This document shows positions 1 through 61,299 of a stretch of DNA of 61,299 bases, piece after piece (position 1 is the stretch's first letter; every line of letters begins with the position of its first letter). The notes under the pieces were generated by a model, which made no database searches, was not told where the DNA came from, and saw only the letters and a list, made by a program, of their open reading frames with translations. This DNA is from Myxococcales bacterium (lineage in GTDB: Bacteria > Myxococcota_A > UBA9042), in contig JBBISH010000024.1 in the NCBI GenBank assembly GCA_037441385.1, positions 1-61,299 on the forward strand. The letters run 5' to 3'. Made by a program: the position numbers and the translations under genes.

Positions 1-3
1 GTT

Positions 4-87
4 CCTGGACCTGGGCCTGAGCCTGAGCCTGTTCCTGAGCCTGAGCCTGGGCCTGTTCCTGGACCTGAACCTGGGCCTGGGCCTGAA
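4..87. repeat. Tandem hexamer array (CCTGNN)x14, probably truncated by the window edge
   Basis: Invariant CCTG every 6 bp: cctgga cctggg cctgag cctgag cctgtt ... cctgaa. Reverse complement of the NCAGGN arrays at 2867 and 35219. Confidence 0.95.
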
Positions 88-461
88 GCAACGTGCCCCC
101 ACGCGCCCGGAGGCATGGGCGAGTCCAGCGAACTCGGCCAAGTGGGGACCGGAGCCACTCCAACTCCAACGGAATCCCCGAGGACGGGTTGGCGCCAGAG
201 GTTTCACGCCCGCCGTCGTGGACCTGCTGCGCCGCGTCCTGACGCGCAGGCACCCGCCTGAGATGGAGAAGTGACGAGAAGACTTCCTGAAAGGCGCAGA
301 GAACCGGGGCGTTGCCTCTAGGGAGGCCGAAGCTATCTTCGACCGCCTCTCCACAGCCGCCAGCACCTGCGTCCCCAAAGCCGAGACCGTCGCCAAGGCG
401 ACCCTCCACCGGCAGCTGGCATGGCTCAAGTGCCACTATCCGCAAGAATTCTCAGCAGCTC

Positions 462-1673
462 TTACGAGCTGATCCCTCCGCCGATCCCGCCCGCCAACGC
501 CAAACCATTGACCGCCCGGCACTCGCCGCGCAGCGGAAATGGCGCCACCGTGCGGCAGGCGATCACCTGGCTGCGCACCCGCGCCCCACCCGAGCCGTTC
601 ATCAGGGCGGCGCAGTGCTGCAGCGCGGCGGCGTCGCGCGGCGTTGGCGTTTCGGTCCACTTGCACTCGACCAAGTCGAGGTACACGCCGTTGCCAACGA
701 CGAAATCGACCTCGCCGCCGTCGGTATCACGATAGAAATACAGGGTTTCGCTGGTCGGCCGCCACGACAGCGCCTTGCGCAGCTCGGCACACACCGCGGT
801 TTCCCACAGCGGCCCCGACCACGGCGAGGCCCGCACGGCGGCCAGGTCGAGGCCCATCAAGAAGGCCGCGAGCCCAGGATCGTTGAAGTAGAGCTTGGGC
901 GACTTCACCAGTTGCTTCGACAGGTTGCCATGCCACGGTGCGACCAACGTCAGCTGGTTGCAGGCCTGCAGCGCCGACAGCCAGGCCGCGGCGGTCTTGG
1001 TCGAGATGCCGGCGTCGCGGGCCAGCGCGGTCTTGTTGAGCAACTGGCCGGTCCGGGCGGCACACAGGCGCATGAACCGCTCAAAGTCCGACAGGTTGCC
1101 CACGTCGAGCGCCACCCGCAGGTCGCGCTCCAGGTAGGTCGCCAGATACGAAGCATAGAACTCGGAGCTCGGCAGGCCCGGCTGCCGCCACAGCGCCGGG
1201 TAGAACCCACGGTGGATGGCTACCGCCGGGTCGGCAAGCAGCGGATGCCCCGGTTCTGCCGCAGCAATTTCAATCGTCGAGAGCGGGTGCAGGTCGAGCA
1301 CCGCGGCGCGGCCCGCCAAGCTCTCGGCGGTCGACTGCATCAGGGCGAACTGCTGTGAGCCGGTGAGCACGAACTGCCCAGGCTGCAGGCCACCAGCGTC
1401 GACCGCGGCCTTGACATGGCGAAAAAGCCCAGGAGCATACTGCACTTCGTCGACCAGCACCGGCGGCGGATGCCGCTGCAAGAAGCCGTGGGGATCCGCG
1501 TCGGCCGCCCGCGCCTCGCTCGGCAAGTCGAGGCTGACGTAGTGGTGCTGCGGAAACGTCGCCCGCAGCAGGGTGGTCTTGCCGGTCTGGCGGGCGCCGG
1601 TCAGGACCACGACGGGGAAGAAATCGGCAAGCGTTTTGAGGCGATCGGCAATGCGGCGAGCGATGTAGTGCAT
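462..1673 (-). CDS. AAA+ ATPase, AAA_14 + DUF4143 family
   Basis: Starts MHYIARRIA. Walker A GARQTGKT, Walker B VLVDEVQY, TGSQ..ESLAGR, KSPKLYFND.G and C-terminal YRD..G.EVDFV..ECK are typical of the family. Confidence 0.9.
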   Translation of the reverse strand: MHYIARRIADRLKTLADFFPVVVLTGARQTGKTTLLRATFPQHHYVSLDLPSEARAADADPHGFLQRHPPPVLVDEVQYAPGLFRHVKAAVDAGGLQPGQFVLTGSQQFALMQSTAESLAGRAAVLDLHPLSTIEIAAAEPGHPLLADPAVAIHRGFYPALWRQPGLPSSEFYASYLATYLERDLRVALDVGNLSDFERFMRLCAARTGQLLNKTALARDAGISTKTAAAWLSALQACNQLTLVAPWHGNLSKQLVKSPKLYFNDPGLAAFLMGLDLAAVRASPWSGPLWETAVCAELRKALSWRPTSETLYFYRDTDGGEVDFVVGNGVYLDLVECKWTETPTPRDAAALQHCAALMNGSGGARVRSQVIACRTVAPFPLRGECRAVNGLALAGGIGGGISS

Positions 1674-1686
1674 TATGGAAAGTATT

Positions 1687-1713
1687 ACTTCCCGATTTTT
1701 GGGAAGTTTGACA
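1687..1713. promoter_or_regulatory. Inverted repeat ACTTCCC-N7-GGGAAGT next to TTGACA; candidate operator in the divergent promoter
   Basis: Perfect 7-bp inverted repeat at 1687-1707 in an AT-rich 55-bp gap between the ATPase and WYL genes; TTGACA at 1708-1713. Confidence 0.5.
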
Positions 1714-1728
1714 AATCTAACTGATACC

Positions 1729-2799
1729 ATGAACGAATGCAAGGAGCCGGCGAAGCGCAGGCTCCTTGCCACTGACACGCCCCACCCACCTCGCCACAGT
1801 CCCCTGCACGCGACGCCCCCGTCGCCAGGCCAACCGATTACCGAAACTCTCGCGCGCCAGTGGTGGATGCTGCTGATGGTCTCGCGGGCGCCGCGCGAGG
1901 TCGACACCGCCAAGCTGCAGGCCATGCTCCAGCAGTGCGACTTTGACATCGACCAACGCACCATCCAGCGCGATTTGCGCAAGCTGATGAAGGTCTTTCC
2001 GCTGCAGTGCGACGAGGTGCATCGGCCGCTTGGCTGGTCGTGGCGCCCCGATGCCGACTCGGTCAGCCTGCCCAAGATGGATCTGCACGCCGCGCTGGCT
2101 TTCCACATGGCGGAAGAGCACTTGCGCAACCTGCTGCCCGACGTGACCCGCGCCCACCTGGCCCCGTGGTTCGCCCAGGCGCGCTCGACCCTGACCGCGG
2201 CGACGCGCCACAACCTGGCGAACTGGCCCAAGAAAGTGCGCTACGTGTCGGCCGGTCAGCCGCTGCTCCCCGCGCAAGTGGCGCCCGACGTGCTGGAGGC
2301 CGTGCAAGAGGCCCTGCTGGCCGGCAAGCAACTGCTGGTGCGCAACCGGCGGCGCGGCGACCGCGAGCCACTGGAATTTCCTGCCCATCCCCAGGCGCTG
2401 GTCTACCGCGATGGCGCGCCGCTACTGCTCGCGCTGCTGGGCGACCGCCCCGACGTGCGCCAGCTCAACCTGCCGCGCATGGAGGCGGCCCAGGTCGTCG
2501 ACGAGCCGGCGCTGCAAGCCGCGGACTTCGACCTGGACGCCTTTATCGCCGCGCGGCCGTTCGACTTTGCCCTGGACGGCGGCACCATCGAGCTGAAGTG
2601 CCTGTTCGACCCGCGAGCGGCGCCGTGCGTGCTGGAAACGCCGTTGGCGGCTGGCCAGAACGCCGAGACCCAGGCCGACGGCCGAGTGCTGGTGACGGCC
2701 AAGGTGCCCGATACCAGCCAGTTGCGCCATTGGCTGCGCGGGTTTGGGTCGATGGTCGAGGTGCTGGCGCCGGCGGGATTGCGCGAGCATGTGGTGTAA
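1729..2799 (+). CDS. HTH-WYL-WCX transcriptional regulator
   Basis: wHTH TLARQW..RTIQRDL..FPL..P.GWSW; WYL region AHPQALVYR..LLA..RQLNLPRM; WCX region ETPL..Q..V.DT.QL.HWL.GFG..VEVL.P.LR. Start uncertain. Confidence 0.88.
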   Translation: MNECKEPAKRRLLATDTPHPPRHSPLHATPPSPGQPITETLARQWWMLLMVSRAPREVDTAKLQAMLQQCDFDIDQRTIQRDLRKLMKVFPLQCDEVHRPLGWSWRPDADSVSLPKMDLHAALAFHMAEEHLRNLLPDVTRAHLAPWFAQARSTLTAATRHNLANWPKKVRYVSAGQPLLPAQVAPDVLEAVQEALLAGKQLLVRNRRRGDREPLEFPAHPQALVYRDGAPLLLALLGDRPDVRQLNLPRMEAAQVVDEPALQAADFDLDAFIAARPFDFALDGGTIELKCLFDPRAAPCVLETPLAAGQNAETQADGRVLVTAKVPDTSQLRHWLRGFGSMVEVLAPAGLREHVV

Positions 2800-2866
2800 G
2801 AGCTTGCGGCGGCCCTTGGGCGGTATCGGAACGACATCCAGTAGCGGGCACGCACCGGACATGGGT

Positions 2867-2958
2867 TCGGGTTCAGGATCAGGTTCAGGTTCAGGATCAG
2901 GTTCAGGTGCAGGTTCAGGTACAGGTACAGGCTCAGGTCCAGGCTCAGGCTAAAAGTC
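2867..2958 (+). repeat. Tandem hexamer array (NCAGGN)x14 ending in TAAAAGTC
   Basis: tcgggt tcagga tcaggt ... tcaggc taaaagtc, between convergent genes. Confidence 0.95.
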
Positions 2959-2982
2959 CAACCGTTCGCGCCGGCTCCCCGC

Positions 2983-4785
2983 CTACCACCCCGCCACCGC
3001 CGCCGTCTCCGGCGCCTCGGGCTGCCGCCGCTGCATCTCGGCCCGCGCCCGCTGCAAGAGGTCGCGCTGCTGCGTCTGCCGCCCGATCGCCGCCAGCAGC
3101 CAAAGCGCCCGGACTTGCTGGGGATGCTGCTCAGCGTGCCGCTGCAGCGCCGCCACCGTGACCGCCAAGTCCCTACCCGCGACCATCCGCCCCGAGTCAG
3201 GATCCACCGCCAGATCGGGCAGATGCGGCGTGCCGGCTGGCAGCTTGCTCTTCAGGACCAGCAGCTCGGCCGCGTCGTCGAAGTCGACGAGCACGAATTC
3301 CGTAGACTGAAACACCAGTTGCCGCAGGTTGGGCGCCCCGTTCTGCAGGCGCCGCTCGCCCGGAGTGGTGTACTTCAGCAGCAACGTGGCGATGTGCAGG
3401 CGGTCCAAGCGGGCGCGCCAGTCGGCCGGACCATAGCGCAACTCTTGGTACTCTTTGATGTACGTGTCGGGCTTGTAGCACTCCAGGCAGTTGTGCACCA
3501 GCACCAGTCCGGGGGTATCGGGCGGCAGCGGCTGCGGCGTCGTCGGGACGCGGAAATTGCGCCATAGGTAGGTGCCGGCAAAGCCGTCGGAGACGAAGGC
3601 CCGCGTCGGCATTTTCCCAGCCAGATCGATGAGCTCTAGCGGATGGCGGCGGTGGTCGACGCCGTCTTGGCCCAGGCCCCAACTGTAGCGGCCCACCTGC
3701 AGCACGCCGCCCGCCAGCAGCACGGACACGCCCAGCACGGCCAGCAAGCGCTGAAGGCGCACGGGGATTTGCGGCAATCCCTCAGCAATCGGCGCCGCCG
3801 CCGGCAGCACCACCAGCGACAGCGGCATCACCATCCGCACGTGCTTGAGGGCCAGCACCGCAAAACCGGCCAGGATCAAAGCCGAACCGAACTGCCGCTG
3901 CCGCACGCCTACGGCCGCGAAACCCAAGGCCACCGCCAGCAGCGCCCACGCCGGCGCCATCTCCAGCGACAGGTCCAGGGGCCGGAACTCGGCCAGGTGC
4001 TGGTTCCAATAGGCGTTGCCCGAAAATTCCAGTGGAAGGCGCAGCACTTGCAAGCCCGCCGGCGCCAGCAGGGCCAGGCCCGCCAGGGCGATCACCGCCG
4101 CCAGCGTCGCCCCCAGCACGGTCGGCTGGGCGGACGGCGCTCCCTGGCGATTCCAACGTAGATTCAGCAGACTGCCGGCAGCCAGCGCGCCCCACAGCAG
4201 CAGCCCGTCCAAGCCGCCTGCGTGCAGTTGCAGGGCCAGGGCCGGCAGCAGGATCGCCAGGCCGCGCCGCCCCTTGCGCGACTCCGAGGCGGTGTCCACC
4301 GCCAGCAGCGCCGCGAGCACGGCCAGGGCCAGGCCGCTGACCCACATTGGCCGCTCGACAAAGCGAAAAGCAGCCGCCGCCACCGCCAGCGGCCCCAACA
4401 ACGCCGCCCACGCCACCGGCAACCCGGCCCGCAATGCGCCGAAAAGACCGGCAAAATAGGCCAAACCGATGACGGCCGCCTTGGCCAGCACCAGCGCCGG
4501 GATGCCACCGCGCTCGACCAGCCACGCCATCGCCGCCGCCGGCAGCCACTGGTGCTGGATCCAGGTGGCGCCATCGCCGTACCACGAAAAGGGGTTGAAG
4601 TCCGGCGGCTTGCCAAACGCCAGCACCCAGCGACCCGTGGCCAGGTGAAAGCCCGCGTCGTCGTTGTGCAGCGGAAAAACCGCCAGCAGGGCGGCCGCCA
4701 GGCCCAGCGCGAGCGGCAACAGCCACCCCAAATGCGGCGGCAAGTGCACGCGTGGGCTGGGTTGTTGCGTACTGCCTGCGTCCAT
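2983..4785 (-). CDS. Polytopic membrane protein, possibly a GT-C-fold glycosyltransferase
   Basis: Many hydrophobic helices. Loop motif DD..FHLATGR..P..NPFS..W..HQWL after TM1, plus ERP and LHAG motifs. Confidence 0.65.
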   Translation of the reverse strand: MDAGSTQQPSPRVHLPPHLGWLLPLALGLAAALLAVFPLHNDDAGFHLATGRWVLAFGKPPDFNPFSWYGDGATWIQHQWLPAAAMAWLVERGGIPALVLAKAAVIGLAYFAGLFGALRAGLPVAWAALLGPLAVAAAAFRFVERPMWVSGLALAVLAALLAVDTASESRKGRRGLAILLPALALQLHAGGLDGLLLWGALAAGSLLNLRWNRQGAPSAQPTVLGATLAAVIALAGLALLAPAGLQVLRLPLEFSGNAYWNQHLAEFRPLDLSLEMAPAWALLAVALGFAAVGVRQRQFGSALILAGFAVLALKHVRMVMPLSLVVLPAAAPIAEGLPQIPVRLQRLLAVLGVSVLLAGGVLQVGRYSWGLGQDGVDHRRHPLELIDLAGKMPTRAFVSDGFAGTYLWRNFRVPTTPQPLPPDTPGLVLVHNCLECYKPDTYIKEYQELRYGPADWRARLDRLHIATLLLKYTTPGERRLQNGAPNLRQLVFQSTEFVLVDFDDAAELLVLKSKLPAGTPHLPDLAVDPDSGRMVAGRDLAVTVAALQRHAEQHPQQVRALWLLAAIGRQTQQRDLLQRARAEMQRRQPEAPETAAVAGW

Positions 4786-4924
4786 CACTGCCCGCCGGCC
4801 GATCCCGGCCACGCGCCACCATAGCCCCTTTGCGGGCCGTTGTCGTCTGCCGCGAAGAACGGGCAAAATCGATCGACATTGCAGCGTTTTTGCCGTATCC
4901 TGCTGCCCCTTGTGGAGGCCGCCG

Positions 4925-5803
4925 ATGCAAAATACCAAGTGGATCCGAACCGGAGTTCTGGCTGTCGTTTTGGGTAGTTGCGCGGCCTTGTCGGGCTGCA
5001 CCAGCGACCCGGCCAGCGAAATCGGCTCGATGGAAGACGACCTGAAGGCCGGCGGCAATCCCAAGTGGATCTACGACGGACCGATGCCGTCGCTCAAAGA
5101 CGTGTCGATCGTCGTGTCGCTCAAGGGCCACACTGCCCGCGTCACCGGCACCCTGCCCAGCACGTTTACCGGCAGCCTGCCCTGGTACGCCAAGACCGCC
5201 ACCACTGCGGGCGTGACCAAGGTCACCATCGTCTACCCGGTCGCCACCGGCGCCAATGCCAGCAGCAACGGCCCGGGCAATTACAGCACCATCTACGGCC
5301 TGGCCTACGTCCCCACCACCAGCAAGGCGGCCTGGGGCGGCTTCCCGTTCCTGCAGTACCACGCCACCCGCGGCCTGGCCTTCCACGGCCCGATCACCGC
5401 GCAAGACGGCGAATGGAAGCTCATCCGCGGGCCGGTCTCGCACGGCTGCAACCGCATGCAGGGCGAGCACGTGGTCGAGCTGGCCAAGATCCTGGGCATC
5501 GACATGAGCCAGCCGCACAAGGCCTCGGAACAGTTCACCATCAAGACCAAGGTGTCGATCATCCAGGACTGGGACAGCGTGGACGGCAAGTACGTGGACG
5601 TGGACTACCCGGCGCTCAGCAGCGTCAAGCGGCCGCCCGCGGCGCAGAGCACGCTCTTCCCCACCTGGGCGTCGCAGGATCTGCCGCGCATGGTCTGCGA
5701 GTGGAACGCCACCCTGTGGACCACCGACCCGGTCAAGAACAAGACGCACTGCAACTACAAGCCTGCCAACAAGTTTGATCCGCTAGTCGGCCCCAAGCCG
5801 TAG
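4925..5803 (+). CDS. L,D-transpeptidase (YkuD-like) lipoprotein
   Basis: Lipobox LSGC; catalytic motif AFHG...VSHGCNRM. Confidence 0.8.
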   Translation: MQNTKWIRTGVLAVVLGSCAALSGCTSDPASEIGSMEDDLKAGGNPKWIYDGPMPSLKDVSIVVSLKGHTARVTGTLPSTFTGSLPWYAKTATTAGVTKVTIVYPVATGANASSNGPGNYSTIYGLAYVPTTSKAAWGGFPFLQYHATRGLAFHGPITAQDGEWKLIRGPVSHGCNRMQGEHVVELAKILGIDMSQPHKASEQFTIKTKVSIIQDWDSVDGKYVDVDYPALSSVKRPPAAQSTLFPTWASQDLPRMVCEWNATLWTTDPVKNKTHCNYKPANKFDPLVGPKP

Positions 5804-5887
5804 CTCGGGCGCACTCGCTCGTTTGCACCTGGCCGGTGGGTCCCGTAGCGTGTAGCCGTCGGCGGTGCACACCGCCCGGGAGCCCGT

Positions 5888-7615
5888 ATGTGTGGCATCG
5901 TCGCTCTTTTGGATCTGGATGGGCCTGACCTAGACCGCGGCCCGGCCGACCCCCAGCAAGCTCGCAGAACTGCTACTGAACTTGCCAAGCGAATTCGCCA
6001 CCGCGGCCCCGACTGGAGCGGCCTGTACCAAGACAACGGCGCCGTGCTGGCCCACGAGCGGCTGGCGATCGTCGACGTGGAGCACGGCGCCCAGCCGCTG
6101 GTCGACCGCCGGACCGGTGCGGTGCTGGCCGTCAACGGCGAGATCTACAACCACAAAGCACTGCAGCACCAGCTGAAAAAACATCACGAATTCGCCACGG
6201 AGTCGGACTGCGAGGTGCTGCTGTACCTGGCCGACGAAGAGCCACCGGCGCAATTCCTGCCCCGCGTCGGCGGGATCTTTGCCTTTGTGCTGTGGCACCC
6301 CACTGGGCGGTACTACCTGATCGCACGCGACGCGATCGGCGTGATTCCGCTGTACTACGGCTTTGACGGCGATGGTCGGCTGTGCGCGGCTTCGGAGCTG
6401 AAGGGCCTGCTGGGCCACTGCGACGACGTGCACGAATTTCCGCCCGGCTTCTACCTGGACTCGCGCGATCTGCGCCCAGGTGCCCCGCTGCCGCTGCAGC
6501 AGTGGTACAAGCCGACCTGGGCGGAGCCGGGCTATCTGCCCACCACGCCTTATGATCCGCAGGCGCTGCGCCAGGCGTTCGAGGCGGCGGTGCACCGCCA
6601 GCTGATGTGCGACGTGCCGTACGGCGTGCTGATCTCGGGCGGCGTCGACTCGTCGCTGGTAGCAGCCACGGCGGCGCGCTACGCGGCCAGGCGGGTCGAA
6701 AGCGAAGACCAGGAGCCGGCTTGGTGGCCGCGGCTGCACTCGTTTGCGGTGGGCCTGGACGGCGCGCCCGATTTTGGCCCGGCACGACATGTGGCGCAGT
6801 TCATCGGCTCGGTGCACCACGAGGTGCATTTCACGCTGCAAGAGGGTTTGGACGCGCTGTACGACGTCATCGGCCACCTGGAAACCTTTGACGTGACGAC
6901 GATTCGCGCCGGCACGCCGATGTACCTGCTGATGCGGCGGATCAAGTCGATGGGCATCAAGATGGTGCTGTCGGGCGAGGGCGCGGACGAGATCTTTGGC
7001 GGCTACCTGTACTTCCACAAGGCGCCGAATGCCGCCGAGCTGCACGCCGAGACGGTGCGCAAGCTGGCCAAGCTGCACAAGTACGACTGCCTGCGCGCCA
7101 ACAAGGCCGGGGCGGCCTGGGGCGTGGAAGTGCGCGTGCCGTTTCTGGATCCCGACTTCTTGGACGTGGCCATGCAGCTGGATCCCGCGATCAAGCTGCC
7201 GTACAAGGCGCCGCGGCCGCGGCCGATCGAGAAGTACCCGCTGCGCCAGGCTTTTCAGGGCGCGATCCCCGACGCGGTGCTGTGGCGGCAGAAGGAGCAG
7301 TTCAGCGACGGCGTGGGCTACGGCTGGATTGGCGGGCTGCGCGCTCATGCCGAGCAGGCCGTCAGCGACGCCCAGCTGGCGGCGGCGGCCGAGCGGTTCC
7401 CGGTCAAGACGCCCGAGACCAAGGAAGCCTATCTTTACCGCGAGTTGTTTGAGCGGCAGTTCCCAGGACCGGGGCCGGCCAGCTGCGTCGCCTGGGAGAA
7501 AAGCGTGGCCTGCAGCACGGCGATCGCCCTGGAGTGGGACGCGGCGTGGAAAAACCAGGCCGATCCCTCGGGCCGGGCGGTGCGCGACGTGCACGACGAA
7601 GGCCATACGCTCTGA
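5888..7615 (+). CDS. asnB: Asparagine synthetase B (glutamine-hydrolysing)
   Basis: MCGI Ntn start, RHRGPDWSG, NGEIYNH, SGGVDSS, SGEGADEIFGGY, RQKEQFSDGVG. Confidence 0.97.
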   Translation: MCGIVALLDLDGPDLDRGPADPQQARRTATELAKRIRHRGPDWSGLYQDNGAVLAHERLAIVDVEHGAQPLVDRRTGAVLAVNGEIYNHKALQHQLKKHHEFATESDCEVLLYLADEEPPAQFLPRVGGIFAFVLWHPTGRYYLIARDAIGVIPLYYGFDGDGRLCAASELKGLLGHCDDVHEFPPGFYLDSRDLRPGAPLPLQQWYKPTWAEPGYLPTTPYDPQALRQAFEAAVHRQLMCDVPYGVLISGGVDSSLVAATAARYAARRVESEDQEPAWWPRLHSFAVGLDGAPDFGPARHVAQFIGSVHHEVHFTLQEGLDALYDVIGHLETFDVTTIRAGTPMYLLMRRIKSMGIKMVLSGEGADEIFGGYLYFHKAPNAAELHAETVRKLAKLHKYDCLRANKAGAAWGVEVRVPFLDPDFLDVAMQLDPAIKLPYKAPRPRPIEKYPLRQAFQGAIPDAVLWRQKEQFSDGVGYGWIGGLRAHAEQAVSDAQLAAAAERFPVKTPETKEAYLYRELFERQFPGPGPASCVAWEKSVACSTAIALEWDAAWKNQADPSGRAVRDVHDEGHTL

Positions 7616-7651
7616 GGCTCCAACTACGTTGATTCAATGGAGGAAATTGCC

Positions 7652-10120
7652 ATGACGCAAAGGCGCTGGCGGGCCATGAAATTTGGCGGCACTTCGGTGG
7701 GCAGCGGCGCACGGATGCTGCACGTGGCCGATTTGGTGCAGGAAGCCCTGCGGACCCACCGGGTAGTGGTGGTGGCCTCCGCGGCGTCTGGGGTCACCAA
7801 CGCCCTGATCGCCGCGGCCGAAGGGGCCGAAAAGGGCGGCGACGCGGCCACCTTGACGGCGGCTTTTCGCAAGCGCCACGCCGAGATCCTGGCCGAGCTG
7901 GCCGGCGCCGTGGGCGATCAAGCTGCGCGCTTGGCCCAGCAGGTCGAGGCGATCGCCAGCGAGCTGGAAAACCTATTGCGGGGCGTGGCGTTGCTGCGCG
8001 ACTTGCCGCCGACCGCCCTGGCGCACATCTCGGGGCTGGGCGAGCGCGCCGCCTGTGCCTGCCTGCAGGCGATTTTTGCAGCCCGCGGCCAGGCTTGCCG
8101 GCTCTTGGACCCGGTAGAGCTGTTGCCGTGCACCGGCGATCCGCTGGCGGCGACGCCCGACACCAAGCGGATGTACGAACACTTTGCCAGCGTCCGCCAC
8201 GGTGAGCACGAACTGTGTCTGATGCCTGGTTTTTTTGGCGGAGACGGCCATGGCAAGGCCCTGAGCCTGGGCCGCGGCGGCTCGGACTGGTCGGGCGCGC
8301 TGGCGGCGGCGGCGATCGACGCGGAACTGCTTGAGATTTGGACAGATGTCGACGGTATCGCCAGCGCCGATCCGCGGGTGGTGGGCGAGGCGGTGCGCCT
8401 GCCCGAGCTGAGTTTTGACGAGGCGATGGAGCTGGCCCACTTTGGCGCCAAGGTGCTGCACCCCAAGACCATCGCCCCGGCGCGGGAAAAAGGAATCCCG
8501 GTGCGGGTTTGCGACACGTTCCACCCCGAGCTGCCGGGCACCTGGATCCGCGCCGAGGTGGCGCCGCCCGAACAGCCGGTGCGCGCCTGCACGTTGCTGG
8601 GTCAGGTGGCGCTGCTGACCATCGCCGGGCCGGGCATGCCGGGCGTGCCGGGCGTGGCGGCGCGGCTGTTCTCGGCCCTGGCGGATCGGCAGATCTCGGT
8701 GATCTTCATCACGCAGGCGTCCAGCGAATGCACGATTTCGCTGGGCGTGGCCACCGCCGAGGCCGAGCGCGCGCGCCAAGCCATCGAGCAGGCCTTTGAG
8801 TCCGAGATCGCCGCGCGGCGGGTGGATCCCGTGGAACTGCGCGTGGGGCTGTCGATTTTGTCGGTGGTGGGCGAGGGCATGCGGACCCGCGTGGGCATCG
8901 CCGGGACGTTCCTGGCCGCGCTGGGTCGAGTGGGCTGCAACGTGGTGGCGATCGCCCAGGGATCGAGCGAACGTTCGATTTCGGTGGTGGTGGCCGACGC
9001 CGACGCCGAGCGCGGCTTGCGCCACGTGCACCACTGCTTCTTTGGCACGCGCGAGACGGTGTCGGTGATCTTGTGCGGTCTGGGCACGGTGGGCGGCCGC
9101 CTGCTCGAGCAGCTCGCCGAGCTGCAGCCGACCCTGGCTACGGGCCCGATTCATCTGGAATTACTGGGTATCGCCAGCTCCAAGCGCTTCCTGGTCCAGC
9201 GCGGCGGCGTGAACCCGCGCACTGCCAAGCAAGACCTGGACGAGCGCGGCCAACCTGGCGACCTGAGCGCGCTGCTGGCCGCGATTGCCCGCGAGGAGCC
9301 CCTGCAAGCCATCCTGCTCGATTGTACGGCGTCGGCTGGCCTGGCTGCCGAGTACCCGCGCATCTTGCGCGCTGGCCTGCACTTGGTCGCGGCCAGCAAG
9401 CAGGCCAATAGCGCCAGTCTTTGGCACTACCGCGAGATCCGCCGAGTGGCGCAGCGGCACCGCCGCGAGTTCCGCTACGAGACCAACGTGGGCGCCGGCC
9501 TGCCGGTCATGGCGACTCTGCGCAGCCTGCTGGATGGCGGCGACAAGGTCGTTCAATTCGAAGGGATTTTGTCTGGGTCGCTGTCGCTCCTGTGCGGTCT
9601 GCTCGACGACGGCGTGCCCATCTCGCAGGCGGTGGCCCAAGCGCGCGCCGCCGGCATGACCGAGCCGGACCCACGCGACGACCTGTCGGGCCTGGACGTG
9701 GCCCGCAAAGTGCTGATCCTGGCTCGCGAAACCGGCATGGAGCTCGAACTGGATCAGGTTCAGGTGCGCGGCCTGCTGCCGGCCGATTTTGACGCCAGCG
9801 GACCGACCGAGGACTTCATGGCGCGCATGCCGCAGCTGGACGAGCGCATGGCCCGCGAGGTCGCCCAGGCCAAAAGCCAAGGGTCCGTGCTGCGCTACGT
9901 GGCGCGGTTTGGCCGCGACGGCTGCCAGGTGGGCCTGCAGGCCGTGCCGAGTCAGCAGCCCCTGGCGGCGGTTCGCGGCGGCGAAAACGCCTTTGCCTTC
10001 TTGACGGAACACTATCAACCGCGGCCGCTGGTGGTGCGCGGCTACGGCGCGGGCGCGGCGGTCACGGCCTCGGGCGTGCTGGCCGACGTGCTGACGATTG
10101 CGCGCGCGTCCCTGCGTTGA
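7652..10120 (+). CDS. thrA: Bifunctional aspartokinase/homoserine dehydrogenase
   Basis: KFGGTSV, LGRGGSD, IWTDVDG, two ACT domains, [26 protein letters not shown]. Alternative start 7637. Confidence 0.95.
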
Positions 10121-10135
10121 GCGAGCGCCGCGACG

Positions 10136-11299
10136 CTATTCGGGCTGGCACGTCTCGTCCGAACCAGGACCACCGATGCCGCCGGGCTGGTTGGAAAAGA
10201 TCACGGTGGCAAACTGGGCCGCGCAGGCGGTGGGAGCACAGAAGTACGGTTTGCCGTTGCTGAAAATGCACTCGGCGCCCGCGCCGCAGTCGGCGTTGGC
10301 TTGGCAACCCACCGTGCAGAAGCTGCTGTATTGACTCTGACCTTGGGGCAGGTACAGCGGATTGTCGCCCAGGCAGGTCGAGCCGGCAAAAGGCGCGCAG
10401 GCGGCGCCGCCGGCTTTGCACAGCGTGCCTACACCCTTGGCGTTGGCGGTGGCATTGCAGACAAAGCCCTTGTCCTTCTTGCGGTATTGCTCGTAGTACC
10501 CGTCGAACAGGTCGGTGCAGCCCGCCGGCATGCAAATGCCCCCGCCGTACGACAGGTGGCAGTAGGCCCCGGCGCCACACTCGACCGACGACGTGCAGGC
10601 CATCGAGCACAACGCGCCGTATTTCTTGGCGTCGGCGATGCAACAGCTGGCCGTCATGCCCTTGCACATCCCTGCGCCGGGCATGCACGGTTTGCCCACG
10701 CCCAAGTCGTTGACTTGTCCAGCCTTCCAGCACGTCACCGTTTCCAGCTTCTCTTGCGCAGGATTTTCGGCGACACAGGCGCCTCCCACCCAGTGCTGAT
10801 AGTTCTCGCAACCGTTGGGATCTTTCCACGACGGGAACCACGGCACGTCAGCTTTCGCGTCCACGCCAGCGGCCACGTCCCCGGCGGCGGCGTCGGGCGT
10901 TGGGGTCGCGTCGGCGACCGCGTCCGGTGCGGCCACGTCGGGAGCGGGCGCATCCGCGCTTCCGGCTGCGTCGGCAACGGCGGCGTCGGGGGCCGCGGCA
11001 AGGTCGTCGGCTGGGGGCGGCAAGACGTCGGCAGCGCTGGTCGCATCCGCGGCCGCTGCGTCGGGCTCGATCGCGACCGCCCCATCTTGGGCCGGCGCAG
11101 GCCCGGCCGTGTCCTTGGCGCCGGGGGCCGCGGCGCCAGTATCGGCGCTGGCCGCGACGGCGTCGTCGCCTGCAACGGGGGCGGTATCCGCCTTGCCGGT
11201 CGGTGGGTTGGCGGCGGGAGTGGCGCCGTTCGAACACGCCGCCAAGGTGGCGACGGCTGCCAGCGCCGACCACCTTCCAAAGCGATGCAGTACAAGCAT
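10136..11299 (-). CDS. Cys-rich lipoprotein with an Ala/Asp/Pro linker and two repeated disulfide-rich modules
   Basis: Lipobox LAAC; DA-rich stalk; two N..GVG..C...C..C..C..CGAGA.C..C.P..C repeats. Confidence 0.75.
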   Translation of the reverse strand: MLVLHRFGRWSALAAVATLAACSNGATPAANPPTGKADTAPVAGDDAVAASADTGAAAPGAKDTAGPAPAQDGAVAIEPDAAAADATSAADVLPPPADDLAAAPDAAVADAAGSADAPAPDVAAPDAVADATPTPDAAAGDVAAGVDAKADVPWFPSWKDPNGCENYQHWVGGACVAENPAQEKLETVTCWKAGQVNDLGVGKPCMPGAGMCKGMTASCCIADAKKYGALCSMACTSSVECGAGAYCHLSYGGGICMPAGCTDLFDGYYEQYRKKDKGFVCNATANAKGVGTLCKAGGAACAPFAGSTCLGDNPLYLPQGQSQYSSFCTVGCQANADCGAGAECIFSNGKPYFCAPTACAAQFATVIFSNQPGGIGGPGSDETCQPE

Positions 11300-11336
11300 T
11301 TTGCGCCCTTGCCAGCCACCGTGGGCCACTCCCACC

Positions 11337-11364
11337 ATCGTAGGTCAGGCGCCGCGGGCGTCAA
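11337..11364 (-). promoter_or_regulatory. Sigma70-like promoter TTGACG-N16-TACGAT
   Basis: Read directly on the minus strand, about 40 bp upstream of the ATG at 11299. Confidence 0.5.
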
Positions 11365-11520
11365 GCCCATTCCGCTGGAGGCCCACTCCTACAAACCCCA
11401 CTTGGTTCGCGCCGCTACCGTCTCTCGGACCCGGCCTGCAACAGGCGAGAATCAGGTGGGGACCCCGGCCCAGGCCCAAGGAATCTCCAGAGTTTTCGCG
11501 CGGATTTTGACGGACCCGGT
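11365..11520 (-). mobile_element. Dispersed repeat B (MITE-like), copy 1
   Basis: Reverse complement of 11405-11520 aligns without gaps to 61184-61299 (88/116 by hand count). Degenerate terminal inverted repeats. Confidence 0.65.
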
Positions 11521-11726
11521 TTCGCCGCGCCAGTGGGGACAGCGCGAAGTGGAGAGGACCAACCAAGCGGCTCCGCGGGCGCGTCGAGGCCAGTTCCGGG
11601 CGGAGTGGCCACGGAAAGTCCTCTTGGCGAATCGGCGCTCTTGTTCGACCTCGTTGCTGGAATCGAATTGGGATCTGCTACGTTGTAGTTCTGGTGCCGC
11701 GCGGGCGGCAGGGCTGGAGTAGGCCA

Positions 11727-12575
11727 ATGGATCGTCGGACCTTCCTGCGCAGGCTGGCCGTGGGAGCCGCCGCAGCGTCAGCGGGCCCAGCGCTGTTCCA
11801 CGCGGGCGAAGCGCTGGCCCACCCGGCCGGGCACGTGGGTCTGCGCCGCTACAAGGTGCCGTTTCGCGGCGCGCGGCTGTGGCAGCCCGAAACCCGGCTG
11901 CGGGTGGCCCAACTCAGCGACATCCACGTGGGTTGGGGCACGCCGGCCGAGACGCTGCTGGCTGCTCAGCGCGCCGCCCACGCCGCCAAACCCGATTTGC
12001 TTGTGCTGACGGGCGACTACCTGAATCAGTCGCTGTCCGAGATGGATGCCCTGCAAGCGTGGCTGGCCAGCCTGCCGCGGCCGATCGTGGCGACGCTGGG
12101 CAATCACGATCACTACAGCGGCGCGTTGGCGATTCGGCGACTGCTGGATCAGCAAGGGATCATCACCCTGGTCAACCAGAACGTGCAGCTGGACGTCGCC
12201 GGCCGGCCGCTCACGGTGGTGGGCCTGGACGACGGCTTTACCCACCGCGACGATCCCGAGAAGGCCTTTGCCGGCCTGAGCCAGCCCGATCGGGCGTTGG
12301 TCTTGTCGCACGAACCGCGCACCTCCGACCGGATCGGCCTGCACGGCGGCCGGCTGGTGCTGTCGGGCCACACCCACGGCGGCCAGGTGGCGGTGCCGGG
12401 TCTGACCGATATGATCACGGATCTCGTGGGGATGCGCTATGTGGCGGGCTGGTACAAGGCGGGCGACTCGGCCCTGTACGTCAACGCCGGTGTGGGCGCG
12501 TCGGTGCGGGTGCCGCGGCTGGGCCAGCAGACAGTGCCCGAGCTGTCGCTGTTCGAGCTAGAGCTGCCGACGTAG
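11727..12575 (+). CDS. Tat-exported calcineurin-like metallophosphoesterase (YkuE-like)
   Basis: Tat signal MDRRTFL; motifs DIH, GD, GNHD, SHEP, GHTHGGQ. Confidence 0.9.
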   Translation: MDRRTFLRRLAVGAAAASAGPALFHAGEALAHPAGHVGLRRYKVPFRGARLWQPETRLRVAQLSDIHVGWGTPAETLLAAQRAAHAAKPDLLVLTGDYLNQSLSEMDALQAWLASLPRPIVATLGNHDHYSGALAIRRLLDQQGIITLVNQNVQLDVAGRPLTVVGLDDGFTHRDDPEKAFAGLSQPDRALVLSHEPRTSDRIGLHGGRLVLSGHTHGGQVAVPGLTDMITDLVGMRYVAGWYKAGDSALYVNAGVGASVRVPRLGQQTVPELSLFELELPT

Positions 12576-12590
12576 GTGTAGGTCGCGGCC

Positions 12591-14018
12591 TCAGTGCTGG
12601 GGTTTCGCGCCCTTGCGCAACTCGGCCTTCTTGGCGACCCAGCCTTCCTTGATCGTCGTCGGTGCGCGGGTGACGATCAACGCCCCGGCGGGCACGTCGC
12701 GAGTTACCGTCGTGCCGGCGCCCACATAGGCCTGGTCTCCGAGCGTCACCGGCGCCACCAGCTGGGTGTCCGAGCCGATGAACACGCCGCGGCCCAGCAC
12801 CGTCTTGAACTTGTTCACCCCATCGTAATTGCAGGTGATCGTGCCGGCGCCGATGTTGCAGTCGGGGCCGATCTCGGCGTCGCCCAGGTACGACAAGTGG
12901 CTGGCCTTGGCGCCGATGCCCAGGTGCGCCTTCTTGGTCTCGACGAAGTTGCCCACCTTGACCTTGGCCTCGAGCCGGGTGCCCGGCCGCAAGTGCGCGA
13001 AGGGCCCCACATGGGCGCCGGGGCCGATCTCGCTCTCGCTCGCCACCGTGTAAGGCAGCAAGTGCGCGCCCTCGCTCACGATCACGTCGCGCAGCACGCA
13101 GCCGCGCTCGATGATCGCGCCGCCGGCAATCGTGGTGGCGCCGCGCAGCTCGACACTGCCGCCCACTTGCACGTCGGCGCTCAGCTGCACGCTGGTCTCG
13201 ACCAGGGTCGTCGCCGGATCGTCAAAGGTGACGCCGCGGAGCATCCACGCGCGGTTGACGCGGTCGCGCAAGATTTCGCCGCACAGCGCGAGCTCGCCGC
13301 GATGGTTGACGCCCTGGATCTCGCGGTGATCCGGCAGGACATGCGGCGCGCCCGGCTGACCCTGCTGCGCGGCCATCCCCAGCAGGTCGGTCAGGTACAA
13401 CTCGCCCTGGGCGTTGTTCGGCTTCAGCTCCGGCAGCGCCGCGGCCAAGAACTGCGCGTCGACACTCATCATGCCGGCGTTGATCACGCGGATCTGCCGC
13501 TGGGCCTCGCTCGCGTCCTTGTGCTCCACCACCGCGGCGATGCGCCCCTGATCGTTCAGCACCACCCGGCCGTAGCCGGTGGGATCGGGGAGCTCGCCCA
13601 CCAGCAACGACAGCAGGCCGCCGGCGCGCGCTTTGCGCAGGTCCTGCAGGGTTGCGGCGGTGAGCAGCGGCGTATCCCCATACAGAATCAAGACTTCGTC
13701 GACACCACTCCAGCCGGGCTGGGCACACTGCACCGCGTGCCCGGTACCGCCTTGGTAGGGTTGCTCAAAGCACTGCGGCGCGGCGCCGGCGGCCAGTTTG
13801 GCGGCGTTGGCCTGCGTCCACTGGGCGACCCACGCCTCGACTTGGGCGCGGCCGTGCCCGGTGACCACCACCAGCTTGTCGGGCGCCAATTGCGTCGCAG
13901 CATCTAGGACGTGCCCCAGCATCGGCTGGCCCAGCAGCGGGTGCAGCACCTTGGGCGTTTGGCTGACCATGCGTTTGCCAAGTCCAGCGGCCAAGATGAC
14001 AACGGCGAGCGACGACAT
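12591..14018 (-). CDS. glmU: Bifunctional UDP-GlcNAc pyrophosphorylase/GlcN-1-P acetyltransferase
   Basis: LAAGLGKRM, PKVLH, YGDTP, GYGR, hexapeptide repeats, GNFVETK, HLSYLGD, NYDG. Confidence 0.97.
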   Translation of the reverse strand: MSSLAVVILAAGLGKRMVSQTPKVLHPLLGQPMLGHVLDAATQLAPDKLVVVTGHGRAQVEAWVAQWTQANAAKLAAGAAPQCFEQPYQGGTGHAVQCAQPGWSGVDEVLILYGDTPLLTAATLQDLRKARAGGLLSLLVGELPDPTGYGRVVLNDQGRIAAVVEHKDASEAQRQIRVINAGMMSVDAQFLAAALPELKPNNAQGELYLTDLLGMAAQQGQPGAPHVLPDHREIQGVNHRGELALCGEILRDRVNRAWMLRGVTFDDPATTLVETSVQLSADVQVGGSVELRGATTIAGGAIIERGCVLRDVIVSEGAHLLPYTVASESEIGPGAHVGPFAHLRPGTRLEAKVKVGNFVETKKAHLGIGAKASHLSYLGDAEIGPDCNIGAGTITCNYDGVNKFKTVLGRGVFIGSDTQLVAPVTLGDQAYVGAGTTVTRDVPAGALIVTRAPTTIKEGWVAKKAELRKGAKPQH

Positions 14019-14249
14019 ACGCAGTTCCTGTGGGTGCGGCCAAGGCGGCGGCGGCGCGAAGAATCGCCCGAAGTGGCGCCAAAGGCAACTGTGGGTAGCC
14101 GTAGAGAGCCCCTGGAATTGCGTTGCGCTAAGGGTGCAAACCCGGCATGATTCGAGAGTCTTCGGGTTCACCCGAATCATGGTCGATCGGCCCCACCTCG
14201 GGAGGGTGAAGCCGGCGAGTTTCCTCCCTTTCCCCAGGGCGGCGCGCCA

Positions 14250-14666
14250 ATGAACGTGTCGAGCACAGCCAAGCTGACCGAGCCGCAGCCCGTGCGGGTG
14301 TTGTTGGTCGACGACGACGCGACCTGGACCACCATCGTGCGGCACCTGCTGCGCAAGGCCCGGCCGGGGTCCGAGCTGCAATGGGCCGGCGACGGGCCCC
14401 AAGCGGCCGAGCTTCTGCGACGCGGCGGATTTGACTGCTGTTTGCTGGACTATCGGCTGGGAGCCCAGTCGGGCCTGGACGTGCTGCGGCACTTGGCCGC
14501 CGAGACCAAGAACGTGCCCGTGGTGCTGCTCTCTGGAATGGACGACCCGCAAGTGGCCGCGCAGGCTAGCGAACTGGGCGCCGTGGCGTGGCTATCCAAG
14601 GACGACGTAAGCGCGGCCACGTTGGAGCGAGTGCTGCGGGTGGCGGCGGCGCGGCGGCAGGCGTAA
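14250..14666 (+). CDS. Single-domain response regulator (receiver)
   Basis: VLLVDDD, LLDYRL phospho-acceptor, LLSG, conserved K. Confidence 0.88.
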   Translation: MNVSSTAKLTEPQPVRVLLVDDDATWTTIVRHLLRKARPGSELQWAGDGPQAAELLRRGGFDCCLLDYRLGAQSGLDVLRHLAAETKNVPVVLLSGMDDPQVAAQASELGAVAWLSKDDVSAATLERVLRVAAARRQA

Positions 14667-14691
14667 CGCCCGGGCCGGGCCACGGGCGCGG

Positions 14692-15456
14692 CTATTCGGT
14701 CAGCTGACCGGCGACCAGAAAATCCGAGAACAATTCCCAGGTGATCGACTCGACTTCAAAGGCGTCGCCGTCGCCGCAGCAGCCGCCGGCGCAGTCGCAT
14801 TCGCCGTCGCAGCCGCCTTCGCAGTCACAGTCGCCGTCACAGTCGCCGTCGCAGCCGTCTTCGCACTCGCCGTCGTCGCCGCAGCAACCGCCGCCGGAAC
14901 CGCAGCCGCAACCAGCCTTTTTGATCTGGGCCACGCTGGGACGCTCGGGCTTGCTGCCGCCGCCACAGCCGCCGCTGCCGCACCCGCCGCCGCAGCCCCC
15001 GCCCTCTTCTTCGCCGCTGACCCAGCCATCAAAGACCGTGACCGCGCCCGCTTCCAAGAAGGCCATGGTGGTCGCGTTGTTCCATGGCGGCTGACCGCCC
15101 GACGCTGGGATCACGCCGTCCTGAGCCTGGTCCATGCGCCGCGCCAGATCCACGGCCTGCGACAAGATGATCGCCTGCCAGCGCCAATAGCCGCCCAGTT
15201 CGGCTTGCTGAACGGCCGCGCGGACTTGCTCAAGGTCGATTGCGGGCGCCGGCTCGTCCAGGGCGCGGTCAAGCGCCGCCACAAACTCGGTGAACGGCAG
15301 CGCTTCGGCATCTTTGTGGGCGCTGGCCAACTGCCAAAGCGCCAGCAAGTACTCGGGCAGTGGGCGCGCGGAGTCCCAGTACTTGGTGGCCAACTCCTCG
15401 ACGTGGTCGCAGAAGTCGACGTTGGTGCGGACCTGGTCGGCGGGCATTTCGAACAT
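14692..15456 (-). CDS. Hypothetical protein with a Cys/Gly/acid-rich metallothionein-like segment
   Basis: Globular-looking N-terminus, about 17 Cys in the low-complexity segment, C-terminal ITWELFSDFLVAGQLTE. Confidence 0.7.
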   Translation of the reverse strand: MFEMPADQVRTNVDFCDHVEELATKYWDSARPLPEYLLALWQLASAHKDAEALPFTEFVAALDRALDEPAPAIDLEQVRAAVQQAELGGYWRWQAIILSQAVDLARRMDQAQDGVIPASGGQPPWNNATTMAFLEAGAVTVFDGWVSGEEEGGGCGGGCGSGGCGGGSKPERPSVAQIKKAGCGCGSGGGCCGDDGECEDGCDGDCDGDCDCEGGCDGECDCAGGCCGDGDAFEVESITWELFSDFLVAGQLTE

Positions 15457-15593
15457 GCGCAAAGCTCCGGCGCTGCGTGCGCCTGTGCGGGGTGGTGTGT
15501 CAAACCTGAGGCGGCAAGTCAAGCACTGGCTGCACTTGCGTGGCGCGCCTGTTGCGCTGGGGCCGTGAGCGGCTATCCTTGGCGCTTGCGGAG

Positions 15594-17150
15594 GTGGCCG
15601 TGCTCGCCCAATCCCGGATCCTGGTCGTGGGCAACGACCCCGACATCCTGCAGCAAATTGGCCAAGTGGTGCAGCCGCTTGGGTGCCTGGCGCTGCACGT
15701 CATCAGCGTCGAAGAGCTGCGCCAGCGCTTGGCCGACCTGGCCCCCGACCTGGTGCTGCTCGATGGCGATTCGTCGCTCTGCCGCGAGTCGGACCTGCGC
15801 CAGGGCGTGGTGGACTGCCTGCGCCGTTCGGCGAGCCGGCCGCAAGTGCTGTTGATGTCGCGGGTCGACGACAGCGAGCGCGAGGCGCTGTGGCAGGCGT
15901 CGCAGGCCGACGACCTGATCGATAAGCCCTTGGAACAGCTGGACTTGTTGGTGCGCGTGCGCTCGCTGGTGCGCGTGCATCGCCTGACCACCCAGGTGAC
16001 GCGCGACCGCGACGTGTTGAACGCGCTGTTCGAGCTGTCGACCTTCAGCTCGGATTTTCAGAGCCCGGATGCGGTGTTGCTGGCTCTGACCAAGCGCGTG
16101 GCCGAGTGGACCGGCCTGCACCACGTCGCGGTGACCTTGGGGTCGCCGGGCCAAGCGCGCACCGCCGCCGAGACGCACCACCGGCCAGGCAATCGCGGAC
16201 AATCGTTCTTGGATCGCCGCCATGCCGAGCTGTGCGCCCGCGGCGACATCTGGAGCATCGACGAGGCCGAGGGCGTGCTGGCCGGCGAGAGTTCGGGGTC
16301 GCTGCCCTACATCGGCATCCCACTCAAGACGCAAAGCGGCGAGATTTTGGGTGCTTTGCACGCTTGGGGCGGTGGTCCGCTGCCGTCGGGCCAGCACATG
16401 CGCGTGCTGCGGGTGGCGGCGGAACGGATCAGCACCGAAATTCAGCTGCACGAGAGCAAGCGACGCCTGGAAGAGATGGTCGAGGCGCGCACTTCAGACC
16501 TGACCGCGGCGCTGGAGCGTTTGCGCACCGTCAACACCCAGCTCATCGAAGCGAGCCGCGACACGGTGATGCGGCTGGCGCGGGCCGCCGAATACCGCGA
16601 CGGCGACACCGGCGAGCACGTCGAGCGCATGTCGAGCTACTCAGCGGCGATCGCCAAGCAAATGGGCATTCCGCCAGAGGATCAGGCCCTGCTCAAGCTG
16701 GCGGCGCCGATGCACGACGTGGGCAAGATCGGCATCCGCGACTCGATCTTGCTCAAGCAGGGGCGCCTGACCGCTGAAGAATGGGACGTGATGCGCCAGC
16801 ACCCCACCATCGGCGCCCAGATTTTGGGCGGCTCGCGCTCGCGCCTGCTGCAGATGGCCGAGGAGATTGCCGCCTCGCACCACGAGCGTTGGGACGGCGA
16901 GGGCTATCCGGCGCGCAAACAGGGCGAGGCCATCCCGCTGTACGGCCGCATCGTGGCCCTGGCGGATGTTTTTGATGCCCTGACGACGCCGCGGGTCTAC
17001 AAAGACGCCTGGAGCGTCGAGGACGCCGTCGCGCACATCCGCCGCGAGTCGGGCAAGCAGTTCGACCCGCGGGTCGTCGAGGCGTTCGAGCAATGTCTGC
17101 ACCGTCTGTTGGAAATTCGCGCACAATTCGTCGACTCGCCGGCGGCTTGA
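15594..17150 (+). CDS. Receiver-like/GAF/HD-GYP c-di-GMP phosphodiesterase
   Basis: REC-like N-terminus; GAF-like [44 protein letters not shown] start uncertain. Confidence 0.9.
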
Positions 17151-17755
17151 TCGCCCTGGCCCTGGCGGGTGCGGGCTGTCGGCAGCCGGCGACCACAGCT
17201 GGGTCCGCGGGCAGAGCGGGGCCAGCAGCCAGCGACGTAGGCGCTAGCGCAGCGGTCCCGGACTCGACCTGGCTCGTCCCCAAACCCGAGGCGGCCTTGC
17301 AACTGGGCGGCTGTGGCCGCGCTTGCGAATCACCAGAGTCGGCGGTGAGTTTTTTGCTGACGCAGCTGTCCAGCCCCGACGCCGCGGTGCAGCTGCGGCC
17401 ACTCGTCGACTGGTCGCTGCTGGTGGTCGACGGCCGCGACCTGGGCACGCACTGGGCCATGCAGTGGGCCGATCCCGCCCAGCGCAGCGCGCGCGACGCC
17501 GAGATTGCAGCCTTCTTGACCGAGTGGACCCGCTGGCCCAGCCGCAGCGTGCAAGCCGACGGCTGGGGTCGCATGCGCAGCAACGGCATTCAACTCCGCT
17601 TGCAGGATGAGCAAACTGCGGTGGTACAACTGCGGCATCCGCAACTCCGCGACGATACGACCGAGCCGACGTGGCAGCTGCAGTGGCACAAGCGCGGCAG
17701 CGAGTGGCTGCTCAGCGGCATCGACCACCAGCCCAGTCTGCGGGGCAAGCCGTGA
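17147..17755 (+). CDS. Hypothetical lipoprotein
   Basis: TTG overlaps the upstream TGA; signal with LAGAGC. Confidence 0.6.
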
Positions 17756-18291
17756 AAGTGGCCTTGGTCGCACTGGTTTGGCTGGCGGCATGCGCGTCGT
17801 CGGCCGAACCTGCGCCTGCGAGCACCTGCCGATCGCCCGACCTGAACGCCTGCCCTGCCGGCTATGTGTGCCCCAGCGAGACCGAGTGCCTGGCCACCGC
17901 CGGCTGCCGCGACCACGGCCTGTGCCGCCCCGACGGTGCCGTCTGCGGCGCGGGATGCAGCGCCGACTGCGAAAATGCCCGCGCGTGCCGCTGGTTCGGG
18001 ACCTGCAGCCTGCAGGGCACCGCGTGCGTGGCCGGCAGCGAGGCCGCGTGCCAGCAAAGCGACGCCTGCCGCTGGCAAGGCGAGTGCCACTTGGGCAAGG
18101 ATCCCTCGGGCGGCAGCGCCTGCGTGCCGCTGAGCGACGCCGACTGCCTGGCCAGCGACCAATGCATCCAAGACGGCGCGTGCAGCTTCCTGGTCGGCCG
18201 CTGCCTGGCCGCCACCGCCAAAGACTGCCAGGGCGCGCGCATCTGCAAGGCCTACGGGCGCTGCGCACCCACCTCGGGAACCTGCAACTAG
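17752..18291 (+). CDS. Cys-rich repeat lipoprotein
   Basis: GTGA overlap with the upstream gene; lipobox LAAC; repeated C...C...G.C......C units. Confidence 0.7.
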   Translation: MKVALVALVWLAACASSAEPAPASTCRSPDLNACPAGYVCPSETECLATAGCRDHGLCRPDGAVCGAGCSADCENARACRWFGTCSLQGTACVAGSEAACQQSDACRWQGECHLGKDPSGGSACVPLSDADCLASDQCIQDGACSFLVGRCLAATAKDCQGARICKAYGRCAPTSGTCN

Positions 18292-18305
18292 GTATTGGAA
18301 TCGAG

Positions 18306-19316
18306 ATGATCAAGTACCTTGGCTCCAAGCGGACGCTGCTGGCCCCCATCGTGGCCGCCGTGCAGTCCTTGGGGCCCGTCCGGAGCGTGATCGACCCCTT
18401 CTCGGGCACGGCGCGGGTGGGTCACGCCCTAAAAGGCGCTGGCTTTCAAGTGTTTTCTGGCGACCACAACCGCTACGCCGCCGTGCTCGCGCGCTGCTAC
18501 GTGCAGGCGGACCGGAGCCAGGTGGTGGCCGACTGCGAGCGCTTGCTTGGCGAGCTGCAGGCCCTGCCCGGCCGCGACGGCTGGTTCGTCGAGACCTATT
18601 GCCGCAAATCCCGCTACTTTCAACCGGCCAACGGCGAGCGGATCCAAGCGATGCGCGAGCAAATTGCGGCGTGGAATCTGGATCCCGAGCGCGAGGCGGT
18701 GCTGCTGGTGGCCTTGATGGAGGCCGCCGACCGCGTCGACTCGACCACGGGCGTGCAGATGGCCTACCTCAAGCAATGGGCGAGCCGGTCGTACAACCCC
18801 ATCCAATTGCGCACTCCGGCCGTGCTCGATCGGCCCGCCCAGGGCGGGTGCCAAGCGGCGGAGCTGGACGCGCTGGCGACGGTGCAACACTTCCGCGCCG
18901 ACGTCGCCTACCTGGACCCGCCGTACAACCAGCACAAATACCTGGGTAATTACCATGTCTGGGAGACGTTGATGCGCTGGGACCAGCCCGAGGTCTACGG
19001 CGTGGCGCAAAAGCGCGCCGACTGCCGCGAGCGCCAGAGCGACTTCAACAGCCGGGTGCGCGCCAAGCAGGCCCTGCAAGACGTGATCGATCGCGCGCAA
19101 GTGCAGCACTTCGTGGTCAGTTTTTCGGACGAAGGCTACTTGAGCCGCGACGAGCTGATCGCGATGCTGAGCCGGCGTGGCGAAGTGCAGGCGCTGGCGC
19201 ACGACTTCAAGCGCTACGTGGGCGCGCAGATCGGCATTTACAACCCAGCCGGCGAAAAGGTGGGCAAAGTCAGCCACCTGCGCAACACCGAGTGGCTGTT
19301 CGTGGTGCGCGGCTAG
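18306..19316 (+). CDS. D12-class N6-adenine DNA methyltransferase (orphan)
   Basis: IKYLGSK, SAM-binding DPFSGT, catalytic YLDPPYN. No nuclease gene adjacent. Confidence 0.9.
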   Translation: MIKYLGSKRTLLAPIVAAVQSLGPVRSVIDPFSGTARVGHALKGAGFQVFSGDHNRYAAVLARCYVQADRSQVVADCERLLGELQALPGRDGWFVETYCRKSRYFQPANGERIQAMREQIAAWNLDPEREAVLLVALMEAADRVDSTTGVQMAYLKQWASRSYNPIQLRTPAVLDRPAQGGCQAAELDALATVQHFRADVAYLDPPYNQHKYLGNYHVWETLMRWDQPEVYGVAQKRADCRERQSDFNSRVRAKQALQDVIDRAQVQHFVVSFSDEGYLSRDELIAMLSRRGEVQALAHDFKRYVGAQIGIYNPAGEKVGKVSHLRNTEWLFVVRG

Positions 19317-19322
19317 CGACAG

Positions 19323-21518
19323 CTACTTCGCGGACTGGAACGGCGAAAGCGCGCTCCACACATCCAGATCGGCCAACACCACCATGCCGTCGGGGCGCCC
19401 GAGCGTGTCGAAGTGCGGGGCGCTGCTCACGCCGCGCACCGGCAGCTTGAGCCAGTTGGGCATGCTGAGATCCGCGGTCTTCTTGTCGATCGGCTGCGCG
19501 TCCGCATAGGCGAAATACGCCAGAATTCCGCCAGTAACCAGGCCTGCGGCCGAGCCGGCCAGGTTGGCGCGGATGATGTGATCCGAGTTGGCGGTGAACA
19601 TCGCCGTAAACAGCGAGGCCAAACCTGCGCCCGCCATGCCGCCGAAGTTGGCGCCCGCAAGGATGCGCGGATCGGCGCCGACCAGCGGCGAAACGGCCAG
19701 GGCGCTGACCGCAAGGCCAAGGTCCGAACTGACCAGCACGGTGGTCGCCACGCCGGTTTCGGAGCCACTGTTCATCAAGATCCGCGACCAAAGCGCGAAC
19801 CAAGCGCCCCACACCGCGCCGGTGCTGCCCATGGTGGCCTGCCAGGTGGTCATGTCGGTGTACTGCCCCAGCGCCGCGGCGCCCAGACCGCCCAGGGCCA
19901 GGCCGCTGAGCGCCAAGCCAGGGGCCAGCAGGCTTCGCGAGGACGGACCATTGGATTGGCCCTCGTAGATCGCGCCTATCAATGCACCATGTTCCAGGCC
20001 CAGCAGCGAGCCGATGGGCACGATGGCACGGTCGCCGCCGTGATAGTCGGTCCGCTGGCTGAGCCAGGCGCCGCCGGCCAGGCCCAAGGCGCCGCCGCCA
20101 AGGTGGGCCCACTGGGCGCTGCGGTTGCTGTCCGTGGCCACCATCGTCAGGCCCGCGCCGAGCAGCTTGCCGTACTGGGCGAACATTGCTGTTTCCCATA
20201 CGTTGCCGGGAGTTGGGTCGATCCACTGCGACACGGCGGTCGCGGCAAGTCCGCCCACACCAAAGCCGATCGCGCCCCCCGCGCCCGCGTTGTTCAAGGG
20301 GGCGATGAGGTCGGTCCCCTGGGCGCCAAAATACAGCCCCTCGACCGCACCGTAGCCGATCAACTGCAGATCGCCCGAAGTAAAGTGCAGTTGGCGGGCG
20401 AGTGCCGTGCCCACGCCCACGCCCACCAAGCTCCCGGCCAGCAGCGTGGCGTAGCCCGGGCGCTGGTCTTCGCGGTCGGGCATCAGACCCAGCGCGCCAG
20501 CCACGGCAATCGTGGTGCCCAGACCGATGGCGTCGGCGGTGGCCACGTCGGCGCTGGTCAGGTTCAGCGCGTCGGCCGAGTAGCCCGCCAGCACAAAGCC
20601 GCCCAGTTCGCCCAGCAAGGTCAGGCCAGCGCTCCAGCGGTCCAGGCCCACGTCTTCGTCGGGCACCCGGTCGCCGAATTGGCCGCGCGGGCGGTTGATC
20701 ACACTGCGGGCGCCCAAGTACCCGGCGGCGGCACCCCAGGTCATCGCGCTCATGTAGTAGTGCTGGCGGGCGTTGCTGACCTGGCGGCCAAAGACATAGC
20801 CGGCGCCCGCACCGACCACGCCGCCGGTGATGGCGCCGATCAGGTCGGCCCCGCCGGTGCCCGCGACGGCGCCCACCGACTCCAGGGCCAGGCCGCCGAA
20901 CAGGGCCCCGCCCAAGCTGGCCACCAGCGCCGAGCCGCCCACGCTGGGGACGCCGCGCGCGGCGAGAATCTCGGGATGATCGCGGGCCAAAACCTCTAGA
21001 GCATCGCGGCGCACGCCCATGTCGGCGTCGGCGTTTTGCGCCAGGGTGTACAGAGCTTCGGCGCCGCCGGGCAAGACGTGGTGGCTGAGCGCCGCCAGGG
21101 CTTCGGGGTTCGGGGTGTCATTCTCGAGCCCCTGCGCGACGTCGAGCAGCGCCGCAATCGACCGGCGATCGGCGTAGCGGCTCAGTTCGCGGGCCGCCGC
21201 CTGACGCACCGCGAGCACTTGATCGTGCAGGGCAATGTAGCGCAGCGCCCCGATAGCGCGCGGGTCGCCGCCCAGGTACAGATTGGGCAACGCGGCGCTG
21301 CGCTGACCGGGTCCAGCCGCCAAGGCCGCCAGGATCGGGGCCAGCAAGGCGGCATCCGGTTCAGCCGCGGCGGGCGTCGCGGGGCTGGCCAACTCGCTCG
21401 GCGTGGCGGCTTGCGGCAAGTCGGCCGCCCAACTGGCTGGCGCAAACCCGGTGCAGACCACGACCAAGGCCACGCAAGCCCCTGTCCAACGACCTAATTT
21501 CCTAAAGGAGTTGCCCAT
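19323..21518 (-). CDS. Exported HEAT-repeat protein with a Gly-rich hydrophobic C-terminal region
   Basis: Signal peptide ending ASWA; HEAT-like VRQAAAREL..AIAALL; many Gly-zipper-like helices. Start uncertain. Confidence 0.65.
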   Translation of the reverse strand: MGNSFRKLGRWTGACVALVVVCTGFAPASWAADLPQAATPSELASPATPAAAEPDAALLAPILAALAAGPGQRSAALPNLYLGGDPRAIGALRYIALHDQVLAVRQAAARELSRYADRRSIAALLDVAQGLENDTPNPEALAALSHHVLPGGAEALYTLAQNADADMGVRRDALEVLARDHPEILAARGVPSVGGSALVASLGGALFGGLALESVGAVAGTGGADLIGAITGGVVGAGAGYVFGRQVSNARQHYYMSAMTWGAAAGYLGARSVINRPRGQFGDRVPDEDVGLDRWSAGLTLLGELGGFVLAGYSADALNLTSADVATADAIGLGTTIAVAGALGLMPDREDQRPGYATLLAGSLVGVGVGTALARQLHFTSGDLQLIGYGAVEGLYFGAQGTDLIAPLNNAGAGGAIGFGVGGLAATAVSQWIDPTPGNVWETAMFAQYGKLLGAGLTMVATDSNRSAQWAHLGGGALGLAGGAWLSQRTDYHGGDRAIVPIGSLLGLEHGALIGAIYEGQSNGPSSRSLLAPGLALSGLALGGLGAAALGQYTDMTTWQATMGSTGAVWGAWFALWSRILMNSGSETGVATTVLVSSDLGLAVSALAVSPLVGADPRILAGANFGGMAGAGLASLFTAMFTANSDHIIRANLAGSAAGLVTGGILAYFAYADAQPIDKKTADLSMPNWLKLPVRGVSSAPHFDTLGRPDGMVVLADLDVWSALSPFQSAK

Positions 21519-21726
21519 CGTCGCGGAAGGCGGCATGTCGGTCTCGGCTGCGGGCGGCACTGCGCACGGTGCCGTCATGGTAGGACGGCCAATTGCGGCG
21601 CGAAAGAGCCGGCATTGTCACAAGGTTGTGATGCCTTGGCGCGGTGCTTGCACGCAAACCACGGTCGGGCATGCTGGCCGTGCTGCGCGAACGCCGAACA
21701 TCGACGCGCCGCGAACGGGGGGCCAC

Positions 21727-22497
21727 ATGTGGGGAGCGCTGCTGGGCGACTTGGTGGGGTCCCGCTTTGAGCACAACCCGTACAAAAGCAAGGATTTTGA
21801 ACTCATCACGCCCGCCTGTCGGCTGACTGACGACTCGATCCTGACCCTGGCCGTGGCCGATGCGCTGCTGCATGGTCTGGATTTGGTCGATGCACTGCAG
21901 TCGTGGTGGCGCGCCTACCCCAACGCCGGCTACGGCGGCAGCTTTTATGGCTGGGCGCTCCAAGGCGCGCGCGAGCCCTACGGCAGCTGGGGCAACGGCT
22001 CGGCCATGCGCGTGTCGCCGGTTGGTTGGCTGGGCCGCGACGAGGCTGAAGTCCTTGCCCTGGCTGAACGAACGGCCGCCGTCACCCACAACCACCCCGA
22101 GGGGATTCGCGGCGCCCAGGCGGTGGCGCTGGCCGTGTTCTGGGCGCGCCAGGGCCGGCCCCGCCCAACCCTGCGCATCGAACTGCAGGCGCGCTTTGGC
22201 TACGATCTGCACGAGCGCCTGTCCGACATCGCGCCCAGGTACGAGTTCGACGTGAGCTGCCAGGGCTCGGTACCCCAGGCGTTGCTTGCCTTCTTTGAGG
22301 CGAGCGACGTCGAAGACGCCGTGCGCGGCGCGGTGGCGCTGGGTGGTGATTCCGACACGCAGGCCTGCATCGCCGGCGCCGTGGCCGAAGCGTGGTTTGG
22401 CGGCATTCCAGAGGAGTTGCGGGCAGTCGTGGCTGCACACTGCGACGAGCGGCAGCGGGCCGTCTTGCGCGAATTCGACGCGCGCGTGGTCCGCTGA
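21727..22497 (+). CDS. ADP-ribosylglycohydrolase (DraG/ARH family)
   Basis: G..GD..GS, TDD, SWGNGSAMR, VTHNHPEG, GGDSDT. Confidence 0.92.
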   Translation: MWGALLGDLVGSRFEHNPYKSKDFELITPACRLTDDSILTLAVADALLHGLDLVDALQSWWRAYPNAGYGGSFYGWALQGAREPYGSWGNGSAMRVSPVGWLGRDEAEVLALAERTAAVTHNHPEGIRGAQAVALAVFWARQGRPRPTLRIELQARFGYDLHERLSDIAPRYEFDVSCQGSVPQALLAFFEASDVEDAVRGAVALGGDSDTQACIAGAVAEAWFGGIPEELRAVVAAHCDERQRAVLREFDARVVR

Positions 22498-22542
22498 CCA
22501 CCCCACCGCGACAATTTCTGGCCAAGCCGCTACACTGACGGC

Positions 22543-22722
22543 ATGAACGCGCCGCTCAACCCTGCCCCTCGCCCTACCGTCCCCGGCAAACCCGAAGAAC
22601 CCGTGGCCAATTTGGTCGGCCGCTGGATGATGATCGGTTGCCTAGTGACCTTGGGCGTGATCGCCATGGCCGCCCTGGCCCTGGGCTGGGTGATGGTCAG
22701 CGGCTTGATGGGCCAACGCTGA
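22543..22722 (+). CDS. 59-aa single-pass membrane protein (absent from the ORF track)
   Basis: Hand translation: MNAPLNPAPRPTVPGKPEEPVANLVGRWMMIGCLVTLGVIAMAALALGWVMVSGLMGQR*; GC-rich third codon positions. Confidence 0.55.
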   Translation: MNAPLNPAPRPTVPGKPEEPVANLVGRWMMIGCLVTLGVIAMAALALGWVMVSGLMGQR

Positions 22723-22759
22723 GCCACTCGCCCGCTTGCGCTCGGCCGACCGCGTTCCG

Positions 22760-22925
22760 CTCGAACACCAATCACAAATCTCCGAGGTTCAGAGCAACGA
22801 CTCCACTCGCTGACGAAAACTCGTTGATGCTCAGTGGGTCGCAAGCGGGCCCCCCAGCGCCTAGCACTGGCGCGGCCCCGCCGCGACGTTCGCCCCCAGG
22901 ACTGGGTTTCTGATCGGTGCTCTAG
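22760..22925. mobile_element. MITE-like element A, complete copy
   Basis: Terminal inverted repeats GAACACCAATCACAAA (22763-22778) and TTTCTGATCGGTGCTC (22907-22922) match 13/16, with CTCG/CTAG at the boundaries. First 71 bp recur at 61112-61182 (66/71). Confidence 0.8.
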
Positions 22926-22973
22926 ACCCGACTACAGCGAGCTTGCGGTGCCCCGCGCCACCTACGCGGTCGG

Positions 22974-24908
22974 CTACAAAACGTGTTGCCGCAGCGCCCG
23001 TTGCACGTGCCCAGACAGTTGATACCGGCTGAGCTCGGCCATCGGCATGTGCACGGCCCCGGCGATGGTGCCCAGGCAAGTCGGCTCGCCGCACTGGCAG
23101 GCAAAGGGCTCGGCCATATCCAGCTCGGTCGACGGGTAGAAGAAGGTGATCGGCTCGCCGGGACCAATGTCGTGCAGCAGGCGCACTTCGCGGCGATCGG
23201 TATCGAACACCACCGACGGGGCACAGCTGTGGTTGGCAAAGGCCAGCCAATACGGGTCCAAGATGATGTGTTCGTGCTCGCTGACTTGCACGGTGTAGCG
23301 GCTGGCTTGGGCGCTGCTGGTGTGCGCGCCGATGCGGCTGAGCAAGGTCCCCTTGGCCATGGGCAGGCGGGCGAGCAGCCGGCGGAAGCGATGGCCGCGC
23401 TCGATGTACACCCGCGGATCCAGACCGATATCGTCGCCGAGCGGCGCCGCAAAATGCATGCGTGCAACAAAGTCGCTGACATGGCCGGCATAGGGGCGGA
23501 CCAGCTCGGCGTCCAGGCAGTCGCTGCCTTGGATTTGGCGCCGGCAGTTGGGAGCGCCGCAACTGCAGACAAAGGCCTCCATTTCTGGACCGCAAAACGT
23601 CGCGTATTCCATGGTCAGGGCTTCGCCCGCCGTGATCGGCCGGCGCGCCACCAAGTCCAGACCCTCAAGCCAAGTGTTGGGATCGCAACTGTGATCGATG
23701 GGCTGCCAGTCAGCGGCGCGGTCGGACCACATCACGTGCACGCTGCCCGTAAGCGGCCAGGCGTACTGCTGGAACCAGCGACGATTCAAGGGATTCCATG
23801 CACGCTCGACGTGCCGGCGCGTCACCAAGTGATGCGGCCGCTCTTCGCCCGCGATGACCACCTCGCCAGGAACCAGGTCGCGCGCCGCCACCATGCCGTA
23901 GCCGCGCTGCGGATAGAACTGCACTTTCCATACTTTGCGCAGACTGGCCTGCCGACGCAAGGCCGTGGCCAGGATATGCTCGGCAAAGGCGCGGTGGCCG
24001 CCCGGCGACGCCGCCAAGATCTCGTCGGCGCTGCCGAACTGGCCCGGAGGGTAGAAGATTCCGCAATTGGGATTGATCTCGAGCATGTACAGATTGCCGT
24101 CGCCGTCCATGCGCAGGTCGCAGCGGGCGTAGCCCACGCCGCCCAACGCCGCGAACATCCGCGCCGAAAGATCCCGAAGCCGCTCGCTCAGTTCGCCGTC
24201 CGGCACCGGGCGCGTGGCCATCTGCTCGAACTCGACCCACTTGAGGTCAAAGTGCTTGAACGTTTCGCCGGGCGGGAAGCAGAACTCCACCGGCGTGAAG
24301 GTCCTGGGCACCTGCTCGCCGGCGGCAGGCTCGGCCACTAGCACTGTAAATTCGCGACCCTCGACAAATTCCTCGATCAGCGCCCCGCCGTAGGCCTCTA
24401 GGTTGCGGGCCACGATCGAGCGCAGGTCGTCGATCGAGGTGCAGCGGGCGTCGCGGCCCATGCCGATGCTACCGTAGCTGCACGGATGTTTGACGATCAA
24501 GGGAAAGCGCAGTGCAGCGGCCGCCAAGTCCGCGTCGGCCGGGCTTTGGGCCATCCAGTGCCCCGGCTGACCAATATCGGCGTAGTGGCAGACCCGCTTC
24601 TGGTCTTCGCGAGTGGGCTCGTAGAAGGCGCTGCTGGCACCCGTAAAGGCCTGCCCGGCCTGCTCCAGGGTCTGCACCACTTCGATGCCGGCGCGATCCT
24701 CGTCCCAGGCGCCGTCGCAGAGATTGACAAAGACGTCAAAGCCTTGCCGAATCAACGCGCGCACTTGGGCCACGGCCTTGGCCTTGTCGATGCCGGCATG
24801 GTGCCAGCTGTGCTCGGGGAGGTAACGCGCCGGACTTGCGGCGGGATCCAGGCCCTTGAAGGCCGAGTCGCTCTCGTCGTACGACGAACCAAGTACGCAG
24901 ATTTTCAT
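22974..24908 (-). CDS. Ddl-like ATP-grasp ligase fused to two SET/post-SET domains
   Basis: FPLIVK, GSIG, EEFVEGREFTV, YARCDLR, LEINPN. SET1: GYG..DHSCDPN..EALTMEY..CSCGAPNCR. SET2: NHSCAP..EPITFFY..CQCGEPTC. Confidence 0.88.
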   Translation of the reverse strand: MKICVLGSSYDESDSAFKGLDPAASPARYLPEHSWHHAGIDKAKAVAQVRALIRQGFDVFVNLCDGAWDEDRAGIEVVQTLEQAGQAFTGASSAFYEPTREDQKRVCHYADIGQPGHWMAQSPADADLAAAALRFPLIVKHPCSYGSIGMGRDARCTSIDDLRSIVARNLEAYGGALIEEFVEGREFTVLVAEPAAGEQVPRTFTPVEFCFPPGETFKHFDLKWVEFEQMATRPVPDGELSERLRDLSARMFAALGGVGYARCDLRMDGDGNLYMLEINPNCGIFYPPGQFGSADEILAASPGGHRAFAEHILATALRRQASLRKVWKVQFYPQRGYGMVAARDLVPGEVVIAGEERPHHLVTRRHVERAWNPLNRRWFQQYAWPLTGSVHVMWSDRAADWQPIDHSCDPNTWLEGLDLVARRPITAGEALTMEYATFCGPEMEAFVCSCGAPNCRRQIQGSDCLDAELVRPYAGHVSDFVARMHFAAPLGDDIGLDPRVYIERGHRFRRLLARLPMAKGTLLSRIGAHTSSAQASRYTVQVSEHEHIILDPYWLAFANHSCAPSVVFDTDRREVRLLHDIGPGEPITFFYPSTELDMAEPFACQCGEPTCLGTIAGAVHMPMAELSRYQLSGHVQRALRQHVL

Positions 24909-25203
24909 GGCAGCCGATCCGCGGGCAGCGTGGCAAGCGCCCAAACGGGCGCCAGGGTGACCCAAGCTCCATCACCCTGCAAGCCTGGTGGGCGCCTTTT
25001 GCACCTGGCACCTCGCTGCGGTTGGCACGCAGCCGGCGGGATTCCCAACGCGGGCGTGCTGGTGAAGAGCGGCGGCGCGGCACGGCGCAGGCCACAGAGT
25101 CGCGCGGCGGGGCCGATGAATTTTCTGCAGTTTCGATCCGATTTCGCCGAACTTGGTGTACCCTGCCGCGCGGCCGCACCACGCGCCGTCGAGCCGCACC
25201 TTC

Positions 25204-26433
25204 GTGACAAAATCCCCCGCACCTTCGGCAGTCTGGCTCATGGGCACGTTGCTGGGCCTGCACGGTCTGGTGGTCAAGCTCATCGACGTGACGTCGACGG
25301 CCGGCGTGGTGGCCAAGTCGGGCTCCACGGGCCTCGTGCAGGTGTGGGCGCTGGACGTGCTGATCACCTTGGCGGTCGGCGGTTGGCTCACGCTGCTGGC
25401 CGATCGCGTCCCGCGCGCCAAGTTGCTGCCACGGCTGCTGATTTTGGTAGGGTTGGGCTACGCAGGGGTCACGGCACTGCTGTGGGCGGACGCCGCTCCA
25501 ACCCTGAGCTACTGGCTGTTGTACATGGTCTCCACGGCAGAGGTGGCGTCGATCCCCGTCACGGCGTGGGCCATTGCGGCCGACACCATTGACCCCGCCG
25601 ACAACCTGCGCTGGTTCACGCGCATCGCTGCCGCCGAAAGCATTGCCGATCTAGTGGGTTACATTGTTGCTCTTGGCGCTGGCGAGCTTCGCGGCGTGGC
25701 GGCCCGGCACGACGCCGCAGTGGTGGGACTCAGCGCCGCGATCTCTTTGGGTGCGGCGTGGCTGGCGGTGCGCAGGTTGCCGTCCGGGCAGCCGCACAAA
25801 GACGAGCCGCCGCCGCCCCTTGGCCCCGAGCTGGATCGCACGCCGTGGCTGCGGCCCCTGGTGGTGCGTGTGACCGCTCAGTATTCGGCGTGGGTGGCCT
25901 TGGGCTGGGCGGCGATGCGCGACCTGGAGCTAGAAACCGGCGACGACGAGGGCGGTTTCCGGCGGTGGTACGCGGTCTACTCGCTGGCCTCGACGCTGGC
26001 GGTGCTGATCGGACAGACGCTGCTGCCGCGCTGGCTCGACGGGATTGATCGCTGGAAAGTCAGTATGGTTATGCCCACTTATGTGTTCTTGGCCTGTGCC
26101 GCCGCCGCCGCGACGGGCGACGCGCGGGTGACCCTGACCCTGCTGGGCGGCTACTTTGTGGTGAGTCACGCTGGCGACGCGCCGGTGCGGCGCAGCTGTC
26201 TGGCGGATTTGAACGAAGCGGTGCGCGGGCGCCTGTCGGTGCTGCTGGACGTGCACGCCTATGCCGTCGGTAGTTTGTTGGGCACGGCCCTGGTCATGGC
26301 CGGCGATGCCTGGCTGCCGCGGGGGCGGGCACGAATGGGCGTGGCGATGGCGGCAGTGGGCGTGGCTGTCGTCCAATGGCTGGCGGCGCGCACGGCCGGG
26401 CGCCGGGCCTCCAGGATGCCGAACCCAAGCTGA
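25204..26433 (+). CDS. MFS-like membrane protein (resembles NTT/TLC-type transporter domains)
   Basis: About 12 hydrophobic helices; W.IAAD......RWF..IAA motif. Start uncertain. Confidence 0.6.
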   Translation: MTKSPAPSAVWLMGTLLGLHGLVVKLIDVTSTAGVVAKSGSTGLVQVWALDVLITLAVGGWLTLLADRVPRAKLLPRLLILVGLGYAGVTALLWADAAPTLSYWLLYMVSTAEVASIPVTAWAIAADTIDPADNLRWFTRIAAAESIADLVGYIVALGAGELRGVAARHDAAVVGLSAAISLGAAWLAVRRLPSGQPHKDEPPPPLGPELDRTPWLRPLVVRVTAQYSAWVALGWAAMRDLELETGDDEGGFRRWYAVYSLASTLAVLIGQTLLPRWLDGIDRWKVSMVMPTYVFLACAAAAATGDARVTLTLLGGYFVVSHAGDAPVRRSCLADLNEAVRGRLSVLLDVHAYAVGSLLGTALVMAGDAWLPRGRARMGVAMAAVGVAVVQWLAARTAGRRASRMPNPS

Positions 26434-26514
26434 TTCGCCCGGATCGGTCGCCCACCGTGGCAGCCTGCCGGCGATCCACCTATACTTCGCCCGCCTTTCT
26501 TTGCTGGAGTTGCC

Positions 26515-27384
26515 ATGCCTCGCTTCGCTGTCACCGCCAACCTGCAGGGTCAGAACGCCCTGGTCACAGGTGCCAACACCGGCATCGGCCTAGTCACCGC
26601 GCGCGAGTTGGCCCGCGCTGGCGCCCGGGTGTGGCTGGCGTGCCGTTCGCGCGACAAGGGCCAGGCCGCGATCGAGCAGATCCGCGCGCAGATCCCCAAG
26701 GCCAACCTGGAGTTCTTGGCCCTGGATCTCGGCAGCCTGCAGGCGATCCGGCAGAGCGCGCAGCAGTTCCTGGACCTGGGCGTGCCGCTGCACTTGCTCG
26801 TCAACAACGCCGGCCTGGCGGGCTCGCGCGGCCTGACGACCGACGGCTTCGAGTTGCACTTTGGTACCAACCACTTGGGCCCGTACCTGCTGACCCGGCT
26901 GCTGTTGCCGGCCCTGCAAGCGGCGAGCACCGCGCGGGTGGTCTGCGTGGCCAGCCGCGCCCACTACGATCCCAAGACTTTCGACTTCGACGCGCTCCGC
27001 GTATCGACCCCCAGCGCGGTCGGATTCAAGGAGTACGGTGTGTCCAAGCTGTGCAACGTGCTGTTTGCCAAGGCGTTGGCCAAGCGCCTCGCCGGCACCG
27101 GCATCACGGTCTACAGCCTGCACCCCGGCGTCATCGCGTCGGACATCTGGCGCCGGGTGCCGCAGCCATTCCGTTGGATCGCCATGCAGTTCATGCTGAC
27201 CACCGACCAAGGCGCCGAAACGTCGCTGTATTGCGCGACCGAGCCGAGCCTGGCGAGCGAGTCCGGGCTGTACTACGACGCCTGCGCCCAGCGCAAGCCG
27301 TCGCGCCTGGCCCGCGACGAAGCACTGGCCGAGAAGCTGTGGCAGCAAACCGCCGAGTGGGTCGGCTTGACCGCCGAACTGTAG
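26515..27384 (+). CDS. SDR oxidoreductase (retinol-dehydrogenase-like)
   Basis: TGANTGIG, NNAG, YGVSK, LHPG. Confidence 0.93.
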   Translation: MPRFAVTANLQGQNALVTGANTGIGLVTARELARAGARVWLACRSRDKGQAAIEQIRAQIPKANLEFLALDLGSLQAIRQSAQQFLDLGVPLHLLVNNAGLAGSRGLTTDGFELHFGTNHLGPYLLTRLLLPALQAASTARVVCVASRAHYDPKTFDFDALRVSTPSAVGFKEYGVSKLCNVLFAKALAKRLAGTGITVYSLHPGVIASDIWRRVPQPFRWIAMQFMLTTDQGAETSLYCATEPSLASESGLYYDACAQRKPSRLARDEALAEKLWQQTAEWVGLTAEL

Positions 27385-27392
27385 ACCAGGGC

Positions 27393-27441
27393 AAAAAAAA
27401 CGCCCAGGGCGATCGCGCAGCCCGTGCCGCCGCGATCGCCC
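27393..27441 (-). terminator. Probable intrinsic terminator after rplS
   Basis: 11-bp stem GGGCGATCGCG/CGCGATCGCCC, then T8 on the minus strand 6 nt away; lies between convergent genes. Confidence 0.55.
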
Positions 27442-27468
27442 CAGGAAAATACCTGAATTTATGCGCGT

Positions 27469-27825
27469 TTAGCCGTTATCGTCGATGCGGCGCAGCTTGG
27501 CGGCGCGGCCCTGCAGGTTGCGCAGGTAGTAGATGCGCGCGCGGCGGACCTTGCCGGACGAGACGATCTCGACCTTGAGGATGCGGGGCGAGTGGACGGG
27601 GAACACGCGCTCGACGCCCACGCCGTTGCTGATCTTGCGGACGGTGAACGAGGCGTCGGTGCCCGAGCCGGCGCGGCGGATGACCACGCCCTCGTAGACC
27701 TGGATACGCTCCTTCTCGCCTTCGATGATGCGGCCGTGGACCTTGACGGTGTCGCCGGTCTTGAACTCGGGCAGATCGAAGCGGATGTGGGCGTTCTGTA
27801 CGTAATCGAGGAGCTGCTGACGCAT
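27469..27825 (-). CDS. rplS: 50S ribosomal protein L19
   Basis: FKTGDTVKV, EGEKERIQVYEG, FTVRKIS.GVGVER, GKVRRA. Confidence 0.98.
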   Translation of the reverse strand: MRQQLLDYVQNAHIRFDLPEFKTGDTVKVHGRIIEGEKERIQVYEGVVIRRAGSGTDASFTVRKISNGVGVERVFPVHSPRILKVEIVSSGKVRRARIYYLRNLQGRAAKLRRIDDNG

Positions 27826-28005
27826 CCGTTTTCCTAGAATCGCGCCCCCAAGGGGACGCATGGGCCGGTTCGCCGTTTGCGGTCGAACTCAGCGAGAGGA
27901 CAGAGGTCCGGGTTTGCTGCCCACCCTGGGCGAGCAAGGGGCCGTACGTGCCGCTCAACACAGTATTTTGCCACCGGTCTGCCTGAACGTGCCGGTCAGG
28001 CGGGG

Positions 28006-28638
28006 TCACGGTTCGTCGCGGTCTCCCAACAAGCGATCGAGGATGATCGCCGCCGCCGCGCGGACCGAAAGATGGTTGTATGGACCGTCGCCTGCTTCCG
28101 CGTCCAGCAACTGCGGCTGGCGCTGCACCGGCGGCAACCGCACGTCGGCTTGCAGCAGCACCTCGGGCGCCAGGCCCCAACCGGTGCCGAACACCAGCAG
28201 CAGGGGCGGGGCGTCGTCGCCGGCGCTCGCGATCTTGTGCCGCCAAAGGGCAAAAGACTCAGGCTGTTGCATGCTGGGCTTCATGCCTTCGGGCTGCCAG
28301 CGTGCGGCCGTCACCGCGACCACCGGCGCGCGGCCGGTTCGCTGGGTGATGTCGGTCCGGACGGCATCGAGCGAGGGCGCCACGCTGACGCGCTGCATCG
28401 CCTCGGCCCGCCGCAGGTGCGCAGAACCGGCGCCTTGTTGCCAGTGGCTGACCATCTCGTGCACCAGCCGCTGCTGCAAGGCCACCGGAGTGACCACGTA
28501 ACTGCGCGATACACCAAACGTTCGCCCCGAGCGGGCCAGATCGTGCACATCGACGTTGGTCAATGCCGTCGTCACCACCCGTCCGGAGCGATCCAGCACC
28601 GGATGGTGAACGAGGGCGAGAAAGATAGCCATTTTCAT
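28006..28638 (-). CDS. SPOUT RNA methyltransferase (Methyltrn_RNA_4-like, TrmD-associated)
   Basis: ALVHHPV, TN.DVHDLAR, FGTGWGL, YNHLSVRAA.AIILDRL. Confidence 0.85.
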   Translation of the reverse strand: MKMAIFLALVHHPVLDRSGRVVTTALTNVDVHDLARSGRTFGVSRSYVVTPVALQQRLVHEMVSHWQQGAGSAHLRRAEAMQRVSVAPSLDAVRTDITQRTGRAPVVAVTAARWQPEGMKPSMQQPESFALWRHKIASAGDDAPPLLLVFGTGWGLAPEVLLQADVRLPPVQRQPQLLDAEAGDGPYNHLSVRAAAAIILDRLLGDRDEP

Positions 28639-28659
28639 CGAATTGTCAACCCAAAAGCG

Positions 28660-29439
28660 TCAGTCCTCATCGGCAGGCGCGGGCGGCCCGGCCTGGAGCG
28701 CCGCCCACTCGGCGTCGAGCCACTCCCGATCTTTCTTATCGATTGCCACGCCTTGCAGCAGCTCGGGCCGGCGCAGCTTGGTGCGCAACAGGCTCTGACG
28801 GCGGCGCCAGCGGTCGATCTCGGCGTGATTGCCGCTCAGCAGCACCTCGGGCACCGCCGCCCTCTCGAACTCGCGCGGCCGCGTGTAGTGCGGGTGCTCC
28901 AATAGGCCCGAACTGTGCGACTCTTCGGTCAAACTCGCCGCGTTGCCGATCACGCCGGGCAGCAGCCGCGCCACCGCCTCGATGATCGCCATCGCCGCCA
29001 CCTCGCCGCCGTTGAGCACGTAGTCACCGATCGACACCACCTGGTCCACGTGCTGCTCTACGCGCGCATCAAAGCCCTCGTAGCGGCCGCAAAGCAGAAT
29101 CAGCCCAGGGCCTTGCGCCCACTGCTCGGCCAGATCCTGCTTGAACAGCCGCCCGGCCGGCGACAGCAGCACCACCGGCGTCTGCGGATCGCGTTGGGGC
29201 CGCAACTCGCGCAGGCAAGCCACGATCGGGTCGGGCTTGAGCACCATGCCCGGCCCGCCGCCAAAGGGCAGATCATCCACCGTGTTGTGGCGATCGGTGG
29301 TCCACTGCCGCCAGTTGTGCGTGTGCAGGCCCAGCACGCCGCTTTGCAGGGCCTTGCCCAAAAGCGACTCGCTGCGCAGGCCGTCGAACAAGGCCGGAAA
29401 CAGCGTCAACAGGTCAAAGTTGTAAGGTGTTTCAGCCAT
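28660..29439 (-). CDS. trmD: tRNA (guanine-37-N1) methyltransferase
   Basis: LTLFP, GGGPGM, CGRYEG.D.R, SIGDYVLNGGE, SGNH. Confidence 0.97.
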   Translation of the reverse strand: MAETPYNFDLLTLFPALFDGLRSESLLGKALQSGVLGLHTHNWRQWTTDRHNTVDDLPFGGGPGMVLKPDPIVACLRELRPQRDPQTPVVLLSPAGRLFKQDLAEQWAQGPGLILLCGRYEGFDARVEQHVDQVVSIGDYVLNGGEVAAMAIIEAVARLLPGVIGNAASLTEESHSSGLLEHPHYTRPREFERAAVPEVLLSGNHAEIDRWRRRQSLLRTKLRRPELLQGVAIDKKDREWLDAEWAALQAGPPAPADED

Positions 29440-30009
29440 TTAGGTCGATCGCCAATCCTCGATGTGGGCGATGACCACCTTGCCGCGCTCGCGCCCCAGC
29501 GACACAACCGCATCGGCGCCCGCAGGCACCAGCGCGGTGCCGCCGGCCAGCAGGCGGATGTCGAGCAGGAGCTGGTTGGTCTCGATAAAACCAGAGACCG
29601 TCCCGACTTGCGCCCCCGTCTCGGCATCGTAGACCGCCGCGTCCAGCAGTTCGTGCAGGTAGATCTCGTCGTCGCCCGTGTCCGGCAGGTCCTGCTCGGC
29701 GACCTGCAGCAGGCAGTGCGTGAGCGGCTCGGCGGAGGTGCGATCGGCCAACCCTTCAAAAGTCGCCACGAAATCCGCGCCCGAAGGCCGCAAATCCAGC
29801 AAGCGCAGCGGTTGCGCCGGCGCCCCGGCCTTCCACGCCCGCACCACCAGCCCGGTTCGCCACAGCGGCGAGTCGGGGTTGTGCACCTGGATGTGCAACT
29901 GGCCTTTGATGCCATGGGGCCGGCCGATGCGGCCGATCTCTACCCACCGATCGGTGTCTGGCAAGGTGAGCGGACGGGCCCGCGAAGCGGCGCGCGAAAT
30001 GGGGGGCAT
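29440..30009 (-). CDS. rimM: 16S rRNA processing protein
   Basis: IGRIGRPHGIKG; immediately upstream of trmD. Confidence 0.9.
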   Translation of the reverse strand: MPPISRAASRARPLTLPDTDRWVEIGRIGRPHGIKGQLHIQVHNPDSPLWRTGLVVRAWKAGAPAQPLRLLDLRPSGADFVATFEGLADRTSAEPLTHCLLQVAEQDLPDTGDDEIYLHELLDAAVYDAETGAQVGTVSGFIETNQLLLDIRLLAGGTALVPAGADAVVSLGRERGKVVIAHIEDWRST

Positions 30010-30023
30010 TTTCTACCTATGAA

Positions 30024-31040
30024 TTACAGAACCAATTCGTCTTTGAGGGGCCGCGACATCAAGCTCTCGAGCGCGGCCCGTGGCGCCAACCCTTCGTGCA
30101 CGACCCGGTAGGCGTGGGCGATGATCGGCGCGTCGACGCCCAAGCTCTCGGCCAGACGGTGGGCGCTGCGGCTGGTCAGCACGCCCTCGGCGACGGCGCT
30201 CATCGAACCCAGGATCTGGTCGATCGTCTCGCCGCGGCCCAGGCGCAGGCCCACGGTGCGGTTACGCGACAGATCGCCGGTGCAGGTCAGGACCAAGTCG
30301 CCCATACCGGCAAGCCCCTGCAGAGTCAGCGGGTTGGCGCCCTTGCGCACCGCCAGGCGGGTGATTTCGGCCAGGCCGCGGGTGATGAGGCCAGCGCGGG
30401 CGTTGTGGCCAAACCCGAGCCCGTCGGCCGCACCCACGGCGATCGCCATCACGTTCTTGACCGCGCCGCCCATCTCCACGCCCACCACGTCCGTGGTCGC
30501 ATAGCAGCGGAAGTGCCCGGCCGACAGCTCATTTTGCAGGTAGCGGCCAAACTTGCGGTCCAACGCGCCGATGGTCACGGCCGTGGGACTGCCCACGGCC
30601 ACCTCCGCGGCAAACGACGGGCCCGACAGGTACGCCAAGTTCAAGTGCAGGCGCCGCGGCAGGACCCGCTCGAAGATCTCGTTGACCGTTTCGAGCGAGG
30701 TGTTGTCGATACCCTTGCTGCACGAGACGATGGCGTGATCGTCGGTCAAGAAAGGCAGCATTTGCGCCGAGATGCGTTCGACGTGCGGCGTCGGCACCAC
30801 CGTGAGCAGGATCCGCGAGCGGCGCACCGCCAGCTCCAAATCACTGGTGGCGCTCAGCCCAGCCGGCAGTCCGACTCCGGGCAAAAACGTCTTGTTTTCG
30901 CGCGATTCGTTGATGTCGCGCACCGTCTGCGGCTCGTACGCCCACAGCACGGTCTTCTTGCCGGCGCGCGCCGCGTGAATCGCCAGAGCTGTGCCCCAGG
31001 CGCCGGCACCAATAACAGCAATATCAAAGCCTTCGCTCAC
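30024..31040 (-). CDS. gpsA: NAD(P)H-dependent glycerol-3-phosphate dehydrogenase
   Basis: GAGAWGTALA, SKGI, SGPSFA, KNV.AI, GDLVLTC..SRN. Confidence 0.96.
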   Translation of the reverse strand: MSEGFDIAVIGAGAWGTALAIHAARAGKKTVLWAYEPQTVRDINESRENKTFLPGVGLPAGLSATSDLELAVRRSRILLTVVPTPHVERISAQMLPFLTDDHAIVSCSKGIDNTSLETVNEIFERVLPRRLHLNLAYLSGPSFAAEVAVGSPTAVTIGALDRKFGRYLQNELSAGHFRCYATTDVVGVEMGGAVKNVMAIAVGAADGLGFGHNARAGLITRGLAEITRLAVRKGANPLTLQGLAGMGDLVLTCTGDLSRNRTVGLRLGRGETIDQILGSMSAVAEGVLTSRSAHRLAESLGVDAPIIAHAYRVVHEGLAPRAALESLMSRPLKDELVL

Positions 31041-31052
31041 GTTACCTCCGCG

Positions 31053-32516
31053 CTACTTCGGCTCGGGCCGGGCCTGGCGCGCCGCCGCAAACAGCTCGTG
31101 CAGGCTGCGATCACGACTGGCACCGCGGCAATGACGTCGCGCCCAGCCGCGCAGCTCGCGCACTTGGGTGTCGTATGTTTCCACGAACGGTACGACTTTG
31201 GCCAGCACGGCGGCAAAATCCTCCGTCCGCGGCGGTCTTGCCTGCGAAAATGCCTGCTGCAGCCCTTCGTACACCGCCTGTTCCAACTCGGCGCCGGTCA
31301 GGCGATCGCTGGCTTTGGCCAGTTGCTCCAGGTCAAAGTCCGCCGGGTTGCGGCCGCTGTGGCGCAAGGCGACCGCCAGGACCTCGGCGCGGGCGGCAGC
31401 GTCGGGCACGTCGACAAAAAACGTTTCGTCAAACCGGCCTTTGCGCATCAGTTCGGCCGGTAGCTGCGCCAGTCGATTGGCCGTGGCCGCCACAAAGACG
31501 CCGCTGCGCTGCTCGCCAAGCCAGGTCAGCATGCTGCCGAACACCCGCGCACCGGCTTCGGAAGCACCGCTGGCTGCCCCGGCAAAAGCCTTGTCGATCT
31601 CGTCGATCCACAGCACCACGGGCGCCATCGCCTCGGCCACGGCCAGCGCGTGGCGCAAATTTTCGTCGGGGCCGTGGGCGCCGCCATGCAGACGCCCCAA
31701 GTCCAGGCGCAGCAGTGGCAAGCCCAGGATGGCGGCGGTTGCCTTGGCCGTCAGCGACTTGCCGCAGCCCTGCACACCCACCAGCAGCACCCCGCGGGGC
31801 AGCGGCAGACCGTAGCTGCGGGCGCTGGCCGACAGTGCCTGCCGTTGGCGCTCTAGCCAACCCTTGAGTTCGTCCAGACCGCCAATGGAGGCCGCCGCGG
31901 GCACCGGGTGCACGACTTCGACCACGCCGCTGGCCGCCAGCAAACTCCGCTTTTCCGCGAGCAATTCACCAAGACCTTGGGGCAGCGGCCGCCAGCGCAC
32001 CCGCCGCAGGGCCCGCCGCGCCTGCGCCAAGGTCAGGCCCTGCAGCGCCCGCACCGCCTCGTCGACTTGCCCGTCGTTCGCCGCCTCTAGGGCCGCCCGC
32101 ACCAGCGGTTCCAGGACCGTGCGGTCCGGCAACGGCACCGTGATGCGCACCAGATCGCGCGCCAATTCAGGAACTTCGGGCAAGCTCGCCCCCACCAGCA
32201 CCACGCATTGGCCGTTGCGTTCCAGCTCTTCTAGATGCTCACTCAAATACCGCACCACCCGCGCATCGCCCAGGAGCGTCCGCGCCGCCGGCAGCACCAG
32301 GCAGCTGGCCGTGTGCCCCAAGCGCTGCAGCGCGGCCAGGGTCCGCTCGGCGGGGTCGTCGATGCCGTAGTGGCAGATTTCGCAAGGAATTCTTGCTTCG
32401 ACCGCCGCCCGCGCCGCAAACGCCGCCCCTTCGCGCTCGTCGGGACCCAGCAGCCCCAAAAGCGGATAGCGGGCCTGCAGGCGCTCGGCCAGCGCACTCA
32501 AGGTGGGCGCGGTCAT
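31053..32516 (-). CDS. AAA ATPase, Ycf46-like (degenerate N-terminal and intact C-terminal AAA domain)
   Basis: IGGLDELK.WL, GVQGCGKS, WIDEIDK, ATAN, RKGRFDETFFVD. Confidence 0.85.
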   Translation of the reverse strand: MTAPTLSALAERLQARYPLLGLLGPDEREGAAFAARAAVEARIPCEICHYGIDDPAERTLAALQRLGHTASCLVLPAARTLLGDARVVRYLSEHLEELERNGQCVVLVGASLPEVPELARDLVRITVPLPDRTVLEPLVRAALEAANDGQVDEAVRALQGLTLAQARRALRRVRWRPLPQGLGELLAEKRSLLAASGVVEVVHPVPAAASIGGLDELKGWLERQRQALSASARSYGLPLPRGVLLVGVQGCGKSLTAKATAAILGLPLLRLDLGRLHGGAHGPDENLRHALAVAEAMAPVVLWIDEIDKAFAGAASGASEAGARVFGSMLTWLGEQRSGVFVAATANRLAQLPAELMRKGRFDETFFVDVPDAAARAEVLAVALRHSGRNPADFDLEQLAKASDRLTGAELEQAVYEGLQQAFSQARPPRTEDFAAVLAKVVPFVETYDTQVRELRGWARRHCRGASRDRSLHELFAAARQARPEPK

Positions 32517-33532
32517 GGGGTCTCCAGTCGCGGCGGGCGGCCAGCCTGAGGTGCGGCGGCAATCCCGTACTGCTTGATTTTGTAATGCAAATTGCGCGTC
32601 GAGATGTCGAGCAGCGCCGCAGCGCGGGTACGGTTGCCGGCGGTGCGCTGCAGTGCTTCGGCGATGAGCGACCGCTCGGCAGCCTCGACTGCCAAAGGAA
32701 TCGAAAGGTTACCTACGATCGGCGCCACCATCGGCAAGCCACTATCCGGCTCGGCCGCGATCCACTCGCCCCCGATCCACGGGCCATCAGCCAAGACGCA
32801 GGCTTGCTCAATGACATTCTTCAGTTCGCGCACGTTGCCCGGCCAGCGCCGGGTGCGCAGCTTGCCCCAGGCCGCAGTGGTCAAGCCGGCAATGGCGGTG
32901 CCCAAACGCCGATTCGCGCCCTGGATCAGGTGGTCCACCAACAGCTCGAGATCGCCCTGGCGGTCGCGCACCGCCGGCACCCGCAACTCGATGACGCCCA
33001 AGCGATAAAACAGGTCCTCGCGAAACAGGCCCTCGCGCACCCGCTGTCGCGCCGACGCTGCGCTCGCGGCCACCACGCGCACGTCCACCGCCACTGCCTT
33101 GTTGCTGCCAAGCCGCCGCACTTCTCCGCCTTGCAGCACGCGCAGCAGCTTGACCTGCAACGGCAAGGGCAGGTCGGTGACCTCGTCCAGAAGCAGCGTC
33201 CCGCGGTCGGCCGCCTCGAAAAGCCCGGCGCGATCGCTGCTGGCGTCGGTGAAGGCGCCGCGCACGTGGCCAAAAAGCTCACTATCCAACAGAGGTTCGG
33301 GGATGGCGCCGCAGTTGATCGCCACAAAGGGCGCCGCCGACCGCGGACTGGCTTGATGCAGGGCGCGCGCTACCAACTCTTTGCCGGTGCCCGACTCGCC
33401 CTGAATCAGCACGGTGGTGGGGAACCGCGCGACCCGCTCCACCTGGCGGAACAACTGCAGCATCGGCTCGCAAGCGCCGACCATGCCGAAGAACTGCCGC
33501 GGCTCCGGGCTTGTGCGGGGGCGCACCGCCAT
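32513..33532 (-). CDS. Sigma-54-dependent activator without an N-terminal sensor domain
   Basis: GESGTGKE, SELFGH..GAFTDA, LLDEV, FREDLFYRL, WPGNVREL, Fis-type HTH. Confidence 0.92.
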   Translation of the reverse strand: MAVRPRTSPEPRQFFGMVGACEPMLQLFRQVERVARFPTTVLIQGESGTGKELVARALHQASPRSAAPFVAINCGAIPEPLLDSELFGHVRGAFTDASSDRAGLFEAADRGTLLLDEVTDLPLPLQVKLLRVLQGGEVRRLGSNKAVAVDVRVVAASAASARQRVREGLFREDLFYRLGVIELRVPAVRDRQGDLELLVDHLIQGANRRLGTAIAGLTTAAWGKLRTRRWPGNVRELKNVIEQACVLADGPWIGGEWIAAEPDSGLPMVAPIVGNLSIPLAVEAAERSLIAEALQRTAGNRTRAAALLDISTRNLHYKIKQYGIAAAPQAGRPPRLETP

Positions 33533-33542
33533 GGCGTCGGAC

Positions 33543-33902
33543 TCACGCAACGTGCTTCTGCGCTTCTTGAATCCAAGCGAGGCGCAGGTCATGAAGCACG
33601 CGCTCGAGCAGGTCGGCTTCGGGCGGGGTCAGGTTGCCCGCCGTCTTGATGCGCAGCATGGTCAGGATGTCGATGGTCTGACGCGCCATGCCCAGGTCGA
33701 TCTCGGCGTGCTCGCCAGTGGGGTCTGGAACCCGCCCCAGGTGCACCATCGCCGAGCCCGTGAGCGACAGGACGAACGTCGAAAAGTCGATGCGGGGCAG
33801 CTCGCTTGCGCCAGCCCGGTCGGGCGGCGAGGCCTCGCGGTGGCCTTCATGCGGCTTGCCGTGATCCACAGGGTTGTGGCCGTGGTTGTGCTTGTCGCCC
33901 AT
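33543..33902 (-). CDS. DUF1844 family protein
   Basis: IDFSTFVLSL..AMVHLG, ARQTIDIL.ML..KT.GNL. Confidence 0.85.
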   Translation of the reverse strand: MGDKHNHGHNPVDHGKPHEGHREASPPDRAGASELPRIDFSTFVLSLTGSAMVHLGRVPDPTGEHAEIDLGMARQTIDILTMLRIKTAGNLTPPEADLLERVLHDLRLAWIQEAQKHVA

Positions 33903-33939
33903 TTGCTGCGTCCCATTTGCCGGCCATCGGTGGCTGCAG

Positions 33940-33969
33940 CGGGAATGTCGCGGCCGGCGACCGGGTTGT
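33940..33969 (+). promoter_or_regulatory. Candidate ECF (SigR/SigH-type) promoter upstream of the RpoH-like sigma gene
   Basis: CGGGAATG-N17-GTTGT, the same boxes and spacing as 42451-42480. Overlaps a possible minus-strand TTGACA-N17-GACATT promoter. Confidence 0.5.
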
Positions 33970-34168
33970 CAAGCAGGCGTAGTCGCCGTTGCCGACGGGC
34001 GCCTCGACGCTGGCCACGAGCAACGGTAAAATGCCGCCAAACCTGGGCGGCCGTGCGTCGCATCCAACTCACGTGGCCCCCTGTGCACGGACCGCGTGCC
34101 GCCCCACTTGCCACACTGGGTACCAAGCGCAAGAATTCGCGACCCTTTTGGCCGCAGCGAGAATCCCC

Positions 34169-35179
34169 ATGGCGTACCGCGAACCGATCCTCAAGGACAC
34201 CCTGGAGCAGTACCTGGCCGAGGTCAACCGCTACCCCCTGTTGTCGCGCGATCAAGAGTACGCGCTGGCCAAGCGCTATCAGGACACCGGCGATGCCCAA
34301 GCGGCACAGGCGCTGGTCACGGCCAACCTGCGCTTTGTGGTCAAAATTGCCTACCAGTTCGCGCACTACGACATCAAGCTCACGGATCTGGTGCAAGAAG
34401 GCAACATCGGCCTGATGAAGGCCGTCGCCAAGTTCAAGCCGGACCGCGGCTACCGGCTGATCTCGTATGCGGTGTGGTGGATCAAGGCGTACATCCAGAA
34501 CTACATCATTAACTCGTGGTCGCTGGTCAAGGTGGGACCGGTGTCGCAGCAGCGGCGCGTCCTGTTTGGCAAGCGCGGCGTCCCCGACCCGGAAACCCTG
34601 GACGCGGAGCTCGCCGGCGGCAACAAACCCAAGCTGATGGCGGGCGCCGTCGACGTCGACGGCGTGACACTGGATGCCGAAGTCGAGGTGGTGGTCGAAG
34701 ACGGCGCGGAAGACGACGAGACGTTCTTGGTGGCCGCCGAGGCGCTGCGCGAAGGTCGCCCCGGTCGCGCCCCGCCCAAGGCCCCGACCGAGAGCGAAGT
34801 CGAGCAATGGCGCCGCGCCGCCCACGCCGCTCGCCACGACCTGAATCTGGACGCCTCGATCAGCGACGACGGTCGCATGACCCTGGGCGAGACCATGGCC
34901 TCGGGCGGGCCGTCGCTGGAAGACCAATACGCCACGGCCGAGATTTCCACCCTGGTCGCCGACCGCCTGGAAGGCCTGCGCCACCAGCTCAACGACAAGG
35001 AGCTGGCGATCCTGCACAAGCGCCTGCTCGCCGACCACGAAGTCACACTGCAAGACATCGGCGACGAATTCGGCATCTCGCGCGAGCGCGTGCGCCAGAT
35101 CGAGACCAACCTGAAGAAGAAGATCGCCAAAGCACTGGCGGGGCTGGCGCCAGCTGGCTACCTGCCCAGTCCGGATTAG
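34169..35179 (+). CDS. Sigma-32/RpoH-family sigma factor
   Basis: YPLLS..QE..LA, NLRFVVKIA, DLVQEGNIGLMKAV, SYAVWWIKAYI.NYI..WSLVK, region 4 TLQDIG..FGISRERVRQIE. Confidence 0.92.
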   Translation: MAYREPILKDTLEQYLAEVNRYPLLSRDQEYALAKRYQDTGDAQAAQALVTANLRFVVKIAYQFAHYDIKLTDLVQEGNIGLMKAVAKFKPDRGYRLISYAVWWIKAYIQNYIINSWSLVKVGPVSQQRRVLFGKRGVPDPETLDAELAGGNKPKLMAGAVDVDGVTLDAEVEVVVEDGAEDDETFLVAAEALREGRPGRAPPKAPTESEVEQWRRAAHAARHDLNLDASISDDGRMTLGETMASGGPSLEDQYATAEISTLVADRLEGLRHQLNDKELAILHKRLLADHEVTLQDIGDEFGISRERVRQIETNLKKKIAKALAGLAPAGYLPSPD

Positions 35180-35218
35180 GCAGCCGGCTCGGGCCCGGGA
35201 TCAGGCTCCGGCGCCGGT

Positions 35219-35304
35219 TCAGGATCAGGATCAGGATCAGGATCAGGATCAGGATCAGGATCAGGATCAGGATCAGGATCAGGATCAGGATCAGGTCAAA
35301 AGTC
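35219..35304 (+). repeat. (TCAGGA)x12 microsatellite followed by TCAGGTCAAAAGTC
   Basis: Twelve perfect units at 35219-35290, with degenerate units from about 35183; between convergent sigma and lon genes. Confidence 0.97.
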
Positions 35305-35325
35305 AGCCTAATTTCAATATTTTGT

Positions 35326-37734
<2,409 letters not shown>

Positions 37735-37867
37735 GCGAATTACCCAGAGCGCTGCGCATAAGCGTATGCGTTCGTTGAACTAGTTGGGGATGCAGGCAGC
37801 GCGGGTGTGCGCAACGCGCTTGTACAGGTAAGGAGGCTGGCCGCAGGGCGTCAAGCGGCCCAGGCCC

Positions 37868-39112
<1,245 letters not shown>

Positions 39113-39235
39113 TCCATTTCTCCAAACAATCGGCCAGCGTGCAGCACACGGTTCCGGCGCCGGACCGATCGGAGCCCAGCATACCTGTCGCCGTCGCAGC
39201 CCGTCAAAAATCGGCGGGCCAGGCGGCAGATTGAC

Positions 39236-39856
39236 CTAGTTTTTCGGTTTACGAATCAGCACTTGGTCCACGATGCCGTAGTCTTTGGCATCCTCGGCGC
39301 CCAAGTAGAAGTCGCGGTCGGTATCGCGGGCGATCTTCTCCAGCGGCTGGCCGGTGTGGTGGGCGACGATGTTGTTCAGCGTCTTCTTGGTCAGCAGCAT
39401 CTCTTTGGCCGCGATGTCGATGTCCGACGCCTGGCCCGAGAACCCACCCAGCGGCTGGTGCAGCATGACCCGCGCGTGCGGCAGGATCACCCGCCGCCCC
39501 TTGGTCCCCGCGGCCAGCAGCACCGCCGCCATCGACGCCGCCTGACCCAGGCAGATCGTCGAGATCGGGCACTGCAGGTACTGCATGGTGTCGTAGATCG
39601 CCATGCCGGCGCCCACATAGCCGCCCGGACTGTTGATGTAGAGCGAGACTTCCTTTTGCGGATCCTCGCTGTCCAAGAACAGCAGCTGCGCGATGATCAG
39701 GTTGGCCACCGCGTCGTTGATCGGCGTGCCCAGGAACACGATGCGATCCATCAGCAGGCGCGAGTAGATGTCCGAGTGGCGTTCGCCGCGCGGGGTCATC
39801 TCGGTGACGATGATGTTGTTCAGCGCGCGCACAGGATCCGAGTCAAAAGCGGGCAT
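39236..39856 (-). CDS. clpP: Clp protease proteolytic subunit
   Basis: DIYSRLL.DR, INSPGG, AASMA, HQP, DRD. Confidence 0.97.
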
Positions 39857-39951
39857 ACGGCCTCCCAGCCGGGTAACGGTCGGCGCGGCATCGGCGCCGG
39901 GCTCGAGATCAGGTCGCCAGCGCGCAAAAACTTCCGCTCGACGGCGAATCG

Positions 39952-41379
39952 CTAGCCGTGGTCGTGATCATGATCATGATCGTGGTCATGCTCGTGATCG
40001 TGATCATGGTCGTGATCGTGGTCATCGTGCTCGTCGCTCTGGGCGCGGGCCTGCTTGGCAGCGTCGTCGGCGCGGGCCGCGCGCAGCGTCTTGGGCGCCG
40101 CAATGGTCCAGGTCGCTTGGGCCACCAGGTAGTCCATGGCCTGATCGTGCTGCAACCGCACCTTCAGGCTGCCCTTTTCCTCTTCGGCGGTGTACTGGCG
40201 GGCGATCGCTTCGGCGCGATCGGGGCTCTGGGCCTTCAGGCGCTCGATCTCGGCGTCGGCCGCGGCATCGTCGACCTCGATGCTCTGGGCCTTGGCGATC
40301 GCTTCCACGGCCAGGCTGCGGCGCAGCGCCGTCTCCGCGTCCTTGGCCAGCTTGCCGCGCAGGCTCTGCAGATAGCTGCCCAGCATGCGGCGAGTCTCTT
40401 CGGGCAAGTTGCCAAAGGCCGAGTAGATCTGGTTGTCGACGTAGCGCTCGACCACGGCGCGCGGCACCTCGATCGTGTTGACGCTGAGCAGGTGCTCCAC
40501 GGCGGCGCGGCGCTGCAGGTCTTGGCTGCGCTCGCTGGCCTCGGCCTGCAACTGCTTGGTGACGCTGGTCTTCCACGCATCCAGGCTGTCAAAGCCCAGG
40601 TCCTTGGCCAGTTCGTCGTCCAGCGTCGGCGTCACGCTGTGCTTGATGTCATGCACCGTGATCGTCAGCTGAACTTCGCTGCCGGGGGTGAAGTGACGGC
40701 TGGTCTCGCCCGCAGTCACGTTCTTCTCGAGGTGATCGCCCGCCTTGGCGCCGACGATCGCCGCTTCGATCTCTTCGGGCAGGTGGCCGGAGCCCAGCGC
40801 CACCACACGCTTCTTGCCCGCCATCGGCGCGTCGTCGCTGCCCACCTGCTGGGCCTGGAAGTCGATCTCGACCTCGTGACCGGTCTCGGCCGGGCCGTCG
40901 ATCGAGACCATCTCCGCGCGTTCCTTGGCCTTTTCAGCCATGGCCTCGGCCACGTCGTCGTCGTCCATCTGCACGCTGTCGGCGTTCAGGGCCACGCCCT
41001 GGTAGCCGGTGAGCTCCAGCTCGGGCATGACCTCGATCTGCACGGTGACCTGCAAGTCGGCGTCGCGCTTCAGCTCGGACAACTCTTCCACCTCGGGGCT
41101 GCTCACGGCCCGCACCGCGGCCTGCTCCAACGCCTTGAAGACCGTGTCCTTCAAGACCTTGTCCAGCACCTGGCGGCGGATGTCGCTGCCGTACATGCGC
41201 TCGATCATCGCCGCCGGGGCCTTGCCGGGGCGGAAGCCGGGCAGGCGGGTCTTGGCGTTGATGCGGGTGATCACCGCGCCAAAGGCGGCCCCGACGTGCG
41301 CGGCCGGCACGGCGTAGCGCAGCCGACGGCGGATCTGACCCAAGGTCTCGACTTCAACGGAACCAGTCAAATACTCCAT
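39952..41379 (-). CDS. tig: Trigger factor with a C-terminal His/Asp-rich tail
   Basis: Ribosome-binding motif PGFRPGKAP; position between tRNA-Leu and clpP; last 25 aa contain 12 His. Confidence 0.95.
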
Positions 41380-41440
41380 GATATCCTCGTTTTTGATGAT
41401 GTGGGCGCCGGCAGAGAACTCGGCAGCGCCGCCGTACCAA

Positions 41441-41500
41441 ACTGGCCCCTGGCAAACTGGCCTGGCCCCGAACAACCTGGTCTGGCCCCTAACAACGTGG
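41441..41500. repeat. Imperfect 20-bp tandem repeat x3
   Basis: actggcccctggcaaactgg / cctggccccgaacaacctgg / tctggcccctaacaacgtgg. Confidence 0.8.
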
Positions 41501-41550
41501 TACTGCAGCGACCTGGGCGCGTGGGCCGCTCAACTGGGCCCGGCCCTTGG

Positions 41551-41634
41551 TGGTGCGAGAGGGGGGACTCGAACCCCCACGCCAGTGGCGCCAGAACCTA
41601 AATCTGGTGCGTCTACCAATTCCGCCACTCTCGC
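41551..41634 (-). tRNA. tRNA-Leu(TAG)
   Basis: GCGAGAGTGGCGGAATTGGTAGACGC; anticodon arm CCAGA-TTTAGGT-TCTGG; long variable arm; GTTCGA; encoded CCA. Confidence 0.97.
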
Positions 41635-41841
41635 GATGAACTCACAGGACGTACAGCTTGATGGGCTGGAGCTCCCTTGGCTGGACGTGCGACACCGCGG
41701 CACGACCACCGAAAGGCCACACGGAAAGCCACGACTGCGCGTCGTGGCCAAAAATGCCGCGCGCCGGGGTTTCGGCTGCCGCGATCGGCGCCGCGAAGTG
41801 CGGAGCGATCGGTGCAGAACGAAACGGCCCGGCGCGGTGGG

Positions 41842-41914
41842 TGCCCCCTGAGTGATTCGAACACTCGACCTACGGATTAAGAGTCCGCTGCTCTACCGAC
41901 TGAGCTAAAGGGGC
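41842..41914 (-). tRNA. tRNA-Lys(CTT)
   Basis: GCCCCTTTAGCTCAGTCGGTAGAGC; anticodon loop CTCTTAA; GTTCGAAT; no encoded CCA. Confidence 0.95.
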
Positions 41915-41963
41915 GACGGTCGCTGCAGCCCAAGGTTTTGGCCGTGGAGACTGCTGGCGACGC

Positions 41964-41992
41964 AGTGTAAACGGGACACGCGGTCCTGTCTA
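41964..41992 (-). promoter_or_regulatory. Sigma70-like promoter TAGACA-N17-TACACT for tRNA-Lys
   Basis: Read directly on the minus strand, 50 bp upstream of the tRNA. Confidence 0.55.
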
Positions 41993-42036
41993 GCAGCTGC
42001 GGTCGTACTGGGTAATGCGGCGCCAGGCCTACTGGG

Positions 42037-42111
42037 CGCGCCCGGCAGGATTCGAACCTGCGACCTGCGGATTCGAAGTCCGATGCTCTATCCGGGCTGA
42101 GCTACAGGCGC
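42037..42111 (-). tRNA. tRNA-Arg(TCG)
   Basis: GCGCCTGTAGCTCAGCCCGGATAGAGC; anticodon loop CTTCGAA; GGTTCGAATCC. Confidence 0.95.
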
Positions 42112-42235
42112 TAGGGTGCCCGCTTCCGGTTGGAAAGGGCTTGCCGCTTGAACTTCCCGATTCCGCACAGGATTCGGGGCAGGGGTCCGAGCACAGGATT
42201 CCGAGTGGGGCGTACCGCGATCGGACTCCTTGCGG

Positions 42236-42309
42236 GGTGGATGGTGGGTTTCGAACCCACGACATCGGGAACCACAATCCCGCGCTCTACCAGCTGAGCT
42301 ACATCCACC
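42236..42309 (-). tRNA. tRNA-His(GTG)
   Basis: G-1 then GTGGATGTAGCTCAG; anticodon loop TTGTGGT; C73 discriminator. Confidence 0.95.
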
Positions 42310-42323
42310 GCTGGCGGGGCGGC

Positions 42324-42351
42324 ATGTTACGCAACCGCACGGCAACGTCAA
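42324..42351 (-). promoter_or_regulatory. Sigma70-like promoter TTGACG-N16-TAACAT with GC-rich discriminator
   Basis: Directly upstream of tRNA-His on the minus strand. Confidence 0.6.
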
Positions 42352-42450
42352 GGGCCGGGTCAAAAAAAGTTGACCTCAACAAGGGGCGCGCGAGCAGATT
42401 GCCCTTGCGGCGGTCCGCTGAAAACGTAGTTTGCAAAGGCGGCGGTGGGG

Positions 42451-42480
42451 CGGGAATGAATCTGCACCAGCCGGCGTTGT
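42451..42480 (+). promoter_or_regulatory. Autoregulatory ECF promoter GGAAT-N18-GTT
   Basis: Matches the Streptomyces SigR/mycobacterial SigH consensus, 52 bp upstream of a SigR-like sigma gene. Confidence 0.65.
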
Positions 42481-42532
42481 GTACCCAGCGGGCCGACTCA
42501 GGTCCCGCTCGCAACCGCAAGAGGACACCCCG

Positions 42533-43186
42533 ATGCTCGGATTGTTTTCGTCGCAAAAGCGCCAACGCGAGGCCTTCGAACGCGAAGCGCTGCCGCACCT
42601 GGATGCCCTGCACAGCTACGCCCTGCACCTGAGTCGCGACCCGGCCGACGCCGAGGACCTGGTGCAAGAGACCTACATCAAGGCCTTGGCCAATTTCGCC
42701 TCGTACCAGCAGGGCACCAACTGCCGCGCCTGGTTGTTCCGAATTTTGACGAATACTTACTTCAACCTGCGCCGCAGCCGCCGCCGCCAGAACCCGGTGG
42801 ACTTTGACAACAGCCCCGACGTAGAGCTGCAGGCCGCCGAAAACGCCCAAGATCAGGGTATCTATCGGCCAATCGACGCCCAGCTGCTGGACGGCGTGGT
42901 GTCGGCGCACTTGACCGAGGCGCTGGACTCGCTGCCGGCCGAATTCCGCACCGTCTTGCTCTTGGCCGACCTGCAGGACTTTTCTTACAAGGAAATCGCG
43001 GATGTGCTGGACTGCCCCGTCGGCACGGTGATGAGCCGGCTGTATCGGGCCCGCAAGGCGATGCAGAAAAAGCTGCTGCAGCATGCGATCACCGAGGGCA
43101 TCGTGGCCAAAGCGCCGGTCGACGACGAGGGCGTGGTCGATCTGGACGCGTTCCGCCTGCGGGCCAAGCGCGCCTCGGTTGGGTAA
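42533..43186 (+). CDS. ECF sigma factor, SigR/SigH-like
   Basis: [42 protein letters not shown]....P.GTVMSRL.R.R. Confidence 0.93.
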
Positions 43187-43228
43187 CTCGGCGAACGAAT
43201 ACTTGAAATTGCGACAGAAGGCTTGCTC

Positions 43229-44365
43229 ATGAACTGTCAGGATATTCAAAAGTTCGCCTTTACCTACCTCGATGCCGAGTTCGACGGCCGCGAGCGAGGC
43301 GAATTCGAAGAGCATCTGCAGCATTGCACGTGCTGCCGGCAGCTGGTGGCCCGCGACGCGATGATGCGCGATCTGGTGGTGCGGCACCTGCAGCACGCGA
43401 CCACGCCCGGTCATCCGCAAGCGTCGGCGCGGTGTTCCAGTGCCGAGCTGCGTGGCCGAGTCTGCGCCAGCCTGGATCAGATCGAGCGGCGGCGGGTGCA
43501 GCGCACCGTGGGCGCGACCCTGTTCTTGGCGGCGGCGGTGACGGTGGTGGTGGTGGGTCAGGCCCTGCCCGGTGATCACCGTGGCGAACGGCAGGCCGAT
43601 CTGGCCGGGCTGGTGCCGGCGCTGCCGGCGACGCTGCCGCCCCAGGCTCCCCAGCCCGTGGCCCAGGCTGCGGTGGTGCCGCAGCGGCTGGCTGGCGCGG
43701 CGGCGCATACCCAGCAAGCTCCTGTGATTCCTGCACAATTGGCGAATCAAGGTCTGAGTCGCCCGGACAATCTTCAAGGTCAGGCCAGCATCCAGAAGGT
43801 GTCGGCGCGGCTGGACAGCGGTGCGGCCGGCGATGCCGGCGAGGTGCTGCGCGGTCGCCTGGGCGCCGGGGCGATGGTCGAGCGCAGCCCGTTTGGCGCG
43901 GTGCGGTCCGAAGACAGCCTGCGGCAGATGCTGCAGGTGCATCAGGCCGATCCGCCGCCCGAAGTGACCGGGACGCCCGCCAAGATCCAACGCTACCTGC
44001 AGATGCGTCTGCCGGGCGTGGGTCCGCTGCCGCTGGCCGAGGGCGCGGGCGTGGATCTGCGCGGCGCCCGCATCGCGGTGCTGAGCGGCCAAGTGGTTGT
44101 GATCTATAGCTATAGCGCCTACGGCAATCCGCTGACCGTGATCAGCCGGGCGTTGGCCCGCGGCGATGACCCGGATGTGGAGGCGCTGGGTCCCGACGGC
44201 CACGCCACCTCGGGCGTGATGCTCGATCGGCGCGCTGGGCTGCACCTGCTGCACGTGGTGGAGCAGAACCGCATGCTGACCCTGGTGGGCGAGCTGGGTG
44301 CGCCGGCGATGCTGCACCTGCTGCCGTCGGGGACGCTGCTGGACGCTGGCGCGCAAGAGCACTGA
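43229..44365 (+). CDS. ZAS (zf-HC2) anti-sigma factor with a TM helix and C-terminal domain
   Basis: C..YLD.E..HLQHCTCC (HxxxCxxC); hydrophobic segment TLFLAAAVTVVVVG; follows the ECF gene. Confidence 0.82.
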   Translation: MNCQDIQKFAFTYLDAEFDGRERGEFEEHLQHCTCCRQLVARDAMMRDLVVRHLQHATTPGHPQASARCSSAELRGRVCASLDQIERRRVQRTVGATLFLAAAVTVVVVGQALPGDHRGERQADLAGLVPALPATLPPQAPQPVAQAAVVPQRLAGAAAHTQQAPVIPAQLANQGLSRPDNLQGQASIQKVSARLDSGAAGDAGEVLRGRLGAGAMVERSPFGAVRSEDSLRQMLQVHQADPPPEVTGTPAKIQRYLQMRLPGVGPLPLAEGAGVDLRGARIAVLSGQVVVIYSYSAYGNPLTVISRALARGDDPDVEALGPDGHATSGVMLDRRAGLHLLHVVEQNRMLTLVGELGAPAMLHLLPSGTLLDAGAQEH

Positions 44366-44466
44366 TCTACGCAAGATTCTAGGCAGGCGCCCTGCCCTGC
44401 GTTGCGCGTGCCGGTGCCGTCATGCACAATCCCCGGCCCGCCGCAGCGGCGGTTGACGAGGGCGCG

Positions 44467-45267
44467 ATGCTGCACTTCACCATGGACGGGTTCGGCGGCC
44501 ACCGGTCGCGGTTTGACGACATTCGCCTGATCCACGAGCTGCTGGAAGAGCTGCCGGCGCGCCTGGGCCTGACCCCCGCGATGCCGCCGATGCTGCTGCC
44601 CTACTACAACGGCGTCGAGCCGGACGACTGCGGCATCTCGGCGTTTTTGTTCTTGCCGGGCGGGCACTTGACCCTGCACACCTTCTCGTTCCGCGAGTGC
44701 TACTTTGTCGATCTGGTGGCGCCGCGCGCCTTTGACGTGCACGAAGCGCAGGCCTACATCGCCAACGCCCTGCCCGTGCGCTCGATCGAGACCCACACGG
44801 CCCGCCGACCGCGGCCCTTTGACGACGTGCCGGTGCATCCCAACGAGGATTTTGGCCCGCACCTACTGCTGAACATCGAGGGCTATACCGGCCCCAGCAC
44901 GATGGACAGCCTGTTCCAGCTCTTCGACAACCTGCCGCCGCGCATCGACATGACCCCGATCATGCGCCCATATGTGCTGAGGTCCAAAGGCGAAAATGGC
45001 CAGTCCCTGCTGTCGGCCATGACGATGATCGCCGAGTCGCACATCGCGCTGCACATCGAAGAGGGCACCGGACGCGCCTATTTCGACATCTTCTCGTGCA
45101 AGTTCTTTGACACCGACGCGGTGCTGGGCCAGTTGAAGGCCGCCTTCCCGGGCGAAAAGCATACGGTGCAACTGATCTCGCGCGGTTGTGGCTACACGAT
45201 CAAGCGCACCCAGCGCGAACCCGAGCACGCCCGCACCAAGGCCTGGCTGACCGCCCGGCCCAAATAG
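44467..45267 (+). CDS. Tandem two-domain S-adenosylmethionine decarboxylase-fold protein
   Basis: Domain 2: FGPHL..IAESHIALH..FDIFSCK.FD (intact). Domain 1: H..DG..GISAF.FLPGGHLTLHTF..FVDL (ES replaced by GG). Alternative start 44422. Confidence 0.82.
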   Translation: MLHFTMDGFGGHRSRFDDIRLIHELLEELPARLGLTPAMPPMLLPYYNGVEPDDCGISAFLFLPGGHLTLHTFSFRECYFVDLVAPRAFDVHEAQAYIANALPVRSIETHTARRPRPFDDVPVHPNEDFGPHLLLNIEGYTGPSTMDSLFQLFDNLPPRIDMTPIMRPYVLRSKGENGQSLLSAMTMIAESHIALHIEEGTGRAYFDIFSCKFFDTDAVLGQLKAAFPGEKHTVQLISRGCGYTIKRTQREPEHARTKAWLTARPK

Positions 45268-45276
45268 GCTCACGTC

Positions 45277-46050
45277 ATGCGAAAACTGCTGTTGGTCCTG
45301 GTGTTTGCCCTGGCTGCGCCGACACTGGCCCACGCCGACGACCCGGCGGCCCGCAAGATCCTGCAGGCGGTGATCGACAAGAATTCCGCAGGCTTCCAGA
45401 CCGGACAAAGCAAGACCACCCTGACCACCCAGTTCGCCAGCGGCAATGCCCGCACGCTGGAGACGCTGGCGCGGGTCATCCGCAACCCGGCCGGGCTGCT
45501 GCGCACCCGCGTGACGTTCTTGGGCCCAGCGGACTTTGTGGGCACCGAGCTTCTGATCGTCGATCAAAGCGGCGGGCAGGCGGCGCAGCACCTGTGGCTG
45601 CCCAAGACCAAGCGGCTGCGGCGCATCAGCGGCACGGCGCTGAACGAGCCCTTCATGGGCAGCGACTTTTCTTTTGGCGATCTGCAGGGTCACGGCCTGC
45701 AGGGCGGCGACGCCAAGAAGCTGGGCGACGAAGCAGTGGCCGGCGTGGCGTGCGCCAAGATTGAAGTGACGATCAAGGACGACAGCGATCCCTACGGGCG
45801 GGTGCTGCTGTGGATCGACGAGAAGCTGGCGGTGCCACGGCGCGTGCAGTATTTCGACAAGGCGGGCACGCTGCAAAAGACCTTGGAAGTCGAGAAGGTG
45901 CGGGCCCTGGATGGCGGTCGCGCGGTGCTGGAGAAGTTCAGCATGACCGGGCATGTGCGCAAGTCGGTGACCCGCGTCGAGACCCGCGACATCGACACCA
46001 AGGCGACCCTACCCGAGAGCCTGTTCGTCCCTGAAGCGCTTGGGAAATAG
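45277..46050 (+). CDS. Outer-membrane lipoprotein-sorting (LolA-like) protein
   Basis: Signal peptide ending AHA; F..P.D..GT..L, LWLP..KR.RRIS, FMGSDFSFGD, YFDK.G.L.K. Confidence 0.85.
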   Translation: MRKLLLVLVFALAAPTLAHADDPAARKILQAVIDKNSAGFQTGQSKTTLTTQFASGNARTLETLARVIRNPAGLLRTRVTFLGPADFVGTELLIVDQSGGQAAQHLWLPKTKRLRRISGTALNEPFMGSDFSFGDLQGHGLQGGDAKKLGDEAVAGVACAKIEVTIKDDSDPYGRVLLWIDEKLAVPRRVQYFDKAGTLQKTLEVEKVRALDGGRAVLEKFSMTGHVRKSVTRVETRDIDTKATLPESLFVPEALGK

Positions 46051-46056
46051 CCAGGG

Positions 46057-46965
46057 TTAGCCCACGGCGTCGCGGCGTTTGACGATCGCGCTGGCGATCC
46101 CCGCCGCGCCCAAGCCGACGGCCAGCGGCCACAGCAATCCCGCCAAATACGTCCACAGCGGCCCCAGCTGGTTGGCGAGCCAGAAGCCGACCGGACCCAG
46201 CAGCGCCAGCTCGGGGTCTACGGCCGAGAGAACCGCCAGCCGCGCCGCCTCGACGGGATTCAGCGCCGCCAGCCCGAACACCAGCGGCGTGGGCACGCGC
46301 CACTGCAGCAGCAGCCCGATCAAGGCAAAATCGTGGAGCGTGGCGGTCGCCAGCCACACCAGCAGCGCCAAAACCACCGCCCGCTCGGGGGTCTTGCTCA
46401 CCGCCGACACCAGCGTGCCCAGGCCCACAAAGGCAGCCAGCAGCGACGCCGCGACGGCGAGGGCGTGCAGGGTCATGGGCAGCAGGGTGGGATCGCTTTG
46501 CTGCAGCAAGGGTTCCAAAAGCAACATCGCGGCCAAGAGCAGCGCCAGCGGCGCCAGCAACGTCAGCGACCGTGCCGCCAGCAACGCCGCGAACCACTCG
46601 CCGCGCCGCACGGGCTGGGTCAAGAGCAGCTCCAGATGGCCCACGGTGCGCGAGCGGGTGATGGACTGGCTCGTGGCCACCAGGGCGACCAGCGGCAGGA
46701 TCACCACGGTGGCATTGCAAATACCCAAAACCACACGCGAAAGGCCGGTAAAGCCCAGGACGCTCGACTCGCGCAGGCCCAGCCACACAAAGGCCCCCAG
46801 GCCCGCGGCATAGGCCACCGCCGCCAACAGCAGCCAGCGCGAGCGCAGCGACTCAGCAAGCTCCAGGCGAAACAGGGCAAGGGTCCGGCCCAGCGTCCCC
46901 AGCGGGCGGCGCGGTTTCTCGGCAAGGCTGGCGACGGGAATCGGCATGGCGTCCACGTTTTCCAT
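46057..46965 (-). CDS. nosY: ABC permease for N2O reductase maturation
   Basis: RSRW, LELLLTQPV.R, LNPVE..R; last gene of the nos operon; RBS GAGG upstream. Confidence 0.85.
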   Translation of the reverse strand: MENVDAMPIPVASLAEKPRRPLGTLGRTLALFRLELAESLRSRWLLLAAVAYAAGLGAFVWLGLRESSVLGFTGLSRVVLGICNATVVILPLVALVATSQSITRSRTVGHLELLLTQPVRRGEWFAALLAARSLTLLAPLALLLAAMLLLEPLLQQSDPTLLPMTLHALAVAASLLAAFVGLGTLVSAVSKTPERAVVLALLVWLATATLHDFALIGLLLQWRVPTPLVFGLAALNPVEAARLAVLSAVDPELALLGPVGFWLANQLGPLWTYLAGLLWPLAVGLGAAGIASAIVKRRDAVG

Positions 46966-46981
46966 GATGTCCTCGCGGCGA

Positions 46982-47401
46982 TCAGCGGCCAAGCGCCGGC
47001 GCCTTCAAGCGTTGTTGAACAGCCACTTGCACGGCAGGCCACGCCACGCTGCCCGCCGGATCGGCGACAAAACCAAAGTCCATCGGCGTGGTTTGGCCGC
47101 TGGTGTAGCGGGCCGCGCTGACCTCGCGCCACCCGTTGCCCTGGCGCGCCCAGGCCACGGCGCCAGGCTGGGCGGGATGCTCGGCCTGCCACGCCACCAG
47201 ACAACCCAAGTCGTCAAAAAACCAGACGTCGCCCTGGCTGTCGGCGTACTGGGCCGCACTCTCGGGCCGCGACACCAACATGGCGCAGTGCGCGCAGGCT
47301 TGCTTGCCCCATACCGGCTCTTGCGGCTCCAGCGGCCCTTCGCGACAGGCCAGCGCCAGCAGGGCGGCGACCAAAAACAGCAGTAGACGCGCCGAGTTCA
47401 T
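46982..47401 (-). CDS. nosL: Copper chaperone lipoprotein
   Basis: Lipobox LALAC, CAHCAM, FFDDLGC, TPM..G. Confidence 0.85.
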   Translation of the reverse strand: MNSARLLLFLVAALLALACREGPLEPQEPVWGKQACAHCAMLVSRPESAAQYADSQGDVWFFDDLGCLVAWQAEHPAQPGAVAWARQGNGWREVSAARYTSGQTTPMDFGFVADPAGSVAWPAVQVAVQQRLKAPALGR

Positions 47402-48120
47402 GCGTGCACCTCGGCGCCGGTTTGGCTGATCGACGGGCGCGTCCACAGTGCTGAGCCGGCGGCCGCCAGCACCTCGTCGGCGGGTCCGTCGCGCAGGACC
47501 ACGCCTTCGCTCAGTTCGACCACCCGATCGACCAATTGGGCCACCTCGTCGCGGCGATGCGAGCACAGCACCAGCGCCGAGCCGGCGGGCCGCTGCCGCA
47601 CCAGCTCGAAGAACGTATCGCGCGCAGCAGCATCCAGATTGGCGGTCGGCTCGTCGCACACCAGCAGCGGCGCCTGCGACGCCAGCGCCACCGCCGCCAG
47701 GATCTTTTGCTTGGTGCCGCCCGAAAGGTCGCGCAGCGCCTTGCCTTTGACCTGCTCCCAGTCCACGCCCAGCTGGCGGGCGATCGCGCTGGCGCGCTCG
47801 GGGGTCACACCCCGCAAGCTTAGGATGGTCTTGGTCAATTCGGCGACCGGCACATCCAGCGGCGGCGCAACCTGCGGCATGTACGCCACCTGGCGCAACG
47901 CGAGCTCGGGCGACCTGGCCACGTCGATGCCAGCCAGCAGCACCCGCCCCTGCACCCGCACCAGGCCGACCAGCGCACGCAGCAAGGTACTCTTGCCCGA
48001 GCCGTTGGCACCGACAAATGCGACGCGCTCGCCCGCGCCGATCTGCAGCGACACCTGGTTCAGGGCTTGGACCGCGCCGTAGCGCTTGGAAACAGATTGA
48101 ATGTCGACGAGTTGAGCCAT
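47398..48120 (-). CDS. nosF: ABC ATPase for N2O reductase maturation
   Basis: GANGSGKST, LSGGTKQK, DEPTANLD; follows nosD. Confidence 0.88.
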   Translation of the reverse strand: MAQLVDIQSVSKRYGAVQALNQVSLQIGAGERVAFVGANGSGKSTLLRALVGLVRVQGRVLLAGIDVARSPELALRQVAYMPQVAPPLDVPVAELTKTILSLRGVTPERASAIARQLGVDWEQVKGKALRDLSGGTKQKILAAVALASQAPLLVCDEPTANLDAAARDTFFELVRQRPAGSALVLCSHRRDEVAQLVDRVVELSEGVVLRDGPADEVLAAAGSALWTRPSISQTGAEVHA

Positions 48121-48123
48121 ATT

Positions 48124-49482
48124 CTACCCCCGCAGCTCGGCCAGGCGGTGCTGCGGCTGCATCGCCGGCTTGGCGTCGCGGAGCAGCAGCTTGGTGGCAA
48201 GCACCGGCACCGCCCGCGCCAGGGTGTCGATGACCGCCAGCGCCGCCGTGCCGCGAAAGAATTTGAGGACCGGACGCTCTTCGGTCAGGGACGACGACAG
48301 GTGCTTCTGCAAGTGATCGACATCGCCCCAGCCGTCGCCGTCCAGGTCGTATCCCGCGTAATCGCTCCAGAAATTCCCTACAAACTCGGCAGTGGTCGCA
48401 TCGCCGCCGCCGTCGACCTCCACGGCCTCTGGATTGCTGACAAAGTCGTTGCCCTGCAGCTTGACCCCGTGCGGCTGGGCGTGCCAGCGCAGCGCGATGT
48501 CGTTGATCGCCACCACGTTATCGCGCATCAGCACCGGGTGATCGGGCGAGCGCGGCGTGGTGTCGAAGTACGCGCCCACGGTGTTGCGCACCAGGTAGTT
48601 GCCCTGGACCTGGATGTCGTCGCTGTCCTTGAAGCCCAGGCCCACGCCGGCCGGACCGCGGGCGCCGGCCAGCACCGAGCCGGAAATGTGCAAGTTGGCG
48701 CTGTACATGACAAAGATGCCCACGGTGTTGTCGACCAAGGCCGAGTCGCGCAGGTCGCAGTCGTGGGCGTACATGAAGTGGCAGCCGTAGCGGCTGCGGA
48801 CGACCACGTTATGACGCAAATGGACGCGGTTGCTGTACCACACCACCAGATCGCGCACGTCTTCGACGCGGTTGCCGATGACCTTGCCGTCGTCGGCGCT
48901 CCACAGCTTGATGCCGTCGCCGCGCAACTCGGCGTCGCCGGCCCGGCCGGTGATGGAATTGCCCTCGACCGTGCAGCTTTTGCAGCCCGCCACCACGGCG
49001 CCGAACAGCACGTGGCGCAGCTCGGTGTGGCGCAGGCTGTGGCCGCTGCCGCGCAGCTTGCAGGCCGAGTCTTCTTGGGTGTGGCGCGAGCCGGTGCCGG
49101 TGATTACCAGATTTTCAATGGCAATTCCGGTGCCCTCGGCGTCGATCACGGTGCCAGTGCCGCTGCCCTGCAGCACCGTGGCCGGGCCGGCGCCAAGGAT
49201 CTTCACTGAGCGACGGATCTGCCAGTCGCCGCGCCAGGTTCGCGGCCCCAGCCACAGCACCGCCGGACCGTGCGGGTCGGCCAGCAACTGCCGCAAATCG
49301 GCTTCGTCGCGAGGCTCTGCGGCCCCATCTGGACGAGTCTGGGCGCGCGGCCCCACTTGCTGGGTGGCCTGCGGCAAGCCCTGGACTGGCCACAAAGCGC
49401 GCTCGACGTCGTGCGACGGCGGTTGCAGGGTACACGCCGTCAGGCCCAGCACGGCCCAGCTCAGCCAGGCGGCCCTGTTCAT
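48124..49482 (-). CDS. nosD: Periplasmic beta-helix maturation protein
   Basis: RGDGI.LW, RYG.HFMY, GIFVMYS, GNFWSDYAGYD.DGDG.GD; lipobox LTAC. Confidence 0.92.
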   Translation of the reverse strand: MNRAAWLSWAVLGLTACTLQPPSHDVERALWPVQGLPQATQQVGPRAQTRPDGAAEPRDEADLRQLLADPHGPAVLWLGPRTWRGDWQIRRSVKILGAGPATVLQGSGTGTVIDAEGTGIAIENLVITGTGSRHTQEDSACKLRGSGHSLRHTELRHVLFGAVVAGCKSCTVEGNSITGRAGDAELRGDGIKLWSADDGKVIGNRVEDVRDLVVWYSNRVHLRHNVVVRSRYGCHFMYAHDCDLRDSALVDNTVGIFVMYSANLHISGSVLAGARGPAGVGLGFKDSDDIQVQGNYLVRNTVGAYFDTTPRSPDHPVLMRDNVVAINDIALRWHAQPHGVKLQGNDFVSNPEAVEVDGGGDATTAEFVGNFWSDYAGYDLDGDGWGDVDHLQKHLSSSLTEERPVLKFFRGTAALAVIDTLARAVPVLATKLLLRDAKPAMQPQHRLAELRG

Positions 49483-50174
49483 GGCGCCCCCGGGCCAATC
49501 AGCTTGTGGGTGCAGGTGTTGCCGCACGATGCCAGCAACGGACAGGTCTTGCAGATGCGCCGCCGCCACAGCGTCGCCCACACCATCGCGCCCAGCGCCG
49601 CCAGCGCGACCCAGAATCCGACCAGCGGCATGGCGTAGGTAGTGAACTGACCGATCTTGCCCCAGCCGAAGAACTGTGGCGTAAAGGCTGGGATGTTCAG
49701 CGGTGCGTGCTTGTCCAGCGAATGGCCAAAGTGGTAGAGCCAGGCCATGCTGTCGCCCACAAAGCCCAGCGGCAGGCCCAAAGCCGGCAGCAGTACCAGC
49801 CAATTCCAGCGCTTGCCCACCACCAGCGTCAGGCCGACCGACAGGATCGCCACCAGGCCCACGCCCCACACGGCCAGTTGGCGTTCCAGGGTGGCGGCCT
49901 CTTCCAGACTCTTCATCCCGATGTAGTGATTGAGCATCGAGATTTCTTTGGCGTCGCCCCCCAGGCCGCGCAGCGAGATATCCAGCACCAGGCCGTTGGG
50001 ATACTGCGGGGCGAACAAGTAGAACTGCCACCACGGCAGGTACAGGCTCGCCACCCACAGGGCCACCGCGGCCACAGACAGGCCGGCCACGGCGTAGCGG
50101 TTCCAGCGCGACTTGCGCTTCGCGGGCAACGGCTGATGCCCGGATCGAATTGGAATACCGTTGAGATCACTCAT
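49479..50174 (-). CDS. nosB: Clade II nos membrane protein with a C-terminal Cys tail
   Basis: W....APQYP.GL, I..LNHYIGM, LY.FGH.LD..AP, P...G...GQF; about 4 TM helices; between nosZ/cytochrome c and nosD. Confidence 0.75.
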   Translation of the reverse strand: MSDLNGIPIRSGHQPLPAKRKSRWNRYAVAGLSVAAVALWVASLYLPWWQFYLFAPQYPNGLVLDISLRGLGGDAKEISMLNHYIGMKSLEEAATLERQLAVWGVGLVAILSVGLTLVVGKRWNWLVLLPALGLPLGFVGDSMAWLYHFGHSLDKHAPLNIPAFTPQFFGWGKIGQFTTYAMPLVGFWVALAALGAMVWATLWRRRICKTCPLLASCGNTCTHKLIGPGAP

Positions 50175-50249
50175 GTTAGCCTCGAAGCGGCCGACCAGAA
50201 AAGGGTCGGCGCGGAACAACGGGCCGGAGGGCAGACCGGTGCGTGGACG

Positions 50250-50687
50250 CTACTTGCCCTTGAGAAATGCCAGGATGTGCGGCAGCTCGGTGTCGGGATT
50301 GACCATCTGGTTGGCCATCGGCGTCATGTACGTGGCCAGCAGCTTCTTGGCGGCTTCGTCCTCTTTGACCATCACTTCGGGTTTCAAGATCATCCGCGCC
50401 ATCCAGGGCACACTGTGACGCTTGCTGACGCCGTCAAAGCCCGGGCCGACCAACTTGGTGCCGTCCAAGTTGTGGCAGGCCTTGCAGCCCTTGCTGGCGT
50501 AGAGTTCTTCGCCCTTTTTGGGATCGGCCGCCGCCACTTTGGCGTCCAGCCCGTCGGGCAAAACGATGCTGGCGGGACCATCGGCCGGGTTGCCAGCGGC
50601 ACCCGCAGCGCCGCCAGCGGCGTCATTCTTCGAGCAGGCATTGCCAAGCAGGGCGATCAGCATGCTCAAGGTCAGCAGGGTGCGCAT
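50250..50687 (-). CDS. Monoheme cytochrome c lipoprotein (NosC-like)
   Basis: Lipobox GNAC, CKACH, VGP, distal PM; RBS GGAGG. Confidence 0.9.
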   Translation of the reverse strand: MRTLLTLSMLIALLGNACSKNDAAGGAAGAAGNPADGPASIVLPDGLDAKVAAADPKKGEELYASKGCKACHNLDGTKLVGPGFDGVSKRHSVPWMARMILKPEVMVKEDEAAKKLLATYMTPMANQMVNPDTELPHILAFLKGK

Positions 50688-50805
50688 TCTATCCTCCATC
50701 GAACCATGTGTTTGGGCACCGCGTGGGTGCTTGTCGGTCGATCTTCCCTGGGGGTCCGCACCAAGCGCGGCCCAGACCCCCAGGGAACATCTGCTACTCC
50801 TGCCC

Positions 50806-52911
50806 CTAGCGCGCTGCCGGCAACCGGTCGGTGCTTGGTCCGCCAGGAGCGGCCGGGGGCGGAGTGGGGGCTGCCGGAGCCGCCGGAGCGGCCGGAGCGG
50901 CCGGATCAGCCGGAGTGCCCTTGGGCTTGACCAGCAGGTAGCCGGCCATTTCCAAGTGCAGGGCCGAGCAGAACTCGGTGCAGTAGAACGGGAACACGCC
51001 GGCGTGGTCGGCCTTGAAGGTCACGTTCTCGTGCTTGCCGGGCTCCAGCGACAGGTTGATGCCGTGCATGTTGATGGTGAAGCCGTGGGTCTGGTCTTCG
51101 CTCTGCTCCAGGCTGGTGATGTGCAGGTGCACGGTGTCGCCTTCGTCGACGACGATCTGGTCCGGCGTGAAGTGGCTGCGGATGGCGGTCATGTAGACGT
51201 GCCAGCCGTCTTCCTTCTTCTCGATGCGCTCTTTGCCCGACTCGACCGCATCCGGGTCCTTCTTGCCGGTGTAGATGTTGGTGCCAGGGGCGTACATCTT
51301 GATCGGCTTCAACTTATCGGCCTTGATCATCTGGCTGTAGTGCGGCTCGCCGATGCCGATGGGGGCGTCGACCAGGATGCGCATCTTGTCGCCGGTGTTG
51401 TCGATCAGCTGGAAGTTCTGCGGGTACAGCGGGCCCACCGGGTTGAAGCGGTCGATGGCCATCTTGTTCATGGCGACCACGTACTTGCCGTCGGGGCTCA
51501 CGGTGTCGCCCTCGGCCGCCATGATGTGGCCGATGTTGTAGTGCACGGGCAGCTTGTCCACCACCTTCATGGTCTTCATGTCCCACTTGGCGACGACCGA
51601 CTCCAGGAACACGCTGGTGTAGGCAAAGCCCTTGTTGTCAAAGACAGTGTGCAGCGGGCCCAGACCGATCTCGACCTGGCCGGCGATGGCGTCTTTGAAC
51701 GCGAGGATCGGGATGCCGTAGGCGTCTTTGCCTTCGTACTTCTTGCCGTCGATGAGTGCCTTGATCTTGGCAAAATCGTAGACGGTGCCGTGGGTATCGA
51801 GCTTGCCGCCCACCACGATCTGCTTGCCGTCCGGGGTCACGTCGCAGCCGTGCGGGCTCTTGGGCTCGCCGACCAGGGTCAGCACGCCCTCTTCCGCCGC
51901 CACGTTCATGCGCAGGACCTTGACGCCCTCGACCATCTCGAACTTGCCGGCCTTGACGAGCTCTTCGGCCTTCTTCCAGTTCATGATGTGCAGGTAGTCC
52001 ATGTCGTTTTGCGACGCGCCCGCTTCGATCGGCGGCTTCTTGTCCAGGGTGCCGCCGGTCGCCATCTCGGTGTTGAACGAGTTGACAAAGGCCCAGCCAT
52101 CCGAGTCCAACTTGCCGGCGTCAGCCAGATCCTGCGTGTAGGGCGGCAGCTCGATGCCCCACGAGTTGGCGACGTCGATGCGGCCCTTCTCGCGGTCAAA
52201 CTTCCAGTACATGGCCAGACCGCGGTACTTCTCTTTGTAGTCCGACAGCGGCGCGTACTTGCGGCCAAACGGCACCGGGTACTGGCTGGTCTCGATCACG
52301 TAGTTGGTGTTGGGATCGACAAAAGCGCCGCCGTGGTCACTGCCGACGATCGGGTTGGTGACGATCTGCTTGGTGTTGAAGTCCTCCAGGTCGACCACCG
52401 CGACGCGACCGTTGGATTTGTCGTTGACGAACAGGAACTTGCCGTCGTAGTCGCCCTTGGTTTCCGACAGGTTCGGGTGGTGGACGTCGCCCCAATTGAG
52501 CTGACGACCATTTTGCGCACCCGCGGCCAGGATCGCGTCCGAGGTGCCGCCGTAGCCGTAGCCCTGCCAGGGCTCGGGCGCGAACACGCCGATGACCTTC
52601 AAGAGGCGCATCGACGGCACGCCCATCACCAGCACCTGGCCGCCGTGGCCGCCCGAGGCGAAGATCAGGTAGTCGTCGCGCTTGCCGGTGGGGACATAGG
52701 TCTCCAAGGCGCCCTGCACGTCCGCTTCGGTCAGGCCGCGCGCGGCCATCAAGTCCTTGATCGAGCTGCTGGCGCCCGCGGTAGCCGCGCCTCCCGCAGC
52801 GGGTGCCGCCGGGGCAGCGCCCGGCTTGGGTGGCGGCTGGCAACCCAGCATAGCCAGCGAGGCGAGTGCGGCGCCCCAGCGAATCGACAGTCTGTCGGCA
52901 GTAAATCTCAT
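50806..52911 (-). CDS. nosZ: Nitrous oxide reductase, clade II (Sec/lipoprotein signal)
   Basis: SGGHGGQ, WGDVHHP, DHGG, SPHG.D, GPLH, HYNIGH, EPH; CuA site HGF..CTEFCSALHLEM; no twin-Arg signal, lipobox MLGC. Confidence 0.97.
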   Translation of the reverse strand: MRFTADRLSIRWGAALASLAMLGCQPPPKPGAAPAAPAAGGAATAGASSSIKDLMAARGLTEADVQGALETYVPTGKRDDYLIFASGGHGGQVLVMGVPSMRLLKVIGVFAPEPWQGYGYGGTSDAILAAGAQNGRQLNWGDVHHPNLSETKGDYDGKFLFVNDKSNGRVAVVDLEDFNTKQIVTNPIVGSDHGGAFVDPNTNYVIETSQYPVPFGRKYAPLSDYKEKYRGLAMYWKFDREKGRIDVANSWGIELPPYTQDLADAGKLDSDGWAFVNSFNTEMATGGTLDKKPPIEAGASQNDMDYLHIMNWKKAEELVKAGKFEMVEGVKVLRMNVAAEEGVLTLVGEPKSPHGCDVTPDGKQIVVGGKLDTHGTVYDFAKIKALIDGKKYEGKDAYGIPILAFKDAIAGQVEIGLGPLHTVFDNKGFAYTSVFLESVVAKWDMKTMKVVDKLPVHYNIGHIMAAEGDTVSPDGKYVVAMNKMAIDRFNPVGPLYPQNFQLIDNTGDKMRILVDAPIGIGEPHYSQMIKADKLKPIKMYAPGTNIYTGKKDPDAVESGKERIEKKEDGWHVYMTAIRSHFTPDQIVVDEGDTVHLHITSLEQSEDQTHGFTINMHGINLSLEPGKHENVTFKADHAGVFPFYCTEFCSALHLEMAGYLLVKPKGTPADPAAPAAPAAPAAPTPPPAAPGGPSTDRLPAAR

Positions 52912-53104
52912 AACTTCCCTCGCATGCGGCGCACAGCACCGCGGTGCCCGAGCCCAGGCTGCCGCTTGGCAGCGCTCACGAGCGACGCTCCCCCCGGGGC
53001 GTGGCTACGCGACAAGAATATCCGCGGGCCCGGTGGCTGTCTACCATAAAACGATAAATTTGTCAGTTGTGTGCCACGGCAAAGACGCGCAAGTGAGCCT
53101 GACG

Positions 53105-53118
53105 TTGACCTAGATCAT
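53105..53118. promoter_or_regulatory. FNR/DNR-type box TTGAC-CTAG-ATCAT
   Basis: 8/10 match to TTGAT-N4-ATCAA, upstream of nosZ. Confidence 0.6.
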
Positions 53119-53189
53119 TTCCGCATTTTGACTACACTATTCTCCATGACGCAAGGGACGACGACCAGCAGCACTGCTTGGACATGGAG

Positions 53190-53203
53190 TTGATGATCAT
53201 CAA
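53190..53203. promoter_or_regulatory. Perfect FNR/DNR-type box TTGAT-GATC-ATCAA
   Basis: 10/10 consensus and a full 14-bp palindrome in the AT-rich nosZ upstream region. Confidence 0.8.
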
Positions 53204-53325
53204 TTTACGGAATTATAGATAGCCTGTGCGGCGGCCGCGGCCATCGCGGCTGGCGGGCGGTGGGTGCATTTCGCGGCTGTTGTCGCTACCCTTGGGCGAG
53301 CGCCGGGCGGCGCGGCAGGTGCGCG

Positions 53326-54162
53326 ATGCGAACGTGGATCGGCCGGTGGGTCGCGGTCGGCCAGTTGGTTCTGGTGGGCCTGTCCAGCGCCTGCGGCAGT
53401 ACTGGCCATGCGACCACGGCGGCCGCAGACACCGCAGGGTACGGCGACGCGCTTGCCGCAAGCGACGGCGTGGCCAGCGATACGCAAACCGGCCCCGACG
53501 CCCCGCAAACCAGCGACACGACGACCACCGATGCCGCGGCTGGCGACAAAACGACCCCTTGGGGCCCGATCAGCGGCGCCTGCGGCAACTTGGCCGGCGA
53601 GTGGACCAGCAGCAAGCCCAGCTTCCTGGTCAACACGTGGAAATTCAACAACCCGGGCCCCTTTGACCCCAAGCCGCTGCGCAGCGGCGCCCAGGCGCGC
53701 TACAGCGGTCCAAACGCGGGCGGATCGTCCAAGTGCTCCGAAGTCATGAGCATGCAGCTGCTGTACGAGTGCGAGGGCGCGACCACGCTCAAGACCGAGG
53801 TCGAGATCCAGTACAGCCAGGCGGGGGCCATCACCGATTGGCTCGCCCTGGTCGCCGGTCACAAGATCGGCGTGTCGGTTACGCGGGCGTACAAGGGTCC
53901 AACCATCCAGACCTACACGGAAAGTGATGCGACTGCCCTGCTCACCAAGAAGCTGACCGGCGTGCTGGAGTCCACCGCCAACGTCGCGGCGGCCGACAAG
54001 TGGCAAAAGCAGGTCGTGCACATCTGGACGCTGCACGCCGATTGGGTTCCAGTGCTCCAGGCGGCTTGGCAAAAGCTAGACGACGCCACCAAGAGCGACA
54101 CGATCGTGCTGGTGACTGTGGAAGCGGGCAGCACGGACGTGACGGCCGACACCTGCCAATAG
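53326..54162 (+). CDS. Lipoprotein with a conserved C-terminal domain resembling Dictyostelium AAC4-like proteins
   Basis: Lipobox SSAC, Thr/Asp linker, NAGGSS..SE..S, KTE.EI.Y, ITD, GVSVTRA. Family call is from recall. Confidence 0.6.
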   Translation: MRTWIGRWVAVGQLVLVGLSSACGSTGHATTAAADTAGYGDALAASDGVASDTQTGPDAPQTSDTTTTDAAAGDKTTPWGPISGACGNLAGEWTSSKPSFLVNTWKFNNPGPFDPKPLRSGAQARYSGPNAGGSSKCSEVMSMQLLYECEGATTLKTEVEIQYSQAGAITDWLALVAGHKIGVSVTRAYKGPTIQTYTESDATALLTKKLTGVLESTANVAAADKWQKQVVHIWTLHADWVPVLQAAWQKLDDATKSDTIVLVTVEAGSTDVTADTCQ

Positions 54163-54219
54163 CGCAGCGCGCAAAGTCCGGCGATCACGCCGCCGGCATG
54201 GAACAAGAAAGGAGCTAGG

Positions 54220-54723
54220 ATGCGGATTTACGTCATGCGCCACGGCATCGCCGTCGAGCCCGGCGACCCGACTGCCCCCGCGACCGACGAAGAGCGGGCG
54301 CTGACCCACGACGGCATCGAGCGGGCGCGCTTGGCCTTCCATGGCATGGTGGCGATGGGGGTGGTGGTCGACCGCATCGTGGCCAGCCCGCTGCTGCGCT
54401 GCACGCAAACCGCTGAACTTGCTGCCGAAATTTTGGGCGTGCCGCGGTTCTCGGTCGAGACGCACCCTGGCCTGCGCCCCGACGGCGACTTTGGCGAGAT
54501 GCTGGTGAGCCTGCGCCGGCTGCCCGACGACGGGGTGCTGCTGGTGGGCCACTCGCCCAGCGTGGACCTGATCGTCGCCCGCCTGCTGGGCGTACCGGCC
54601 CCAGTCACTGCCTTGAAGAAGGCGGGCATGGCGGTGCTGACGGGCAAATCGGGTCAAGAAAACTGCCGACTTGTGGCCATGCTGGAGCCAAAGTTACTGC
54701 GCCGGCTTGGGCGGTCGGAGTGA
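54220..54723 (+). CDS. sixA: Phosphohistidine phosphatase
   Basis: MRHG.A, R.LT..G, SP..R..QTA, LVGH.P. Confidence 0.88.
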   Translation: MRIYVMRHGIAVEPGDPTAPATDEERALTHDGIERARLAFHGMVAMGVVVDRIVASPLLRCTQTAELAAEILGVPRFSVETHPGLRPDGDFGEMLVSLRRLPDDGVLLVGHSPSVDLIVARLLGVPAPVTALKKAGMAVLTGKSGQENCRLVAMLEPKLLRRLGRSE

Positions 54724-55554
54724 TCCCATGAAGTTGTCGCCACCGGCCGGCACGTCGACGACGTGCAAGTCGTGCAGGCGCAAGGCGCTCAGGGTGTTGC
54801 CCCACACGCACCCCGAGTCGGTCGAAGCCCAGTTGCGGCCGCGTCGGACGCCAAGGGCCGCCCAATGACCAAAAATCACGAAATGATCCGAGGATCTGCG
54901 CCCTGTCACCTCGTACCAGGGCGTGCAACCCCTGGGCGCGGTCTCGGGCGTGCCCGCAAAGTCGAATTGCGGCCTTCCGTCGGCCCGCACGCAGCGGAGC
55001 CGGGTGAGAACCGCCATCATCTCGGCCATGTCGCGCAGATCGCTGGCCACGGGTACCGTGCCGTCCAGCAGGGCGCGCAACAGCTGCGGCCGCTCGGGCC
55101 CGGTCAAAACCTGCGAAATCGCCTGGGCTTGCTGCAGCAGTGCGGGCGCGGGCCAGTGCGGCAAGAGCCCGGCGTGAACCAGCAGCGCCGGCAGTCCGTG
55201 GACCGGGGCGAGCGCCGCCGCCAGGGGTTGCCGCGCCAGCCACTGGAGCAACTGAGCCAGGTCGGGCGCAGCCAAGAGTTCGTCAAGAGTATCACGGCGT
55301 TTTGGCCCAGCCAGCCCCTCGGCGCGCGTGAGCAGGTGCAGGTCGTGGTTGCCCAGGACGGCGCGCACACGGCCCGGATGGCGGTGCTCGCAGTCCACGG
55401 CCCAGCGCAGCACACCCAGCGAGTCCGGACCGCGGTTGACCAAATCGCCCGCCAGCCACAACTCGTCGCGGAGCGGATCGAAGGCAATGGCCTCGATGAG
55501 GCGCAGCAGCGCGTCGCAACAGCCCTGCACGTCGCCGATCACCCAGGTCGCCAT
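54694..55554 (-). CDS. apaH: Symmetrical bis(5'-nucleosyl)-tetraphosphatase
   Basis: IGDVQGC, GDLVNRGPDS, GNHDLHLL, VHAG, FGHWAALG, DSGCVWG. Confidence 0.94.
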   Translation of the reverse strand: MATWVIGDVQGCCDALLRLIEAIAFDPLRDELWLAGDLVNRGPDSLGVLRWAVDCEHRHPGRVRAVLGNHDLHLLTRAEGLAGPKRRDTLDELLAAPDLAQLLQWLARQPLAAALAPVHGLPALLVHAGLLPHWPAPALLQQAQAISQVLTGPERPQLLRALLDGTVPVASDLRDMAEMMAVLTRLRCVRADGRPQFDFAGTPETAPRGCTPWYEVTGRRSSDHFVIFGHWAALGVRRGRNWASTDSGCVWGNTLSALRLHDLHVVDVPAGGDNFMGSLRPPKPAQ

Positions 55555-55640
55555 CGCACCTCCCGGCCGCCCGCGCGCTGGGGCGCCGCGGTCCGCATGT
55601 GTAGCGCGCCGCACCCTTCCCTGTCCACGAGGTCGCTGCC

Positions 55641-57149
55641 ATGAATGCTTCCACCGCCGCCGCCGGGCACAGTCTGGCCGCCGTTGACCTGGGCTCCAAC
55701 TCGTTCCACCTGGTGATCGCGCGCGTCTTGGGCGGCGAGCTGAGCGTGGTCGACCGCTTGCGCGAGTCGGTGCGCCTGGCCGGCGGGCTGGGTCCCGGTG
55801 ATCGCTTGAACGACGAGACCCTGGAACGCGCCGTGGCCGCCCTGGGCATCTTTGGCCAGCGCATCGGTCACATGCCGGCCGGCTCGGTGCGCGCGGTGGG
55901 GACGAGCACGCTGCGCAAAGCCAGCAATGTCGGCGAGTTGCTTGAGCGTGCCCGCACGGCGCTGGGCCACCCGATCGAGGTCGTGTCCGGCCGCGAAGAA
56001 GCGCGCCTCATCTACTTGGGCGTGGCGCACAGCATCGCCGACCACCCCGGGCGGCGCCTGGTGATCGACATCGGCGGCGGGTCGACCGAGTGCATCATCG
56101 GCGAACGCTTCGAGCCGCTGCTGGCCGACAGCCTGGACATGGGCTGTGTGCGCTATACGGCTCAGTTTTTTGCCGATGGCGAACTGAGCAAGAACGCTTT
56201 TTTGCAGGCAGAAACGGCGGCAGGCCTGGAACTGCAGCCGATCGAACGGCGCTACCGGCGCATCGGCTGGGAGCATGCGGTCGGCTCGTCGGGCACGGTC
56301 GAGTCGATCGCCGCAGTGCTGCACGAGTCGGGCTGGAGCCGCGGCGGCATTACCCCGAGTGGCCTGGACAAGCTGAAGAAAGCCCTGCTGCAGGCCGGCA
56401 AGGTGGCGCGTGTGCAGCTGCCGGGGTTGCGACCCGATCGCGCCGCGGTGCTGGCCGCAGGGGTGGCGATCCTGGCGGCGGCGTTCGAAGCGCTGCACAT
56501 CCAGCGCATGGTGGTGAGCGAAGGGGCGATGCGCGAAGGCGTGCTGTACGATCTGCTGGGCCGTATCCGCCACGAGGACATGCGCGATCGCACGATTGCC
56601 GCAATGGGCGAGCGGTGGCACGTGGACATGGAGCAGGCGGGCCGGGTCGAGCGAACGGCGCTGTCGCTGTGGAAGCACGCGCAACGCCCGTGGGATCTGG
56701 ACGGCGACGGGCCGCGGCAAGTGCTGGCCTGGGCGGCGCGCCTGCACGAAGTGGGGCTGACCGTGGCCTACAGCGGCTACCACAAGCACGGCGCCTACTT
56801 GGTGGCCGAAAGCGACATGGCCGGCTTCTCGCGCGACGAGCAACGAGCGGTGGCCGAACTGATCCGCGGACATCGCCGCAAGCTGCCGCCCAGCTTCAAG
56901 CAGCGCCAGGGCCAGGCGGCCGAGATGTCGCTGCGCCTGACGGTCCTGTTGCGCCTGGCGGTGCTGCTCGAGCGCGCTCGCTCGAGCAAGCCGTTGCCGG
57001 CGCTGGGGGTCGAGTGCGCCAAGCAGGGGCTGGTACTCAAGGTTCCGCAGCGATGGCTCGACGAGCACCCGCTGACCTTTGCCGACCTGCAGCGCGAGCG
57101 CGAGGACCTGGCCGAGGTGGGATTCGATCTGCAAGTCCGTAGCAAGTAG
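55641..57149 (+). CDS. ppx: Exopolyphosphatase Ppx/GppA
   Basis: DLGSNSFH, SGREEARLIY.GV, DIGGGSTE, MREG, C-terminal LHEVG domain. Confidence 0.93.
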   Translation: MNASTAAAGHSLAAVDLGSNSFHLVIARVLGGELSVVDRLRESVRLAGGLGPGDRLNDETLERAVAALGIFGQRIGHMPAGSVRAVGTSTLRKASNVGELLERARTALGHPIEVVSGREEARLIYLGVAHSIADHPGRRLVIDIGGGSTECIIGERFEPLLADSLDMGCVRYTAQFFADGELSKNAFLQAETAAGLELQPIERRYRRIGWEHAVGSSGTVESIAAVLHESGWSRGGITPSGLDKLKKALLQAGKVARVQLPGLRPDRAAVLAAGVAILAAAFEALHIQRMVVSEGAMREGVLYDLLGRIRHEDMRDRTIAAMGERWHVDMEQAGRVERTALSLWKHAQRPWDLDGDGPRQVLAWAARLHEVGLTVAYSGYHKHGAYLVAESDMAGFSRDEQRAVAELIRGHRRKLPPSFKQRQGQAAEMSLRLTVLLRLAVLLERARSSKPLPALGVECAKQGLVLKVPQRWLDEHPLTFADLQREREDLAEVGFDLQVRSK

Positions 57150-57427
57150 GACTTTTTGTCGTAGCACACGCTCCACTGCGGAGCCTTCGGTCGGCAGTTG
57201 CTCCCTCCGGTCGCGCCACGCCGATCCCGCAGGAACGTTCGGCTTGGGTCCGTGTACCGCTGGCGCCGCCCGGACGAACGGCTCCGTGGCCGCGGGCAGT
57301 TGGGCGTGGGCCCGCTGGACAGTCGGCCGCGAACGCCCTAGTCTGCCGCGGGTGGGGTGTGCAGCCCCTGCGCGCGATTTTGTGCGATCCTGCCCTTGCA
57401 TCGGCATCTTGCGCAGGTGTGCCAACG

Positions 57428-58402
57428 ATGAACGACAACCAGAACCACGACGACACGATCTTGGCCCTAGACGGGTTGGCAAAGACCTTTCGCGTGGGCT
57501 TTTGGGGGCGCCCCGTGCACGCGCTGCGCGGAGTCAGCCTGAGTATGCGCCGCGGCGAATCGCTGGGCTATCTGGGCCCCAACGGCAGCGGCAAGACCAC
57601 CTCGATCAAATGCATCGTGGGCCTGATCCAGGCCAGCGCCGGCAAGGTCAGCCTGTTTGGCGGCGACCCCGGCGAGGCGCAGCGCCGGGCGCGCGTGGGT
57701 TATCTCCCCGAATCACCTTACTTTTACGACTACCTGACCCCAGTCGAAGTGCTGGAGTACGTGGGCAAGCTCTACGGCATGAGCGCCCGCGACCGCAGCC
57801 AGCGCGGCCACAAGCTGCTCGGCCAGGTGGGGCTGGACCACGCGGCCAAGCGGCCGTTGCGCGGCTTTTCCAAGGGCATGTTGCAGCGCATTGGCATTGC
57901 CCAAAGCCTGCTGGCCGATCCCGACCTGCTGATTTGGGATGAGCCACTGTCGGGCTTGGACCCGATGGGACGCAAGGAAGTCCGCGATCTCATGGCGTCG
58001 CTGCGCGCCGAGGGCAAGTCGCTGTTCTTCTCGTCCCACGTGCTCAGCGACATCGAGACCCTGTGCGACGCGGTCTGCATCCTGGATCGCGGCGAGGCGG
58101 TGGCGCAGGGACGGCTCAGCGAGCTACTGCGGACCGAGGAACTGGAGAGCGAAGTCCTGGTCGACTTGCCGAGCGGCGACGGCCGGGCGGCGGTGCTGGC
58201 CAGCTTGGCGGCCCTGCCCGGGATTCGTTTGACCGACCTGGCCAGCGGCCTGCGGCTGATGCTGCCCTCGGCGCAGGTTCCTGCGATGATGCGCCTGCTG
58301 CTAGAGGCCGGTGGCACGGTACGCGAGCTGTCGCAACGGCGCGACTCGCTAGAAGAGCTGTTCTTGCGCAAGGCGGTGCGGCAGGGCGAGGACGCAGCAT
58401 GA
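57428..58402 (+). CDS. ABC transporter ATP-binding protein (PilH-like)
   Basis: GPNGSGKTT, GYLPE.PYFY.YLT, FSKGM.QR, DEP.SGLDP. Confidence 0.9.
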   Translation: MNDNQNHDDTILALDGLAKTFRVGFWGRPVHALRGVSLSMRRGESLGYLGPNGSGKTTSIKCIVGLIQASAGKVSLFGGDPGEAQRRARVGYLPESPYFYDYLTPVEVLEYVGKLYGMSARDRSQRGHKLLGQVGLDHAAKRPLRGFSKGMLQRIGIAQSLLADPDLLIWDEPLSGLDPMGRKEVRDLMASLRAEGKSLFFSSHVLSDIETLCDAVCILDRGEAVAQGRLSELLRTEELESEVLVDLPSGDGRAAVLASLAALPGIRLTDLASGLRLMLPSAQVPAMMRLLLEAGGTVRELSQRRDSLEELFLRKAVRQGEDAA

Positions 58403-59244
58403 GCACAGTGACGACCAAAAGCGGACTGCAATTGCGGACCTCGGGCCCGCTGGCCGCGCTAGGCCGCATTCAGGCGGTGGTGGGCAACACCCTGCGCGAA
58501 GCGGGCCGGGCCAAGCTGTTCTATGGTCTGCTGGGCGCGGCGGTGATGCTGCTGGGATTTTCGCTGGTGCTGAGCGATCTGGCGCTGGTGGACCAAAAAG
58601 CCCGGCTGGTGCAAAGCTTTGGCATGGCGGTGGTGCCGCTGGTGTGCGTGGGCACGGCGATCTTGATGGGCGCGCTGCTACTGCACAAAGAGATCGACAA
58701 GAAGACGCTGTACGCCATCTTGCCCAAACCGATCGCCCGCGGCGAGTTCATTGCCGGCAAGCTAATCGGCCTGTGCGCGCTGCTGGTGTTCGAGCTGGCG
58801 GCACTCGCGCTGGTGTGGTGGGCGGTGCTGGTGCTGCGCGGCGGCCACATGACGGGCGCGATCGTGCGCGGCTTGGGCTTGCACGCGGTTGAACTGGTGC
58901 TGGTGACCTCGATCGCGGTGTTCTTTTCAGCACTTACTCGTCCTGTCCTGTCGGGCCTGCTCACGGCCGGCGTGTTCGTGGTGGGCCGCGTCACCTACGT
59001 GATCACCGACTTGTTGGCCGCGCGCAAAGGCCTGTTTGTCGAGGTGCCGGCGATGCGCGCCGTGGGCAAAGCCCTGGTCGTGGCGATCCCGGACCTGTCG
59101 ACCTTTGCGGTGGCGGACCCGATCCTGCAGGGCTGGGAGGTGCCGTGGAGCTACTGCGTGTCGGCCAGCCTGTACGGGCTGTGCTGGGCGCTGGCCTTTG
59201 CGGTGGGCGCGGTGCTGCTGTTCCAGCGGCGAGATTTTACCTGA
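58399..59244 (+). CDS. ABC-2 permease (PilI-like)
   Basis: ATGA overlap; NT.REA.R, KEIDKKTLY.IL.KPI.R..FI.GK, F.RRDF. Confidence 0.85.
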   Translation: MSTVTTKSGLQLRTSGPLAALGRIQAVVGNTLREAGRAKLFYGLLGAAVMLLGFSLVLSDLALVDQKARLVQSFGMAVVPLVCVGTAILMGALLLHKEIDKKTLYAILPKPIARGEFIAGKLIGLCALLVFELAALALVWWAVLVLRGGHMTGAIVRGLGLHAVELVLVTSIAVFFSALTRPVLSGLLTAGVFVVGRVTYVITDLLAARKGLFVEVPAMRAVGKALVVAIPDLSTFAVADPILQGWEVPWSYCVSASLYGLCWALAFAVGAVLLFQRRDFT

Positions 59245-59907
59245 ATGGTGGCGCGGTTGCGTGCTCTACGCTGGCCCGTGCTGGCGGTGACCGTGGTGCT
59301 GACCTCGCTGGCCGTCCGCGCCACGCACGAGCAGCGGCAGGCCTATGCCCGCGCGGTGGCCCTGGAACAGTCGGGCGACCTGCGGCGCGCCGCTGACGAA
59401 TACCGTTGGGCGCTGCGCTGGTACACGCCCTGGGGTCCCGATCACGACCGCGCGGCCCAGGCGCTGCTGCAGCTGGGCACCCAGGCCGCTGCCCGCGACC
59501 CGGAGTTGGCGGTACAAGCCTTGGACAACCTGCGCTCGGGGCTGATTGCCGGGCGTTCGCTGTGGCAACCGCGGGCCGATTTGGTCGAGCGCTGCAACCA
59601 GACCCTGCCCGGCTTGCTGGTCCAAGTCGCGCAGCAGCGCGGCGATCGGCGCGATCCGGCCAAGCTGCTGGCGCAGTTTACCGCCGATTATCAGCGGCCG
59701 ATCGGGGTAGGTAGCGGCATTTCGCTTGCCGTGTCGCTTGGGTTCCTGCTATGGCTGGGCGGCTTGGTAGGGACGGCGCGCCGGGGTTGGAACGCCGCCG
59801 GGCACTGGCAATCGGCAGGCTGGAAGTGGCTCGCGGCTGCGGCCGTGGGTTTCGCACTCTGGGCGGGCGCACTCTGGGCCGCTGCACCGTGGGCAAGCCC
59901 GCTCTGA
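59245..59907 (+). CDS. Hypothetical membrane protein
   Basis: Abuts the permease; N-terminal TM, helical core, two C-terminal TMs. Confidence 0.65.
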   Translation: MVARLRALRWPVLAVTVVLTSLAVRATHEQRQAYARAVALEQSGDLRRAADEYRWALRWYTPWGPDHDRAAQALLQLGTQAAARDPELAVQALDNLRSGLIAGRSLWQPRADLVERCNQTLPGLLVQVAQQRGDRRDPAKLLAQFTADYQRPIGVGSGISLAVSLGFLLWLGGLVGTARRGWNAAGHWQSAGWKWLAAAAVGFALWAGALWAAAPWASPL

Positions 59908-59933
59908 GCCGAAGCGAATAACTGGGGTAGATC

Positions 59934-60770
59934 ATGGAGATGGCGAAGATGCCGCGCGATCAACTGCGCGGATTCGAGCGGGTGGCCGTGCCCCTGCTCG
60001 AGCGGCTCAACGGCAGTCACGCCGCGCGCCGCTTGGTGTACTCGACGACGGGCCGCTTCAACGCCTGGTGGATCGAGGGCTTGGTCGGCGCGTTGTGGCA
60101 AGTGCGCGGCCTGGAGCACCTGTTGGCACTGCGCCCCGAGTCCGGGGTGATCCTGGTCTCGAACCATCGATCTTTCTTTGATTTCTACTACCTCGGCACG
60201 GTCCTGTCGCGCCACACTGGGCTCATCGCCGAGGTGACGTTCCCGGTGCGATCGCCGTTCTTCTATACGACCCCGGCGGGCATGCTCGTGAATTTGGCGA
60301 TCTCGGGGGGCACGATGTGGCCGCCGGTGTTCCGCGACGAGCGCAAGCGCCAACTGAACCCGCTGGGCTTGCAGCAGGTGGCGTGGTCGCTGGGGCCGGG
60401 AACGGTGATGGGCATCCACCCCGAGGGCACGCGCGGCAAGGGCCCAGATCCCTACGAATTCTTGCCGCTCCGGCCCGGTTTTGGCCAGCTGTTGCCGCTG
60501 CTGGACCCCAAGGTGACGATCGTGCCAGCGCTGTGCATCGGCGCGTCGTCGTCGGTGCTCGCCGAGATCCGCCGCGCTCGCAAGCCCGAGGGTGAGCGGG
60601 GCCCGCCCGTACGCCTACGCTTTGGCCCCAGCATGACCGTGGCCGACGCGATGCAACTGGGCATGATTGAAGGGCAGTTCGACGCTCTGCGCGCCACCGA
60701 GCGCGTGTTCGACCATGTGCGCGCCCTGGCCGGCGACGACCGCGCCGAATTCGACAACCGGGCGAGCTGA
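59934..60770 (+). CDS. PlsC-like acyltransferase
   Basis: NHRSFFD (HX4D) and HPEGTRG. Confidence 0.88.
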   Translation: MEMAKMPRDQLRGFERVAVPLLERLNGSHAARRLVYSTTGRFNAWWIEGLVGALWQVRGLEHLLALRPESGVILVSNHRSFFDFYYLGTVLSRHTGLIAEVTFPVRSPFFYTTPAGMLVNLAISGGTMWPPVFRDERKRQLNPLGLQQVAWSLGPGTVMGIHPEGTRGKGPDPYEFLPLRPGFGQLLPLLDPKVTIVPALCIGASSSVLAEIRRARKPEGERGPPVRLRFGPSMTVADAMQLGMIEGQFDALRATERVFDHVRALAGDDRAEFDNRAS

Positions 60771-60853
60771 ACCTTTTGACCCAGGGCCTGGCTCTCACTT
60801 GCAGGACCGGCGCCGCACTCCCCCCGTGCCCGCGCCTGGCCGTGGAGGTTGCT

Positions 60854-61048
60854 ATGCCCGTCAACGTTGGAACGATCGATCGCGCGGCCCGTCTATTGGC
60901 AGGTGCCGCGTTGGTGGGCCTGGCGGCCACCGGCCACATCGGCGCTTGGGGCTACATCGGGCTCCTGTTCGTGGGCACGGGCCTGGCCGGCCGCTGCCCG
61001 GCGTATCTGCCGTTTGGCCTGTCGACCTGCGCCACCCAGAAGAAGTAG
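60854..61048 (+). CDS. DUF2892 (YgaP-like) membrane protein
   Basis: NVG.IDR..R, TGL...CP.Y..FG.STC; RBS GGAGG. Confidence 0.88.
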   Translation: MPVNVGTIDRAARLLAGAALVGLAATGHIGAWGYIGLLFVGTGLAGRCPAYLPFGLSTCATQKK

Positions 61049-61108
61049 CCTGGGCGTCTGCGGCGGGCGGCCCCAAACTGGCCACTTGTTCAATTGAGCG
61101 GGCCGGCG

Positions 61109-61182
61109 CTAGAACACCAATCACAAATCTCTGAGGTCCAGAGCAACGAGAGCACTCGCTGACGAAAACTCGTTGATGCTCA
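61109..61182. mobile_element. MITE-like element A, left part (interrupted)
   Basis: Begins CTAGAACACCAATCACAAA; 66/71 identical to 22763-22833. Confidence 0.8.
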
Positions 61183-61299
61183 TACCAGTTCCGTCCGAAT
61201 CGGATCGAAAACTCGGGCAATTCTTCGGGCTCGAACCGGGGTCCCCGCCTGATTCTCGCCGGTTGCAGACCGGGGCAGAGAAGCCGTACAGGCGTGAAT
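61183..61299 (+). mobile_element. Dispersed repeat B, copy 2 (truncated by the window end)
   Basis: Ungapped match of about 76% to the reverse complement of 11405-11520; starts where element A homology stops. Confidence 0.65.

Follow-up and report, generated by a model that had tools for sequence, protein, structure and literature searches.

Does the open reading frame found roughly two-fifths of the way into this window encode a single genuine enzyme, in which an ATP-grasp ligase is joined to two SET methyltransferase domains, and if so, what might such an enzyme make? The window is the whole stretch of DNA that was analysed, 61,299 nucleotides of a contig (JBBISH010000024.1) from a Myxococcales genome. 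A sequence-only reading had described one 644-residue frame with this domain content, and both points were confirmed, the frame being intact. The gene (P0002, 22974..24908) lies on the minus strand, which had not been given before, and its stop codon is at 22974-22976. There are two alternative starts, TTG at 24965 and ATG at 24908; the ATG gives the protein of 644 residues, and homologues likewise open with MK/R-I/V-C-x-L. The GC content by codon position (0.67/0.49/0.81) matches that of real genes of the window (67% GC). Pfam placed Dala_Dala_lig_C at residues 128-283 (4.4e-16; 59.4 bits, cut-off 24) and matched SET (PF00856) twice along the protein (1.1e-13; 51.9 bits, cut-off 22.4), and in the genome search the two SET domains scored 29.1 and 23.4 bits, each above that cut-off. 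AlphaFold2 modelling of the protein (mean pLDDT 94.7, pTM 0.77) returned the three-module architecture that had been claimed, and this architecture is far beyond chance. An assembly artefact, which would have undone the sequence-only reading, was ruled out by recurrence: the same fusion was found in 6 of the 11 genomes of the genus and at 24 of 79 related loci across several phyla, so it is genuine and conserved.

The N-terminal module (residues 1-322; 23943..24908, minus strand) is a complete three-subdomain ATP-grasp ligase of the Ddl fold, as judged by Foldseek, VIA and residue alignment. Foldseek matched it to DdlB (8evz; TMt 0.79-0.82, 22% identity). VIA aligned residues 1-325 with DdlA at Z 29.9 (rmsd 2.3 over 296 residues), in a search that used the whole model and in which the well-covered parts were residues 1-323 and the match to BurB described below. 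The six best Ddl/VanA-type chains had Z values of 25.5-29.9 and Helicobacter Ddl 21.7, while the other ATP-grasp enzymes gave 22-23 (LysX/ArgX), 20.3 (RimK), 15.6 (TTLL11) and 15-17 (graspetide ligases, with MdnC, PsnB and AMdnB at 15.4-16.7). The ATP- and Mg-binding residues were retained (K140, E179/E180, K223-W224, R262, D264, R266, E277 and N279), and K140, E179/E180 and E277-I278-N279, which correspond to the K, E and EIN motifs recognized earlier, were kept in 83-89 of 89 aligned homologues. Because the three-subdomain fold (Z 29.9, TMt ~0.8), the ATP-binding Lys/Glu, the omega-loop Lys, the Arg/Asp pair and the Mg-binding Glu/Asn are all shared with Ddl/VanA, the ligase very probably forms an amide through an acyl-phosphate.

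The module differs from Ddl in the region expected to bind substrate. We take the D-Ala-binding elements of E. coli DdlB to be the N-terminal GGxSxE loop and the Ser/Leu-bearing loop that follows E-x-N. In an alignment with the genome's own Ddl, where the first motif reads GGPSSE, the motif was absent from the ligase module, as the sequence-only reading had said. The stretch aligning with HG..GEDG of Ddl reads NLCDGAWDEDRAG and contains an invariant Cys-Asp, and a family-specific insertion of 9-10 residues, NCGIFYPPGQFGSAD, follows EINPN, where Ddl binds the second D-Ala. On this alignment, both substrate-binding elements of Ddl are remodelled into family-specific conserved motifs. The fused protein was also far below the family cut-offs, scoring 60.7-62.5 bits with TIGR01205 (cut-off 245.65), 59.6 with NF002378 (cut-off 243) and 15 with the RimK model TIGR00768 (cut-off 143.4). 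A separate true Ddl is encoded on another contig (G000:C118:15449-16450) and scored 256.1 bits, above the TIGR01205 cut-off; the fusion is not the cell-wall ligase, a role that the sequence-only reading had held to be unlikely.

SET1 and its post-SET cysteine cluster occupy residues 323-485 (23454..23942, minus strand), as located by profile matches and by the Pfam SET domain at 336-435. The module carries D405-H406-S407-C408, Y435 and C448xC450x4C455. Profile comparison matched it best to KMT2A/MLL1 (3e-16 over residues 326-458) and ASH1L (1.4e-12), and all of its closest relatives were protein lysine methyltransferases. The alignment with KMT2A/MLL1 and ASH1L runs across the full SET and post-SET regions, and the His of NHSC, the catalytic Tyr and the four Cys are shared; unlike these proteins, the target has no chromatin-reader or complex-binding parts, and SET1 is bacterial and joined to a ligase. 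Among 89 homologues, H406 and all four cysteines (C408, C448, C450 and C455) were present in 89 and Y435 in 87. The DHS in place of NHS that was noticed earlier proved to be D405-H406-S407, in which Asp replaces the Asn of KMT2A and ASH1L. Position 405 was N in 65 homologues, D in 17 and another residue in 7, and D405 is a recurrent variant because those 17 of 89 sequences share it.

SET2 (residues ~498-644; 22977..23417, minus strand) was matched to BurB by sequence, profile and fold. It carries N559-H560-S561-C562, FFY591PSTE and C604xC606x4C611. The cysteines C562, C604, C606 and C611 were kept in 54-55 of the 54-57 homologue rows having a residue there, and the same counts applied to the catalytic residues, so that the post-SET cluster previously claimed for each SET domain holds for both. 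The GxG motif, reported earlier as lacking, is indeed absent from the target, which reads RFRRLLARL, but some homologues retain one (GSG in P0044, GVG in P0127). Across 14 aligned orthologues, the identity was 48-88% for SET1 and 35-82% for SET2, with the linker falling to 9-20% in the distant ones. Because the catalytic residues and the SET identity are kept while the linker decays, the SET domains are probably not inert, and their inertness was one of the grounds on which the sequence-only reading could have failed.

The nearest solved relative of SET2 is BurB of Burkholderia thailandensis (PDB 9l4t/9l4v), with 27-36% identity. A phmmer search against 9l4t gave 1.8e-14 over residues 516-633, a profile search gave 8.4e-18, and VIA gave Z 15.4 (135 aligned residues 488-624, rmsd 3.6, 27% identity). 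According to PMC12542666, BurB is a SET-domain enzyme that S-methylates free methionine in the DMSP/malleicyprol pathway and binds it through main-chain atoms; it stands on its own as a tetramer and belongs to a polyketide cluster, whereas SET2 is a ligase-fused domain in the target. Of the residues that the paper names around the substrate and SAM, Y124 (an aromatic Tyr) and H93 of BurB correspond to Y591 and H560, and the Y-x-STE...FxCxCG...C segment is shared; S88, H72, R133 and H138 are replaced by L555, Y538, E600 and Q605 in the sequence alignment, and the Leu preceding the His by Asn. BurB binds Met via the main chain, and therefore such matches and mismatches of residues cannot decide the substrate of SET2. 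Stand-alone SET2 genes, of ~170-200 residues compared with 172 for BurB, have the same SET2 signature as the fused enzyme. By these similarities SET2 is BurB-like and so close to a methyltransferase acting on a free amino acid.

The enzyme belongs to a family with relatives in at least 10 phyla, which occur in fused, two-domain and split forms; across phyla the enzyme is 50-55% identical. The view that this was an undescribed system stood in so far as no characterised example was found, but it has to be changed in scope, as the family is very large and widespread and not a local oddity of this genome. Members carry generic names in databases. At the 79 related loci, SET2 was fused in 24, encoded by a separate gene immediately upstream in 14, located elsewhere nearby in 2 and missing from 38, and in 4 of 5 genomes checked among the last, no other copy was found. 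SET2 is not the core activity because of this absence; the conserved family core is the ligase plus SET1, to which SET2 is an accessory, either part of the same protein, encoded by its own gene or missing. At L078, a cluster of the Chlorobium ferrooxidans type, SET2, the ligase-SET1 protein, an ABC exporter and a small SET protein are encoded together, and cultured bacteria with the gene include Hyalangium versicolor and a Chlorobium strain. Two metagenomic proteins, P0213 and P0269, join the same ATP-grasp domain to a C11 (clostripain-type) peptidase. In Gammaproteobacteria, a secreted C11 peptidase was observed close to the cluster at three loci: Pfam identified it in L034 and L037, and clustering showed fragments of it in L041.

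Gene-context analysis points to transport. Upstream of the enzyme gene, a divergent intergenic region (24909..25239) separates it from a transporter-like gene; a search for sigma-70-like promoters gave no matches in 22300-25400, a range that includes this region. The divergent gene (P0273, 25240..26433, plus strand) encodes a polytopic membrane protein of 397 residues with the fold of MFS transporters, as its Atlas match to TLC/MFS_1 clusters (score 0.98), its AlphaFold2 model (pLDDT 85.1, pTM 0.86) and the Foldseek matches of that model to VMAT2 (TMq 0.69-0.71) and AtNTT1 (0.78) indicate. The divergent pairing was found in four related genomes (G000, G005, G007 and L021) and not elsewhere in the genus; between L021 and the target, the enzyme is 61% identical and the membrane protein only 35%. 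P0273 is a candidate product transporter in this lineage.

In other lineages, an ABC exporter immediately adjoins the enzyme gene at 17 of the 79 loci, and these 17 span five phyla (Gammaproteobacteria, Chlorobi, Planctomycetota, Acidobacteriota and Acidimicrobiia). The linked exporters consist of ABC_membrane and ABC_tran, with a C-terminal cNMP-binding domain in 5 of 7 scanned; at least two lineages are represented, only 31-37% identical to one another. No ABC exporter was found near the gene in this genome, where the best match, 35% identical, lies on another contig. Orthologues of the genus that are 55-63% identical had no neighbours in common, and comparison of the related loci gave no further neighbour conserved family-wide apart from the transporters, as expected for a self-sufficient enzyme. 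Neighbours specific to single lineages were seen in Bryobacteraceae, Caldilineales, Anaerolineae and Planctomyces loci (thymidine kinase, GcvT-like, Nfu, Asparaginase_2 and AdoHcy hydrolase, among others). The AdoHcy hydrolase was scanned in one Planctomyces locus and clusters with the upstream gene in three more. Like a membrane Spermine_synth protein noted at loci L039 and L064, it is at most a lead.

From architecture, folds, conservation and adjacency, we infer the chemistry, the order of steps, a small-molecule substrate and transport. The reading we prefer, held tentatively and at somewhat short of an even chance, is a self-contained cytoplasmic ligate-and-methylate enzyme whose product, a small methylated amino-acid conjugate, is carried across the membrane. 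The Ddl-fold ATP-grasp domain would turn a carboxylate into an acyl-phosphate and couple an amine, with substrates other than D-Ala and D-Ala. SET1, of the KMT2/ASH1 type with a zinc-binding post-SET region, would use SAM to methylate a lysine-like primary amine of the substrate or product, possibly repeatedly, and the BurB-like SET2 would put a further methyl on an amino-acid-like part. The product, dipeptide-like or aminoacyl-amine-like, would be moved across the membrane by dedicated ABC exporters in many other lineages and here by the divergently encoded MFS-fold candidate. The N-methylated peptide or amide proposed by the sequence-only reading likewise stays a best guess. In a bolder form of the small-conjugate reading, possible but doubtful, a single polypeptide would serve as the whole pathway, independently of any NRPS, and would make a new class of amino-acid conjugates that are permethylated (quaternary-ammonium or sulfonium) and exported; horizontal transfer would have spread the family among at least 10 phyla of bacteria from soil, freshwater and the subsurface. 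One such compound might be an aminoacyl-lysine or an aminoacyl-diamine, with a SET domain of histone-methyltransferase type working on the small molecule to methylate its terminal amine.

Enzymes of similar logic are known. Ngg of the NAGGN osmolyte pathway (GNAT plus ATP-grasp) and glutathionylspermidine synthetase/amidase each unite, in one polypeptide, an ATP-dependent amide ligase and a second domain that further modifies the small conjugate so formed or undoes it. The likeness to the target is one of logic; the second domains are an acetyltransferase or an amidase and not SET.

Several observations count against the preferred reading, namely the protein-directed relatives of SET1, the C11 fusions and neighbours, the 62 of 79 loci without an adjacent ABC exporter together with the lack of one near the gene in this genome, the occurrence of the MFS pairing in four related genomes only, and the low identity and replaced residues between SET2 and BurB. 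In the strongest alternative, which we consider unlikely but a real contender, a specific protein or carrier protein would receive an amino acid on one of its carboxylates from the ATP-grasp domain, as happens with RimK, LysX/ArgX and TTL, and the SET domains would methylate lysines of that protein. The resemblance of SET1 to KMT2A and ASH1L is in line with this, and C11 fusion or proximity could point to peptide or protein substrates. The Ddl likeness may also be compatible with a protein substrate, as LysX/ArgX and RimK are the next-best folds after Ddl and LysX/ArgX lie only a few Z units lower. Against it, the Z values of most Ddl/VanA-type chains are clearly above those of every protein-modifying ATP-grasp enzyme, the RimK score is about a tenth of its cut-off, the nearest relative of SET2 works on a free amino acid, and no candidate target gene is conserved next to the enzyme, the recurrent neighbours being exporters. 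The logic of such a bacterial system would parallel that of eukaryotic TTLL12 (SET-like plus TTL), a weak feature-space neighbour (0.80). TTLL12 combines SET-type and ATP-grasp-type domains, as the target does, but in the reverse of the target's order of ATP-grasp then SET and with an ATP-grasp of TTL and not Ddl type, and according to the abstract of PMC3520985 it catalyses neither reaction. The TTL domain (PF03133) gave no Pfam match in the 644-residue protein.

An improbable alternative is RiPP-like maturation, in which the ligase and the SET domains would tailor a small precursor peptide exported by the ABC transporter. The best sub-threshold similarities of the ABC exporters include bacteriocin and NHLP exporters, and both kinds of enzyme, ATP-grasp ligases and methyltransferases, are known to tailor RiPPs. 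However, none of 314 small ORFs (18-75 residues) around the 17 ABC-linked loci was matched between lineage groups, although very short or fast-evolving precursors could escape such a comparison, and the Pfam scan found no peptidase domain in seven linked ABC exporters. The folds of graspetide ligases are far from that of the ligase module (Z 15-17 compared with 29.9), and the cross-phylum identity of the enzyme is unusually high for RiPP tailoring. Sulfonium metabolism is very improbable. Under this reading SET2 would be a BurB-like methionine S-methyltransferase, and S-methylmethionine would be conjugated by the ligase or feed DMSP-type chemistry. BurB is the best solved match of SET2, and the Y-x-S-T-E ... 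F-x-C-x-C-G signature is common to both, but their identity is low, S88, H72 and the 'LLH' of BurB are replaced while SET2 retains the Asn of NHSC, and SET2 is missing from nearly half of the loci. Finally, the protein could be a second ligase for cell-wall D-Ala-D-Ala (or D-Ala-D-X), redundant or alternative, whose SET domains are vestigial, or the fusion could be an assembly artefact. The best family-level matches of the N-terminal part, which are Ddl models, might point that way, but this reading is refuted for practical purposes by a score of a quarter of the Ddl cut-off, the separate Ddl, the replaced D-Ala-binding loops, the conserved SET catalytic residues and the recurrence of the fusion.

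In the literature searched, we found no published work on a family of ATP-grasp and SET fusions, in agreement with the earlier statement that no characterised example was known; an earlier domain survey might list the architecture. TTLL12 was the sole protein with SET and ATP-grasp domains in the portions of the literature available, and a word search of the available text of a review on bacterial SET proteins (PMC3980110) gave no mention of a ligase or ATP-grasp fusion. Work on thiohistidine dipeptides (PMC13674229), checked as possibly related, was found to be unrelated. BurB alone, among the literature found, is a small-molecule SET enzyme with a structure.

To our knowledge, SET domains are almost always taken to methylate lysines of proteins, histones above all. 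Should the product prove to be a metabolite, a large bacterial family that combines KMT2-type and BurB-type SET domains with a Ddl-type ligase and is repeatedly paired with exporters would widen the known SET chemistry and would offer a compact, readily expressed route to methylated dipeptide-like compounds, which may serve as osmolyte, signal, metal-binding or antagonistic molecules. If the target is a protein, the family would represent a new bacterial two-mark modification system. Under either reading, the names 'D-alanine--D-alanine ligase' and 'protein-lysine N-methyltransferase' are probably wrong for thousands of the database entries that now bear one or the other.

The minus-strand open reading frame (ORF) of the enzyme gene runs from a TTG codon at 24965 down to the stop codon at 22974-22976, and the ATG at 24908, which gives a 644-aa protein, is likely the start codon because homologues share the same opening, MK(I/V)C(V/I)L. 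A single ORF of this length had been proposed in the sequence-only reading, and all the motifs named there were present: K140, E179/E180 and E277-I-N279 in the ligase part, D405-H-S in SET1, and a CxCx4C cluster after each SET domain. As also stated there, SET2 of the window copy lacked GxG. The codon-position GC of the ORF (0.67/0.49/0.81) matched that of real genes of the 67% GC window. Pfam matches exceeding the cut-offs covered residues 128-283 as Dala_Dala_lig_C (4.4e-16) and two separate stretches as SET (1.1e-13), and the AlphaFold2 model, with 89 homologues as input, was very confident (mean pLDDT 94.7, pTM 0.77).

In this model, a complete D-alanine--D-alanine ligase (Ddl) fold is predicted to span residues 1-322. 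The ligase part matched Pseudomonas DdlB in Foldseek (TMt 0.79-0.82, 22% identity) and DdlA in VIA-align (Z 29.9, rmsd 2.3, 296 residues). The six best Ddl/VanA-type chains reached Z 25.5-29.9 and one Helicobacter Ddl 21.7 in VIA-align, followed by LysX/ArgX (22-23) and RimK (20.3), and then by L-amino-acid ligases (about 19.5-19.9), PylC (18.6), and graspetide ligases (15-17). Assignment of the enzyme as Ddl was rejected, with 60.7 bits versus the Ddl model cut-off of 245.65, and a true Ddl (256.1 bits) was found on contig C118 of the source genome. Aligned with this Ddl, the enzyme retains the ATP and Mg residues but lacks the GGxSxE loop, as had been noticed earlier, carries NLCDGAWDEDRAG in place of the HG..GEDG of Ddl, and inserts 9-10 residues after EINPN, where Ddl holds the second D-Ala. 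Within the stretch that replaces HG..GEDG, residues N62-L63-C64-D65-G66 are nearly invariant.

Family-profile comparisons matched SET1 plus its post-SET to KMT2A/MLL1 (3e-16) and ASH1L (1.4e-12), and SET2 to BurB, a Burkholderia thailandensis SET-domain enzyme (8.4e-18). BurB was also the best match of the whole protein in a single-sequence search (1.8e-14), and the fold search agreed with these sequence searches (Z 15.4, 27% identity, residues 488-624). BurB, a SET enzyme of 172 residues, S-methylates free methionine and binds it via main-chain contacts (PMC12542666). SET2 shares with BurB an aromatic Tyr (BurB Y124, here Y591) and a Y-x-S-T-E ... F-x-C-x-C-G segment, but the positions S88, H72, R133, and H138 of BurB are changed and the Asn of NHSC is retained. 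The catalytic residues of the ligase and SET1 are kept in 83-89 of 89 aligned homologues, the four SET1 Cys in all 89, and the SET2 residues in 54-55 of the 54-57 alignment rows having a residue there. Among 14 aligned orthologues compared, identity was 48-88% for SET1 and 35-82% for SET2, and fell to 9-20% in the linker of the more distant ones. By these measures, the enzyme is evidently not decayed. In a search of the source genome, the two SET domains of the enzyme were the only ones found.

The fusion occurs as full-length orthologues (55-87% identity) in six of the 11 genomes of the genus, source genome included. A word-indexed search gave 1440 proteins at E <= 0.001 among 8000 candidates scored; among the matches listed, 118 of 120 contained both PF07478 and PF00856, and the database names were only 'SET domain-containing protein-lysine N-methyltransferase', 'D-alanine--D-alanine ligase', and 'hypothetical protein'. 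In an exhaustive search of 50%-identity representatives, 300 proteins matched at E <= 1e-30, a number that rose to 1903 at E <= 1e-10. From 420 stretches coding for a relative in one-genome-per-species contigs, 79 loci were retained, whose record titles placed them in Myxococcota, Acidobacteriota, Planctomycetota, Chloroflexota, Chlorobi, Gammaproteobacteria (Methylococcales), Gemmatimonadota, Rhodothermales, Actinomycetota, Spirochaetota, and Rokubacteria. A few loci came from cultured strains (Chlorobium ferrooxidans DSM 13031, Chlorobium sp. KB01, Hyalangium versicolor, and Anaerolineaceae bacterium BD1), and the commonest known phyla in extra Atlas clusters were Bacteroidota and Euglenozoa. 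A midpoint-rooted FastTree phylogeny of the ligase-SET1 part placed the enzyme in a clade of fused proteins from Myxococcota; elsewhere phyla are intermixed, as horizontal transfer would predict.

Ligase, SET1, and SET2 were fused in 24 of the 79 loci, a separate SET2 gene lay directly upstream on the same strand in 14, and SET2 was nearby in another arrangement in two. Another 38 loci had ligase-SET1 with no SET2 in the fetched flanks (<=8 kb per side, truncated in one locus where the contig ends), and one was partial. Searching five two-domain genomes with the SET2 profile returned only SET1 itself in four (about 1e-11 to 1e-12) and a strong match on another contig in Hyalangium. The family core is therefore evidently ligase plus SET1, with SET2 a frequent accessory, fused or split. 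Two fused loci carried tandem three-domain and two-domain copies (L022:8001-11481 and L084:6750-9914), and at L088:8001-11203 a ligase-only copy adjoins a ligase-SET1 copy, and the opposite strand holds a SET2-like stretch. Other fusions among 47 scanned representatives were SET2 ahead of the ligase (P0146, P0202), a second ATP-grasp (P0150, P0227), multi-SET proteins (P0125, P0244, P0251), and, in two metagenomic proteins, a cysteine peptidase of the clostripain type (C11) joined to the family ligase (P0213, 943 aa; P0269, 824 aa). Many related Myxococcota genomes carry Ddl-like ATP-grasp genes in tandem pairs, with 30-35% identity to the ligase part of the enzyme (for example L092:10412-12252 on the minus strand, G005:C1:2829-4461, G024:C116, G014:C209); the pair at L092 directly adjoins the fused gene, and such pairs may be a separate two-ligase system.

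ORFs neighbouring the 79 loci were called and clustered, and recurrent ones were scanned for domains. The sole partner recurring across phyla was a half-size ABC exporter (ABC_membrane plus ABC_tran), with a C-terminal cyclic-nucleotide-binding domain in five of seven scanned. It directly adjoins the enzyme gene in 17 loci: three from Gammaproteobacteria, six from Chlorobi, two from Schlesneria, five from Acidobacteriota, and one from Acidimicrobiia. Chlorobi and Gammaproteobacteria exporters are 62-67% identical, the Planctomycete, Acidimicrobiia, and Acidobacterial ones 41-67% among themselves, and the two sets only 31-37%. The pairing evidently arose or was retained more than once, because the exporters fall into at least two lineages; by NCBIfam they are generic MsbA-related proteins under every cut-off. 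Small SET genes, of differing types, follow the exporter in six Chlorobi loci (one by Pfam, the others by clustering and tblastn) and two Acidobacterial ones; in a third Acidobacterial locus, such a gene follows that of the fused enzyme. A C11 peptidase adjoins the exporter in three Gammaproteobacterial loci, identified by Pfam at L034:11780-13093 (minus strand, signal-peptide-like N-terminus) and L037:9266-10471 (minus strand) and by clustering of fragments at L041. Two Acidobacterial loci carry, directly upstream of the fused gene, a gene (L039:5748-7955 and L064:5745-7955, plus strand) whose 735-aa product combines about 13 hydrophobic segments with a Spermine_synth domain, a possible polyamine link. 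In four Planctomyces loci, an AdoHcy hydrolase is divergently upstream.

A genome search found no ABC exporter near the enzyme gene in the source genome, and within the genus neighbours were common only to the two closest genomes. The divergent 397-aa neighbour (25240-26433) had no Pfam match; a language-model atlas grouped it with TLC/MFS_1 clusters (0.98), and its confident predicted fold (pLDDT 85.1, pTM 0.86) matched the MFS transporters VMAT2 (TMq 0.69-0.71) and AtNTT1 (0.78), so that a transporter is indicated on several counts. A search of 41 related genomes at E <= 1e-10 recovered it from the source genome, G005, and G007 alone, with a weak match in G018. Its gene is divergently paired with the enzyme gene in the source genome, G005, and G007, and also at locus L021, whose copy is only 35% identical. 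Also in the window, the gene at 15540-17150 (plus strand; 93-97% identical in G007 and G005) joins a response-regulator-like receiver, a weak match (4e-4), to an HD_5 domain of the HD-GYP type (1.8e-34). At 17607-19316 (plus strand; G007 81%, G005 66%) lies a 569-aa ORF with a D12-class N6-adenine DNA methyltransferase domain only at residues 237-515 (Pfam 4.3e-31), its N-terminal ~235 residues having no family match. The gene kept downstream of the enzyme gene (19323-21578, minus strand; G007 86%, G005 64%) encodes 751 residues rich in Gly and Ala, with an N-terminus resembling a signal sequence, many hydrophobic stretches, and no Pfam family. The convergent ADP-ribosylglycohydrolase gene (21403-22497, plus strand; Pfam 1.1e-35) is present in G007 and probably unrelated to the enzyme gene, because it is missing from the corresponding place in G005.

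The best fit, which we hold tentatively, is a self-contained enzyme whose ligase would join two non-D-Ala substrates by an amide bond, with the substrate or product methylated on one or more nucleophilic atoms to give a small compound that dedicated transporters would handle. The Ddl-type fold, the kinship of SET2 to BurB, fusion and fission, the lack of a conserved protein partner or precursor, and transporter adjacency argue for it; the kinship of SET1 to protein methyltransferases, the C11 peptidase fusions, and the lack of a defined substrate weaken it. Modification of a protein or carrier protein is the strongest rival, if an unlikely one. RiPP-type peptide maturation is improbable, as none of 314 small ORFs tested was common to the ABC-linked lineage groups and no precursor peptide was found among them. 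SET2 and BurB are related but not orthologous, and sulfonium (SMM-type) chemistry is slightly more doubtful again. A Ddl paralogue or an artefact is highly improbable: the sub-cut-off score, the separate true Ddl, and the kept catalytic residues argue against ddl function with inert SET domains, and the orthologues within the genus against an assembly artefact, both of which the sequence-only reading had raised against itself.

A basic, lysine-like or diamine-like substrate is weakly hinted at, as leads only, by the conservation of an acidic stretch, DGAWDEDR, by the likeness of SET1 to lysine methyltransferases, by the association with C11 peptidases (clostripain prefers Arg), and by the upstream Spermine_synth and AdoHcy hydrolase genes. 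In the literature on ATP-grasp with SET domains, TTLL12 was the only published combination found and no publication characterising the present architecture was seen, as had been anticipated; broader literature searches yielded no further case, although an earlier in-silico mention may exist. The family brings together enzyme superfamilies that are known, in a combination that is undescribed, widespread, and apparently sufficient by itself.
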